Below the pieces are notes generated by a model. The model was not told the origin of the DNA, made no database searches, and saw only the letters and a list, made by a program, of their open reading frames with translations. Positions 1 to 64,000 of a stretch of 64,000 nt of DNA are shown here, in pieces (the first letter of the stretch is position 1; each line of letters begins with the position of its first letter). Source of the stretch: Zancudomyces culisetae HAW-14-8 (lineage: Eukaryota > Fungi > Kickxellomycota); assembly GCA_052426225.1 (NCBI GenBank), contig JBNJNM010000022.1:186001-250000 (forward strand), written 5' to 3'. A program made the position numbers and the translations under genes.

Positions 1-1778
<1,778 letters not shown>

Positions 1779-2233
1779 TTTCCTCCAAATATTGCAAATT
1801 CCCAAATCTAAAATCTATATACAATATTTTCTTTTTTTTATCGATTTGTGTGTCTTTTGGCAGACCTCCCTAGTTCCAAGTATATGTAGTATGGCCCTAT
1901 TGATGTTGAAGTTCTGTAGTTGTATTCGTTTTGTCTGATCGTATTTATTTCTTCGTTTGTGTCTTATAGTGGTTATTACATTTATTTTTGGTCGATTTTT
2001 CCACTAAAAGAGGTTTAGTTAAAAAAAAAGCCTTGTGTAGATATTTATTCGTCAAAAAGCCATCCAATAATATGTATATATCCGATCGCAAATTGACGCG
2101 ACAATTGGATATTTCTAAAGTGATATTACACTCATAACTTGTGAAGATTTGTGAAGAGTTACGAGTTTAGGCCAGTGACCAATTATGATTTTTTTACGCT
2201 CACTTTAATATAATTTGTATCTTGAAACTTTGT

Positions 2234-2465
2234 TATTCTTGGAAATTTCCTATTTTGGTTTTCCTAAAAAAATAACATTTAGCTTGTTATATGTTGTAGT
2301 GAAAAGCATGAAGGATCAATTTTTGGAAAAAACGATTTTAATTGGTATTTTAACTTTACAATTCAAAGCACACAAAGGATAAACCATAATCAACATCAAA
2401 AGGTATAATAAACTATGAGAGCATTAGTATAGGACAATTATGTACACATTTACCAACTAGGTATA
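2234..2465 (+). repeat. ~230-bp dispersed direct repeat, copy 1
   Basis: Matches 12994-13226 by eye, including identical blocks TGTAGTGAAAAGCATGAAGGATCAATTTTTGGAAAAAACGATTTT and TACAATTCAAAGCACACAAAGGATAAACCATAATCAACATCAAAA. Confidence 0.92.
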
Positions 2466-3164
2466 GATGTCAGGAATGGTAAAATGGTACAAGAAAAATA
2501 GAAGAATTATAAATATTCAAGTGGAAAACACGCCCTTAAAATGCCCAGCTTGGTTAACTTTTAATTCTCTATTTAGTACAAACCTGATTATCGCTTAAAT
2601 GGCAACCGAATGAAGTGTGGTTATTTTATTTTACTCTACAACCTAAACTCCTCCAAAAAGTAAAACCACATATAGTTTTAAACGCAACTGCTTGCAAAAA
2701 ACCAATTCAAAATCAGCCTACCTCCGCACATGTACAAGCTTGGGGTTTTGTTATTAAATATGTAAAGAATATCTGCAAGAATCCGTAATACTCTGCAGCT
2801 AGCTTAAAAAAAAATATTGAGAATATTACCTCTGTACTAGCTTCCACTAGACTGTTCTTAATGGAAAAAGAACAAGTGTTACATACAAATTACATGGGTG
2901 TTAGTTTAGGAGCCAGTGCACTTTTTTTTAGAACGGAGTGCTGTTCAATTTTTTTATAAACTGTTATATCGATTAAATATAAATAGGCTTCAGAACCCAC
3001 GAGATCGTATTTTTACTTATAAGACTGCTTTAAGTATAAATATTATGATCAAGAACCATTAGGCTAAACAAAAATAACTTAAGAATTACCTATTTGGATT
3101 TAAGGAAACAAGCAAACTTGAGCACAAAATTTTGAATATCTGATGCAAGCCTTTTCTTAACAAT

Positions 3165-3686
3165 ATGCCAAAACGTGATGATAATTTTGACGCTTCTCAC
3201 CGGACTGGAATAGAACTAAATATTGAAGTGGGGGCTAATGGCAGTGAGCGTCAAATCCGTGGTAATTCACAAAATGATATTTACAATTTAGAACGCACTA
3301 ACTTTGAGGCTGACATAGGTTGTGTCGGAAATTCAATACAAAGTAGAGGAGATTTTCAAGATTATCAAAACAAATCTAACATGACCCAGCCATGCTGTAA
3401 TAGGAATGCTACAATACATCCCGTAATAGTGTGTCCTAGAAATACGATACAAGTGGATAATGATAGTTCATCTACTCTTCCAGCATACGATCATATTTAC
3501 CATATAATCAATATTAATGATGATGATAGTTCTACCATAGGCAGCGATGGCGATGAAGTAACTAGTATACCCACAGTAGGGCACCAACTTGGTTTTCCTG
3601 CATTTATGTTTTTAATCTCACTTGTCATATTTACCTTTTCGGTTGGTGTACTTTGTTATTATATAATTGTTCTTACTAAGGGGTGA
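3165..3686 (+). CDS. Hypothetical protein, 173 aa, C-terminal transmembrane helix
   Basis: ATG-initiated ORF in AT-rich context, TATA-like element near 2977; D/N/S-rich body, LPAY motif, hydrophobic tail FPAFMFLISLVIFTFSVGVLCYYIIVL. Confidence 0.6.
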   Translation: MPKRDDNFDASHRTGIELNIEVGANGSERQIRGNSQNDIYNLERTNFEADIGCVGNSIQSRGDFQDYQNKSNMTQPCCNRNATIHPVIVCPRNTIQVDNDSSSTLPAYDHIYHIININDDDSSTIGSDGDEVTSIPTVGHQLGFPAFMFLISLVIFTFSVGVLCYYIIVLTKG

Positions 3687-6600
3687 CGTTAAATTTTTTT
3701 TATGATATTTTCAGCCGTATTTGGAATTATTTTATGTACTACTTATTACCTATTTTAATCGCAACTTTTAATAAATATATATTGTTTACAATAGGAAAGA
3801 AATATTATGGTAAACTGTACTGATAGAAAAAAAATAAGTTGTGTTTGATCAACAGTGCTATTTCTAGCACGCTCGTCTCAATCCTATGATAGTATTTAGA
3901 CTTTTTAAATATTTATTTGAAAAGTTATTTTAAAGTTATTTATTCACTGAATGCTCTAAATAACTGTATAACCAAAAAAAACATCTAAATTAGTTGGGCA
4001 GTTCTTGGTGCTATATAGGAATTTAGGCTTAGCATCCTTTGTACCTCATTTCAGCTAAATAAATCTATATATTTTATGTAAAATTTTCAAATAGTTTTAA
4101 AGTCGAGATAAAACCCACCAAGTCTCCTTTTCAAAAAAATTTTAGTCGTTATTATAGATTTAAATTTTAATACTAATTTCGGTAATATGATGAATAAACC
4201 TGGTGTCAACTCTTGAAAGTGAGAACATTTCCGCAAGTGGCTATGACTAAACCATTTAAAAGTGCGAATTAATCCAGAATACAGAAAATGCAGGGCAATT
4301 ACTCATTAAAGGATCAACATGAACAACCTCGGTCACACTGAATCTACGCATGACAGTTAATATACCTGTACAATCAACTCTATTGTAGAATATGTTGCCG
4401 CATTTATTCCACGCAAATCACCCATTATTACAAATAAAATGTTATTTATAGTAGAACTTTTTTGATTTGGCGTATATGGTAGCCAAGGATCGCCATAGCT
4501 TCTGGTATAATATAAGTCAAGCCTCGTTTTTTTTCACTTATGGATTTAACCTCGTTAAAGCTGGATCTAAACATTTTTTCCGCCTGGTGTTTGCAAACTT
4601 CGACTATTTATATTGCGTGAATCAAAAGCAAAGGTTGAGCTAACTATCAGAGTGCTGAGAATTACTGACCTTATCATTTTTAGTATCTGATTTTTTATTT
4701 TAATTATAGTTAAGGCTGTTGATTTTTAAAGGAAGTCTGATATAGGCTACTTTCAATCTCGAAAAAAGCTGCTTCTTTTATACCTTTCACTTACAAAGAG
4801 ATATATTCCTAACCATGTTCATACAAAATATGCTTGAACAATGTTTGGAAGTATTAAGATGGCATTATAATTGTTGTATGTCACTTATCCTGTTACTATT
4901 ATAAGCGTATACTATTCCATATTTTTAAGCTTATGTAGTTTTTAGATACTTACTATTGTTGATTTGCCCAATATCATGAAATTAGGTAGAGCTCATATCA
5001 ATATAGATGTATTTATATCTAATAACTATGCGTAAATGAATGCATAGAGACCGATAGTTATTTATAGATTTTTAAAGAAATAAAACAAGGTAGATAAAGT
5101 GAATTAAAAAACAAGATTAAAGTAATGTTTGCTGATTCCTGAGAGATTACCAATTTCTTGAGCTAAAAATGTACGAGAGTTTGATGTGACATAATTGAAT
5201 CTTGATATTTGCATGGTGATAATACTAGGTTTTCATTTCACTCAACTAGTTGAATTATTGAGGCAGATAATGTTAATAGTAAGAAATACGTATGATATTT
5301 GGCCCTAAAATCATTACTAAAGACATTCTTGACAATCTAATTTCATCCTGTCTCTATCTATAATTGTATGTTTTGCACACTTATCTAGGTATACAATAGA
5401 GTGGCATCAAACTGAAGTAAAATACTTATTATTAAGTAAGCTGAGAGTACCACCAACGTAGAGATATTTTGACAGTGTGATAACCATTATAATCTGATTT
5501 AGTATATCTGTCTATTATTACAGAAGCTTTTTATGACAAGATGATTGGTCTAATCTAAATAGCGAAAGGTTTACCTTCCTAAAGGTTTGCAATCTGAATT
5601 TGCTACTCGTCTTTTACCTTATCCCCTTGTTTTGTTAAATGTCTAATAGTTCTTAGGGGAGGATCTAAAGGCGCCCAGTCGAGATAATAACAGTGTTGTG
5701 ACTATTTAGCAATCTGAAAAATAATTAATGACTACCCCTTGTCGATAAAAGTGAAAATAATGGGTAATGGGTTCTGAATATTTGCATAACTGGGCCCTTT
5801 TGTCGGATTTATACCTTTTTTGGTGCACATGATGGAGGTATGCCTTTTTCTAATATTAATGGGGATTCTAATAGCAGTAATTTTATTTTTAGAAGTGATT
5901 TAACATAAATGCCAATCTGCTTTATCTTGTACAAACCGTCTACATAAATGCACGCATTCTAGCAGTACCACTACATTTTATTGTGTTTGAAAATGCTAAA
6001 ATATCGTCGAGATTAAAAATAGAAACAGTGTATTACATAGCTTACCAGAATATATCACATCCTAGTGCATCTATATTCAACTTGGTATTTTTAAGAGTTG
6101 AGCTATTTTAGATGTTTCTAAAGTTATAGCACTACAAGACTTTATTTCAAATACCAGTAGGTCGTCTTTTTAATCCTTTTCATAAATATTATAGGAGAGA
6201 AAGTAGAGTTGGAGAAAAGGCGTGCAAGTAGGTGGCTCACAATATCTAACATTTAAAGAAAACATCAGCTATTGAATCACTTTAAGCAACATCGAATTAT
6301 GTTCATAGTTATTCGTATACACCATTATTGTATTAGCTACGCAAAACTCACATTTGTATCAGGTATTAAAAATGGTAAAGTAAAAATTAGCCCCTCTCAC
6401 AAATTCAATTGCTAAGAAATCAGCTAAGCTGAACTCTAAGCTCTGCGCGCCAGAATATTTTTAGGATATGATTTTTCAGGTGTTGCAGTAGATGAATTCC
6501 ATATAGTAAAACATAAATGTTATAGCATTAAACAGAGCAGATCAGAATAATGTCTTAGTCCCACAGATAGGTCCGGAGCAGTGGTGATGTGCAGCGAGAG

Positions 6601-7372
6601 GGATTGTATGGGTGTATGCATGGTAAACGCTAGATTTTTAGATATAGGTATGTTGAACGTCCCAGAAGATCTTAAATCTGTCCGCTTTCAATGAAGTAGG
6701 TATCATTTGGTCAAATCCCCAGTGTGTAAACGTTCTAGTACTCATTTATACTTTGAATAAATCATTATTTTGGAACCAAGTTTAGTGAATAAATAATATT
6801 TTTTTAAAATTTTTATAGCTTGTGCTTGAATAAAGCACCAAGCGGTTTATCTAAAATAAAAGATAGTATTTTGGTTTAAAATAAATATCAAAAGTGGTTC
6901 ATGACATTTTAACTGATAATCGTTAATTTGAATAAAACCGTTGATTTGTTCATGAAATGTCTACTAAATATTAAAAAGACTGGTTGATATAAAGTTTTAA
7001 TAATATAAAACTAACTGTGGTATCTCAGTCTTTCTGAGAACCTCATACCCACCGAGTGTTGGGCTAAGGGTAGTATTTCCGCTGAAAATCAATCTAAAGT
7101 AGATACTATATCTCAACACAGTATCATTGGTTTCTCTTTGACGATAAACTGATTTTAGAAATCTAGAATGCTACATAGAAACAAGGTTAGCTTGTACATG
7201 CTACTTTAGTTGTAAAAAATATATTATTGTAGAGTTGATAATTGGTTAATCTCGAAAACCTCGAACGTTATGAATAATTTCTAAACATTTTTATTTAGTA
7301 GTGTTAATTTTCTACATAACATGGTAAGGTAGATGGATAAAATATAAATCGAGATTCCCCAGGTATCTAAAA

Positions 7373-7768
7373 CTAGTAGTAGTATCCGTAGTATCCACCG
7401 TAGTATGGGTAACGATATCCATAGTATCCACCGTAATATGGGTAGCCGTAGCGTCCGTACCACCAACGGTCGTCAGTTTCATCTACTGCTTCGCTACCAT
7501 CTGCTGGAGCATCAGCAGGCTGGGCTGGAGCAGCATCGTCAACCGGTGCAACTTCCTCCTCCTCGTCAGCACGCTTGCGGTAGGCTGGAGCGGCAAAGCG
7601 GTTGTTAAAGGCAGGGCGAGATGGTGGAGCATATCTTCCAAAGTCCTGGACCTGTTCCATTGGTGGTTGCATAGGTCCGACATTTGCTCTTGGTCTTGGG
7701 GCGAATGCAGCATTTACTGAAACTGTGGCAACTGCGGCAGTGAAGAGTGCGAGTGTTGACTTTACCAT
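7373..7768 (-). CDS. Small secreted protein/peptide precursor with Tyr/Gly-rich C-terminal repeats
   Basis: Signal peptide MVKSTLALFTAAVATVSVNA, dibasic RKR site, acidic spacer, then RWWYGRYGYPYYGGYYGYRYPYYGGYYGYYY; GC-richer than flanks; TATAAAAA upstream (~7919-7924, minus strand). Confidence 0.85.
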   Translation of the reverse strand: MVKSTLALFTAAVATVSVNAAFAPRPRANVGPMQPPMEQVQDFGRYAPPSRPAFNNRFAAPAYRKRADEEEEVAPVDDAAPAQPADAPADGSEAVDETDDRWWYGRYGYPYYGGYYGYRYPYYGGYYGYYY

Positions 7769-9442
7769 TTTTGATATTTAGTTTAAAATGAGCGTTGTGT
7801 GTAGCTGATGCGCTAATGCGGTATTTTAATACAAATGATTGTGATTATGCTTAAAATTGATACTTGAAGAATCTTCAACTGTTGATGATTTTTTATTTTG
7901 ACTGATATTTTGACCCCTTTTATACTTTTTTATCTCTTTCCCTTTCTTTATAGCACCATTAATACACCATTAAAGCGGTGGCGTTATAGCATTTTTAGTT
8001 GAGATTTGCAAAAGTATTCTAATTTTAGAAAAATTATAAACAACCATCTTAAAATAGTATGAAAATGAACCTAGAAATAATAGCATGGATATATTTAATC
8101 AAGTTATGTAACATATCTTGGCTATCTTTAGCTTTTTTTCATATTTTACTTTTTATGAGCGCGTTCTATGTGATGATTCCTTTAGAAAAAATACTAGTAA
8201 CTTGTGTATTGTTATTATGTATATTTTATTTTTTGGTTGAGTTCAGCTTACAATGATTAATTGAAATAATTTTGTAATTAATATCCAATACAAAATAAAC
8301 ACTATATTTTATTTCTTCCTTTCAGTTTCTGAGTGATGGCATTTTAATAATATCAAGTTTAATTTAGTAATAGCATTTATGGCATCTAAATTTAAAAAAA
8401 CATAATTTATTAGCAAAGGTGATTTATTACAGGATTTAAAAGATCCGAAGTGATGGAAAATATTTCTAAAAATAGAGTATTATTTTTAGAATCGCAATTA
8501 GAAAAAAAACTTGCACCGTTAACTGTTACACTATGGAAATAAAGGGAAACCAACAAAGACCTGGTTCTACAAAATCAATAATTCTAATACCTCTTTAGAT
8601 CCATCCTTCTTTATGTGAGTTAAGCATTGATTTTTTTAGAGAGAAAAGTAGTTACAATTCTAGAACCTATATTGGTTTTCATGGATTCTCTTGCAAGAAA
8701 TCATCAGATTTTCTAAAAATAACCAGCGGATGTGATAAAAGACAAGCAGCCAATCCAAGCTACCAATCCTTGGGAAGCAAATCCTGTGCTATATGGATTT
8801 ATAAAATCATTTTCAATAAATATGTCGTGCTATGATTATTTATAGGAAAACAAGACTTTGATAGCTGTCATACAGCAAGATACATTTGTAAGAACATTGT
8901 GCTCAGCTTACCCAGTAAAACTTTTCATTTCTGGTCGGTTATACTAATTATTCTAGGACCCACAAAAAAATTAAAAAAATCACCAAAAGATTCTAGCAAA
9001 AATGGTAATCAAACTCACACAGATACTTAAAATAGTACTTTTGACAGCTCATGCACTCTTATTTCTGCCAAAAACTAGCGAATCTTGTATTGGTACATGA
9101 ACGCAAACTACAAATGTCCAGAAATATCATTATCTATGTGGCTATTGTTAAAAAGTGAATAGCTACTGAAAATAAAGATTTGGATCACTCGATTGGGTAT
9201 TTCGGGATAACTGTTTTTCTCTTCTCTACTCTTTGCCTTTCCCATCATAAATATTTCTGGGATTTGTTGCTCCGGATACTTTATTTGATCTGCGATTTAT
9301 CGTTTGTTGTTGAAAAAAACATATTCAGCTGTGTTTGTACTCTTGAAACAGCTAGTCACTAGTCAATTAAAAGGCGAAAATTCATTGTTTTGTTTACACA
9401 GCCATTTATTAACCAAGTCTTTTAATAGTAATATCAAACGTA

Positions 9443-12400
9443 CTAGATTAAAAAATTATTAAACCGTCTTTTAACCATCATATCTTTATATTGACGAAAT
9501 TCAACCAAATCACAATCATTGGTTTCACTCGCAATTTTTGTGATAGATCCGATATAATAATCCGCATTGGTTCTATGTTTCATCAACAACTTGACCATAT
9601 CTATATTTCTGCAGCGACATGTCTCCCAAATTCCAAAATTTCTATTTGGTACCAGGTTAGAATCTTTTTCAAATAGTAGTTTTAACATTTCAATATTTTC
9701 GTTTTTAAATGGAATTTTAAGCAGGTAGGGGTTATCTCTAACGCTAGGGTAACAATCCAACAATAATGAGAGAGTCTCAATGTTGTCTAGCTTGGAATAA
9801 TTTAATCAGTCTGAAATTTTGTGCATTTTTGTACTATATATAATCAGTAGTCTGATAGTCCCATCGTTTTTAGACACCAGTGTTATGTTTAGAATACCAG
9901 CGTTTTATTTAATCTCTATTCCATTTTCCAAAACCACCTTCACTACTCCAGTGCTTTCCAATTAGACCGAAAGACTTGGTATTTTGAAATTATAATAGGT
10001 ATTTATTGTGTAGGGTAGAATTAGTTTGAGAAGTTCAACACTGGTAACTACAATTGTTGCCTTTATTACATTCAATAAATCGCTATTTTGGATAGGTTCA
10101 TCATTTTCAACTAAGACTTTAGTAATGCTACAATAACCAAAACGGTTAGGGTCTTCATGATTCGAAAGAGTGCAATCTGTTAATTCTTTTTCTTTTTTTA
10201 CATTTGTATCGTTCTTTGTTTCCAATACTCACAAACCACTTTAATATTCAAAAATACACTTTACCAACTCAGTATCCTTAACTACACATTCATATTATAA
10301 TTGATGATGATAAACACAATTTATCAGTGCATCATTATTCAAGAGATATTTTAGGACGCCTTTAAGTCCCAATATACACACAAACCTGACTCCATCATGT
10401 TCTAGGTCACCCAAACCTTCTCCATCATCTTCAAAGATTTAACCATATTAAAATTGCTCAATAACATCTCATGTTAATAAATTCATCCCCAGGATATTTG
10501 GGTGTTACACTATCATACCCTACTCAATGCTTCAACAATTTAATTATATCTGATTTGTATGCCTTATCAAATTCACCTGATCCTCGCTTTAACTTTGAAT
10601 CATTACTGATAAATTAATCAACCTAGTATAGCTTACCCGATTTACATACTGTTCTCAAAATAAGACTTTCAGTTAAATTGATATCTAATCTATATTCTAT
10701 TATAAGCTTCAGAATTTTAAAGATTTGGTTCATCAACTTCGATTTTACCAGCTCGTAGTATTTATCCTTCAAGATCTCGATATGTTTTTTGTATCTGAAT
10801 ACACAGACCTGGTTGTATTCGATATCTTTTAATGTATTTTGTAGATTATTTTCAAAAATATAGTCAACAATTTATATTAATATTTCATAACAAGTATTGA
10901 ATATCATTTGTGCAGCTATAAGAACTAAACTCCTCGCAATATGAACAGGCGTAGCTGGGGATTTTGTACGCTTTGAATTGATAGTTACCCCTACATCTAT
11001 CTATAAATCCACATATTGTATAAATTTGTTAAATTCAGAATCACTATTAGTATAAACTTAGCTAAAATTCTTGCGGATACGAATAAGAAATAGAATTACC
11101 CTATTGGGTTTTAGCCTCGTTCCGACCGTGACCGCGCTTCCCAAGACTTTGAAATTAGCCTTATTTAAACTGGAGAGCTTTAATAGATGTCATTGAGTCA
11201 GCGTCCGATGTGCATAATAGCTTCTAGAGTGACAGAGAGGACTTGGTTAGATAGATGATGGATAGAATTTTTTTGTAGTTAGATGTGGTATTTATTCAAT
11301 GAATTCAGCTAACAAAAAAAAGATTTAGAATTACTACTTTTATAAACCAATTTTGTTACTTTTTCAATATTTTCAGAGCCTACGTCCGCTTTGAAAAGTT
11401 TTTCTTTCACAAAAAACTCCTTACCATAGTATATTACTATACCAGATATGAGCCACTATTCATGATTAGGGCGTCTACTCTCTAGGTATTATAGTATTTC
11501 TTTTCTGTTAAAATAAGTTGGGTATACTGAACACACACCATGAATAAGTATACTCATATTATTTCTGAATGAGTACTACAAAACAATTTTAATAAATCCC
11601 GCAAATGTATCATAGTCAATATTAGCATTTTGAATTTCTTCATCATTAGTATTAATAAATATTTTGATTTTCATATGCAAAATTCTTTGTAGTAGTTAAA
11701 GGCTAAAAATTGGTATACCCCAAAAAAAGCACCCAGGTAGACGAAAAACTACACCTTTACTATCGATATATCTAAATTCACCCTGAACATTCTCAGATAA
11801 TTCTTGAGGAAACTTGATATTGCTAGAGCAGAGATCTATCAACGCTGCGACATGCTCCCTCACAAGACCTATATACATTTGATTTAATAATCCTTCTGGA
11901 ATTAAATCTGTAGCTACTAGTGGCCTGATATAAAGACGCTTTGATATCATAATGTCTATTATTTCTCTTTGTGATTCATTCTCTTCCGAGAACACGTTGC
12001 TGATGTCAATGTCTAAGTATTCATCTTTGTTCATAAATACAGTACCCTTATATATAACAGTTGATTTATTTATGTCAATCACTACATACATCTTAAACAG
12101 TAGTTTTAGTATCTCCCCCATCTAAAAGCTACTGCAAGATCTAAAGCGCATTTGTAGGGCAGATTCTTGATTTTTTCCCAAAACCAGCCTTCCGATGGCT
12201 TCACTTGTATTTATTTTTGTGTATTTCTTAAAGATGTTTATCAATCTCCAACTGGTGATATCTTTTGTGTATGATAAAGAATATTGGAGGATGTACTTGC
12301 TAATAGTGTTCAGCTGCTGCGTAGCATGGTACATATTTCTGTTCAAAAGCGACACACAGGGATTTTCAGCATATACAAAGATTTCTGACATGATGCTTGT

Positions 12401-12445
12401 TATAAGTTTGTTGAAAATACTGCTGCTATTATTATTGCCATCCAT
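9443..12445 (-). pseudogene. Degraded ankyrin-repeat-like gene(s) with F-box-like N-terminus
   Basis: Collinear minus-strand fragments 12122-12445, 11696-12121 (same frame, one TAG between), 9962-10225, 9443-9763. Ankyrin-like phrases (NENIEMLKLLFEK, RNIDMVKLLMKH, SVELLKLIL); N-terminus IFNKLITSIMSEIFVYAENP is F-box-like; many stops/frameshifts between fragments. Confidence 0.65.
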
Positions 12446-12993
12446 TGTGTAGTGATCTGAATATCTTTTTATTTTCCCTTGAAGTTTACCTTGTTTGTGA
12501 TGGTATTAATAATACGATAAGATTGAAAAGCCACAGGGTAATGCAATCGTGTTGGTTTTATGATCTTTTCCTGTTTTTATATCGATTTATTGAATTATTA
12601 AACCTGTATGAAGGTTTTGTAAAAAGTTTTGAGTTTAAAGCTAGTAATTAATTATGTATATCTTCGGTATGTACTTTTTAATGTAGTTTGTATTTTTTAA
12701 CTTTCTTATTCACTAAACTAAATGTTTATATGTAAATTATCCTAGAGAAAAACCTACTTCAAAAGATTTTAAAATTTTGGTTTTTTCCGTTCGTTTCCTT
12801 TACTGACAATTATACAGCCCTAGTACTACATAATAAAACTTCATAGTAAGTACATCAGTTCCACAGTAAAACAAGTTTTCAGTGAGTATAGGGTGTATAT
12901 TCTAATTTGGGCTATAGCTTGTTTTGATGTACATTTCATCGGCATTATTAGTAATATTTTCTATAGGGGTTTATTAGCTTTTGATATTTTTGA

Positions 12994-13226
12994 TATTCTT
13001 GGAAATTTCCTATTTTGGTTTTTCTAAAGAAATAATATCGAGTTTTTTATATACTGTAGTGAAAAGCATGAAGGATCAATTTTTGGAAAAAACGATTTTG
13101 ATTGGTATTTTAACTGTACAATTCAAAGCACACAAAGGATAAACCATAATCAACATCAAAACGTATATATAAATAATGGGAACACAAGTATAGGACAATT
13201 ATGTACACATTTACTAAATAGGTATA
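12994..13226 (+). repeat. ~230-bp dispersed direct repeat, copy 2
   Basis: Same orientation and high similarity to 2234-2465. Confidence 0.92.
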
Positions 13227-13597
13227 AAACAATATATAAAGTAAATAAAATAACTCCAAAGCAAGAGTCTCCAACGTAAAAAAAACCTGCTGTTTCATAA
13301 CTAAAATAGGTAAATTAAACAATCAGTTTTCACAAAGACACTAGATTTTTTAGAAATTTTGAAAACCCCCCACCACTACTACAGCAATTTACCAGTAAAA
13401 ATAGGAGTAAAATGACATACGTTCCAGGCTGTAAAATAGAAAACATATTTATGTGAGCAATACTGTTATCATTGGTATCACATTAAACAAGATCATTACA
13501 ACAATAGGAAAGGGGAGAAGGTGAAAAATCGATTATTTACGATTAAAAATTAAAGATTAAAAAAAAAGTGATTGTCATACTTCTATAAATACTAACA

Positions 13598-16147
13598 CTA
13601 TTTATCTAAATACAGGTTTAAGGACATATTTTGGTACAGTGATAAGTACTCTGATAGCCTTTTATCAGTTAGCAACGCAGTTGCATCGAGCTTCAATATG
13701 GATATGTGAATCAATAATAACCTTATAACCACACTAGTATCAGATTTCCCGGTGAGTTGACCGTTGTAAGGGTAAGAGATGTATGCAAGATGTGAGTTAT
13801 ACCGCCGTTCTAATAATAGATTCATAGCTATAAACAGAATCCGCTTTTCTATTTCGTCAGCAATCTCCAATAAAACATCAATACATTGCACCAATTTGTA
13901 GTCAAAGCTATCATTTCCGGACATGGTAATGGATCTTGATCTACCCAACTTGAAGTGCTGAGCGGTCACTACATCCACATCCTTTTTGCTTAGATATGAT
14001 AATAGTGCCCTATTGTATCCGTCAGCAACTGAATTTGGTTTTCCTGTTGTTTGTGTATTGTCACTAGGAGGCGTATTGTTTTGGGGTGTAACTTTTGACC
14101 CATCAAAACCACAGTCAACGTTGGGATATTTTGCTGGAGTTTGAAATGTAATTAGTAGGATATCGCGTAAAAGCAAAAGCTGCTTTGCACGCGATCTCGA
14201 CAACATATTTGTGGCGTTATTGAAGATAGAAATTCTACTAAACAGCGCCTTTTCAACAGTTAGCCAGTAAGTCGGGCAAGAGTGAGTCCTGTGGCTCAAG
14301 TCTAAGAGAATCATTACAACAACGTACCAGTGTATTAGTGGAGACAGCTTTGCCCGCTCAACAATCAGCTGTAAGTTTTTCATTTCGACAGCACAACTCA
14401 TGCCTTTGTCCAAAAAATTGTCTATAATAGTTTGTAGCAACCGTAAAACCACAAATTCGCTAAATACATGTTGAGGCTTTATAAATCCAGAAAAATTTGT
14501 GCCTTTTTTATAACACCCGTCTAGTTGCAACATCCCAGTATTAATGTGAAGTAAATGCAAGCTTTCTAATGTCAGACTCTGGGCTAATCGCTTCCATTCT
14601 CGACTCTTCATTAATATTTGTACGGAAAGTGGTTGTAGCATTATTGAGCTATGTACATCTTCATTATGCTGTGCAAACAGCTTTGCAAGCCGCCATAGTT
14701 GGAAAGTTACAGTTCGAGAGTACCCCTGTGATGTATGCAGTGCACTCAACGCATACACCTCTGCCCGATCGTTTTCTGCACTATTCAGAAACTGTAAACA
14801 TGCATGTATTTTGTGTAGTAAAAACTGCTTTCCAGATGTCACATAGAACTGTCTCTCGCATTTTAACTTTGCTTCCTCTCTTTTCTGTCGCTTTGGCCCA
14901 AAAAAAAGATCACAAAGAACCTGAGGTGTTACCGACCTCACAGTAACTGTAAATAGGTTCCAATACAATCCTTCATTCATACCTTCTGCTATGTCTACAA
15001 CATGCTCACCCGGCCCCTGTTGCTGCTGCCGTTCGTACCTTTTTACATCCACCCCAAAGTTTTCTTTAGACCAGTTGAGTATTGTTACACTGTATACAAC
15101 AAACCCTACCAACGCCACAATCATGCCCCCCATTCCAAACATTAGAACCATCCACCACATAAAAAATAAACCCCCAACCTCATTCTCTCCATTAATCCCC
15201 TTGACTATCACTGCTTCGTATCTTTTTTCTCCTGTATGATAGTCGTTGATTATTGGATAACCTATAAACATGGCAAACACGAGCACGCTCACTACCAAAA
15301 CCATGTGATCAATAGCATTTTTTTCTTTATGTTTGGCTGCCTGTTTCTTGGTTTCGCTCAACTCCTTTTTTAATTTTTTTAAAACACCTCTTAGCCTGTC
15401 CCGAGCCCCTCGTTCTATTGCTCTCCGTCGTTTTTCGTTTCTAAACTCTGAAACTCCCCTTCTCCCTTCTACTAGCCTGTTTGCGCCTTTTTTGTACTTT
15501 CCATGCTCAGTATTTATAGTAACTCTCTTCGTACGAGTGCCTTGTGTTAAATTTACATCCTCGCTGATCTCTTTCGGCACTCGAATATCCTCAATACCAT
15601 GATTTGGTTCTTTTCCGCTGAACATCTCTGAAATTCCTAGATTCTTTATTCTATCAACTGTTTCAGAGTCGTATCTATAAGCTACCTTGATTTCCTCTTG
15701 TTCATTGGGCTTTTCATTGTTTGCTTTTTTGCCTAATCCCTCATTTGGAGCGCTTGCCATTTTGGATACCAGCCCTAGCCTTCTATCTAGTATTTCCAAC
15801 TGCTTTTTGACCAACATTTTCCCCAGTGCTGTATTATGCTGTGTGTTTGTGACATTTGTTCCACCTTTTTCATTCTCTTGGTCGCTACTCACCCCCAAGT
15901 TAGCGGTGCCCATTCGCAATTTCTCTTCGAGGACAGTAGTACCAAAACCATGCTCCTTGTATACAATATCACTGCCTTTGCTTCCATATTCTCCACTGTA
16001 TGACCCTTCCTCGCCTTCAATTATTCTATCATTAGCCTCTTTTTTTGCCTCTCTTAACACCTTTCTCAATTGCTCGTTGTTTATTAGTATGTTGTCCACT
16101 ATGTTTCCTTTATCCACATTTAGTGTGACGTTTATATCTTGTATCAT
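13598..16147 (-). CDS. 849-aa membrane protein: charged/basic helical N-terminus, two TM helices, helical C-terminal domain (weak SREBP-like architecture)
   Basis: Long uninterrupted ORF; basic segment EKRRRAIERGARDRLRGVLKKLKKEL precedes TM1 (MVLVVSVLVFAMFIGYPII), a ~26-aa loop and TM2 (LFFMWWMVLMFGMGGMIVALVGFVVY). The gene is well supported; the family assignment is tentative. Confidence 0.55.
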   Translation of the reverse strand: MIQDINVTLNVDKGNIVDNILINNEQLRKVLREAKKEANDRIIEGEEGSYSGEYGSKGSDIVYKEHGFGTTVLEEKLRMGTANLGVSSDQENEKGGTNVTNTQHNTALGKMLVKKQLEILDRRLGLVSKMASAPNEGLGKKANNEKPNEQEEIKVAYRYDSETVDRIKNLGISEMFSGKEPNHGIEDIRVPKEISEDVNLTQGTRTKRVTINTEHGKYKKGANRLVEGRRGVSEFRNEKRRRAIERGARDRLRGVLKKLKKELSETKKQAAKHKEKNAIDHMVLVVSVLVFAMFIGYPIINDYHTGEKRYEAVIVKGINGENEVGGLFFMWWMVLMFGMGGMIVALVGFVVYSVTILNWSKENFGVDVKRYERQQQQGPGEHVVDIAEGMNEGLYWNLFTVTVRSVTPQVLCDLFFGPKRQKREEAKLKCERQFYVTSGKQFLLHKIHACLQFLNSAENDRAEVYALSALHTSQGYSRTVTFQLWRLAKLFAQHNEDVHSSIMLQPLSVQILMKSREWKRLAQSLTLESLHLLHINTGMLQLDGCYKKGTNFSGFIKPQHVFSEFVVLRLLQTIIDNFLDKGMSCAVEMKNLQLIVERAKLSPLIHWYVVVMILLDLSHRTHSCPTYWLTVEKALFSRISIFNNATNMLSRSRAKQLLLLRDILLITFQTPAKYPNVDCGFDGSKVTPQNNTPPSDNTQTTGKPNSVADGYNRALLSYLSKKDVDVVTAQHFKLGRSRSITMSGNDSFDYKLVQCIDVLLEIADEIEKRILFIAMNLLLERRYNSHLAYISYPYNGQLTGKSDTSVVIRLLLIHISILKLDATALLTDKRLSEYLSLYQNMSLNLYLDK

Positions 16148-16282
16148 GCTAGCTACTATTTAACATTATTTATTGCTGTGTATTTCAATATAGCCGTGTT
16201 TATGCTTTTGCGATCAACCTACACTCGCTTTTTATTATTCTGCTTTTGAACTTGGCTTCTAAATTGTTCACCTTCATTTAAT

Positions 16283-16347
16283 TTAATTTTCATTTTCATT
16301 TTCATTTTCACTCTCATTTTCATATTCACATTTACATTTACATTTAC
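16283..16347. repeat. Degenerate hexamer microsatellite (TTTTCA/TTTACA)n
   Basis: ttttcattttcattttcattttcactctcattttcatattcacatttacatttacatttac read directly. Confidence 0.8.
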
Positions 16348-19220
16348 GTAAAAAACTATTGCATAATTCAATTACACTGCCTTTTTCCCGTGTAAATAGT
16401 TTATCTTTTTTTTTACTATCCGAATGATGTGACTTCAGGTCACTGAACAAGCGAAGATTACTCCAAAACCTTCTGAGCTTTCTCCAAGTAAATTCACTTT
16501 TATGATTTATATTCCCTTTTTTGGCTTTAGAATTGAGTTTACCAAAAACAAAAAACAAAAAAAAACGAAGGCTTTGTGAGCTGGAAAAAACATTCCTGCA
16601 TTTACCAAATTAAATCAGGAAAAAAAAATTTTTTGCCTTTAAATATTTTTCTGAAATTCCTGAGGTTTTCGGAAAATACGCAAAACCATATTATTTCCTG
16701 TCTCCCACTATCTTCTTCATAGCAATAACACATGTTAGCTTAATTATCCTTAAAGCAAGAAACAATCTGTTATTACATTTTCAATACATTTGTAAATGTT
16801 TTTTCAGCATTGTCCTGCCTTTTTCTTCAATTTTCTGAAGTTTTGAGGTCAAGATTGGCCTGTTGTGTACGGATATGATGATAGGCTTTGGTTAGAGGTC
16901 CTTTGTTTTGTCCAGCACTGCACAGTCCTCTCTTCTCATTCCTCTTAGATAGCCCGGCTTCCTATTCTGATTTATCCTTTTTTTTCATGTATTGTAAATT
17001 TTCCTCGGTTTTTTGTAGGGTCACATAGCAACATTTATTTCCAGGCTATTAAAAAGTTGTTTTTACTTCAGGAAACTCCAAATAAACCAGGTCTGACATA
17101 AACAATAGATAGCAAAAATAAAAGTGGATAACTTGGTATAGCACTAATACTATTGTAATTTAAAGTTTCCAGTAATTGGGAATCTGTGTGATCTTTCTTG
17201 ATACTTAATGAGATCTAAATAGGCATTACAGGTGTTACAAGATCATGGCCTCATAAAGTATCAGTTCCTATTGAAACCTCAAGTGTATTGTGGTTTCAGC
17301 TTAGGAATATACATCATCTTGGCCATGCCAACTATCAGCGTGGTAAATATTAATATTTGTGAAAAATACGGGACTTTAGAATGATGTAGATACCAATTCT
17401 CCCTTCTTCCATACTCATTCTCTCTACTGGTGTTTAGGAAGGTAAGAAGCATATCATAATGTGTATATAGTAGCCATAAAATTAGTTACTCTTGTAGTTG
17501 CTATAACTGGTTTTTTTTCCTTGGTCTGCCATATGTTTACTTTGTCGAGCTTCGGTAAAGCCGACCTGATGCAAATATCAAACTTGTTATTGTGGCAAGC
17601 TAGTTTTCCCAGCCTCCCATCTATTCACCCCTTCTCTCCACTAATTTTCTGACAATTTCAAGATGAATTAGTCGGATTCACCCAAAATTTTGAGCATTAA
17701 AACCTTTGGCCTTTTATTCGCCACACACCAACCAACTTCAATAATTGATTTTTTTATTGAAAATATCAGTGAATTGGCGTAAATAAGAGATGACAATCAA
17801 ATGAATATACGGACATTCTACTATGCTATCAATGTTCTGCAAGTAGAACAAAAACATTTTGTTTCAAAAAGAAAATCTTCTTAAGGAAAAAATAAAATAT
17901 GAACACGCGGGTCAGTGCTTTCTCATATTTAAAGAAGGAGCAAGATGACCATGTACGCTCAAGCCATGCAATGTATTTGTGATCAGTAGGCTTAAAAGTT
18001 TAGGCACATCTTTCCATTTTTATTTCAATGTAGAATAAGTAAGGATGTAAACAAAAGCGAATGTGAGGTTGTGCCTGAATTTTGGAGTACGATAAATGAA
18101 AAAAAAAGAAACTAACAGCAGCAATGTTAATTGGCTACTAAAAAAGTTTGGTCAGAAGATTTATTTGGAAAAAATTTGATGTGATATTTATATTTGACCA
18201 ACTAAATGCGGATAAAATTCACGCGCTTGCTGAAGATGAAGGTATTTGTTTTGTTGCCCTTTCTAACACATACATCCCAAACAAAACACAGGCCAAATAG
18301 GGAGGCTAAAAAAAAATAGGCTTGAGAGTATCGCGGTTGGATGATAAATTGATACAGCCAGTAAATTATTTTTCCGGAAAATGTAATATTTACCAAGTTT
18401 AATAGTTAGCTAAAAACTATCTGCTTAAATTACTCTGTTGACGAACATGGGTATGCTTATTGGTGTGGCTATAAGTTACAGATAGCGTACCATCTCTCAG
18501 TGTTGGAAGCGCTAAAACTCATGCTCTTGTTAATTCTTATCATTTCTTTCTGTAAGAATGTATTTATTCCTGTTACCGCATCTAGAGTTGAATATATATA
18601 CAGAAACAAGTCGGAAAAAAAAGCAGATGACTCAGCAACTGTATAGTTAAATGGGTTAAGCATGGATGTCACTATTTACCACCATACTCGTTTTATTTTT
18701 TCACTCACAATACTTGGACACATCTATAAATATTATTCAATGACTTCATAGCTTTACAGCATACTGTCATCTTTTTTTTTTGGTGTGATTATTAAAGTAT
18801 CCCAGCCAATATTCTGCTCTGTCGCATTTACTGTTTTACTTTATTTATATCTGTCCCGCGCTGTGGTAGTTTTTATATAAACAAAAGCACCAGCGTGAAT
18901 TAGTAAGACGCAAACTTGTATAGAGTGTTATGATATGCATTGGTTAATGAATAACAGATGGTTGTAAACGAAGAAACCACAAAAAATGTATACCCATTCT
19001 GTTATACCGTTTATATAACGAGGCGAGTACTTTTCACTTGAAGCAGAAAAAAAAACATTCTTTTATTATATTATATTTAAATGTGTGTTTTATAAAGATC
19101 AATCCTTATTTAATACACAGTTAAAAATTGCTATTACCCCCACCATCAAAGAAAAAAACAGATTGTCAAAGGGTTTATAACTTAAACATATAAAGACAAA
19201 ACTAATATATATACGATAAC

Positions 19221-19733
19221 ATGTTTGCGAAAAAACGTCAACTCGAGGAGCTTCCGGAAGCTCAAAGGCAATATATAGAAAACGTTGGTAAGAGCGGACG
19301 CATGAGCGAGATTCCAGCTCGAGCAAGACGATTAGTGTATGCTATAACAACTGTCTGTACTTTTCTTCTTATGGGGGCGTTTATTGTGTCGTTGGTGTTT
19401 ATTGCACAAGTATTCGCACAGAAAAGCGGCAAACAGACAATCAATCCAAATTACTATATGTTTGTAGTAGTTTCTCTCTTGCTGTTGGTAGTGGCTATGC
19501 TAGTTGGCAACCTCGGTCAAGATGCGATTGGGAAGATTAAAGAGCTATATCGAGAAGATCATTGTACTTATTCCTTAAACTCTGATTGCTATGACCATGA
19601 TGAGCAGGAAAAGCAGCAAAAAACAGCAAGATTTCTAAGATTTTATAAAACGTATCTAGTTTTACGGACAATCCTAATGGTCCTTACATTACTATCATTT
19701 ATATTCGGGTTTATTAAGCTCTATAATAGCTAA
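19221..19733 (+). CDS. Hypothetical membrane protein, 170 aa, three predicted TM helices
   Basis: ATG-initiated ORF with three hydrophobic stretches; no family recognised. Confidence 0.7.
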   Translation: MFAKKRQLEELPEAQRQYIENVGKSGRMSEIPARARRLVYAITTVCTFLLMGAFIVSLVFIAQVFAQKSGKQTINPNYYMFVVVSLLLLVVAMLVGNLGQDAIGKIKELYREDHCTYSLNSDCYDHDEQEKQQKTARFLRFYKTYLVLRTILMVLTLLSFIFGFIKLYNS

Positions 19734-20187
19734 AATGTATTAATTCATTTAATCATATTCCTGCACAGACGAATATTGGAACATACAAAGTAAATATCAA
19801 CACCAAGAGCAAACAGCAGTAGTAAAAATCTCAACAACCACAAAAATTCACATACACATAGGGGAGTACTAGCCTTTGTATTTCAAAAAAAGCTATGCTA
19901 CCATATGTTGAGCTATCCTAAATACATTGACACATAGTACCTTTATGTTTACAAATTCTGCTACTTATTATCACTTCATTTAAACATCAAGTATGGGTGA
20001 TTGAAATACGCCTAACACTGGTGTGTCAAATCTTTGGCATTACCACTCACGACTAGATTATACATAAAAATAAACTGATCGGATTTATTCCTTGGCTTTA
20101 TGAAACAGATTAAGAATTCATTAGTATTTTTCTAGAGTAACAATGGTAAAATAAAAGTAATTACTAAAAAGAAACCAAATATAAACC

Positions 20188-20919
20188 TTATTCTTGGTTG
20201 TATCTGACTACAACCTTTGAAAAGTATTCGGCATACTTGCGAGCAGATTCATTCTCCTCTTCGTTTGCGGGCTTAGATCCATCGAGTCCAGCAAGCACTC
20301 CTGGGCCATATGCCGAGCCTCCAACAGCCTTTGCGTATGTTGCTACTGCTTTATTTGGACCAAGCGGTACATAGATCATACCGAGATGTGTGGCATTAAT
20401 GACAAAAGAAAGAGCTGTTGTTTCCATACCACCGCCCTGCGAACCAGTTCCAAAAAATACTCCGTACATCTTTCCTACGAGGGCACCAGAAACCCAGAGG
20501 CTGCCTAAAGAGTCAATAAATGTTTTTACCTGACCTGGAAGAGTACCGAACCTCGTTGGAGATCCAAACATATATGCATCTGCTTCGCGCATTGCGTCCA
20601 CAGTATAAACAGGTACACTTTCGTCCTTTGGTGGGGCATGCATCTTCTGCAAGATCTCGCTTGACAATGTTTCTGGGAACTGGAAAAGCTTCACATCAAC
20701 AAGGTTGGTTGATTCCAATGCCTTGACAATTTCCTTTGCAAGTCCTGCAATATGCCCATATGTTGAGTAGTAGACCACATGGATCATGGGGCGTTTTTTT
20801 TCAGCGAGACCCTTAAAGCTCTTCTTACTCTTGATGCTTCCCGCAGTCTTGTTTTCTACAGCTTTTCCGGAAGTAATACTCTTTTTGGAGCTTTTTCCCA
20901 ATCCACAACAGAAAACCAT
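20188..20919 (-). CDS. Flavodoxin-like NAD(P)H:quinone oxidoreductase (WrbA/Pst2/Ycp4 family)
   Basis: Motifs VVYYSTYGHI, FQFPETLS..ILQKMHAPPK, FGSPTRFG, GTGSQGGGMETT, HLGMIYVPLG, GGSAYGPG. Confidence 0.95.
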   Translation of the reverse strand: MVFCCGLGKSSKKSITSGKAVENKTAGSIKSKKSFKGLAEKKRPMIHVVYYSTYGHIAGLAKEIVKALESTNLVDVKLFQFPETLSSEILQKMHAPPKDESVPVYTVDAMREADAYMFGSPTRFGTLPGQVKTFIDSLGSLWVSGALVGKMYGVFFGTGSQGGGMETTALSFVINATHLGMIYVPLGPNKAVATYAKAVGGSAYGPGVLAGLDGSKPANEEENESARKYAEYFSKVVVRYNQE

Positions 20920-23900
20920 TTTTTATTTTATGTCTTGATGGTGATTTTTATTTTTTCTATTATAGCGATAACTGTATTATCGATATTTCTTAAGCTAGAT
21001 CAATTATTTATTTTAATGATTTTCCTAGAAACTGGTCAAGTATTTATACTAAAAAATTACTTGGCTTGCCTTCACAAACTTTTAACTTTAATCAATATAC
21101 CGTTTATGGTTTATTAAAGCTGAGTATTTTACAAACTTGTTCTTTTCAAATACAATAATCACACCAAAATCATAAAGAAAATCCCATACATCAAAATAAT
21201 TCCGATTAGCATTTTTGTGGTATGCTGACAAATTGCGAATCCCCGTAATTATAACAACAAAAAGAAAACAAAAGAAAACAAAAAATAACAAAAAAAAATG
21301 CAAAAATATGCAAAAAAAAATGCAAAAATATGCAAAAAAAACAAAAAAAACGAAATTTGGGAAGGCTTATCTTGTGTAGAATTTGCTTCTAGAGCTAGCG
21401 CGTATTACATTCCACAGCCTAAATTAGCACTTCTAATTACCGAATGGGATGGCATTTTTCCATTTCCTATTACATTGGATTTAAATTACGTAAATTATCC
21501 CCAAAATTTGCACCCTTGTAATTTTATTAGTAATAAAAAACGTGAGAGTCAGATTCAATAAAGAATGTATATTACCAGATTTTCTATACGTCCCAGTGTT
21601 TATCAAATGACAATTAATTGTTGTTATTTTCCTTTAGAAAACAGATGCAACAAGACTTACTCATGAAGTAATCTTAATGATTAGTAATGTGGTATGTATA
21701 TTACCCAAAATTTTGTATTGCAGTGCCGAAACGGAAAATTTTTCCGCTCATTGCAGCTGTTTATTTTTAGTTTCCTTTTTATTCATCCATACCTTATCCC
21801 CAACCGCAAAACAATGTAAAAAAAACGGATTACCCACCCGCCAGCAATAAATATAGTACCCGTGAAAAGTTTAATGGTGACAACAGGTACGCATAAATCG
21901 ATTTGTATTGCTACCATTTCAACTAATGTATAGAACAGTGTACGGTATATCAACCTCATAAAAATTGATCTCGGTTGTCCAGTCATTTACTATACTACTC
22001 CGTCATTCGCTGAACGGTCTGTTCGAAACAAAAATAAATAAATTGCGAGTTTAGATGCTTGTACGAATAGCTTAATAATCATATAAATACTGAGATATAT
22101 AAACGAAACCTGTTCTTCAATCAAGCTGCTCACTGATAATTTCTTGCCTTTTTTTCGCAGTACTGCTAAACTGTCAGTTGACAGCATACCAATTTATTTT
22201 TTTTAATAGCTGCTAAAATTTCATGCCTCTCTTTTACCAGACCATATTAAAATTGCACCGCTATGCAATTTAAGATTGATTTTACTCTCCAATAAACAGT
22301 AAAAAATAGTTACTCATCCCACCTCTTTACCCTGTAATCTCCTTAATTTTGCTGCTCTAGGCTAATCCAAGCGTGATATTGTATAAGAAAACAAACCCTT
22401 TTACGAATCACAAGTTCCAACGCGGCACGGGTATCTTAAAGATGGATTATTATGTGCTATCCAATGGGTATCTCTATTGCTCATAAACGTTAGTCATAAT
22501 ACTATTTTTTATACAGATTTACAAGAATTAATAACGTTTTTTATTACATACATTATACTTATTTCAAACAAAACCAACAACGCTTTTAAATGGTACACGC
22601 AATAGGTTATGGTTCTATGTTTCTAGAGTCTTTTGAAAAGACATAAAATGGTGGTGACCACATAGCATTTTGCGGTTGTACCAAAAACTCATCTCATAAG
22701 TTTGATATACACTCAAAAGATAGAAAAATGTGTACAATGAGACATTTAAGCGGTGCTAAAATATCCTATCTAAAATAACAATAAAAAAAAACAATTCTGG
22801 TCACAAAGAATGCGTAGGCCGATGTTTGAGACATTTAAAAACTCCACCCGTTGCATTTTTTTCTGTGAAATTATCACTTTAGTTTTGTCAACAAGTGGAT
22901 CAAATAAATAAATGAACATATTATTATATAATATATACATTTTTTTGTTACTATTAGGCAGTGTAGTGGTACTTATACGTGTTTACTATGGTATATATAT
23001 TTGAAACATCATCAAAGCACACACCAGTTTCACTAATACAATCAAAAGAGTCTGAATGTGCTCCCTGTATGCCCCCAAAAGGACCAGTGATGCTACGTTT
23101 GACTTTGTAATCTAAATATCATCAGGAAATTTTCCAGATTACCTATTTTTCTCAACACAGAACAGTTTAGTTAGATAATAAACAGCAACTCAGTAAAAGT
23201 CATCAACAGGATATACACAACATTTAGTTATATCAGTATCTTGAATGATTTAGTAGTGCATTTTAAGCTAGTATAAACCATTTATACCAGTACGCCAAGC
23301 TGGGGCTTATCAAAGATATTCTTGTTTCACCACTACCCCCCCCCCCCCCCTCGTTTATTGTCTGATTTACTATTTATTGTAGATCGGGGGCGGGGGCGGG
23401 GTTATAATACGACAAAAAACTGCTTTAGACTATAGATCCACTTAAAAATGCATAACATATATATATCTGGGGGGGGGGTTTTAAAAAAATGAGAATAGCT
23501 TATTATGATGTGTTGGTATTTTTATCATAGAGCATTTATACATTTGGATGAGTATTATGGTATGAGCATATACATAATATCGGGTAGTTAGTAATAAATT
23601 TGAGAAGAAAACTAGAAAACGCACAAAAGGCAGGTAAATGCGCATGATAAAGTGTCCTGATAAAATATAAGCATTCTCAGGTTTTTGCGAGTATATCTCT
23701 TGTATTGGTTAAAGCTATACACAAGATCAGTTTAGATAAATGCAGAGTTTAGCTGTGTTTTTAATATTTGAGAATGAAGAGTTAAAAAGATCGCAGGGGC
23801 TTGGCAATAGTAAACCTGAAGTACCAGTGTACTGAATATGTGTGACGGTTTTGTAGAAAAGAGAAAAGCAAGCAGCTTCATCTCTAAATCACGTGATGGT

Positions 23901-24486
23901 TTGCAGATCTAGGTGGTTTTGGTGTTTGTTTTTCTCAATTCGTTCCATTTCAAGCAAAAAAGGTATTGGGGAATAATATACGAGAATCGGAATTTAACAC
24001 AAACATTAATAATCGATTCGCCAATTTGAAAAAAAATTTTTTTATTTGAGCCAAATGAAAAGCATAATTCTACTGGTAGAATAAATTTACCTGAACATAT
24101 TATCCTAATCAAAATTCAAACTGATGTAGAAATTGAAATACATGAAAAAAAAATTTTTCTTTTTTTCAAAAGTAGGGAATTGGAGTTGTTTAAAGTGGTT
24201 TTTATTGTATAGGCAAACTATTCCCAAAGTAATGATTTGACATTAAAGAAAAAAATTTCAAGCTGAATCGCACGTAAAAAAAAAAAAGAGCTGCAAAAAA
24301 AATTTTTTTTTTTACAAGCACTAAACATTTTCATTTGAAAAGTAAAAAAAAAATCAGAGAGTGAGTGAAAGTTGAAAGAAAAAAATACTAGAATAACTGT
24401 ATATACGAACGGTAGTGGTATTATCATTCCAAATCGAAAAAGCAAAGTACTACCAGTAAACAATATAAAGATCAATAGAATCAATA

Positions 24487-25700
24487 ATGGGTTTTGGAGG
24501 TAAGATTGAGCGTATAATAAATTTTGATTTGCAACAATTGAGGATGTATAGTTTTAGTAATGTAAAGCTTGAGGAGCAAAGTTAGCTTCCGAAAGGTATA
24601 GAGAACGAATTGAAGCTGATGTATACTTTAAATATGAAATAGATTCAGGAAGAGGTGGCGGTGGCCGAGGTGGATTTAGAGGTGGCTCAAGAGGAGGAGG
24701 CAGAGGAGGTTTCGGAGGAGGAGATAGAGGAGGCCGAGGAGGAGGTCGAGGAGGTTTTGGCGGCGGTAGAGGAGGAGGTTTCGGAGGAGGAGATAGAGGA
24801 GGAAGAGGAGGAGGCCGAGGGGGTTTTGGCGGCGGTAGAGGAGGAGGCAGAGGAGGAGGCAGAGGAGGCTTTGGTGGAGATAGAGGAGGAAGAGGGGGAA
24901 GAGGAGGTTTTGGAGGCGGTAGAGGTGGTGGTGGACGTGGAGGAGGAAGAGGAGGAGCTGGAGGAGCCAGAGGTGGTAGAGGAGGAGCCAGAGGAGGAAG
25001 CAAGGTAGTTGTAGAGCCTCACAGACATGAAGGAATCTTTATAGGTAGAGGCAAAGAAGATTTGCTATTGACCAAGAATATGGTTCCAGGGGAATCAGTT
25101 TATGGCGAAAAGAGAGTTACAGTAGAATCAACAGACGGAGTAAAGACAGAATACAGAGTATGGAATCCATTTAGATCAAAGATAGCCGCAGGAGTATTGG
25201 GAGGATTGGATAACATTCATATTAAGCCAGGAGCCAAGGTTTTGTATTTGGGAGCAGCCTCAGGAACCAGTGTAAGTCACGTATCAGACGTAGTGGGACC
25301 AGAGGGAGTTGTATACGCCGTCGAGTTCTCACACCGTTCAGGACGAGATCTAATTAACATGGCCAAGAAGCGTACAAATGTAGTACCAATTATTGAAGAT
25401 GCTAGACACCCAGCCAAATATAGAATGTTGGTACCAATGGTCGATGTCGTCTTTGCCGATGTTGCCCAACCTGATCAGGCACGTATTATTGCCCTCAACT
25501 CGCACTTCTTCTTGAAAAACAGCGGGTTTGTAGTAATCAGCATAAAGGCTAGTTGTATTGATAGTACAGCAGACCCCACAAAGGTCTTTGCACGTGAAGT
25601 CAGCAAGCTGCAGGAGGAGAAGATCAAGCCAAAAGAACAACTGGGCTTGGAGCCATACGAAAAAGATCACGTAATTGTAGTTGGCCAGTACCGACCTTGA
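24487..25700 (+). CDS. NOP1: Fibrillarin, rRNA 2'-O-methyltransferase; exons 24487-24499 and 24643-25700
   Basis: ATG GGT TTT GGA G|gtaaga...aatag|AT TCA GGA AGA gives MGFGDSGRGG, then an RGG domain, then [43 protein letters not shown] second in-frame acceptor lies 6 nt downstream. Confidence 0.98.
24649..25000 (+). repeat. GGA/AGA-rich tandem repeats encoding the fibrillarin GAR/RGG domain
   Basis: Repeated [11 protein letters not shown] / [11 protein letters not shown] units. Confidence 0.9.
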
Positions 25701-25903
25701 TTTTGTTGATTTCGGTCTTTTTTCCTTTTTTTTTCTTTCCCTTTCTTGGGTTATTAAGTTTTAAATTAAGTTTTATAATAAATTTATTATGTTTAAAATA
25801 AATGGTAAATACTATGAAAAAAAAGTAATCAGCTGGAAAGAAAAAGTGATGGAGTGAGGGGAAGAGGGGAAAAGGGGTGAGAGAAAAAAAAGAAAAAGGA
25901 AGA

Positions 25904-27466
25904 CTAGTTCTTGTCAAGTCGGCAGAATGGATTGGATTTGACCATGTTGATGTCAACTTTGTGACCAACAAGTGAACGAATGTTGTTAATGCCATATTTA
26001 ATCATAGTTGGTCGCTCCAGACTCAGACCAAAACCTATGACCTGAACACCAGGTTCCAAGCCCAGTGCGCGGACCATTTCGGGGCGGAAAATACCTGAAT
26101 TTCCTATTTCAACCCATTTCTGAAAACCTTCGTGCCAGGAAAAGACCTCAAGACTAGGTTCTGTGTATGGGTTGTAGGCTGGCTTGAATTTGAGTTTTTT
26201 AATGCCCATCTTTCCAAAGAACACATCCATAAACGTGATCAATGTGCCCAAACTTATGCTCTTATCAGCAATAACTCCCTCTACTTGATGAAATTCAGCC
26301 AAGTGTGTCGCGTCTACGCTTTCATTTCGGAAAACTCTATCGATACTGAACAATTTCATTGGGAGTTTACGGCCACTCTTTGACAGTTTATGTAGCATGT
26401 ATGCTGAAACAGCAGTAGTGTGTGTTCTCAACACAAGCTTTTGAGATTCGGTCTTGCTCCATGGATAGCGGTACCCAATCGAACCAAACCCACCGATTTC
26501 ATGAACTTGTTGAACCAAATTTTGGAAGTCTGGCAACGACTTGGCATGTTGTGGATCCTTGATAAAAAACGTATCCTGGCTCTCTCTAGCCGGATGTTGT
26601 TGTGGAATATACAATGAGTCGAAATTCCAGAAAGAGGTTTCAACATACTTGTCTGTCTTCATCTCCTCAAAACCCATTTCGAAAAAGATTTGTTGGAATT
26701 CCTCCATCACTTTTAACAGTGGATGAATACTTCCACCAGCGGATGGGATGCCCTTGGAATTGAAGTTAAACTTTTTGAATTCCGAATCCTTCCAGCTTCC
26801 GGATTGTAACATCTCATATGTTAAATCTGTTGCCTCCTGCTTCACTTGTCGCGAGTACTTTTGTCCCTTGAACACTTTATACGTTTGCTTTTTTACACCT
26901 ACTATTAACTTTCTTCGCTTCAATTCTTTTATCATTTTGGCATCTAGTGCCACTCCTGCGCCTCCATCACCAATACTGCCGCTTGATATCAATGCCAATG
27001 CTTTTTGTGTTTCGTCAGTCACCGCATCAACTACTCTCTCTAATTTGTTGTCTGCCGTCTTTTTGATCCATTTGTTCTGGAAGGCTTTACCTTGTCCTAT
27101 CTTGCCCACAGACGCACCCAGTATTTCGCTTACTTTGCTAATTTCCAAACCCTCCATCCCTTGAGCTGGAATGATATTGAACAATCTTACTTCGTGGCTC
27201 CCATTTTCCAAGATTTCTTCTCCTTCGCTTGTCAATGTAAGTATTTCTTGCTCAATTGTTTCGTACTTGACGATTTCCTTACTTTCTAAACTTTTGAGTA
27301 CCCCTAATACCTGGAGTTGATCAACAGTTTCAAAGCCCTCGATCTTTCTAGTGTCTTGGATGCATCCATCTGCGCACCCTTTATCCAGAATTTCCAATAT
27401 AACTTCTTGTATATCCATAGTCATCTTTTTTTTGTTATTGTTTTTCTTTGTACACAGACTTTTCAA
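25904..27466 (-). CDS. FRS2: Cytoplasmic phenylalanyl-tRNA synthetase alpha subunit (true start may be ~27424 or ~27418)
   Basis: Motifs FWNFDSLYIPQQHPARESQDTF, LRTHTTAVSA, FSIDRVFRNESVDATHLAEFHQVEG, FKPAYNPYTEPS, GLSLERPTMIKYGI. Confidence 0.97.
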   Translation of the reverse strand: MKSLCTKKNNNKKKMTMDIQEVILEILDKGCADGCIQDTRKIEGFETVDQLQVLGVLKSLESKEIVKYETIEQEILTLTSEGEEILENGSHEVRLFNIIPAQGMEGLEISKVSEILGASVGKIGQGKAFQNKWIKKTADNKLERVVDAVTDETQKALALISSGSIGDGGAGVALDAKMIKELKRRKLIVGVKKQTYKVFKGQKYSRQVKQEATDLTYEMLQSGSWKDSEFKKFNFNSKGIPSAGGSIHPLLKVMEEFQQIFFEMGFEEMKTDKYVETSFWNFDSLYIPQQHPARESQDTFFIKDPQHAKSLPDFQNLVQQVHEIGGFGSIGYRYPWSKTESQKLVLRTHTTAVSAYMLHKLSKSGRKLPMKLFSIDRVFRNESVDATHLAEFHQVEGVIADKSISLGTLITFMDVFFGKMGIKKLKFKPAYNPYTEPSLEVFSWHEGFQKWVEIGNSGIFRPEMVRALGLEPGVQVIGFGLSLERPTMIKYGINNIRSLVGHKVDINMVKSNPFCRLDKN

Positions 27467-28292
27467 TCTAAATTTTATATGCTCACTAAAAGATACAAGA
27501 CGAGATCAAGTGAAAATCGTTTTTTACTTTCCCCCTCTTTAAACACTTTTTGTTTTATTTTTACTTTTGATTTATAAAGCAAAAAAAAAAATAGCCAGAA
27601 ATAAGTTGCAAAATAATATGAAATTAGGAGCCGTCGAAGAGAAAAATATTATAGAAAAATAAGACCAGGCAAGAAAAAAACTGTTACTTGCTAACTAAAT
27701 CACAATGGAATTTGTTTTTATTTTTATTTTTATTTTTATTTTACAATTATCAAGAAGGTCCATACAAACCACCCCTGCCAAAAAAAAAAACAGATTTTGG
27801 CAAATGGAGTTGAGGAAGAAGAAAGGGGGGGGGAAGTCCCAGGCATAGTATCGTAAATTTGAAAATTTTGTTATAGAAAACACCACTGGAATTGGGCTGG
27901 TTTCAATCAATTTTCCAGATGAAAATTTTTTTCTAACCTTCAAATAAAATTATAAAAAAAATAAAATAACCACCAGAATTGGTTTTCTATGGCCTCTTCC
28001 CCTATCCTCATCCCTACATCCGCATCCCTACATCCATATCCCTCAATATGAAAAACTACCATTAGCTTGACCTCGCAATTTGGGCAGTTTTTGAGTTGCA
28101 TCGCGCTAAGGCTTGCGTTTAGAGAGCTTGAATGAATAAAAATGTGATTATTGATGAGATAATCATTTGATGACATTTTGCTTTTTATTATAAATCATAG
28201 AAAGAACCATACATATACTATTATAAGCCTAGATGATAAAGTTAATCAATTTTATACCTTGATGCTTAAAAAAAAAAGGATAACAGATTGAA

Positions 28293-30956
28293 TCATGTTG
28301 ATAGTTCCCATTTGGGGAAAACACGTTTATAAAGGTAAAGACAAACAGTGTCTACTGCCGAAAGAGGCGCATTAAACACACACTTCATGTAGCCATGGGT
28401 ACCCAGCGACTCCTTGATATGTCCAAAGCGACCATATTTGGTAGTAAGCTGAATAGGCTTAAAGTAGTTGATATCAATTGGGTTGTAAAACATGAAGCGG
28501 ATGGTGGCAGTTTTTTTGTTGATTTTGTATGGAACACCAGTCAAAACAACACGTTTGACGATGACCTTGGTAGGGTCTATTGAATATAAAGAACCTATAG
28601 CTATAGGAGCAACGGAAGAGTTTGAACCAGCAGGGGTGCCCAAACTGTTTATTGGTGTTACTGTTGCTGAAGACTTTTGTGGTAGATAGAAAATGGCAGG
28701 TGTGCTGTGGAAGCCAAAGGTGATTGGTGCATAAACCGTCGCAACTGTCAAGTCAGAGTCGCTTAGGAATCTACAAAATTTATATACATTATTTGGCGAG
28801 GTTTTGGAAGTGTGCTGCGAAAAGATGGGGCGGACATTGGAAAGTTTTCTGAATCCAAAGCGTAAGTTCAACATATCCTTGGATTTAATAATTGGGTTGC
28901 TTTCTGGATTAGCAGGATTCTCTCCATCAGTTCCATCGGTGTTGAAGATACGCTTTTTAACAAGTAAATGAATAACCGAATACTTGTTCTCATGCTGCAA
29001 CAAACCGAAGCAGACAAACAGTTTTGGGTTTGCCTGTAGTTTGTTAGAAAAGTCTTTATATGCAACGTTTGCGACAACTAGTTTTACCCGCGTGTTAACG
29101 CTTGAGCCCACTCCGGAAGTGCTGCTGCCATCGGCTGATTCAGACCCATAAGCTGGATTCTTTAGTATGGCTTTGGGGTTTTCTAATTGAAAAATCCGCG
29201 AGTAGTCGGCTGGGAGATTCTCATATGGATCCCAGGCTGAAGTTCTGAATGACTGCATTCCGCGATACTTGGCAAACCGCTGCCTTGCTGGGATGTCAAG
29301 TGGCGTATTTACCTCATCTGGAAACATTACATCTTCCTTCCTTTGTTTTTCTCGTTCTCGTAGATATTCCAAAAGTTCTAATTCTGTATCTTGTTCATTA
29401 GGAAGCTCATCTCCATCATTGGTATTTGTTTTGTCCTCTGGGTCGATCGGATTTCCAAATTCATCAACATTGATTTCCTCAAATTCTTCTTCCTCCTCCT
29501 CCTCCTCTTCTTCCTCAATTTGTTCATCAGAATCTTGATCTTGCTGATCATCAGATTGCATGTCCGAGTCCTCTTCATCATCAGAACCGCTTTCACTTTC
29601 ATTTTCACTTTGATTATCTTCATCCAGAATCCACGCTGCCTGATACAAAGACGTTCCCTTAGGAACACGTTTAGTCCTTACCTTGGTACCATTACTATCT
29701 GCTTGTGCATTCGCCTTTAAGAGATACTCTTGTTCTTCCCGTTCATACTCTGCCATTTTGGCTCTCCACTCATCCATTTCTGATTCGTCAGGACCAATTT
29801 GATCTGTTTCCATTTCAGCGACTTCATTGATACTCACCAATGAATCCTGTCGTTCTGGATCTGCAATGCTAATAACTTTGAGATCATCATTGTCTACTTG
29901 CATCGATTGATTTGCTGAATCTACCTGTGACTGAGATGGTGGTGGTAACGCTTCGTATATTACCTTTATCTGATACTCGCCCATTTCGGGAATATAGACT
30001 AGTCTATTGGCTGTCAGTTTATCTGTTGCACCTCTCAGATACCCTGTTATCTCCAAATCACCTATTTGCTCTTGTTCATTATTAGTAGCTTGACCTTCTC
30101 CATGTGCAACAAATTTTACGGGTTCTTCAGCCACCAGGTATGGTTTACTATCTCTCCATCCAAGTGTATCTGGAACTGTATTCGCTATGCTTCTAACAAT
30201 AACAGATGCCTCTCTCTCATTGTCACAACTATAAACCTGTGAAACCTTTGGGAAATAATATTGCACAAAACTTAATAGTGATGCCTTTATCATTGTGACT
30301 TTATTGTGCTGTTGCTGTGGTTTTCCCGTTAGATTCTCATTAAGATGCTGTCCAACAGCCATAACTGTTGATGTACCCAAGCTCTGTATTCCCTCGAGTA
30401 TATTCTTTCCAGCTTCGTCCACCTCCACTTGGGCCGACAAACCAAGAATTAAATAGTCCGATACTAGTGATGTATCCAGTATTTCATCATAATTGCTGGC
30501 AGCACTGCCGTTAGTGGACATGGTGCCACTTTTCTCAAGCTCTACAACGATAAACCGTTGTTTAAATGTATCTACTTGTAGCTCATTAACTTTTTTATCA
30601 GGATTATATTGCTCCTTGGCCCCAACACTTTCAAATAATCTTTCAGCAATGGACTTTGTAGTTACATCCTCGCATAAAGACAATATGGTTACTATTTTGG
30701 GAATTCCATGCCGGCCTGTATACTTTCTTTTGATCTTTACCACTTCTTCTTGCTTCTTCCTTTGTTCGATTCTTGCTGCATTTTTTCTATCTACTTTTCT
30801 TTGTTCCTTGGTCACTTTTCCTCTAATAGAAACTCTGACGGTTTTACCTTTGCTCTTATTTCGCAATTCTGTCTTTGTAGCATGCTTGCTTTTGAACGAT
30901 TTGTTTTTTTGCTTCAAGGTGGCCCTATGATGGAACGCCTTCTCCTCCTTTTTCAT
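28293..30956 (-). CDS. TSR1: Pre-40S ribosome biogenesis factor Tsr1
   Basis: Motifs HHRATLKQKNKSFKSKHATK, RVPKGTSLYQAAWI, FPDEVNTP..ARQRFAKYRG..SFRTSAWDPYENLP, GHIKESLGTHGYMKC, YKRVFPKW. Confidence 0.97.
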   Translation of the reverse strand: MKKEEKAFHHRATLKQKNKSFKSKHATKTELRNKSKGKTVRVSIRGKVTKEQRKVDRKNAARIEQRKKQEEVVKIKRKYTGRHGIPKIVTILSLCEDVTTKSIAERLFESVGAKEQYNPDKKVNELQVDTFKQRFIVVELEKSGTMSTNGSAASNYDEILDTSLVSDYLILGLSAQVEVDEAGKNILEGIQSLGTSTVMAVGQHLNENLTGKPQQQHNKVTMIKASLLSFVQYYFPKVSQVYSCDNEREASVIVRSIANTVPDTLGWRDSKPYLVAEEPVKFVAHGEGQATNNEQEQIGDLEITGYLRGATDKLTANRLVYIPEMGEYQIKVIYEALPPPSQSQVDSANQSMQVDNDDLKVISIADPERQDSLVSINEVAEMETDQIGPDESEMDEWRAKMAEYEREEQEYLLKANAQADSNGTKVRTKRVPKGTSLYQAAWILDEDNQSENESESGSDDEEDSDMQSDDQQDQDSDEQIEEEEEEEEEEEFEEINVDEFGNPIDPEDKTNTNDGDELPNEQDTELELLEYLREREKQRKEDVMFPDEVNTPLDIPARQRFAKYRGMQSFRTSAWDPYENLPADYSRIFQLENPKAILKNPAYGSESADGSSTSGVGSSVNTRVKLVVANVAYKDFSNKLQANPKLFVCFGLLQHENKYSVIHLLVKKRIFNTDGTDGENPANPESNPIIKSKDMLNLRFGFRKLSNVRPIFSQHTSKTSPNNVYKFCRFLSDSDLTVATVYAPITFGFHSTPAIFYLPQKSSATVTPINSLGTPAGSNSSVAPIAIGSLYSIDPTKVIVKRVVLTGVPYKINKKTATIRFMFYNPIDINYFKPIQLTTKYGRFGHIKESLGTHGYMKCVFNAPLSAVDTVCLYLYKRVFPKWELST

Positions 30957-31562
30957 TTTATTCTATTTATGGTATGTTCGATTTACTTTTTTCGTTTTGT
31001 GTTGTACCACAGTTTTACTAACCTTCTATAATAATAGTCTATCCTCTTTAAATACACCTCTAAAATAGCTTTTGGTTTTTTTTTGTATTGAATATCCAAG
31101 ACAGGGCGAGGAAGGACAAGACAAAAAAAATAATTGACTAAAAAAAATTTTTTTTCTGGCCAGTTTTCATTTCTAGAACCAAAGATCTTAGGTGAAGATA
31201 TCCAGCATAAAAAAAACACTGGCCTTGATTTCTTTCATCCAGCTAAAATTAGTTTGATCTTGCTGAATGGTAATACCTTGGATCGTTGAAAAAAAAATTT
31301 TTCTTGTACTACATTTTCCTGCCTATTCATTTAGCCTGAAGAAAAAAAAATTTTTTTTTTCCTTGGACATCTTTACGGACAATTTATATGTATAGCGAGT
31401 AATAAACTAATTTTGGGGGGTCAATATATCATTTACGTTTGTTGGCAAATATTCAAATGATTTATTTTCACTAAAATTCAAATTATTTTGTAAATATATA
31501 CTACTCTCTCCTGTAAAATATAAGAAACAAGATTATCAACTCGATACTATAACTAATTCAAG
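30957..31562. promoter_or_regulatory. Bidirectional TSR1/KRR1 promoter region with RRPE-like A(n)T(n) elements
   Basis: Divergent ATGs ~600 bp apart; TGAAAAAAAAATTTTT at 31287-31302, related tracts at ~31140-31156 and ~31337-31360. Confidence 0.6.
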
Positions 31563-32927
<1,365 letters not shown>

Positions 32928-34784
32928 GTTTTTTGAACTTTTTTTATCTTTCTAGTTAAGGTTTTACATTACCTCTTTATGTTTTACATAAAATCAAGAA
33001 TTATAATAAAACTACTTAGACAAATTACGCTTTTTTTTTGTTAAGAAGAGTCTAAAGAGTATCAGAGTACAACTCAAAATGGCAAATCATAGGTAGATAT
33101 AATAAAGGTCGGATTAAGCAAAGCCCTTTAAGGTGGTAAAGGTGGTGTAGCGATAATATATCAAGCTTTAGGGAAAAGGTGTGTATGCAACTGCAGTAAC
33201 AACAAAAAAAAGCTGATTACCCCATACCTGCAAATTCAGTTTTATTGTACAAACACCAACATGCAAAATGTACCAACAGTACACCCACACTACTAAAATA
33301 CGTATTTTTCACAATTTAATTGTGTTCAATTGGAACATTTTTAGGCAAGTAAAAGGAAAATGTTTTTACTTTTATACATACGAGGGGGAGGTTGTGTATT
33401 CTATAAAAACCACCATTCAAATACACTGATTCTACATTGATATTATTCAACCACTAATATTGATCGTTTTCATAAAGTTAGGATATATAAATGATAAAAC
33501 AACAGTTGGTATAAAAAAAAGTGCAGAGTCTAATGAAACTGAAATTCGTTATTTTTTAGCCAAAGTGTGTGGGTCATTAGTGGTAGATTCTGGGTATAGG
33601 AATTGACTTATTAATAACCAGTTGGATATATGTGTGTTTTTTTTTACATAGTGTAACATTAAAAAATTCTGAATAGGGTAGGGTGAGAACTGTTTAGATA
33701 GAGATATTAATGCACAAATATGTACTATTTATAACTATTTTCATAGAAATACAACCAATATCTTAATTATATCTTTAATCACTATCCCACTAGCCCATTT
33801 ATATCACATAATTCAAAAGCGGAAAGCCAAATGGCCTTGGAGTAAAATAATACCACCTACAGGTAAATAAACTTTAAAGCGTTGGTATTATATACAATCT
33901 CACTGACCTCTTTCTAAAAAATAGCTCTTCAGTTTACCTACACGACGATTTTCAGTCTCTTTAATGCATATATCTTTACCAAAACCCGTAAGTATTCCTC
34001 CAGCTACAGTATCTAGTGAATTTAACCAACCTTCGGAAATAATTGATTCTAATACTAGATTGTATTGTTACATAGAAAGCGTATATGCCTGTATATTAAG
34101 TCATGTATTTTGTAATGTGATGGGATTACCAGATTTGGGCGCATTGAAGGAGATAGCTGCTTACAAGCCAAGTAAGAAAATGCCTGTATTATTATCTGTT
34201 TGTTTATTATTGTTTGGTTAAATTTTCTACAATTTGGATACAATTGATTTATATATCCTAACATTATTTTTATAATTATAGCATCAGTAATTGCATACAC
34301 TGTTGGTATTCTAGGATTTATACTTTTGATGACTTTATATTGAGTTTTGTTAAACACTAGAGTTTTTTTTTACGTATGTAATTATCTACACATTATACTG
34401 GGCTATAATGATAACTATGCTATTCCACTTTTATGCTTAGAGAATAACGTCTGTTTATAAATCTTTGTCGTTTCTTGCTTAAGCAAGTCATACCTATGTG
34501 TGTGTATATCTGTGGATTTTTTTTTCTGAAATAATCTATTGAGAATCATTATTTGAAAGTCATTCAATAAAACAATTGGATAAAAATAATAGCGAAAGCA
34601 AAATTGCTGTTCTTTGAGTTTTTGGTATTTGCACCATTTCATTTTTGTATTTAATGAAACAAGGAAGCAATCCAGCTAAACTTTTAGCCTTTTTAATTTA
34701 GCGTTCAGAGGTACAAGTTTAGGCGGGGATAATAATAGTACAGCGAGAGAAAACAAGAACGAGTACAGAAGTGAGGAAAGAAAA

Positions 34785-37719
34785 ATGAGAAAATACAGTG
34801 AGTTTGATGCTCAAAAGTATATGACTGAGCAGTTTCAAAAGCAAGAGTCACTGTCACAAATAATTGAAGATTTACAAAAATACAAAGATATCAATACAAA
34901 GAAACTAGAGGCATTGATAGGTGAAGAGTACCAAAAGTTATATGATGGTGAACAATATTTTTTGAAATCAGATGACCAGCAAGAGGGCTTTGAAGAGAAA
35001 CTCGAGATTTCAGAAAGAAAGCTAGGTGAAATTGCTGAAATAGTGGAGGGTATTGAGGAGAATTTGCAAAAAGAAATTTTAGAGATTGAAAGTACAATAA
35101 AATACAAGAGAAATATACAAGCGGTTAGGGTAGGTGAATTTCGATTGTTATTAGTAGAAACGAACGGAGAGTGGACATGTTTATTTTTTGTTGGAGAAAC
35201 AAGAAAGAAAATGTTTGAACTGCTTTGAATGTTGTTGAAACGTATTAAAAGGGTTTTATGTGAAAACGATGTTGATTAAATTGGGATAAAATATTGGTAG
35301 AAAATCCTGGTAACGCATGTCAGCGTGGAAAGATTGATAAATAGAATCAAAAATGCTTTGGACTCGAGTGAGAGGGTGGATACGACAGACGAGAGGTAGG
35401 TTTTTTTGTGTTTGAAATATATCTGGTTGTAAGCGAATCAAGTTGTAACTATGGTATCGAGCTAAGATACGGGTTTAAAATACTCGAAACTTGTAAAATA
35501 TGGTGTCACAAATGTATAGACAAGAGGATATTAAAGGACTATCGAGAGTATCAACAGATTTGAACAAGCTGAGGTATTTAATGGGCAGGGGAGAGAGTAC
35601 CCCATATATGATTGAAGCATCAGGGGTATGTGATTTTACAGCTATTTCTATTTTTGTAGTTGGTTCATTTTAAAACTGGTAAAGAGAGAGTGGTCTAAGG
35701 TTGGTATAGTAATGAACTTGGATGATTATATGAATAATTTTACAATAGAGAGTTGAGGAAATTTCGGCAAGATTTTTTGATAAAATCAATAAAATGTTTG
35801 AGCAGGTAGTTAAGAAGTGGGCAGAGATTGTAGATGATAATGGTAACACAAACAAGGCAATTAAAGCAGGACAGGATATCCAAGACGAGATAGAGCAGAT
35901 AATATGGATATATTGTATAACTGAGCGGACGGATTTTGCAGAGCAGATTGTTAGCAGAATATTACTTCGATCGCGGATCAGTAAGGCTATGGAGATAGTA
36001 GGGATCAAGAAGGGGGAGATAGCTGTTGATCCACAACGATTTGAAGCAATGTTGGATAAAATTATTGAAGCGCTAAAGAAATATGTTGAGCCGCTGCAGA
36101 GAATAGTGGTTGAAAGAATGAGCAGGGCAAAGATAGATTTTGCATCCAACTCAGGATGGGTGGAGTTCGCGACACAAACTGAACAAAACATGCCGACGTT
36201 ATTTATCCCAGGAATGCCATCAAAATTTCAAGCCAACTATTCATTGGCTGAACGATTTGCAGAGAGATTTCAAAAAGAAATCTGTGTTGAGAGTGAGCGG
36301 GCAAAGATGTTGGTTGAAAGCGAGGGGTATAAAAAATGGTGGCAAAAATGGCATCTATCGGCATATTTTGCAATAAAACTTAAAGTGGTAGTGGATTATT
36401 ATTATACAAACATAAGCATTGTAGGCGACGGAAACAGTGTGTATCATGTGATTGAATGTTTGAATAGGTGTTGGGATATGTCAGGACTGCTAAAACCGCT
36501 TTTGCACAAATATATTAAACTTACACTACAGATAATTACACACTACGTAAAGGATTGTAGGGGTGTGTTAAATGCACAGAAAATCAAGGATGAAGTTGAA
36601 CAACTTTCTGTATTTGACTCGGGTAGTGAGACAAGTGTGAGTAAATTGGCGGGTACTTTGTCAGCAACAACATTGAAATCTTCAAACAGTACAGCCCAAG
36701 CAAAGAGTCGAGCGAGTAAAATGTCAAAAAACACACCAATTGGGAATGTGATTACAGACGACGTGATGAAAATACTGTCCCAGTTGTGTTTATTACGCGA
36801 GTATTTTAATAGATTTTTTAAGGATAGGATAGAGAAAGCTGTAGTAGAAAACTATAGTGATAGTGTAGATGAAGGTAGAGGAGAACGTGCACAAATAATT
36901 TGTCAGGATATAATATCACATGTGGATGGTCTCATTGATAAAGAATTTGAGCAGTGTGTCGAGATTTTACATAAGCTCACGTGTTTAAGGCTGATAACCA
37001 ACTTTTTAGTAATCAGACAGATTCCTTCACAATATAGATACACAAATCGAAAGGCGCCTACTAGCTACAGTTCGTATATTGACACATTGTTTGCACCAGT
37101 CGGGCTATTACTTGAACAACCAGCGTTTTATTTAATGAATAGCGACAGCCATAACGAGAGTAAATATAAACCATCGGTGTATGCAGAAGGCTGTGGGCAT
37201 GAAAATCAAAATGAAAGTTTAAAGATACCTTTGGGGGTGGGAATCAGGGTGCTGCAAGAAGCAATAGTATTGTTTTCACGATACTGTTGGAACATGGTAG
37301 TTGAGTTACTACAAAGTATTGATAAGGCCAATGCATCGCTACAACGACTTCGGGGCAGCACGGCAAGTCAAAAGAGCCAGGTGACTGCAAGTTTTAGGAA
37401 TGGTGATGCAAATAATAGCGATGATCACAAAATCAAGACGCAGATAAAGTTGGATGTAGAGCAGATATGCAAAGTGTTAGAGAACGGGTGGGAGCTTGAG
37501 TTTTTGAGTGATCGAAGAATAGGGGATAATGCAGTGGAATTTGAGGAATTTAGCGACATAAATGTCAGTATCAAGCCAAAAAGAGAGGATGTGAGCACTG
37601 GGAGTGGGAGTGGGAGTGGGGGCGAGTGTGATGGTGGGGTAGCATATATGTATATTGCGAGAATTAGTTTCAAGCACGAAAAGGTTACTCGCCTGTTAGA
37701 TATTGAAAAGATATTTTAG
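34785..37719 (+). CDS. COG2: Conserved oligomeric Golgi complex subunit 2 (multi-exon; internal small exons not resolved)
   Basis: N-terminal coiled-coil exon from 34785 (donor ~35130) plus a long terminal exon with COG2-like motifs LFIPGMPSKFQANY, KWHLSAYF, IPSQYRYTNRKAPTSYSSYI, SDDHKIKTQIKLDVE. Confidence 0.8.
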
Positions 37720-39172
37720 TTGCATGTTTATTTTTTTGTGGTTATATATGATATATTTAGTATTGGGACTGTTATTCTGTTACCAGCGTTAGCTGTGTGG
37801 AATTATCATGAGGATTTAATATTTATCACCTATAAGTTCCCGGCGATATTGATCTAGTGATTATGTTTGTACACACATAATTCATTAAATTTCGCGATTT
37901 GTGATTTACAATTATTTTTTTTGGCGTTTATTTTAATTTTGAAAAAATGATTTATTTATTAATGTATTAGATCAACAAACTCCATGTAAACTCTATAAAA
38001 AGCGTCAAAACATATGCTTCACGCAAAGACATCAATTTTTGGCGGCTAAAAGCTTGTAGATCCACAGTGTTTGAGCTGTAAGTACAAAATGTATGTTGAA
38101 ATATACACAAGAGGGGTTAACTGTGCTTTTAGAAAAAAGATCAAAGGTTATATTCTTTTAGAAGAAATTCCGAATACAGTAATAGCCACTACAGCAGCAG
38201 CTACAATACAAATTATGCTCCATTTGTTACCAGATACAAAGATTTTGTGTTTTTGATGTAGATATGTATCATTCTAGAAAGAAGAAATCTTGACAGTTTA
38301 ACGTTGAATGCGTAGACTACCCACCTTCACATCCTCTCCCCTCACTTCCCATCTCCTCCTCCCCGCCGCCGCCACCCCCTACTCTCAATGAGCGGAGGTT
38401 AAATTATGTACTAGATACTTTTACAGGAACCAAAAGCAAGAGTTAGTTTTGTGGTGGAATTATATTTCCCAATCGGGTCATTAGTGTATATTAAGAAAAG
38501 AAAAGAAAAGATTTTATAATTTTTCTGCTATAAATATTACGCGTAAAAGCGTAACCATGGTTTCCTTTAATATTTTTTTATAATTGTAATAGGTGTTTTT
38601 GAATAAAATATATATTTTAATATCATCAATTATAAATATAACAATAAATTTATTAAAATAATATAAAATAATATAATATTTACATTTATCTGTTTACGCA
38701 GAAATTACGAAAATAAATAAAATAAATAAAATAAAAATAAACAAACAAACTAATATCGGAACTTGTTTTTATTTAATTTTTTTCTAAATCCTACATGAAA
38801 TCTACTACAGAATATTGTAAAAAAGTAGAAATAGAAGAAAAAAAAAATTTTTTTTTATTTTAAATAACGAAAAAAAATGCTAAAATATAAAAAAAATGGT
38901 GGTATTTGTTTATAATACAGATATATGAGAACAAATTTTTTTATTATTTAGTGTTTAAAATTTAAATTAAACACTAGATGGTTAAAAAATTTATTAGAAT
39001 ATTTCCAAATTATAATAAAACCATTAATATAACTAAAAACAATTAAAAAAAAATAATTAAAGCGGAGGAATAAAATAAATTGTAAAAATAAAACCTAAAG
39101 AAATAAGAGAGTGCAAAAAAAAAAGAAACAACAAAGTAATACATTTAATAACAATCCATATAAATTAAGGGA

Positions 39173-42100
39173 ATGGATCAAGAAGAAAATGTACGGGCCA
39201 AGCAGCTCCAAGAAAAAGCGAGGAGATGGACACAAATGAACAGCAAAAAGTACAGTGAAAAGCGGCGGTTTGGATTTGTGGACCAGGAAAAGATGCAGAT
39301 GCCAGCTGAACATCTGCGCAAAATAATAAAAGATCATGGAGACATGAGTTCGCGCAAGTTTCGGCTGGACAAGAGGGTGTATTTGGGAGCACTAAAGTAC
39401 ATTCCGCACGCGGTGATAAAGTTGCTGGAGAATATGCCGATGCCCTGGGAACAGATCCGGGAGGTGCCGGTGCTGTACCACATTACGGGAGCGATTACGT
39501 TTGTTGATCAGATTCCGCAGGTGATTGAGCCGCACTACATTGCACAATGGGGGACGATGTGGATTATGATGCGGCGTGAAAAGCGGGATCGTAAACATTT
39601 CAAGCGGATGCGATTTCCAGCGTTTGATGATGAGGAGGCGCCGTTGGATTATGGCGATAATTTGTTGGATGTGGAGCCGCTGGAGGCGATCCAGATGGAA
39701 TTTGATGAGGAGGAGGACAAGGCAGTAGCCGAGTGGTTCTATGACCACCGAGCGCTGGTGGAGGATTCAGATTATGTAAATGGCGAGAGCTATAAGCGGT
39801 GGCGGCTGGATCTGGCACAGCAAGCAACGTTGCATCGGTTGGCAGGACAGCTGTTGTCGGATATTGTAGATCCCAACTACTACTATTTGTTTGATCTGCG
39901 GTCGTTTGTGACGGCCAAGTGTTTGGGGCTGGCGATTCCGGGGGGACCAAAGTTTGAGCCAATGTACAAGGATATAGTGGATGTAGATGAGGATTGGAAC
40001 GAGTTTAATGATATCAACAAAGTGATAATACGACAGCCGATACGCACAGAGTACAAGATAGCGTTTCCGTTTCTATACAACAGTATGCCACGGGGGATCC
40101 AATTGTCTACATATCATTGGCCAACGGTGATGTATGTGAAGGCGGAAGATCCCGAGTTGCCAGCATATTATTTCGATCCGGTGTTGAATGCGATATCGTC
40201 ACGCACGTTGAATGTGGAGGCGGGGAAGCGGCATGTAGAAACCAAGACAGATCCAAATGATGAGTTTGGGTTACCAGAGGATGCGGGGGCGTTTTTTGCA
40301 GAGGATGAATTATATACAGAGGGGACGGCAAGTGGGATAGAGTTGTACTGGGCGCCACAGCCATTCAATAAACGCACGGGACGCACTAAGCGAGCAGAGG
40401 ATATACCGCTGGTGAAGGAGTGGTATTTGGAGCATTGTCCAGCGGGGATGCCGGTGAAAGTGCGAGTGTCATATCAGAAGCTGTTGAAGTGTTATGTATT
40501 AACATCGTTACACAAGAGGGCGCCGAGAGCAATGAGCAAGCGAAATTTGTTTAGGCAGTTGAAGGCAACCAAGTTTTTCCAGCGGACCGAGATAGATTGG
40601 GTGGAGGCGGGGTTGCAAGTGTGTAGACAAGGGCATAATATGTTGAATTTATTGATACATCGCAAGAATTTGAATTATTTGCATTTGGATTACAATTTCA
40701 ATTTGAAGCCGGTCAAGACACTGACAACAAAGGAGCGTAAGAAGAGTCGGTTTGGTAATGCGTTCCATTTGTGTCGAGAGATCCTTCGATTGACCAAGCT
40801 GGTAGTGGATGCACATGTGCAGTATCGATTGGGGAATGTGGATGCGTATCAACTAGCGGATGGACTGCAATATGCATTTGCGCATGTTGGGCAGTTGACG
40901 GGGATGTATCGATACAAGTATCGGTTGATGCGACAGGTGCGAATGTGTTTTGGGCGGGGAACAAAGGTGTTAATGGAAGATGGAAAAGTGTGTGAGATTG
41001 AAAAAATCCGGGTAGGGGATGTAGTGGTGGACGAGGAAGGTAAAGGAGTGGTTGTGGAGGCATTGAGCCGGGGAAAATCGCCAATGTATGAGATTGAGAG
41101 TGAATATGGCAAATTCAAGGTCAACATGGCACATATTTTGGTGATAGTTATAGATTTGGGCAAGTTAAAGAACAGCTGTAGTAGTAAGGTAGAATTTGAG
41201 TATGAGGAACAACTTGGGTTTGACATTCCAGTGATCAAAAAGAGTTTGAAGAGTGTGATGATGGCTCAAAGAGTGAACAAGAAAATTGAATGGGAAGTGA
41301 CGGCAGCAGATTATTATAGAGCAGTTCAGAAATACAAGTATATATGCGAAATTAGTCGAATGAAACGAGTTTCATACCAAAGTAAAGATACAGTGGATGA
41401 GGAAGGGAATGGTGATTTGGATGGATTGGGTACAATGTTGATGTATGCAAGGAATGTGGATTCGAAACAGATTGAAATAGGGCCAATGAGTAAAAAAGAG
41501 TTTTGTCGGGTGACAGAAGCCATGAAGATATATAATCCAGAGGTTAGTTATAAAGTGGAATTTGTAAATCAGGATGTAAAAATCAAGATGGACAAGGTAG
41601 AGTATTTGGAGGAGGGAGTATTGGGGAAAATTAGGGAGAGAGGAATACACTCGATAAGTATTGCATCGAGACAAAGGATTTGTAAAGTCATGCAAGAGAT
41701 ACAGGTGGAAAAAGTGGAAACTCAGACAAGGACAGGAGAGAAAGCGACGGTGTTTACTGGAGGAGATTATTCTAGTTATTTGCTGGCGAGTGAGATTGTT
41801 AACAGTTTAGTTGGAATAGGAGAAAAAGAAAAGAATGTTAAGGCTAGAGTAGTAGGAGGAGAAAAATGTTTATTGGTTATTACAAGAGAAAGTGTAAAAG
41901 AATACCGATTCAAAATAACAAAGAGTATAAACGAGGAAGAAAAGTATTATGGAATAGCAGTCAAGGGAGAAAAGGCACGGTTTGTGTTGGCAGATGGAAC
42001 AGTAGTACATAACTGTAAGGATTTGAAGCATTTGATATACTATCGATTTAATACGGGGCCAGTGGGGAAGGGACCAGGGTGTGGGTTCTGGGCACCGACG

Positions 42101-45100
42101 TGGAGGGTATGGATGTTCTTTTTGCGAGGGATAGTTCCATTGTTAGAGCGATGGTTGGGAAATCTATTGGCGCGGCAGTTTGAGGGAAGGCATTCAAAGG
42201 GGATAGCCAAGACAGTGACGAAGCAACGAGTGGAGTCGCATTTCGATTTGGAGTTGAGAGCAGCAGTGATGCATGATATTTTGGATATGATGCCAGAAGG
42301 GATTCGGGCAAATAAAAGCAAGACGATCTTGCAGCATTTATCGGAGGCCTGGAGGTGTTGGAAGGCCAATATTCCGTGGAAAGTGCCAGGGATGCCACAG
42401 GCAATAGAAAACATGTTGTTGAGGTATGTCAAGGCGAAGGCAGATTGGTGGACATCGGTGGCATATTACAACCGCGAGCGAATCCGACGAGGAGCGACGG
42501 TAGATAAGGCAGTAGCCAAGAAGAATTTGGGGAGATTGACACGGTTGTATCTGAAATCTGAGCAGGAAAGACAGCATAATTACTTGAAGGACGGACCATA
42601 CGTAACGGCAGAAGAGGCGGTGGCGATATATACGACGACGGTGCATTGGTTGGAGGCACGGCGATTTGCGCCTATTCCATTTCCACCATTGTCATATAAG
42701 CATGACACCAAGCTGTTGATATTGGCGTTGGAAAGGTTGAAGGAGGCGTATTCAGTACAAGGACGATTGAATCAGAGCCAGCGAGAGGAGTTGGGGCTGA
42801 TTGAGCAGGCGTATGATAATCCACACGAGACACTTAACCGAATTAAACGGTTGTTGCTAACGCAGCGGGCATTTAAAGAGGTAGGATTGGAGTTTATGGA
42901 TATGTATAGTCATTTAGTGCCTGTTTATGATATTGAGCCACTTGAAAAGATTACGGATGCGTACTTGGACCAATATCTATGGTACGAAGCGGACAAACGG
43001 AGATTGTTTCCAAACTGGATCAAACCATCGGATACCGAACCAGTACCACTGCTAGTGTACAAATGGGCGCAGGGTATTAACAATTTAGAGAATGTATGGC
43101 ATACAGCTGATGGAAGCCGAGTGGTGTTGTTGCAGACAAAGTTGAGTAAAGTGTATGAAAAGATAGACTTGACACTTTTGAATCGATTGTTGCGGCTGGT
43201 GCTGGACCATAATTTGGCGGATTATATGACGGCCAAGAACAATGTTGGGATTACGTTTAAGGACATGAACCATACAAATGTGTATGGATTGATTCGCGGG
43301 TTGCAATTTGGATCGTTTATATTTCAATATTATGGGTTGGTGATAGATTTGTTACTGCTTGGGCTACAGCGGGCTACGGAGCTTGCAGGACCACCGGCAT
43401 CACCGAATGCGTTTTTGCAATTTGCGGATGTTGAGACTGAGACACGACATCCTGTGCGACTGTACATGCGGTATGTGGATCGGATATATATGGTGTTGCG
43501 GATGAGTGCGGACGAATCGCGCGATTTGGTACAGCGGTACTTGACGGAACATCCGGATCCCAACAACGAGAATGTTGTCGGGTATAACAACAAGAAGTGC
43601 TGGCCCAGGGATTGTAGGATGCGGTTGATGAAGGCAGATGTCAATTTGGGGCGAGCGACGTTTTGGGAAATGCGGAATCGGTTGCCGCGCTCGCTTACTA
43701 CAATAGAGTGGGGCGTGGATACGTTTGTGTGTGTGTATTCGGCGGATAATCCTAATTTGTTGTTTGATATGGGAGGATTTGAGGTGAGGATTTTGCCAAA
43801 GATTCGGGAGGAAAGCTCGGTAGTACGTGATGGTTGTTGGGCGTTGATTAATGCAACTACTAAGGAGCGTACGGCGATGGCGTTTTTGCGGGTTGAGCAA
43901 GAAGCCATTAGTCGGTTCAGCAACCGAGTGCGCCAGATTCTGATGTCTGCTGGAAGTACAACTTTTACCAAAATTGCCAATAAGTGGAATACAGCACTGA
44001 TTGGGTTGATGACGTACTATAGAGAAGCGGTGGTTCATACCCACGAAATGTTGGATTTGTTGGTGAAATGTGAAACCAAAATCCAAACCCGTGTCAAGAT
44101 CGGTTTGAATTCCAAGATGCCATCGCGCTTCCCACCCGTTCTCTTTTATTGTCCCAAGGAGCTAGGTGGGTTGGGAATGTTGAGTATGGGCCATGTGTTG
44201 ATTCCTCAATCTGATTTGCGATGGATTAAACAGACTGATACTGGCATTAGTCATTTTAGAGCTGGTATGTCCCATGATGAGATGATTCCTAATTTGTTCC
44301 GATACATAATGCCATGGGAGGCCGAGTTTGTGGATAGTCAGCGGGTATGGGCAGAGTATGCGCTCAAGCGGTATGAGGCCAACCAGCAAAACCGAAAGTT
44401 GACATTGGAAGATTTGGAGGATAGTTGGGATCGAGGAATTCCTCGGATCAATACGTTGTTTTCCAAGGACCGACATACGCTGGCATACGATAGGGGCTGG
44501 AGAGTGCGTGGCGAGTGGAAGATGTATCAGGTGTTGAAGAACAGTACGTTTTGGTGGACAAACAATCGCCACGATGGACGGCTGTGGCAGCTGAATGCGT
44601 ACCGAACGGATATAATCCAGGCTCTTGGAGGAATTGAGTGTATTCTTGAACACACTTTATTCAAGGGGACGGCGTTTCCTACGTGGGAAGGTCTGTTTTG
44701 GGAACAGTCTAGTGGGTTTGAGGAGTCGATGAAGTACAAGAAGCTAACCAATGCTCAGCGTTCTGGACTTAACCAGATTCCCAACCGACGTTTTACTTTG
44801 TGGTGGTCGCCTACCATTAACCGTGCCAATGTTTATGTAGGTTTCCAGGTGCAATTGGATTTGACTGGTATTTTTATGCATGGTAAACTGCCTACTTTGA
44901 AAATCAGTTTGATTCAGTTGTTTAGGTCTCATCAGTGGCAACGTATTCATGAATCCATAGTAATGGATTTGTGTCAGGTTTTGGATCAGGAACTTGATGC
45001 TTTACAAATTGAAACTGTTCAAAAGGAATCTATTCATCCTAGGAAGTCCTATAAAATGAATTCTTCATGTTTTGATCCTTCAACTCTTGTTCAATCTTTA

Positions 45101-48100
45101 TCTGACACTGTTGTCATTAAACCTATTGAATCTGTACAACCTGGTGATTTATTACTTGGTGATGATGGCTTATTCTCTAGACGTGTATTGGAAACTTGGG
45201 TTGGTTATTCCAATTTAATGTATAAAATCATGTATTCTGGTGGTTATTATATTGTTACTCCAAGACATACCCTTGTATTACAATACAACTCTTTGTTTAC
45301 TATTTCTACCAAGTTTATCCACAACAACAATAACAACAACAACAACAATATTAATAATCATAAATCTCTGGAATTGGTATTTTATGATGTCAAACTCAAC
45401 AGATATTCCATTATAATTCCAATCAACAATAACAACAACAATCACAACAACAACAACAGAAAACCTACTGTCAATGGTAAAGATAATGATAATTACACTG
45501 GTCGAAATTGGGGTAATCATTATATTTATGATTCATTTGCTCCAGCAAATTCAACTTTTTCTGCTTTATCTATGGCATATTCCTTTATTCACAAACTCAT
45601 TTCTTCTTCTTCTTCTACAACAACAAAAACAACAACAACAACAAGTAGTGGTGGTGGTGGTTGTGGTAATATTCAATTATTACAACCAAATTCAATAGTT
45701 GAACTTGCAGTATCTCAATATATTCAATTACCAAAACAAACACAAGACCTTCTAGTAGGTTATAAACTCTCAGCAACTAACGATAAGTTACCAATTTCAA
45801 TTACACCAATTCATAAACCGAACCAAAAATACATTGGAGTACGTACTTGTGGAAACATGAGATTTGTATTGGCAGATGGGTCAGTAGTCCACAACTGTGC
45901 AGATATCTTGTTGTTTGCTGCATATAAATGGTCAGTTAGTACCCCATCACTGTTATCCGACAGTGCAACGCGTGACCGGATGGACATGGCGACAACTCAG
46001 AAATTCTGGTTAGATGTACAGCTCCGGTGGGGCGACTTTGACAGTCACGATATAGAGCGGTATACTCGTGCCAAGTTTTTGGATTATACGACCGACAACA
46101 TGTCGATATATCCATCGCCTACAGGTGTGATGATCGGGTTTGATTTGGCGTACAATTTGTACTCGGCGTATGGAAATTGGTTCCCAGGAATGAAGCCATT
46201 GGTGCACCAAGCACTGGCCAAGATTAACAAGGCCAATCCGGCACTGTATGTATTGAGGGAGCGGATCCGTAAAGCACTGCAACTATACAGTTCCGATCCT
46301 ACTGAGCCGTATCTGAATTCTCAGAATTATGGCGAGTTGTTTAGTAACCAAACTATTTGGTTTATTGACGATACCAATGTGTACCGTGTAACCATGCACA
46401 AGACATTTGAAGGCAATTTGACTACCAAACCAATTAATGGTGCCATTATGATTTTCAACCCTCGCACTGGCCAGCTGTTCCTTAAGGTTATTCATACTTC
46501 TGTTTGGGCTGGCCAGAAGCGACTTGGCCAACTTGCTCGATGGAAGACTGCTGAAGAAGTCGCTGCGTTGATTCGATCGTTGCCGGCTGAAGAACAGCCT
46601 CGCCAGCTGATTGTTACGCGCAAGGGAATGTTGGACCCCTTAGAAGTGCACTGTCTTGATTTCCCCAATATTGTTATTAAGGGATCAGAACTGCAGTTGC
46701 CATTCCAATCCATTCTCAAGGTTGAAAAGTTTGGCGATTTGATTCTTAAGGCTACTGAGCCTCAGATGTGCTTGTTTAATTTGTATGATGATTGGTTGTC
46801 TTATATTTCTTCTTACACGGCCTTTTCTAGGCTGGTGCTTATTTTGAGAGCTTTGCATGTCAATAATGAGCGAACAAAGGTGATTTTAAGACCCACCAAA
46901 TCTATATTGACTTTGCCTCATCATGTATGGCCTTCTTATTCACTTCCAAGCTCTGCTGCTTTTAACAGCCAAGCTAACGAAAATGAATCGGATTTGGACT
47001 GGGTTTCGGTAGAAAACAGTCTAAAGGACTTGATTCTAGCTGACTATAGCAAGAAAAACAATGTCAATGTGGCTTCTCTGACCCAATCCGAAATCCGCGA
47101 CATTATTCTTGGAATGGAAATTATGGCTCCCTCAGCACAGCGTCAACAACTTGCCGAGCTTGAAAAGCAGCAGCAAGAGCAGCAACAGTCTCAGCAACAA
47201 CAGCAGTTACTGGCTACTACGACCAAATCCCACAACATTCATGGCGATGAAATCATCACTACTACGACTTCGGCCTATGAGTCGCAGTCTTTTACTTCCA
47301 AATCCGACTGGAGAACCCGGGCGCTTTCTTCGTCTTCTCTGTTTATCCGTGCAAACAATATTTATATTTCCTCGTCTTCTCTATCTTCTCAGCTTGCTCA
47401 ACACACCTTTGTCTTGCCTCGTGATGTCCTCAAATCGTTCATCTCTATCTCTGATCTCCGGATTCCTATAGCTGGCTATCTCTACGGCTTTGCTACCAAT
47501 TCTGTCTTTGAAATCCATGCCATTGTCATGGTTCCTCAATACGCCCCCTCCGCCGCCGCCATCAACCTTCCTTCCTCCTTACCCGACCACCCTTACCTCT
47601 CCTCTTATTCCCTTCTTGGTATCATTCGCACCTCTTCCTCTGCAACCGAATCTCCCTTTTTGCTTCCCCATGATTGTCTCCTCGCTGCATCTACTCTCTC
47701 CCTCTCCAAATCCAACCCCAACTCTAATTGTTCTCCTGACCGTTTTGTCGTCATCACTGCTGCTTTTACTCCTGGTTCTGTCTCTTTATCTGCGTTTGGT
47801 ACCTCTGAACCTGGTATTGAACAATGGGCACTACCTCTCCTCGAATCCTCCACTTCCACTTCTTCTTCTTCTTCTAAGCTTTTACCTGTGGGTACTGTGG
47901 AACTTTCTCATGACCAATTGGAATCTTATTCCCAACACACTGCGTTATATTCCGTTCCACACACTTTATTGCTAACCACTACATATTCCGGATTTTTCAT
48001 GGTGCCAAGCACTGCCGAAAGCGGGGATGGATGTTGGAACTACAACCTGCAGTCGTCGCTGTGGGTGCCCAGTATTTCGTATTCGTTGACTGTTGATTGT

Positions 48101-48247
48101 CCTCTCGAGTTCTATCATATGAAACACCGTGTCCTTCATTTCCATACCTTTTCGGATCTTGCCATTAGTAATAACAGTACTTTTGGTAGCCGATCGGTTG
48201 ATTATGATGTTGATGGTCTTGAAGATGCCGAAAATGACTTGTTTTAA
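39173..48247 (+). CDS. PRP8: U5 snRNP core protein Prp8 precursor, 3024 aa with two inteins (predicted spliced product 2392 aa)
   Basis: Continuous Prp8 motifs ([78 protein letters not shown]); removing the two inserts restores a normal length. Confidence 0.99.
40946..42013 (+). mobile_element. Prp8 intein 1 (356 aa, class 1) at MRQVRM/CKDLKH, with degenerate endonuclease region
   Basis: Block [14 protein letters not shown]; block [10 protein letters not shown]; blocks [25 protein letters not shown] followed by extein Cys. Flanks rejoin to conserved [19 protein letters not shown]. Confidence 0.97.
45068..45895 (+). mobile_element. Prp8 intein 2 (276 aa, class 1 mini-intein) at YKMNSS/CADILL
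   Basis: Block [27 protein letters not shown]; block [11 protein letters not shown]; blocks [24 protein letters not shown] followed by extein Cys. Flanks rejoin to conserved [18 protein letters not shown]. Confidence 0.97.
45321..45662 (+). repeat. Trinucleotide microsatellites (AAC, TCT, ACA, GGT) inside intein 2
   Basis: Encode poly-N (twice), poly-S, poly-T and poly-G runs. Confidence 0.9.
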
Positions 48248-48640
48248 TTGGATCCTCTCTTTTTTTTCCCCTTTCCCCCTCCCCCCCCCCCTTTTTTTTT
48301 TTTTTTTTGATAAACCAAACAAAAATGGTTATAACAACAATCAAAAAAAAATTAAAATTAAAATTAAAAAAAAAATGAAACAGCTTTTGTTTTTGTTTTT
48401 TTTTTAATTAATTATTATTATTATTTTTTTAATCAGCTTTTTATATATACACACAAATTTCCTAATTATCAGTAATAAATATAATAATAACAACAACATG
48501 TTGAATAAAGATAAACTCTTGACATTTAGCATTTATTCAAATATATATATTTGATATACAACATTACCAAAAAAAAAAAAAAAAAAAAAAGTTGGAATAA
48601 ATAAAAAAAAAGAGCAAGGTAAAATATAAAAAAAATAAAA

Positions 48641-50041
48641 ATGGATATGAATACAAATGCAAAACAGCACCAAACACCCATAATCGTAGTGGGTGCCGGA
48701 ATAGTCGGAATAACCACCGCATATGTCCTACAGGCTTCGGGAAAATATGCCGTTACAGTAGTTGCCGAATACTTGCCACTTCCCACACTTTCGGATGCGT
48801 ATACAACCTCTGCTGCTCCCGCTTGGGCTAGTCCGTTTGCTGGTGGAAATTGGCATGGTTATGCAAAGCTTGACCAAACTGATTTACAACGTAAGTGCAT
48901 TTTCATTCTTATTATTTTCATTACTATTACTATTATTATTAATTGTATTTATAAAACATACAATTTAATCTTGCGTCTATTTTAATATGTACTTTTTTTT
49001 CTTTTTCTTTTATTTATTTATTTCTTTTTTCCTCACCCTCACCCTAACCCTAACCCTCACCCTAACCCTAATCCTCACCTACCCTACATAATAGAAAAAG
49101 AACTTTTTACCCTCCACATGCTACAAAAGCTTTGCGATTTATACCCAGATTCCTCCATCAAACGCGTAAAAGGTTATGAATACCGTAAGGCTGCTGACTA
49201 TATTGAACCATACTTTATCCGCCACATCTCGGGTGTCCGCTACATCCCCACATCCGAACTTCCACCCCAGGGTATCGATGTCGGCGTCGAATTCGATACC
49301 GTCGTTTTCAATGCTCCTGAATATCTCGCTTGGCTTGCCCGCAAATTTGTCGCCATTGGTGGAGTCCTTAGACAGTCTACCAGGTTGTCATCTCTCTCCG
49401 ATGCATTGAAATATGCCCCAACACCATCATCACCATCATCCAATGAAAATAATAATGGTGCTGGTGTTGTCGTGGTAAATTGTACGGGATTGGGTAGTCG
49501 GTATCTGGTCGATGTTGCCGATGCTGCAGTCACTCCCGCACGTGGCCATGTAGTACTTGTCAGGAGCCCCGAATGCCAGGACGTAACAGTCTCTGATGAA
49601 TCCGAGTGGTTCTATGTTATCCCCCGTGGAAACGGCACCGTTATTCTAGGCGGTACCTATGATATCGGAAACTGGTCACAAACCACAAATCCCGATACCA
49701 CCACCCGAATCCTCCAAAACACCATCCGTCTCTGCCCGCAACTCATCGGCGAACCTGCTACCTCCCACACCACTGCCCAGAATATCGACGATCGTGTCGC
49801 AAAGTTGCGTGAGCGCATTGTTTCTGAACACGTTGGGTTCCGCCCCATGCGTGTTGGTGGTGTAAGACTGGAATTGTCCCAGCTTGATGTGGGAAATGTC
49901 CCCGTTGTTCATAATTATGGTCATGGTGGATACGGTTACCAATCTAGTTGGGGATACGCCTATGGTGCCATGAAATTGGTTGACCAAGCCGTAAACTCTT
50001 CTTGTTCTGTTGGTCCTAAACATACCCAATCCAAATTATAA
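48641..50041 (+). CDS. D-amino-acid oxidase family FAD oxidoreductase, peroxisomal; exons 48641-48890 and 49095-50041
   Basis: IIVVGAGIVG FAD motif, WASPFAGGNW, VVVNCTGLGS, GFRPMR, VVHNYGHGGYGYQSSWG, C-terminal SKL (PTS1). Intron gtaagt(48891)...atag(49094) splices in frame (DLQQKELFTLHML). Confidence 0.95.
49031..49086 (+). repeat. Interstitial telomere-like (CCCTAA/CCCTCA)n array in DAO intron
   Basis: cctcaccctcaccctaaccctaaccctcaccctaaccctaatcctcacctacccta, about nine hexamers. Confidence 0.85.
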
Positions 50042-50256
50042 ACCTAATCGCTTTTTTCACTTTCACTTTCATCTTCATTTTCATTATATTCTATTATTCA
50101 CATTTTTATTCTAATCTATTTACACTAAACTAACTCTTTTTTTTTTGTTCCAACACTATATAACCGTATTATTAACTTACACACACACACACACCACACT
50201 TTTCTTTTTACCTTCTTCAACTTTAAAAAAAAAAAAATGAAATTTGACACTATTCA

Positions 50257-50787
50257 TCATTTATCACGTCCTATTCCAACCAATCCAAAATCTTTTAATT
50301 TCGCCACTTCTGCTTCACTAGCACCCTCCAACCGCGCCAATTCAACCACTTTTGCCCGCATCCCAGCATTGACCTCTGCATGTTGTCGCTCCAACTCCTC
50401 ATACTCGGTTTTCATATACTCAATCGCATCTTTAGTTGGTAACGCCAAAAACAACGAGCCAACATTTACCGTCAGTTTTTTGTATTGGCTACCCCCATCA
50501 TCCCCATTGCTTTGCAACTTGCGGACCGCAGCTTGTGCCTCGCGTAGTTTGTTGAGTTGGATACTGTAGTCCAGTGACGTTTGTTTGTCAAACAGGATTT
50601 CTTCAGCCAGTTGTTCAATCTTGCTTTGATCTATTTCGCAATTTATTCATTTTCGTTTTCATTTTCGTTTTCACTTTGATTTACTTTTACTTTTTTTTCT
50701 TTCCTACTCTTACTCTTACTCTTAAATTTGTTTTTATTTTTCCAATCTCGTTTCTCTCTATTGTTTCTTACCTTTTACTAAATCCAT
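50257..50787 (-). CDS. PDRG1-like prefoldin-family protein, 129 aa; exons 50787-50772 and 50630-50257
   Basis: ATG GAT TTA GTA AAA G|gtaaga...aatag|AT CAA gives MDLVKDQSKIEQLAEEILFDKQ..NKLREA..VNVGSLFLALP..LARLEG..LKDFGL, resembling the recalled PDRG1 pattern (EELAEEVLADK..CFGNMFIKMP..LKGFNL). Confidence 0.75.
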
Positions 50788-51786
50788 GTTCTTTTACTTT
50801 CTTTATTTACTATATTCTGACTTTATAAATATATTGCCTACTTTTAACTTTTTAAATAATAAGAATAAAGCAATGTTGAACCCGCAAGCTGAATCAACCA
50901 TTTAATGGGTTTAGTTGGAAAGATGCCCCGAAAAAATTGTAAATTAATTTGCTTGGAATTTACTTGATATTATTTTTTCACTACATTTTTCAAAGCAAAT
51001 GAAAAAATAATACACTGATGATATTTGTGATTATTAAACGTTTTTGATCAACTACACAAATTTGCTGAAAACCAATATATTAAATTATGCAAAAGCTAAC
51101 AATGTTGCTAGTCTCGCGCTTCTTACATATGTAAATATAATTTATTTATTTTTAGAAAATAGTGTACAAATACTTTTACTGGAAAAAAATCTTCTAATTT
51201 GTAGTTATAATCTAAAAAAAATCATACAAATATCCTTGTAGTGGCCTTGCACTTTTTACTCTTGACAAGTTATGAGTTTCCAACTCAGACTTTTAAGGTT
51301 TAGCAATAGTACTTCTATTTAAAGTACAAACTGCCTATAAATAACGCATCGCTTTTCATGAGTAAAAAAAAAAAAAAACCTGACGCAAAATATCAGTATG
51401 GGTTGTATTTTCTGACTGTTTCAATAGCCAATATTTGCAGAGTACTTAAAAAGAAAAAAAAGACATCGCTTGTGTATGTTTTATTTGGGTTTTTGACAAA
51501 TATGACGTGTTGAGTTTCTTGAGATATAAGAAAGTGTATGGGGGGGAGGAGTGTAATGCAGACTCACATATCGCTTCGGCTTATGACGCTAGTGTTCACA
51601 CCTTGTAATTCAACCAAGCTAGCAAACATATGAACAGATCTCTAGCTTAAAAAGAAATATCGAATACTTCCCACTCTCTCAATCACAATAAAAAAGTTAT
51701 CTTTTATTTCCGCTTTTATTAATATCAGGATTTGTCTATGTTTTGTCTACAAAATTTAGCACAAAGTATCGAAATTGTCTCTATAC

Positions 51787-52686
51787 TTATAAATTCAAGC
51801 GTTTTGACAAGTTACCAATGCTAACTCCAGTCTCATCCGAAATAAACTTCAAGAAATATCCAATTCTAGTGTAAAATGCAATAGAGTTATCTCCACATTC
51901 ATTAGAGGCACTTGGATCCTTGTTGCTTCCATTCGACGTCATACCAACGAGCACCTGTTCTCCATCGAGTACCGTTACTAGAGGCCCACCAGAATCACCT
52001 TGGCAAGAGTCATTTCCAGTATAACTCTCTTGACATATCAATGGTCCATAATTGGTTGTCCAGTCGCGGTTATAATTTGTACAGTTAGAGCTGCTAGAGA
52101 TATCCACTACTGTTTTCAGCAAGATATTAGATGGCGTAGCGCTACCTGCTGTAGTAACACCCCAACCTGCAACTGTTACTGGTAGTTTATTGTATACTCT
52201 GAATGAATAAACCTTGATAGGGGTTGCAACGCTGTTTGGAACTGATTTTTCTAGTTTCAGTAGCGCAATGTCGTGTGCAGAATTTGTGGCGTAATTTCCT
52301 GGGTTAACTTTAACTACATTATAATAATCAGTTCCAGAGTTTGGATTGCCAAGTGAACGGCTTCCAAGTACAATTCTGTAACTATCTGGACTTATTTCTA
52401 CGTTATTCGTAATTGCGCAATGACCTGCAGTGAGTATATAGTTTTCAGTGATCAATGATCCAGTACAAACAAATCTATAAGAATTTCCCGACTTTAGAAA
52501 TATTTGCGCTGCAAATCCGAATTCGTTGCTGTCCGTCTGAACACCGTTTATGATATTGGTTACAAGGCCTTCATTACTGCCTTGGTCTAAATCAGATCTC
52601 AATACTTTTCCGCTTCTTACCGCGTATCCTGATACATGGACTATGAAGGTTGGGACCAGAGAGATTAATACGCCTGTTAGTCTCAT
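51787..52686 (-). CDS. Secreted trypsin-like (S1A) serine protease, intact triad
   Basis: Signal peptide, IINGV mature N-terminus, ILTAGHC, HDIALLKL, DSCQGDSGGPL. Confidence 0.96.
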   Translation of the reverse strand: MRLTGVLISLVPTFIVHVSGYAVRSGKVLRSDLDQGSNEGLVTNIINGVQTDSNEFGFAAQIFLKSGNSYRFVCTGSLITENYILTAGHCAITNNVEISPDSYRIVLGSRSLGNPNSGTDYYNVVKVNPGNYATNSAHDIALLKLEKSVPNSVATPIKVYSFRVYNKLPVTVAGWGVTTAGSATPSNILLKTVVDISSSSNCTNYNRDWTTNYGPLICQESYTGNDSCQGDSGGPLVTVLDGEQVLVGMTSNGSNKDPSASNECGDNSIAFYTRIGYFLKFISDETGVSIGNLSKRLNL

Positions 52687-54090
52687 TGTATGCTAAATGA
52701 TATGCTTTTTTTTATATGATGAAAGTTGAAAAGTGAGCTTGTCCTTTTCAAAAGTTGGATTATGATCTTTTGTATTATTCTCTAACGAACAATATGTACT
52801 TATAATAAAACCCTTGATCTCGAACAGTTTATATGTTGCAAATAATAGAAAAAAATGTTAATCCAAATCCAAATCTTCCTTTTGCTACCTTTAAGCTTTA
52901 CTATGTCCAATAGTTGAAAATGTTGTTTTGTTACAAGTAGTAGATAGCTGTAATTTACGATAATAAAATTAACAAAATTATGATAATATATTGGAATTGG
53001 AAAGGAAAAAGCTAATGAGAAATGAGGAATGTGAAATTTAAGACTCTTTTTGTGGTGTTGGCCTGAGATTTATAGTAAAATGTAATACAGAAAATAACGA
53101 TCTAAAATAAGTCACAGTACGACACAACAAACAACACAATTAATAAAAGTGCAATAAACATATTAATAGAAGCAAATTACAATTTACTACGGGATTTTAT
53201 GTACTAATACACTGCTATTTGTATCAAGATTATATAAAGATCATTTGCTGTTGGAGTGGATTTTTTTTCCCTTAACAATAAATTTTATATATTTCCATTA
53301 AAATGGTATCATCCTAACATAATTAGCAAGATAACATCCACCAACATTGTTTAATCTTGACTAAAGCTGTGGGTGTATTCTGGCATAATTAGATAAAACT
53401 AGGTAAAAATATTGTAGTATTTGTAATGTTGTAACAAGGGGAAATAGGGTAAAGAATAGAAAAACTATTAGGTCAATAAATAGATTGCTTACATTTAAAC
53501 CTGGACTTATATACCACCTTGCCAATTGCATTTTGAAAACGAGAAAACCCGAAATAGGAAAAAAACAATTTTGGTGTGTGTGTCTTAGGTACATAATGCA
53601 TTTTATTATTACGATCACAGTTCATTGTTCTACCAACTTCAGCCTTTATTCAATTACTGTACACTGTTGTGTGAAATATAAAAGTAAATATACAAACTTT
53701 CTGGGTGAATAAATTATCTCTAACATTACAATAGACAACACCATTACTGAAACTGGTATTGCAAGCGCCAAATGTGCTCGTTTCTATGTAGTTTACTGGA
53801 GAAACATTGATTAGAGCCAGAATTTTTAAATGAGCAAGATCAACCGTTTTATTTTTGGCTATAACAGTTTTCTCAAATATACTGAAGAATAAACAGAAAA
53901 GAGTTTCAAAATCAGTAAACGAGTTAAAATTCAAGCTAATGTGGTTTTTCAGCTCGGTTTGCACCACCAGTCGGAATCCTATTTTTATGCTACACACCGA
54001 ACGTACATTTCCAATTTAAGTGCAATTTCTTGTGGTTTTCATTTACTTTCAACCAAGATTAATTGTTTATGCAGTCTGATGCTAATATAT

Positions 54091-54943
54091 TTTACTCTTT
54101 TAGTTACACAAAAGAACGAAGGTTTTAACATTCCTATAAAACTCTTTTTTCTACAAACACTGGGATATTCATTTTTGAATTCAAGTTGCTTTAGAACCAA
54201 AGAAAGTACAGTACGTTTTTGGAACGGATGCTTTTCGCAGCTTTGATTAATATTAATATTAGTTATTGGTACAGTTTTTGTTGTAATCAAAGCATAAGCA
54301 AATAAATAGATACAGAATATTCGAGCGTAAACCTGTTAAAGAGCAATAGATAATAATAAGTATGTCAGGGGAATGTGGTAGAGTATTGCGATTTGGATAT
54401 AAAAGAATACACTTTTGGTACTGGGATGCATTAATTTTCAGCTATAGCTGATAAGAAATAGGAGAAGGGGGAGGGCGAGGGGGTGAGGGGTAACAAACTT
54501 ATAACTTTATTAATGGTTATAGCAAAAGTATTGAATTATAATTTTGGAATATTATTTCTTAGTTTGATATAGTAAATATTCTTTTGCCAACAAAAGTTTC
54601 CAAAAAAACTATTTAAGCTTCGCATCTTCAAATGTGTAGAAAAACAAGTAATGCAACAGATTGAAACTCGGATTTATTGGTTCATATGCTTGATGAAGAG
54701 AGGCATGCGTAAGACTAAGGTAATGATTTTTTAAACAGGAATCAATATTAACACTTCACATCTGAGTAGGTAATAGCCCTTCTTAATTGTGGTAGTGTTA
54801 ATAACAAATATAATACTACATCCATAGCGAAAAATATCCGTTCTAAAGCGACCTGTATATAAAAATGAAATATTTCGGTGTCTGTAGAAAAAAGAATCTT
54901 TTGGAATGTCAAAACCTTTGTTCTTTATAACTAAATAAGTAAA
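54091..54943. repeat. Degenerate inverted repeat (arms ~54091-54238 and ~54827-54943)
   Basis: AAAGAACGAAGGTTTTAACATTCC..TCTTTTTTCTACAAACAC..GCTTTAGAAC matches the reverse complement of the right arm, AAAGAACAAAGGTTTTGACATTCC..TCTTTTTTCTACAGACAC..GCTTTAGAAC. Confidence 0.8.
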
Positions 54944-55253
54944 TGAAAATACCAAAATAAGAACATAATAACATGGAGATTGATTTTGCAGTTCACCCTT
55001 ATCCATACCAATATTTGTATAGTTTCAACATGTGTTGTCAAGACTGGAAAAGTGTTCACTTTCATCTGTTTCCTTTTGAATAAACATATAAATACTCCCA
55101 CTTTTCCCTCTTCCCTACTTTCTGCCCATCCGCCACCATCAGTCATTTAGTTTTGTTTAAAGTTATCAAATTTGCTTTGGTTTAATAGCACCAAAAATTA
55201 AAAAGTAAGAAATAAACAGATTGAAAAGGCTCTTGAAAATACCCTCTACAGCT

Positions 55254-56243
55254 ATGAAGTTCACAAGTACTACCAGTGTATCACTTTGCTTACTTGCCAT
55301 CGAAGCCAAACCAGCATCTCCAGAATCCAATAGTCAGATATTTAAAAGCATGCCAGACCTAAGGATATCAGGAGGACCTGGTGCTGACATTGCTGATTTT
55401 CCATTTGCAGTGAGTATACGTGCTTATACTAAAGATGAAAAAGTTACATCGCAATGCACTGGTGTGCTATTGTCAGACAGAGTTGTGCTAACTGCAGCGA
55501 CCTGCTTTGACAACTCAAATTTAAACGGTGCTGAGATTACTGATATTTATGTATCTGCTGGAAGTAATTTGAGCATAGAGAGCACCAAAAAGGAGCATAT
55601 GCTAGCTAGCAGTAGAATAAATGCTCCAGGGTTCAAAATTGATCAAGGTGCTATTTATGAAAACATTGCATTGATTTTTTTAGAGAAAAAGATTGAAGAC
55701 ACGGGTGTTAAATATGCCAAAATGTATCCGCATGAAATAGATGCTGGAATAAAACTGAAAGTAGCTGGATGGGGATTCAAAAAAAATCAAAGTCCAGATA
55801 CTTACTCTAAAGTTTTATTACAAGCACCAGTAAAAACTTCAATTTTGGATGTGTGTAAGAAATATAATACTCTTTGGAAAGATAATAGCAAATGTCAAAT
55901 ATGTACGGTAACCAAAAATAATCAGAGCGCATGTATTGGCGATCAAGGTGGTCCATTGGTGTACGATGCAGGTGAGAATAAGGTACTCGTTGGTATATTA
56001 AGCTTTTATGGGGCTGATGAGAATCGCATTGCATGTGCAGAAAACGGAATGCCTACTTATTATACGAATGTATATCACCATATTAATTGGATATCAGAAG
56101 TTACAGGAATAAGTAAAGACGAACTCGTAGCAGATGTGGAAAAAGCATCACCATCGGATAAGATTTCACCTGGCATATCGATTCTAATTTCTCTTGCCAT
56201 CACATTTTTCACTTTTCTTCTTAGCATAGGTATATTTGCTTAA
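55254..56243 (+). CDS. Catalytically inactive trypsin-fold (S1A) homolog with hydrophobic C-terminal anchor
   Basis: Probable start MKFTS at 55254; RISGG; LTAATC (His->Thr), ENIALI (Asp->Asn), GDQGGPL (Ser->Gln); tail ISILISLAITFFTFLLSIGIFA. Confidence 0.88.
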   Translation: MKFTSTTSVSLCLLAIEAKPASPESNSQIFKSMPDLRISGGPGADIADFPFAVSIRAYTKDEKVTSQCTGVLLSDRVVLTAATCFDNSNLNGAEITDIYVSAGSNLSIESTKKEHMLASSRINAPGFKIDQGAIYENIALIFLEKKIEDTGVKYAKMYPHEIDAGIKLKVAGWGFKKNQSPDTYSKVLLQAPVKTSILDVCKKYNTLWKDNSKCQICTVTKNNQSACIGDQGGPLVYDAGENKVLVGILSFYGADENRIACAENGMPTYYTNVYHHINWISEVTGISKDELVADVEKASPSDKISPGISILISLAITFFTFLLSIGIFA

Positions 56244-56473
56244 GTGTTTCTCGATTTAACAGGGACCCACCATTTATTAATTAAATACCATATAGCCTTT
56301 TATGTTTCGAACAAAAGGACACTTTTGAAACTTTAATAAACAAACTTATAACCCAAAGTGGTACCAATCATTTGTAACCCTGTAAAGGGAATTTGGTTTT
56401 AAAACATCTTATTTATTATCCAGCTTGTAACCCTAACTGTAACAACTTCGTTCCCACCATTGCATTTATACAT

Positions 56474-59400
56474 TTATTTTGGTGAATTCAACGTCAAAAA
56501 ACTAATACGTGGTATCAAGATGCTCGATATCAATGACTTTCTATTTGCCCGAACCACCCGTGGAGTCTGAGCTATCTCAGGCGTATCAACTGTCGCAAAT
56601 GGCTCTGAATTCAGTCGACTCAATACTCTTGGTGTACCGCTACTGCTACTGGTACTGCTACTACTAATACTACCACTGCCGCTGCTATTACTACTACCAG
56701 TTGATGATGGCATGTTGCTTGTTTCTACTCTGTACCCTACATTACCGACACTCCCGCTTCGTTTCAGCGTGTTTGTTCCCTGTTGACCATGGTAGTTGTT
56801 AATGGAAAAGGCATTATACGAGTTTTTCAAAGTACTTGAAATCAACCGATCTCTTTGTCGGTTTGCAAGCGTCCTTTCTACCGACCTACCACTACTACCA
56901 CCACTACAATTACCATTACCACCACTGGTGCCATTACCTTCACTATACTGTCTACCATTACCAGTTGATGAAAGTGTCGATGGTTTGTACAACAACACCT
57001 CCGATTTGAACTTGCTTACAAGCGTGTGTGAGGAAAGGCGACGTGAATTCCGTCGTCCTACTCCAGCCTGCCTCGTTGGCTTTGAAAGCATGTCAAAAAT
57101 CGATGCATTTTTTAGTGGAGATATTGTTTGCGCCCGGTCAATAACATTACTGCGTTGTTTCGAGTGTATCAATGACTCGGCTTTACCACTATCATTGACA
57201 CTACAACTACCATCATCATAAGTATGCCGGACTTTACCATTTATATCCACACTCGCATTCTGCATAGTCATAGATATTCCCAAAGTTTTAGGGGTCAATC
57301 GCTTGGATGGTGAAAACGAAATATTGCTATAGTATCTAGCCAATTTCCTAGAACTCGAAATTGTACTATTCGCATTAACCCCCGCTGTACTAGCCGCTGA
57401 CCCATGTTTTGTCGCTCTCGTACTCGCCCCATTCGTTCGATATGGATACCCAGAGGCTTTGTTTGGCGGTGATGATATCCGCTCACACCCACTCTGTTTG
57501 TGCTGTGTCTGCATTCGCAAATCTGAAAAAGAAGCTGACATACTTTTCTGTAGCTTTTTCTTGGGCAGTACCAGAATCTCCGTATCATTTAGTAGTCCAC
57601 CTGCTCTCTTCTTGGGAACGCTCTTCCGCTTATTAAACCCTAATAAATCCTTGTTCTTGACTCTATTGTTCACTGGAAGCACGAGTCCATTCCGCTCACA
57701 GAACACTTCAATCATACTACCCACTTTGCCCCCAAATACCGTCATTATACTGGAACCCAAAAATTTTTCGGTTGCAGTGGAATCAAAATACTGTAAATTT
57801 CCTTCATTCCCATTCACGCCACCACTTGTATTGATAAATGTCAGCAAAATTAATTGATCTATAAAGTATGAAACATCATTTTGAATCTCAGCCTCAATTC
57901 CGCTCTCAACAGCCACTCCTTTCCCTTCAACAAACGAATCCAAGTACCAAAAATACATCACTATTTGCATTTTACATTCCACCACCATCAGTACATTCAA
58001 CAATGCCTCCATATCCTCCACTCCCCTCTCCTTTGCGTTTGCTACTTCTGAAATAATCTTGCTCCTACGATTACACTTGTATTCGCTACTTTGATTATTA
58101 TCAATTAACAAAATATCCTTTTCTTCTTCCAAACATCCAGCGATATCATTGTATATCTCCTCAAACTCTTGCCCCTTCATCATTATCTCCTTGTCTATAT
58201 ATTCCTTGAGTCTTTGTTCATCGTTTTGTCTCAATTCGTTCAACCATTCAAGCCCGTACAATTCGATGTTTTCCGTTGTATTTACCGCATAAAAATTATC
58301 GACCGCAAGCTTGTCCAAGTAAAACACCTTTGCCCACTCTTCTATACTAAATATCTCTCGACTGTTTATGCATAACGTCTCATCATACTCGTCGCGATTT
58401 TTCATGTCAACCTGACTTGCACTATCGCTGCTCTGAACCATATTATAGTTGGCCCTACTGTCATTAATATAGCCAAACTCTAGTTCGTCCATCAAGTTGT
58501 GTTTTTTATTTTCACCATCATCAATCATTGTCAATTCAAAAATTTCCTCAACAGCTCGGCATATATATTCATCAGTGAGCTGTTCACACTCCAAAAACTC
58601 TTGTCCGCTGTTTATTGTTTCGTCTGATCTTCGAGCTGAAATGATATTCGTATTTGCCTCATATTCTCGTGTATCCTTTATCTGCTCATCGAGATTATCA
58701 TTTACACAACCCTTTAGTTCACACGTTGAGTTACTAACGACCATACTATCTAAAAGCTGAGGTATCAAATTTTTTTCCTTTATTACCAACACTCTATAGA
58801 CGCGACTTGACACGTACTTCAGAATTGCAAATCCGGCTTCTTTATCCATCACATTGTAGCTTAAACCTATTGACTGAACGTTTTCTAGTTGAGCCAATAA
58901 ATCTTTACCCTCATCAACCATCCTTTGTATCTCACTGTCACGTTTGCTAGCTATTTCCACCATCATTTCAGTTTCTACAACACTTCCCCACACCTTGAAA
59001 GCAACACCAACACCGTCTTTAACCTGTCCTAACAGCTTAACGCTTACAATCTCATCAGCAGTGGTTGCATGATCCCCTTTTTCATACTTGACCATATCTA
59101 CGTCCTGCCATGTTTTAATACTCACCAATTCCTTTACGGATTTAACCAATTCATAATACTTCTCGTTCATATCACTAACAACTATTTGCCTTTTCGCATT
59201 TTTTTTTCTTTTAGTAAATATCAGCACATGCTCACGTATTATTTCATCAGAGTTATACAACCCACACATGCCAACAACCGGACTCCCAAAATACTCTAAT
59301 GATTCTTCAATCTCATTGCTAAGTGCATCGACAAATTCAAAATCCGTTTCGCCAGGTTTGCTGCTATCACTAGCACTGTTATTACTAGAAACGCTATTAA

Positions 59401-60943
59401 CAGTACTTCCTCCCTTTACTCTGTCTTCTTTGCAAAGTACATCCTTCCAACCGTGATTCGAATAGGTAACTTGGCTAAAGTGTAAAAATTCCCCATTTAG
59501 CTCCTTAAAACAGAGCTTTCCTGCCGCAAAGCATATCTCTTTCTCTATAGTCATACTGCTATTGCTCTTCACTCCATTCATATCTATCCACCCTATTTGT
59601 GTATGCTTTGCTTTGTATGTCTCGCCTATTCCACATCCAGACAACTCTTTGTATATCGTATGTAGCTGCTCGAACATTGTCCTTTCCAGTGTAACCTGCT
59701 CAACGGTATCTAAACAGCTTCTGAACGCACTGCTATCTGCCCCAATATTACCTGACTTGTCATTCTCGCAAATGCTATCCTTGGAAAAAATAAATTCCAT
59801 TTCGTTAATATGTTTATCTCTAGTTGATGTCCTGCTCTTTGTTCCTACAAACTTGGCTAACGTCTTTATGCTTTTTGGAAACTTGCTAATGATAATCAAG
59901 TGGTTTTTTATTTCTGACTTTTCATTTAAATCATAATTTGCCATATTCAGCTCGATAAATGATTTTGATCTCGCATTTGGCGCTTGGTTTGATGATATAT
60001 CCATATTAACATTTCCTATAGCCCCAAAATGACTCGTCTTTCGGCGATTTTTTAATGTTTTCTTCACAGATAAACCCAGATCTCTCATACCCCCATTTCT
60101 ACCACCAGCATTCCTATTTTCTTCACTATCCTCCCTGGTGATATCTAATAAACTACTACTCATTACAGATGCTTTTCCGGGGTTCATCCCTTTGTAAGTT
60201 GAATTCTGGTATTGCTCAGATCCAATTTCCCAATCGACATCGGTTTCGAGTCGCATCAACAAATTTTTAAGAATTTTTAGTTTTGGTCCTCTTGGTAACT
60301 TGCATTCTTCTCTTTGCGCACCAAGAACATCTGGAAAATATCCATTTTCTTCCTTGTTACTCCCTTTTTGTTTATTTGAAACCCCTCCAGCCGTCAAATC
60401 CGCCTGCATCAACTTTGTTACATCTTGAATCTGACAAGTACCACTCAAGACGCTTTTCAAAACTACCAACAGCTTCTCATATAAAATTGGCTTCTCTGGT
60501 TTGTATAGTGCAATTTTACCACATAAATGATCCAAAAACGCCTTCAACGTACCTACATCGAGGCGCAGTCGTCTCTTTTCGATTTTTTCGGTCTTGTTCT
60601 CACTTATGTGGAGCTTTTTTCCAGGCTGGGTGCTGAAAAAACTATAATTCCAAGTAACATGGTAATTGGTTGCATGGATTGCTAGTATTTTGGAAACTAT
60701 GGAATATATAGTGTTGACTGTCTTATCGTACAGGCGTTTGTACTCCCGAATTATTTGAATCTGGTACTTAAGTTTGGCAATGTTTCGGGCGAGTAATTTT
60801 TCATTGCTTTGAACACTCTCAATAATTTTTAGCACTTTTTGCCTGTTTACTTTATAGTTGCTTAAATTCCCATACTCACTAAAGATTGTTTCTGTGTCTA
60901 TTAAAAAGTACAAATGATTTTTCATTGCTCTACCACACTCCAT
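56474..60943 (-). CDS. 1489-aa protein, probable Treslin/TICRR (Sld3)-like replication initiation factor
   Basis: Long ORF; ordered motifs LYFLIDT, VTWNYSFFST, TDVDWE, NHLIIISKFPKSIKTL, IGWID and VECKMQIV resemble recalled Treslin motifs; S/R-rich disordered tail with SP/TP sites. Recognised by eye only. Confidence 0.5.
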   Translation of the reverse strand: MECGRAMKNHLYFLIDTETIFSEYGNLSNYKVNRQKVLKIIESVQSNEKLLARNIAKLKYQIQIIREYKRLYDKTVNTIYSIVSKILAIHATNYHVTWNYSFFSTQPGKKLHISENKTEKIEKRRLRLDVGTLKAFLDHLCGKIALYKPEKPILYEKLLVVLKSVLSGTCQIQDVTKLMQADLTAGGVSNKQKGSNKEENGYFPDVLGAQREECKLPRGPKLKILKNLLMRLETDVDWEIGSEQYQNSTYKGMNPGKASVMSSSLLDITREDSEENRNAGGRNGGMRDLGLSVKKTLKNRRKTSHFGAIGNVNMDISSNQAPNARSKSFIELNMANYDLNEKSEIKNHLIIISKFPKSIKTLAKFVGTKSRTSTRDKHINEMEFIFSKDSICENDKSGNIGADSSAFRSCLDTVEQVTLERTMFEQLHTIYKELSGCGIGETYKAKHTQIGWIDMNGVKSNSSMTIEKEICFAAGKLCFKELNGEFLHFSQVTYSNHGWKDVLCKEDRVKGGSTVNSVSSNNSASDSSKPGETDFEFVDALSNEIEESLEYFGSPVVGMCGLYNSDEIIREHVLIFTKRKKNAKRQIVVSDMNEKYYELVKSVKELVSIKTWQDVDMVKYEKGDHATTADEIVSVKLLGQVKDGVGVAFKVWGSVVETEMMVEIASKRDSEIQRMVDEGKDLLAQLENVQSIGLSYNVMDKEAGFAILKYVSSRVYRVLVIKEKNLIPQLLDSMVVSNSTCELKGCVNDNLDEQIKDTREYEANTNIISARRSDETINSGQEFLECEQLTDEYICRAVEEIFELTMIDDGENKKHNLMDELEFGYINDSRANYNMVQSSDSASQVDMKNRDEYDETLCINSREIFSIEEWAKVFYLDKLAVDNFYAVNTTENIELYGLEWLNELRQNDEQRLKEYIDKEIMMKGQEFEEIYNDIAGCLEEEKDILLIDNNQSSEYKCNRRSKIISEVANAKERGVEDMEALLNVLMVVECKMQIVMYFWYLDSFVEGKGVAVESGIEAEIQNDVSYFIDQLILLTFINTSGGVNGNEGNLQYFDSTATEKFLGSSIMTVFGGKVGSMIEVFCERNGLVLPVNNRVKNKDLLGFNKRKSVPKKRAGGLLNDTEILVLPKKKLQKSMSASFSDLRMQTQHKQSGCERISSPPNKASGYPYRTNGASTRATKHGSAASTAGVNANSTISSSRKLARYYSNISFSPSKRLTPKTLGISMTMQNASVDINGKVRHTYDDGSCSVNDSGKAESLIHSKQRSNVIDRAQTISPLKNASIFDMLSKPTRQAGVGRRNSRRLSSHTLVSKFKSEVLLYKPSTLSSTGNGRQYSEGNGTSGGNGNCSGGSSGRSVERTLANRQRDRLISSTLKNSYNAFSINNYHGQQGTNTLKRSGSVGNVGYRVETSNMPSSTGSSNSSGSGSISSSSTSSSSGTPRVLSRLNSEPFATVDTPEIAQTPRVVRANRKSLISSILIPRISFLTLNSPK

Positions 60944-61692
60944 GCTTAACTATCTATATTTCTATGTTACTGCCAAAATAGTTTCATTGTACTACTTTTT
61001 TTATATTATACCAGTTTACTCCACCCTTGCTGAATTCACGCTAATAAGGTTGCATACAACGTACAGGTATGAATGGTCATGTATTAAATACTCCGGAGCT
61101 TGATATTCTCTCAGAAGCTTGTATATATCAAAATGGACTAAAATGTGCAGATATTCGTTAATTGAATTTTTTTTTAATAGCCCTTTTTCGCGTAAATATT
61201 ATTGTACCTTTTGTTTGTTTTATTAGTGTATTTATGTCTTGCTTTTACACAAACGAATTTTCTTTGGTCCCATTTCTCTAGTATAAACAATTACAGCCCA
61301 CTAAAACTAACGCAAATATTACCTCATTCCTTAAAATCAACACACATTCTTTTTGTTTTCTGAGCATACACATTTACCTTTTTCTCCAAGTCCAGAAAAA
61401 TTTGGCAAAACTAACCAGACCCTTTACAAAAAAAAAATTTTCCTCTAATCTATCTTCCCCTCCCTTCTCATCTATCTCATCATTTGAGCTTTTTGTATAT
61501 TGTCTACTACATCCATAGTTTATTTACAATTAAATCTCTTTCATTAATGTAAACAAATAGTTTACACGTTTACTGAAAGCCTATTGGGCATACCCTGTTT
61601 ATCAGCGATTTTGAAGTTTCAATTTGCACTTTGCGTTTATTTGTCAATTTATTTTAAATCTATTTATTACTAACTTATGTTTGAATGCAAAT

Positions 61693-64000
61693 TCAGCACA
61701 GATATACTGTGGAATTGTTAAATTTGACGGAAATCTTTTTGTAGCCAAAATCTAGAAAAATACATGATAAAAGGGGGAGAATATCTGGTTGATCTAATTC
61801 CAAACAGGATATTGCAACATTACAGAGAAAGGGCAGCGGGTCCCCAGTAAACCTGATTGACTTCAAAAAGTCTAGCATGTCCAATACTTTTTCAGAAAAC
61901 TCTGCAGCCATATATCCGTGATACTCTTCAGTTGAGCTACCTTCTTTAGATTCGATCGTGTTTTTAATGTAGTTGTTCTTCATCCTGATCCTCTCAGCAC
62001 CCTTCCTTCCATGGTAATGGATGTTATTACTAGCAAGTAAAAGCCGAAAGTACGAATAGAAAATTGAAATCTCGAGCAGGTTTTTATTCCGGTGCGGAAA
62101 ATGTGACTCTAAGTATAGAATGTCTGTTTTTAATGAGTTCCACACCATAAACCCAACCTCAAAAAATTTCATTTTGGAAGCAGTGTCAATAATAGTTGAA
62201 ACTGTGTAATAATCTGGAACATAGTGACTCGACACATTAGTGTCAAGCAAATGGGGCCGAAAAAAACTAAACCATAGCTCTTTGATCTCCTCTGGTGTAA
62301 CTAAACCTAGGTTTTTCCTGGATTGAAGATAACTATTGATCAAAGATGTACTGACGCGGACTCGATTTTCATGACAAAACTCTAAAAAGTTTTGAACTGT
62401 TGACTGGTGTGCTGAATCGTATATAAAGCTCAATATAGAGCTGGTATGTCGCTCCGCTTTAAACCTATAAATGTGGGGTAGTATAACAGACAGAATTTGG
62501 TTTCCATATATGTTGACACTGTTTGCAATACACTGCTCAAACACATGTATCACCTGCTCATAGACGTCATTATGTGTACAAAACAGGTTTCCGTTCAATA
62601 TCCGGTTTAGGTAGAAAGCTGCATGAACTGGCTGTGTTATTTCTGAAAAAACCACAGAACTATAGGAAAAGTTATTGATCGTTGCGAGTTGTCTACTCTC
62701 ATTCCTTTTAATGTTTTCCGGTGGTGTTATTCCCAGATTCAACAACCTGATTGGTTTGGTCTTTGAAAGAATAAAATTCAGTTTAGGCCTTTCTATTGCG
62801 CCCAATATTTTGAAGTGATTGATTCCTCTTTTTTTGTACATTTCTAAAATATTGATTAGTACTGGTCCACTAATGCTGGGGTAGTTTTTTATAATGTATT
62901 TAAATATGGATATTGAGTTATCTGACTCGTTAAGAACTACCAGTGCATTACTCAGTGCTGCTAATGTATACTTGCATGTTTCACTTTTATCAAGCATAAA
63001 CTCCTTGTATTCGTCCAAACACGTTTTTATCAACACCTTACGCTTTCCTCCTATCGAAGGATTTTCGTTAAACAGACTGTTTTTATCTACAAATTGTTTG
63101 CTGGCCTGGTAAATTCCGTTGTACAATCCTTTTAATTGCAGTGGTGTTGAAATTCCACCAAACCTTTTCTTTGCTTTATAATAATATGACACTGTATTTA
63201 CAATATCGCCCATCTTCCCATAATACGCCATTACCCAATAATAGTCCTTTTCCTTTAACTCGCTCATATTATCCAGTATCTCTTTTATATTTATTTTTTC
63301 TGTCTGCATAGTGAAGTTTCTTTGGGTAAAATGCTGAAACATGGCACCCCCAATCAGATTATGATTTTTGCTGGATCTATCAATTGATTCAATCGCAGCT
63401 TTATATATGATCCCTACTAGTTTATGGTTGTGTATAGAACTTGCTGCCAATAGCAGCGTATAAAAGTGAAATTCGTCGAAATATACATCGTATTTAGCTT
63501 GCAAATTTATAATACATTCCATTATTTTTTTCAAATATGCTTCATCGTCACACTCGTTTGTATATTGCTTTAAAAGTTCTGACACCCATACCGTGTTGTT
63601 CTTTCCCATAACAACACGTGCCTCAAGATGTTTAATAAAATAGTTCAACCTTAGTATTACAATAGTACCCATGTAGATTCTTTCGGCCGCCTCCTCTTCG
63701 CTTAACCTTACACTTTCACCTTTTGTTTCTAAGCAATATATCTCTTTAATCTCACCAAAGATCCGTTTAAATTTCATACCAAAAAAGAGTTCCAATCCAC
63801 TAATCAAATTTTTCTTCATCGCTTTGTTAATAGCCCTTTCTGTCAGCGTCATCTTTTTCAGCTTTACAGCAAACAAATGATTCACTAGTTCAAAAATTGC
63901 CACTCTATTTTTATCCAATATAGAATTGTACAATCGCCCCACTTGTGAATGAACGATCTCATTCTTCTCATTTACATTTATTTTATTTTTGATTGTTCTA
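61693..64000 (-). CDS. Alpha-helical repeat (PPR-like) protein, 5' end beyond window
   Basis: Frame is open to the window edge; PPR-like units DYYWVMAYYGKMGDIVNTVSYYYKAK, STSLINSYLQS, PDYYTVSTIIDTASKMKFFEVGFMVWNSL. Confidence 0.6.
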   Translation of the reverse strand, partial: RTIKNKINVNEKNEIVHSQVGRLYNSILDKNRVAIFELVNHLFAVKLKKMTLTERAINKAMKKNLISGLELFFGMKFKRIFGEIKEIYCLETKGESVRLSEEEAAERIYMGTIVILRLNYFIKHLEARVVMGKNNTVWVSELLKQYTNECDDEAYLKKIMECIINLQAKYDVYFDEFHFYTLLLAASSIHNHKLVGIIYKAAIESIDRSSKNHNLIGGAMFQHFTQRNFTMQTEKINIKEILDNMSELKEKDYYWVMAYYGKMGDIVNTVSYYYKAKKRFGGISTPLQLKGLYNGIYQASKQFVDKNSLFNENPSIGGKRKVLIKTCLDEYKEFMLDKSETCKYTLAALSNALVVLNESDNSISIFKYIIKNYPSISGPVLINILEMYKKRGINHFKILGAIERPKLNFILSKTKPIRLLNLGITPPENIKRNESRQLATINNFSYSSVVFSEITQPVHAAFYLNRILNGNLFCTHNDVYEQVIHVFEQCIANSVNIYGNQILSVILPHIYRFKAERHTSSILSFIYDSAHQSTVQNFLEFCHENRVRVSTSLINSYLQSRKNLGLVTPEEIKELWFSFFRPHLLDTNVSSHYVPDYYTVSTIIDTASKMKFFEVGFMVWNSLKTDILYLESHFPHRNKNLLEISIFYSYFRLLLASNNIHYHGRKGAERIRMKNNYIKNTIESKEGSSTEEYHGYMAAEFSEKVLDMLDFLKSIRFTGDPLPFLCNVAISCLELDQPDILPLLSCIFLDFGYKKISVKFNNSTVYLC

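What the first reader, a model, noticed from the sequence alone, without database searches (positions are those of the whole stretch)
40946..45895. One fungal PRP8 gene with two inteins, both at non-canonical sites
Seen: two complete in-frame Cys1...His-Asn/Cys+1 inserts at precursor residues 592-947 (QVRM/CKDL, N-terminal domain, just after the invariant YRYKY motif) and 1966-2241 (MNSS/CADI, endonuclease-like domain). Established: fungal Prp8 inteins typically sit singly at site a (WEKA/SGF); other sites have been reported mainly in protists. Inference: this spliceosome core needs two protein-splicing events to mature, and one or both sites or the double occupancy may be new for fungi. Four junction cysteines could make maturation redox- or metal-sensitive.
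Basis: partly seen in the sequence, partly recalled or inferred. Interest (0 to 1): 0.92.

Follow-up and report, generated by a model that had tools for sequence, protein, structure and literature searches.

The report
Two inteins at unlisted Prp8 sites
In this insect-gut-type fungus the core spliceosome protein Prp8 is interrupted by two self-removing protein inserts at positions missing from the published lists I could read, and its relatives carry up to ten such inserts in the same protein, twice the published maximum I found.

Summary
Confirmed. The intron-free, single-copy PRP8 ORF (39173-48247, 3024 aa) holds two in-frame class-1 inteins: I1 (40946-42013, 356 aa, QVRM/CKDL, +1 = yeast C680) and I2 (45068-45895, 276 aa, MNSS/CADI, +1 = yeast C1698). 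Both keep Cys1, the block-B His, His-Asn and Cys+1, and both models match the Cryptococcus Prp8 and VMA1 intein folds. I1 has a decayed endonuclease region; I2 is a mini-intein. The host is a Harpellales fungus, probably Zancudomyces. Neither site is among published sites a-g or the Anaeramoeba site. Neither is private to this genome: at least 12 and 10 other Prp8 proteins carry allelic inteins there (Smittium, Dimargaritales, Glomeromycota, a chytrid). Double occupancy is not new for fungi (Batrachochytrium). The larger result is that Kickxellomycotina Prp8 is an intein sink: 19 occupied sites in my sample, 12 unlisted, with 10 inteins in Mycoemilia and 9 in Dimargaris, against a published maximum of five. 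Splicing itself and redox or metal control are untested; no RNA run was listed. The scan's other intein notes in this genome concern this same gene only.

The parts
39173..48247 (+). PRP8 precursor ORF, 3024 aa, no introns; mature extein 2392 aa; single copy in the genome
40946..42013 (+). Intein I1, 356 aa, site QVRM/CKDL in the N-terminal domain; Cys1, block B N60-x-x-H63 (nt 41123-41134), terminal His-Asn
41396..41899 (+). Decayed LAGLIDADG endonuclease region of I1 (about aa 151-318): 8-16% identity to alleles, catalytic motifs not recognisable
42014..42016 (+). +1 Cys of I1 (yeast C680, human C605)
44462..44464 (+). Empty site NTLF/SKDR; Ser here in Kickxellomycotina, Gln in 81 of 93 other Prp8; occupied in four Smittium species and five Dimargaritales proteins
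44699..44719 (+). Empty canonical site a (WEQS/SGF); occupied in three Smittium species
45068..45895 (+). Intein I2, 276 aa mini-intein, site MNSS/CADI in the endonuclease-like domain; Cys1, block B T64-x-x-H67 (nt 45257-45268), terminal His-Asn
45320..45682 (+). Low-complexity linker of I2 with Asn, Ser, Thr and Gly runs; low pLDDT
45896..45898 (+). +1 Cys of I2 (yeast C1698, human C1626)

Best explanation
Both inserts are old, cis-splicing class-1 inteins of the fungal VMA1/PRP8 type. The 3024-aa precursor is translated whole. Each intein excises itself by the standard route: N-S shift at Cys1 helped by the block-B His, transfer to the +1 Cys, Asn cyclisation helped by the penultimate His, then S-N shift. 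Two excisions give the 2392-aa Prp8. Each intein entered its own site by endonuclease-driven homing in an ancestor, at the latest the common ancestor with Smittium, and has since been inherited. I1 has a decayed endonuclease and I2 has none, so neither is likely to home now; they persist because only precise loss is tolerated at these conserved positions. Shown: motifs, fold, allelic families, conservation confined to the splicing blocks. Inferred: splicing activity, homing history, immobility, and loss of inteins at site a and NTLF/SKDR in this lineage.
For: Collinearity with human Prp8 after removal. Cys1 and block-B His invariant in both allele sets, His-Asn in every complete allele. I1 model against Cryptococcus Prp8 inteins Z about 22, rmsd 1.4-1.6 A over 138-140 residues; I2 model TM 0.87-0.88 by target length, E about 3e-7. 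With the window sequences left out, each insert fits its own site's profile best: 143.8 against at most 92.7 bits, and 144.3 against at most 94.3. Identity to alleles is 29-58% in splicing blocks and 8-16% in the I1 endonuclease region. I1 groups with Smittium site-1 inteins (SH-aLRT 96) and I2 lies in the site-2 clade (87); the extein is sister to Smittium (100). Glomeromycota and Mycoemilia site-1 alleles still hit Hom_end, two of them also LAGLIDADG weakly. PRP8 is single copy.
Against: No splicing assay, proteomics or RNA reads (none listed). The intein tree has only 137 columns and both window inteins sit on long branches; site-1 inteins are not one clade in the best tree, though one clade is not rejected (p-AU 0.30). 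The I1 central region has pLDDT of about 35-65, so its endonuclease origin rests mainly on alleles.
Confidence: 0.86

Rival explanations
1. The inteins have been kept as environmental switches: metal or oxidant modification of Cys1 stalls one or both splicing events and throttles spliceosome assembly in the insect gut.
For: The Cryptococcus site-a intein is inhibited by copper and zinc (PMC6805012). Both inteins persist despite endonuclease decay.
Against: The cysteines are generic. Occupancy is patchy: Coemansia lacks both sites, and this gene lacks two inteins that Smittium keeps, as expected of selfish turnover. Persistence is explained by the need for precise deletion.
Confidence: 0.15
2. 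One intein arose from the other by a jump inside this gene, as their similar C-terminal ends suggest.
For: 11 of the last 13 residues match; other site-1/site-2 pairs reach at most 10. Holding the two as a clade is not formally rejected (p-AU 0.165).
Against: Each fits its own allelic family far better and they fall in separate clades. BLASTP finds only the last 33 residues. I1 also matches three inteins of other species at 11 of 13, and only 6 of 11 shared codons keep the third base. A short old conversion tract remains possible.
Confidence: 0.05
3. Each site was invaded separately and horizontally in several lineages, including this one, rather than inherited from a Kickxellomycotina ancestor.
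For: Site 1 also occurs in Glomeromycota and an unnamed metagenomic eukaryote, site 2 in the chytrid Geranomyces; site-1 inteins scatter in the tree.
Against: For this gene the nearest site-1 inteins are those of its nearest host relatives; endonuclease decay and drift to local base composition indicate long residence. Transfer probably explains the cross-phylum cases, not the Harpellales ones.
Confidence: 0.15
4. The inserts are removed from the RNA as spliceosomal introns, or stay in the mature protein.
For: A GT lies one base inside each insert; no RNA data were available.
Against: Both are open in frame for 828 and 1068 nt, every candidate GT/GC-AG pair damages a conserved motif, and protein-level catalytic residues are conserved across phyla.
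Confidence: 0.03

Closest known systems
Fungal Prp8-a inteins (Cryptococcus neoformans, PDB 6MX6; PMC6805012)
   Same: Same host protein, Cys1, block-B His, His-Asn end, Hint fold; I2 is likewise a mini-intein.
   Different: Other insertion sites (yeast 680 and 1698 rather than site a, which is empty here); +1 is Cys, not Ser; separate allelic families.
Batrachochytrium dendrobatidis Prp8 with two inteins (sites a and b; PMC3749507)
   Same: A fungal Prp8 needing two splicing events.
   Different: Different sites: AWR/CWKA and WEKA/SGF.
Anaeramoeba ignava Prp8 with five inteins (PMC10710043) and Capsaspora Prp8 with three (PMC3749507)
   Same: Several non-allelic inteins in one Prp8.
   Different: Anaeramoeba has 45-103 inteins genome-wide, while no other intein was found in this genome. 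Relatives of this fungus reach 9-10 in Prp8 alone.
Saccharomyces VMA1 intein PI-SceI
   Same: Best structural match of I1 (Foldseek E 4.5e-17); same Pfam family; Asn in place of Thr in block B.
   Different: I1 is about 100 aa shorter and its endonuclease motifs are not recognisable.

Membership tests
Class-1 intein | In-frame insertion whose removal restores a conserved host protein | tested here: met
Class-1 intein | Cys/Ser at position 1, block-B His, terminal His-Asn, Cys/Ser/Thr at +1 | tested here: met
   I1 C1, N60xxH63, HN, C+1; I2 C1, T64xxH67, HN, C+1
Class-1 intein | Hint fold | tested here: met
   (predicted models)
Class-1 intein | Self-catalysed excision with extein ligation | not testable with these tools
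   needs a reporter or proteomics
Full (homing) intein | Intact LAGLIDADG endonuclease blocks | tested here: not met
   I1: no Pfam hit, no similarity to the Cetraspora allele's endonuclease, weak I-DmoI match Z 6.5. I2: region absent.
Published Prp8 alleles a, b, c, d, g and the Anaeramoeba RNase H site | Same insertion point in Prp8 | tested here: not met
   Controls mapped directly: b Batrachochytrium AWR/CWKA, c Spizellomyces EVH/CLDF, g Acytostelium FHL/CREI, a WEKA/SGF; d is 87 residues after a, MDL/CQV; AKWK/TAEE
Published Prp8 alleles e and f (Capsaspora) | Same insertion point in Prp8 | tested here: inconclusive
   Capsaspora Prp8 was not retrieved. By eye its published e and f inteins resemble the FY/xPKE and NLT/TKPI families, not I1 or I2; site 1 also lies outside the core region where e and f are placed. 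Indirect but consistent.
Spliceosomal intron | GT-AG ends that restore the conserved reading | tested here: not met

The most novel reading that the evidence does not exclude
Both sites are undescribed Prp8 intein alleles, and the gene belongs to an unreported intein build-up in Kickxellomycotina Prp8: at least 12 unlisted sites and up to ten functional inteins in one essential protein, the highest load known for a single polypeptide, several at positions where the host residue had to change to Ser or Cys.
Probability: 0.65. Interest if true: 0.78.

Novelty: new variant of a known kind. Interest (0 to 1): 0.62.

Why it matters
Prp8 inteins are the main model for eukaryotic protein splicing and an antifungal target, yet only eight sites and at most five inteins per protein appear in the papers I could read. 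These two sites, and the 9-10-intein Prp8 of relatives, more than double the site list. They give a natural series (0 to 10 inteins; intact, decayed and deleted endonucleases at one site) for asking whether inteins in one chain splice independently or in order, why Prp8 rather than other genes attracts them, and whether retention is selfish or regulatory. The chemistry itself looks ordinary.

Tried and rejected
RNA reads: no run was listed. A degenerate DNA scan of metagenomes for the site-1 junction gave five chance matches, none Prp8. The search of protein representatives with I1 gave only distant Hint hits, many after P-loop motifs of other proteins, and no close donor. NCBIfam gave no hit above cut-off. 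Genome-wide searches found no further intein; they are lower bounds. The exact window proteins are not in the collection, so the species is inferred. The seven-intein metagenomic protein was too long for contig look-up, and the 9- and 10-intein proteins exceed the same limit, so their DNA was not checked. Papers for the structural role of the two sites were not found. InBase, the figure with residue numbers in Green 2019, and the Monier and Anaeramoeba supplements were not available. Published Capsaspora intein sequences had no reference and were compared by eye only, not typed into a tool. Rejected: RNA introns, an intragenic jump, recent mobility, and double occupancy as a fungal first.

Full report
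Observation. The window holds one uninterrupted ORF at 39173-48247 that encodes a 3024-aa Prp8. The three extein pieces match human Prp8 523-604, 605-1625 and 1626-1823 end to end, so the +1 residues are human C605 and C1626, yeast C680 and C1698. No GT/GC-AG pair near the junctions restores the conserved sequence. PRP8 is single copy, and no other intein was found in the 27.1-Mb genome.

Host. The extein is sister to four Smittium species with full support, inside Kickxellomycotina. The genome has 27,093,596 bases in 25 contigs; the Zancudomyces culisetae HiFi assembly has 27,184,066 in 26, mitochondrial contigs included (PMC12611240). Zancudomyces is therefore likely, but this is inference.

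Anatomy. I1 has Cys1, a VMA1-like block B (N60, H63) and a His-Asn end; I2 has Cys1, T64-x-x-H67 and His-Asn. AlphaFold models built on allele alignments (mean pLDDT 67 and 76, about 85-95 in the splicing blocks) match PI-SceI and the Cryptococcus Prp8 inteins first. In I1 the segment where Glomeromycota and Mycoemilia alleles carry a recognisable homing endonuclease has fallen to 8-16% identity, against 29-51% in the splicing blocks; it has no Pfam hit and only a weak I-DmoI resemblance. In I2 the endonuclease is missing altogether, as in Smittium and Geranomyces alleles, while Dimargaritales alleles keep a degenerate one; the linker has gained Asn, Ser, Thr and Gly runs. Both interiors have lower third-position GC than the exteins (0.38 and 0.23 against 0.46-0.57) and follow the local strand skew, as expected under relaxed selection.

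Relatives. A search with I1 inside the full-length precursor returned long Prp8 proteins of Smittium simulii and Tieghemiomyces. A whole-length search restricted to long proteins gave 600 hits, of which 120 were listed and mapped. Site 1 is cleanly occupied in 12 other proteins: three Smittium, Mycoemilia, five Dimargaritales, Cetraspora, Entrophospora and an unnamed metagenomic eukaryote; two more show one junction only. Site 2 is occupied in 10 others: four Smittium, three Dimargaris, two Dispira and the chytrid Geranomyces. Seven other proteins carry both cleanly. Each window intein fits its own site's family best and groups with it. The sample shows 19 distinct occupied sites, counting the Coemansia WQQQ/S site as site a. 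Mycoemilia scoparia has ten inserts, Dimargaris verticillata and D. xerosporica nine, D. cristalligena eight, each starting with Cys, ending in Asn and followed by Cys, Ser or Thr. The five-intein Tieghemiomyces and four-intein S. mucronatum genes translate directly from genomic DNA, and S. simulii has four junction pairs in one frame; the largest genes could not be checked this way. This is a ranked sample, not a census.

Mechanism. The most likely working is ordinary class-1 cis-splicing, twice per precursor (pathway from established knowledge and PMC6805012). Both insertions interrupt regions that are 92% identical to Smittium, so retention would probably disable Prp8. From memory and not checked here, yeast residue 680 lies near the inositol-hexakisphosphate pocket of the N-terminal domain, and 1698 lies beside the vestigial active-site acid of the endonuclease-like domain. 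The history I infer is homing into each site in an ancestor, then endonuclease decay (I1) or deletion (I2). Site a and NTLF/SKDR are empty here but filled in Smittium and Dimargaritales; the second keeps the Ser typical of Kickxellomycotina where most Prp8 have Gln, which fits precise loss. A jump of one intein from the other is unlikely, though an AU test on 137 columns does not reject it. Redox or metal control is possible by analogy with Cryptococcus but has no specific support here.

Comparison with what is known. Published sites are a-g (PMC3749507, PMC6805012) and one more in Anaeramoeba (PMC10710043); the letters b, d and e are used inconsistently between papers, so I compared junction sequences. 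Batrachochytrium, Spizellomyces and Acytostelium proteins in my sample fix a, b, c and g; d follows from its distance to a; e and f are assigned only by eye from the published Capsaspora inteins. None coincides with QVRM/CKDL or MNSS/CADI. Two inteins in a fungal Prp8 were already known from Batrachochytrium, and five in one protein is the highest number I found in print. Searches of the held library found no paper on Prp8 inteins in these taxa; subscription journals, InBase and two key supplements were out of reach, so prior description cannot be excluded.

Verdict. Real inteins of a known kind at two sites that appear to be undescribed. The finding keeps substantial interest because it leads to an apparently unreported accumulation of inteins in Kickxellomycotina Prp8. 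Interest 0.62; new variant of a known kind.

Noticed in passing
P0212 (Mycoemilia scoparia, 6458 aa); P0161, P0162 (Dimargaris, about 6000 aa): Prp8 with 10 and 9 complete-looking inteins; the highest published count per protein that I found is five.
   Followed up: partly
Prp8 proteins: Ten further unlisted sites: [74 protein letters not shown]/SxVY.
   Followed up: partly
sites WYEA/SKR, TINR/SxVY, DDEE/SPLD: The +1 Ser is found almost only in occupied alleles; empty alleles mostly have Asp, Ala or Pro, so these inteins arrived with, or needed, a change of the host residue.
   Followed up: partly
P0003; L012:2001-9547: Unnamed metagenomic eukaryotes, outside the sampled fungi in the extein tree for P0003, have Prp8 with seven inteins (P0003) and a related one with a site-1 intein (P0085).
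   Followed up: partly
P0001, P0215, P0227; L013:6207-6825: Public gene models cut false introns into inteins and hide junctions; the S. simulii DNA has a full NTLF/SKDR intein that its protein model truncates.
   Followed up: yes
window:46400-48247: The Prp8 C-terminal Jab1/MPN region is Ser-rich and only 39-44% identical to relatives (Smittium to Phycomyces 59%); Pfam JAB does not hit.
   Followed up: partly
window:39173-48247: GC skew turns from about +0.3 to negative along the gene, and the two inteins take the composition of their position.
   Followed up: partly
window:35794-37719 and 48641-50041: Flanking genes: COG2 upstream and a D-amino-acid-oxidase-like gene downstream, the latter apparently with an intron holding CCCTAA-like repeats near 49030-49090.
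   Followed up: no
P0014, P0017, P0022, P0023: Distant I1 hits include proteins in which one Hint domain follows another directly or after a few residues; hosts not identified.
   Followed up: no
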